Virus record (IMG/VR): IMGVR_UViG_2654587571_000017
Origin: a virus
Lineage: Duplodnaviria; Heunggongvirae; Uroviricota; Caudoviricetes
Reading direction: 5' to 3' (one strand)
DNA: 2,770 nt
Shown here: piece by piece, positions 1 to 2,770 of the stretch
How positions within the stretch are numbered: position 1 is the first letter of the stretch
How the letters are laid out: every line of letters begins with the position of its first letter
Translations under genes and position numbers: made by a program
The notes under the pieces: model-generated
Seen by the model: only the letters and a program-made list of their open reading frames with translations
Database searches by the model: none
What the model was told of the DNA's origin: nothing

Positions 1-106
1 AATATTAATCTTTAATCAATTTTTCACGACAATACTACTTTTATTGATAAAATTGCAACAAGTTGCTGTTGTTTTATTCTCTTTTGTACAAAAAGTGTCT
101 TTAACT

Positions 107-661
107 TTATTTATCCCCTGCAGGAAACCTCTTATACAAAGTTGACACACCAACATCATAGATAATCGCCACCTTCTGGCGAGGAACTCCTGATGCAATT
201 AATCGTCCGGCCTGTTCCCATTGTTCTGGTGTAAGTTTGGGACGACGTCCACCAATTCGTCCCTGTGCGCGAGCAGCTTCCAGTCCAGCTTTTGTTCTTT
301 CAACAATCAGTTCACGCTCCATTTCAGCCAGGGCACCCATCACATGAAAGAAAAAGCGCCCCATTGGGGTACTGGTATCAATTGAATCCGTCAGACTACG
401 AAAGTTGATGCCTCGTTCGCGCAACTCCTCCACCAGCACGACAAGATGCCGCATACTGCGCCCCAGCCGGTCCAGTTTCCAGACCACCAGCGTGTCACCT
501 GCCGATAATGTCCTGAGCAGTTTTTTCAGTCCCGGCCTTTCGGACTTTGTACCGCTTATCTTGTCTTCAAAAATCAGCTCACATCCTGCACAGTTCAGCG
601 CATTACGTTGTAGATCTGTGTTCTGGTCATTTGTTGATACGCGTACATAGCCAATAAGCAT
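107..661 (-). CDS. pin: Site-specific DNA invertase, serine recombinase of the Hin/Gin/Cin/Pin family (184 aa from the ATG at 659-661; the 196-aa ORF in the track starts 12 codons upstream at 697)
   Basis: Translation begins MLIGYVRVSTNDQNTDLQRNAL, the recalled N-terminal signature of the invertase family with the catalytic serine in the VRVST motif. Further recalled family blocks are present: DTLVVWKLDRLGRS, GINFRSLTDSIDTS, MGRFFFHVMGALAEMERELIVERT, GRIGGRRPKLT and a C-terminal helix-turn-helix ending VSTLYKRFPAGDK. A GGGGGA Shine-Dalgarno-like sequence sits 6 nt upstream of the ATG at 661 (minus-strand sense). The stop is TAA at 107-109 (reverse complement). Confidence 0.95.
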   Translation of the reverse strand: MLIGYVRVSTNDQNTDLQRNALNCAGCELIFEDKISGTKSERPGLKKLLRTLSAGDTLVVWKLDRLGRSMRHLVVLVEELRERGINFRSLTDSIDTSTPMGRFFFHVMGALAEMERELIVERTKAGLEAARAQGRIGGRRPKLTPEQWEQAGRLIASGVPRQKVAIIYDVGVSTLYKRFPAGDK

Positions 662-687
662 GGTAGATCCCCCTGACAAAAGCAGGA

Positions 688-1101
688 ATGATGCCATTTG
701 CTCGTTATTTCTGCATTTTCATAAACGTTGGTTTGGGAGAAGCGGCAAAACGGGATGTAGGGACAGGGGAAAATCAGATACCGGACATGGCCTCTTTTGC
801 CAGTGGTGATGGATGGATGAAATTACCCAACGGTAAAATTCTGCAATATGGTCGAGGCGAGGCTATGCCGAAATTATCGACGCAAACAATGAGGATTACA
901 TTTCCTATCCCTTTCCCTAAAAAAGCGGACTGCGCCATTCTTACCCATTCTGGTGATGGCGGTGCGCCTTTAGGCGCTGGGCGAGGGTTCGTGATGACTG
1001 CAGAAGGCCCTACGTTAACCGGCTTTAATTCTGCTTACAGAACGTCATCAACCAGTGACACGGTATCTATGCATTACAGTTGGTGGGCTGTTGGTGAGTA
1101 A
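688..1101 (+). CDS. Phage tail-fibre protein, C-terminal variable (receptor-binding) cassette; probably has no initiation codon of its own and is expressed only when fused to a constant N-terminal part by inversion. The functional coding part probably begins at the crossover core near 728-730; 688 is only the first in-frame ATG.
   Basis: The frame is open from 667 to the TAA at 1099-1101. The translation (SGDGWMKLPNGKILQYGRGEA...ITFPIPFP...SMHYSWWAVGE) resembles the recalled C-terminal domain shared by Mu S / P1 S / e14 StfE-type tail fibres (a KLPxGxIxQWG-like motif followed by a Gly/Ser/Thr-rich beta region). The ATG at 688 has no properly spaced Shine-Dalgarno sequence and lies in the invertase upstream region. 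The gene is followed 20 bp downstream by a tail-fibre assembly gene. Confidence 0.8.
   Translation: MMPFARYFCIFINVGLGEAAKRDVGTGENQIPDMASFASGDGWMKLPNGKILQYGRGEAMPKLSTQTMRITFPIPFPKKADCAILTHSGDGGAPLGAGRGFVMTAEGPTLTGFNSAYRTSSTSDTVSMHYSWWAVGE
716..741. other. Recombination crossover site for the DNA invertase (hix/gix/cix/pix-like, 12-bp half-site + 2-bp core + 12-bp half-site)
   Basis: Sequence TTTTCATAAACG-TT-GGTTTGGGAGAA. The left half-site matches the recalled consensus half-site TTATCNAAAACC at about 9 of 12 positions. The reverse complement of the right half-site (TTCTCCCAAACC) matches hix-type half-sites (TTCTTGAAAACC / TTATCCAAAACC) at about 10 of 12. It lies 55 bp upstream of the invertase start and inside the 5' end of the tail-fibre variable reading frame, which is where the gene-proximal crossover sites sit in Mu, P1 and e14. 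Confidence 0.7.
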
Positions 1102-1121
1102 TTTTATTCAGGGTGATTTAT

Positions 1122-2770
<1,649 letters not shown>

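Follow-up and report, generated by a model that had tools for sequence, protein, structure and literature searches.

In the window analysed here (the whole stretch of 2,770 nucleotides, from a Caudoviricetes virus record), a 26-bp imperfect dyad occurs at positions 716–741 within an open reading frame. A preliminary description regarded it as a crossover site of the Hin/Gin/Cin/Pin type, located at the constant/variable junction of a tail-fibre gene and paired with another site beyond a nearby insertion sequence (IS). The questions raised by this locus are which site it is, where its partner lies, and whether the DNA segment that it borders can still be inverted. In the Hin/Gin/Cin/Pin systems, an invertase dimer binds to each site, and two such sites come together with a Fis-bound enhancer on supercoiled DNA. 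Both strands are then cleaved by the catalytic serine at the 2-bp core, one half-site pair rotates by 180 degrees, and the ends are religated. Thus, the cores of the two partner sites must be identical.

The 26-mer at 716–741 is TTTTCATAAACGTTGGTTTGGGAGAA on the + strand. Its reverse complement, the canonical reading on the − strand, is TTCTCCCAAACC-AA-CGTTTATGAAAA, which agrees at all 26 positions with the published pixR, given as TTCTCCCAAACC AA CGTTTATGAAAA among the recombination sites of the Din family (Hin/Gin/Cin/Pin) in Table 3 of PMC3241671. The published site sequences were taken from this table and cross-checked against the K-12, Mu and P1 records. The agreement with the other Din-type sites is 21/26 for pixL, 20/26 for hixL, 19/26 for both cixL and cixR, and 17/26 for gix. 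Within the window, TTTTCATAAACGTTGGTTTGGGAGAA is the sole match when up to three mismatches are allowed, and none of 200 shuffled sequences had such a match. In K-12 MG1655, the identical 26-mer adjoins pinE, and the exact pixL is found within ycfK/stfP. The proposal of a Hin/Gin/Cin/Pin-type site was therefore borne out, and the alignment to published sites that had been suggested as a check led to pixR itself.

The site has the architecture of the Din family: 26 bp, in which two 12-bp half-sites of imperfect symmetry flank a 2-bp core and the centre is of the form AAAC(C)/(G)GTTT. The outer half-site TTTTCATAAACG (716–727), on the pin side and outside the invertible segment, differs from the outer half of pixL. 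The inner half-site GGTTTGGGAGAA (730–741) lies within the segment and recurs unchanged, in inverted orientation, as the inner half of pixL in the intact relatives described below. Between them lies the dinucleotide at which strand exchange is placed (728–729; TT on the + strand, AA on the − strand); this assignment follows the 12-2-12 layout of the published Din sites, and the P1 record marks the crossover equivalently in cixL and cixR. The half-sites are symmetric at 8 of the 12 positions. The imperfect dyad and the GGTTT right arm that had been described are thus present, but the left arm is AAACG rather than AAACC, a deviation that the published pixR also carries. The TT core, which had been considered unusual, is simply AA on the opposite strand, as in hix, cix and pix. 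Overall, 716–741 is very probably pixR, the invertase-proximal site of the e14 Pin switch, which in this genome has been orphaned, with its segment frozen, by an IS-linked deletion. As a site of e14, pixR is already known and belongs to the textbook; the fresh point is the loss of pixL from this lineage through that deletion.

The site is adjoined by its cognate invertase gene of the Hin/Gin subfamily. The gene pinE (107–661, − strand) is transcribed away from the site and encodes an intact serine DNA invertase of 184 aa (Pfam Resolvase, E 1.5e-51, and HTH_7, E 1.4e-13). The protein is identical to K-12 PinE at 180 of 184 residues (98%), to P1 Cin at 152 of 184 and to Mu Gin at 145 of 184 (79–83% to Gin and Cin). 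RefSeq also annotates pinE here, and its protein accession is the same in an IS-free relative. A mechanical list of open reading frames put the pin start at ATG 697 (196 aa), within 19 bp of pixR (716). The true start is ATG 661, according to the alignment with gin, cin and K-12 pinE and to RefSeq, and the distance between pixR and the divergent pin gene is 55 bp. For the 5′ part of pin (572–643, − strand), we infer from homology to P1 the role of a recombinational enhancer, which is Fis-dependent in this family. The P1 record annotates the Cin enhancer at nt 19–90 of the cin CDS, and pin and cin agree at 58 of 72 positions (81%) there versus 324 of 450 (72%) over the rest of the gene. A regular-expression search for the Fis motif had no discriminating power: it gave no matches in the 5′ part of pin or of gin, nor in that of cin, which includes the annotated enhancer of P1.

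The partner of pixR can be seen in relatives that are free of the IS. In strain EC05 (L002), pixL, TTCTCCCAAACC-AA-GGTTTTCGAGAG, is present in inverted orientation about 1.89 kb away, inside stf; its AA core and inner half-site are identical to those of pixR, and it matches the published pixL. The two sites appear in this locus as a 20-nt inverted repeat with 95% complementarity and 1,863 nt between the arms. Thus, an inverted partner with an identical core exists at about 1.9 kb in the IS-free relatives, which also have the constant head and a pair of opposed cassettes with one chaperone gene apiece. The reading frame is open across the site in the window, as had been noted: 715–744 encodes IFINVGLGEA on the + strand, inside the open frame 688–1101. 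The codon phase is the same at both sites, the offset modulo 3 being 1 for pixL in the stf head (in L002 and K-12) and for pixR in the frame of the window; the stf head reads ...ALEN-L-GLGE... where the window reads ...IFIN-V-GLGE.... Because the two sites share one phase, a flip fuses either cassette to the head in frame, and the possibility of in-frame fusion that had been raised holds.

Both orientations were found in natural genomes. A predicted flipped junction was built from the stf head, the outer half and core of pixL, and the cassette of the window, and was sought in genomes. It occurred as a single uninterrupted alignment in 73 E. coli genomes, and the arrangement with the cassette adjacent to pin in 278. 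In strain ETEC4085 (L004), whose locus is flipped, the baseplate genes and ymfQ are followed by the stf head fused to the cassette of the window and by tfa; tfaE and the other cassette then follow on the opposite strand, and pinE comes after them. The predicted fusion has no stop codon and is an annotated CDS in this strain. When L002 and L004 were compared at the base level, the alignment strand was found to switch only within L002 9723–9742 and 11606–11625, both of which lie inside the 26-bp sites. The breakpoints are thus confined to a 20-bp overlap, which shows, for this type of site in natural genomes, inversion with exchange at the core. In K-12, cultures have shown inversion of the e14 segment (PMC4272514); the enzymes that invert it are PinE, PinQ and PinR, and the repeats between which they act are TTGGTTTGGGAGAAGG and CCTTCTCCCAAACCAA (PMC12529663). 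Window 728–743 agrees with these 16-base repeats at 15 of 16 positions.

The half-site plus core was also used to draw two-site loci from public genome and viral contigs. Among the 26 such loci, 24 had the sites inverted, with the inner halves facing and a spacing of 1.5–2.0 kb, and 17 of these 24 were exact pixL/pixR pairs. Two viral contigs carried direct pairs: pixL and pixR 1,021 bp apart in one (L072 1932–2978), and two pixR-like sites 1,383 bp apart in the other (L099 2757–4165). Possible explanations are multi-site (Min-like) systems, arrangements prone to excision, or artefacts that arose when mixed orientations were assembled. The 19-mer of half-site plus core also matched assemblies of Paenibacillus, Ekhidna, Saprospiraceae, Lysobacterales and Bacillota (L012, L015, L025, L028, L030, L031); these non-enteric matches are probably not invertase sites, since about 9 matches are expected by chance in 596 Gb.

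The locus was compared with several known systems. One is the Pin system that inverts the P segment of e14 in K-12 (Plasterk and van de Putte 1985, as cited in PMC4272514). The window shares with it the identical pixR 26-mer beside pinE, the AA core, the inner half-site held in common with pixL, and the position at the mcrA–pinE end of the prophage, in a chromosomal locus next to icd' and iraM. However, the cassette of the window is a different gp53-like allele, 32% identical to the variable part of K-12 StfP; the segment is about 1.8 kb in K-12 and about 1.89 kb in the relatives of the window; and the genome of the window lacks pixL and half of the segment, which were deleted next to the IS.

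Other systems are Mu and P1, whose gix and cix sites were found at the annotated boundaries of the G and C segments with the 12-2-12 layout. These sites resemble the present one in this layout, in the AAACC/GGTTT centre and in their position, where a constant tail-fibre head meets alternative C-terminal cassettes that come with chaperones; the invertases Gin and Cin have, as given above, 79–83% protein identity to that of the window, and in Mu the invertase gene likewise abuts one site. They differ in that gix agrees with the site of the window at only 17 of 26 positions and has a GA core, not AA, while cix agrees at 19 of 26 and is abutted by the 3′ end of cin, not the 5′ end. The Salmonella sites hixL and hixR, used by Hin in flagellar phase variation, belong to the same site family and have the AA core (hixL, 20/26). 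Hin differs from the pix system in that it flips a promoter rather than coding cassettes, and in that hin is inside the invertible segment.

The last system compared is that of the P2-like phage Peduovirus magyaro (NC_041848), which has the layout invertase, cassette, chaperone, chaperone, cassette, and 84% DNA identity to the window over pin, site and cassette, with the same inner half-site and AA core. Both of its sites (L152 4098–4123 and 5959–5984) are TTCTCCCAAACC-AA-GGTATGCGAGAA, 1.86 kb apart. Unlike the pix pair, it has the outer half GGTATGCGAGAA at both sites, and the module is in a complete phage genome record.

By analogy with these systems, the intact element would work as follows. 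A Pin dimer would bind to each of pixL and pixR, and the enhancer in the 5′ part of pin, occupied by Fis, would bring the two sites together. The central AA/TT would be cut at both sites, one half-site pair would turn by 180 degrees, and the ends would be rejoined, so that the P segment (about 1.8–1.9 kb) would flip. There are two C-terminal receptor-binding cassettes, each accompanied by a chaperone gene, and the flip would exchange the one that is joined in frame to the constant tail-fibre head at pixL; the cassette beside pixR is the one unjoined to the head. In the genome of the window, the IS3-family element with the adjacent deletion has taken away the other cassette, pixL, the head and all tail genes, and has probably left the switch frozen.

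The structure of the window around the IS bears on this last step. The order in the window is pinE on the − strand, pixR, the gp53-like cassette, a tail-fibre assembly gene and, from 1521, the IS3-family element. In three E. coli chromosomes, a 100% identical copy of the window lies at the mcrA–pinE end of e14, next to icd' and iraM. The IS is 1,258 bp long on the + strand (1521–2770, with a further 8 bp past the end of the window, to L001 11778); it has the Pfam domains HTH_Tnp_1 and rve, and RefSeq annotates an IS3 transposase with a programmed frameshift. Its ends are imperfect terminal inverted repeats, TGTAGTGGCAC... and ...GACCACTACA. No target duplication was found at the IS, whose flanks are GCG| and |AGG. 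Identity to the IS-free L002 stops at 1520. The assembly (chaperone) gene of the cassette (1122–1550, + strand; Pfam Caudo_TAP, E 2.3e-22) was compared with the intact gene of L002: its frame stays open, the last 15 codons being replaced by 10 IS-encoded codons from 1521 (…DTSGA|CSGTLNLAT*).

Past the IS, RefSeq annotates a truncated tail-terminator gene and then head genes. The second cassette with its chaperone gene, pixL, the stf head, and the baseplate, tape-measure and tube genes are gone from this genome, which retains one cassette and one 3′-altered chaperone gene in place of a constant head with two opposed cassettes. Since the IS abuts the truncated tail-terminator gene, an adjacent deletion has taken all of the tail genes of the prophage. 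The deletion may have arisen by insertion of the IS followed by deletion, or by recombination between two IS copies. The junction of the IS and the tail-terminator gene is shared by the three isolates, which are from Bangladesh and China, and its identity in all three genomes points to a single ancestral event. In the same neighbourhood of EC05 (L002 2562–5086), bluF is split by a different IS3-family element, and an ISKpn26-like IS5 element lies close to ariR, so that IS insertions seem to be drawn to the surroundings of e14.

A partner was sought in the genome of the window as well. Within the window, no second copy of the 26-mer was found with three or fewer mismatches, and the loose centre motif is about as frequent as chance predicts. 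About 120 kb of the 5.0-Mb chromosome NZ_CP189657.1 (L001, L005 and L153; about 59 kb on each side of pixR) was then compared with 14 Din-type sites, comprising 13 published sites and the P2-like one. No credible Din-type partner was found in these 120 kb: besides pixR, the scan gave scattered matches of 18–19 of 26 positions that do not have the AAACC-AA-GGTTT centre, and these were treated as chance. An inverted partner with an identical core is thus absent from the window and from the approximately 120 kb of its own genome. The preliminary description had stated that the lack of a matching partner in the flanks would speak against the site; the flanks do lack one, and this refutes a present-day local function of the site but not its identity. 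Because pixR and an intact pin remain without a local partner, the segment, and with it the tail-fibre switch, is most likely frozen as it now stands in the genome of the window.

Which function, if any, the remaining reading frame has is a separate point. The ORF 691–1101 (+ strand; a RefSeq CDS) consists of a 17-aa leader across pixR and a variable tail-fibre C-terminal cassette of the gp53-like type (Pfam Gp53-like_C, residues 45–136). The cassette proper is 742–1101 and is, in the logic of tail fibres, the unexpressed one. A study of K-12 from 2025 reported that a flip joins a short leader ORF crossing pixR to a gp53-like cassette, giving StfE2, and that StfE2 blocks the adsorption of T2, with evidence largely from plasmid overexpression (PMC12529663). 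The orientation left in the window is the one that this study links to the anti-phage StfE2. The ORF 691–1101 could accordingly be functional itself, as an StfE2-like adsorption blocker that the IS-associated deletion has locked ON, which would be compatible with the identity of the site as pixR. Its build is that of K-12 StfE2, a 17-aa leader plus a gp53-like domain, and the leaders, MPFARYFCIFINVGLGE in the window and MPFACYFFIFINVGLGE in K-12, are identical at 15 of 17 residues, with 32% identity to StfE2 overall; RefSeq annotates the ORF, and an AGGA motif is located 4 nt ahead of ATG 691. However, the leader sequence is dictated by pixR, so its conservation is uninformative on coding. Furthermore, the cassette is just 32% identical to its K-12 counterpart (the StfP variable part), a scan of 540–860 for promoters and terminators found none, including no sigma-70-like promoter, and the K-12 evidence comes mostly from plasmids, as noted. 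The pin-adjacent orientation is also the commoner one among the genomes with an intact switch (278 versus 73). Such a function of the ORF is, on balance, rather unlikely. It is likewise unlikely that, with a reversible switch turned into a fixed one by the IS-associated deletion, pixR now serves only as the 5′ coding leader of an StfE2-like protein with a gp53 domain.

The orphaned pixR might instead still be active, either by pairing with a Din-type site in another prophage, with large inversions or deletions as the outcome, or as a target of Pin paralogues acting in trans. The intact pin fits with this, and Pin paralogues do act in trans on the e14 sites of K-12 (PMC12529663). The sequence of window 560–1101, used as a query, has three places in the chromosome, which indicates related invertase or cassette DNA elsewhere in it, and, as the partner scan spanned about 120 kb of 5.0 Mb, another prophage could hold a distant Din-type partner. 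On the other hand, no credible partner lies within about 59 kb on either side, the natural pairs seen are all 1.5–2.0 kb apart, and the three genomes identical to the window have one and the same local order. Invertases of the Hin/Gin family need their sites and the enhancer in cis on one supercoiled domain, which also counts against continuing activity, and we regard it as very unlikely.

The locus as first described is highly improbable: the site would lie at the constant/variable junction of a tail-fibre gene that is expressed, its TT core would be atypical, and its partner would be found past the IS. It is true that the frame stays open over the site and that a cassette encoding a tail-fibre C-terminal domain follows it; the site does border a variable cassette, in a phase compatible with fusion. 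However, only 9–10 codons precede the site before the divergent pin gene is reached, and the constant head of about 92 codons sits at pixL in the relatives, with none upstream of 716. The site is therefore on the invertase-proximal side and is not the junction of the expressed gene. On the canonical strand the core reads AA, and past the IS there is the truncated tail-terminator gene and, within the DNA scanned, no site. Lastly, although the loose motif AAACCNNGGTTT with two mismatches is common by chance (1.38 occurrences expected in the window, one found), the reading of the dyad as a chance imperfect palindrome unrelated to invertase sites was rejected as having a practically negligible probability, in view of the 26/26 match to pixR, the 0/200 matching shuffles and the position of the site beside pin, which is the same in K-12, other E. 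coli and prophage contigs.

The identification of 716–741 as pixR shows that a true invertase crossover site can be recognised from its letters alone, and it corrects a slip in strand reading (TT for AA). The locus represents a natural example of a phase-variable tail-fibre or anti-phage switch that has been frozen in one state. If the StfE2-like reading of the ORF is true and the protein is expressed, this small lineage of three sequenced isolates would carry, on a divergent allele of the cassette, a permanently ON variant of the anti-phage function that is reported for K-12 StfE2 and is there controlled by a recombinase. The frozen locus could serve to examine whether the StfE2-like ORF next to pin is functional in its own right.
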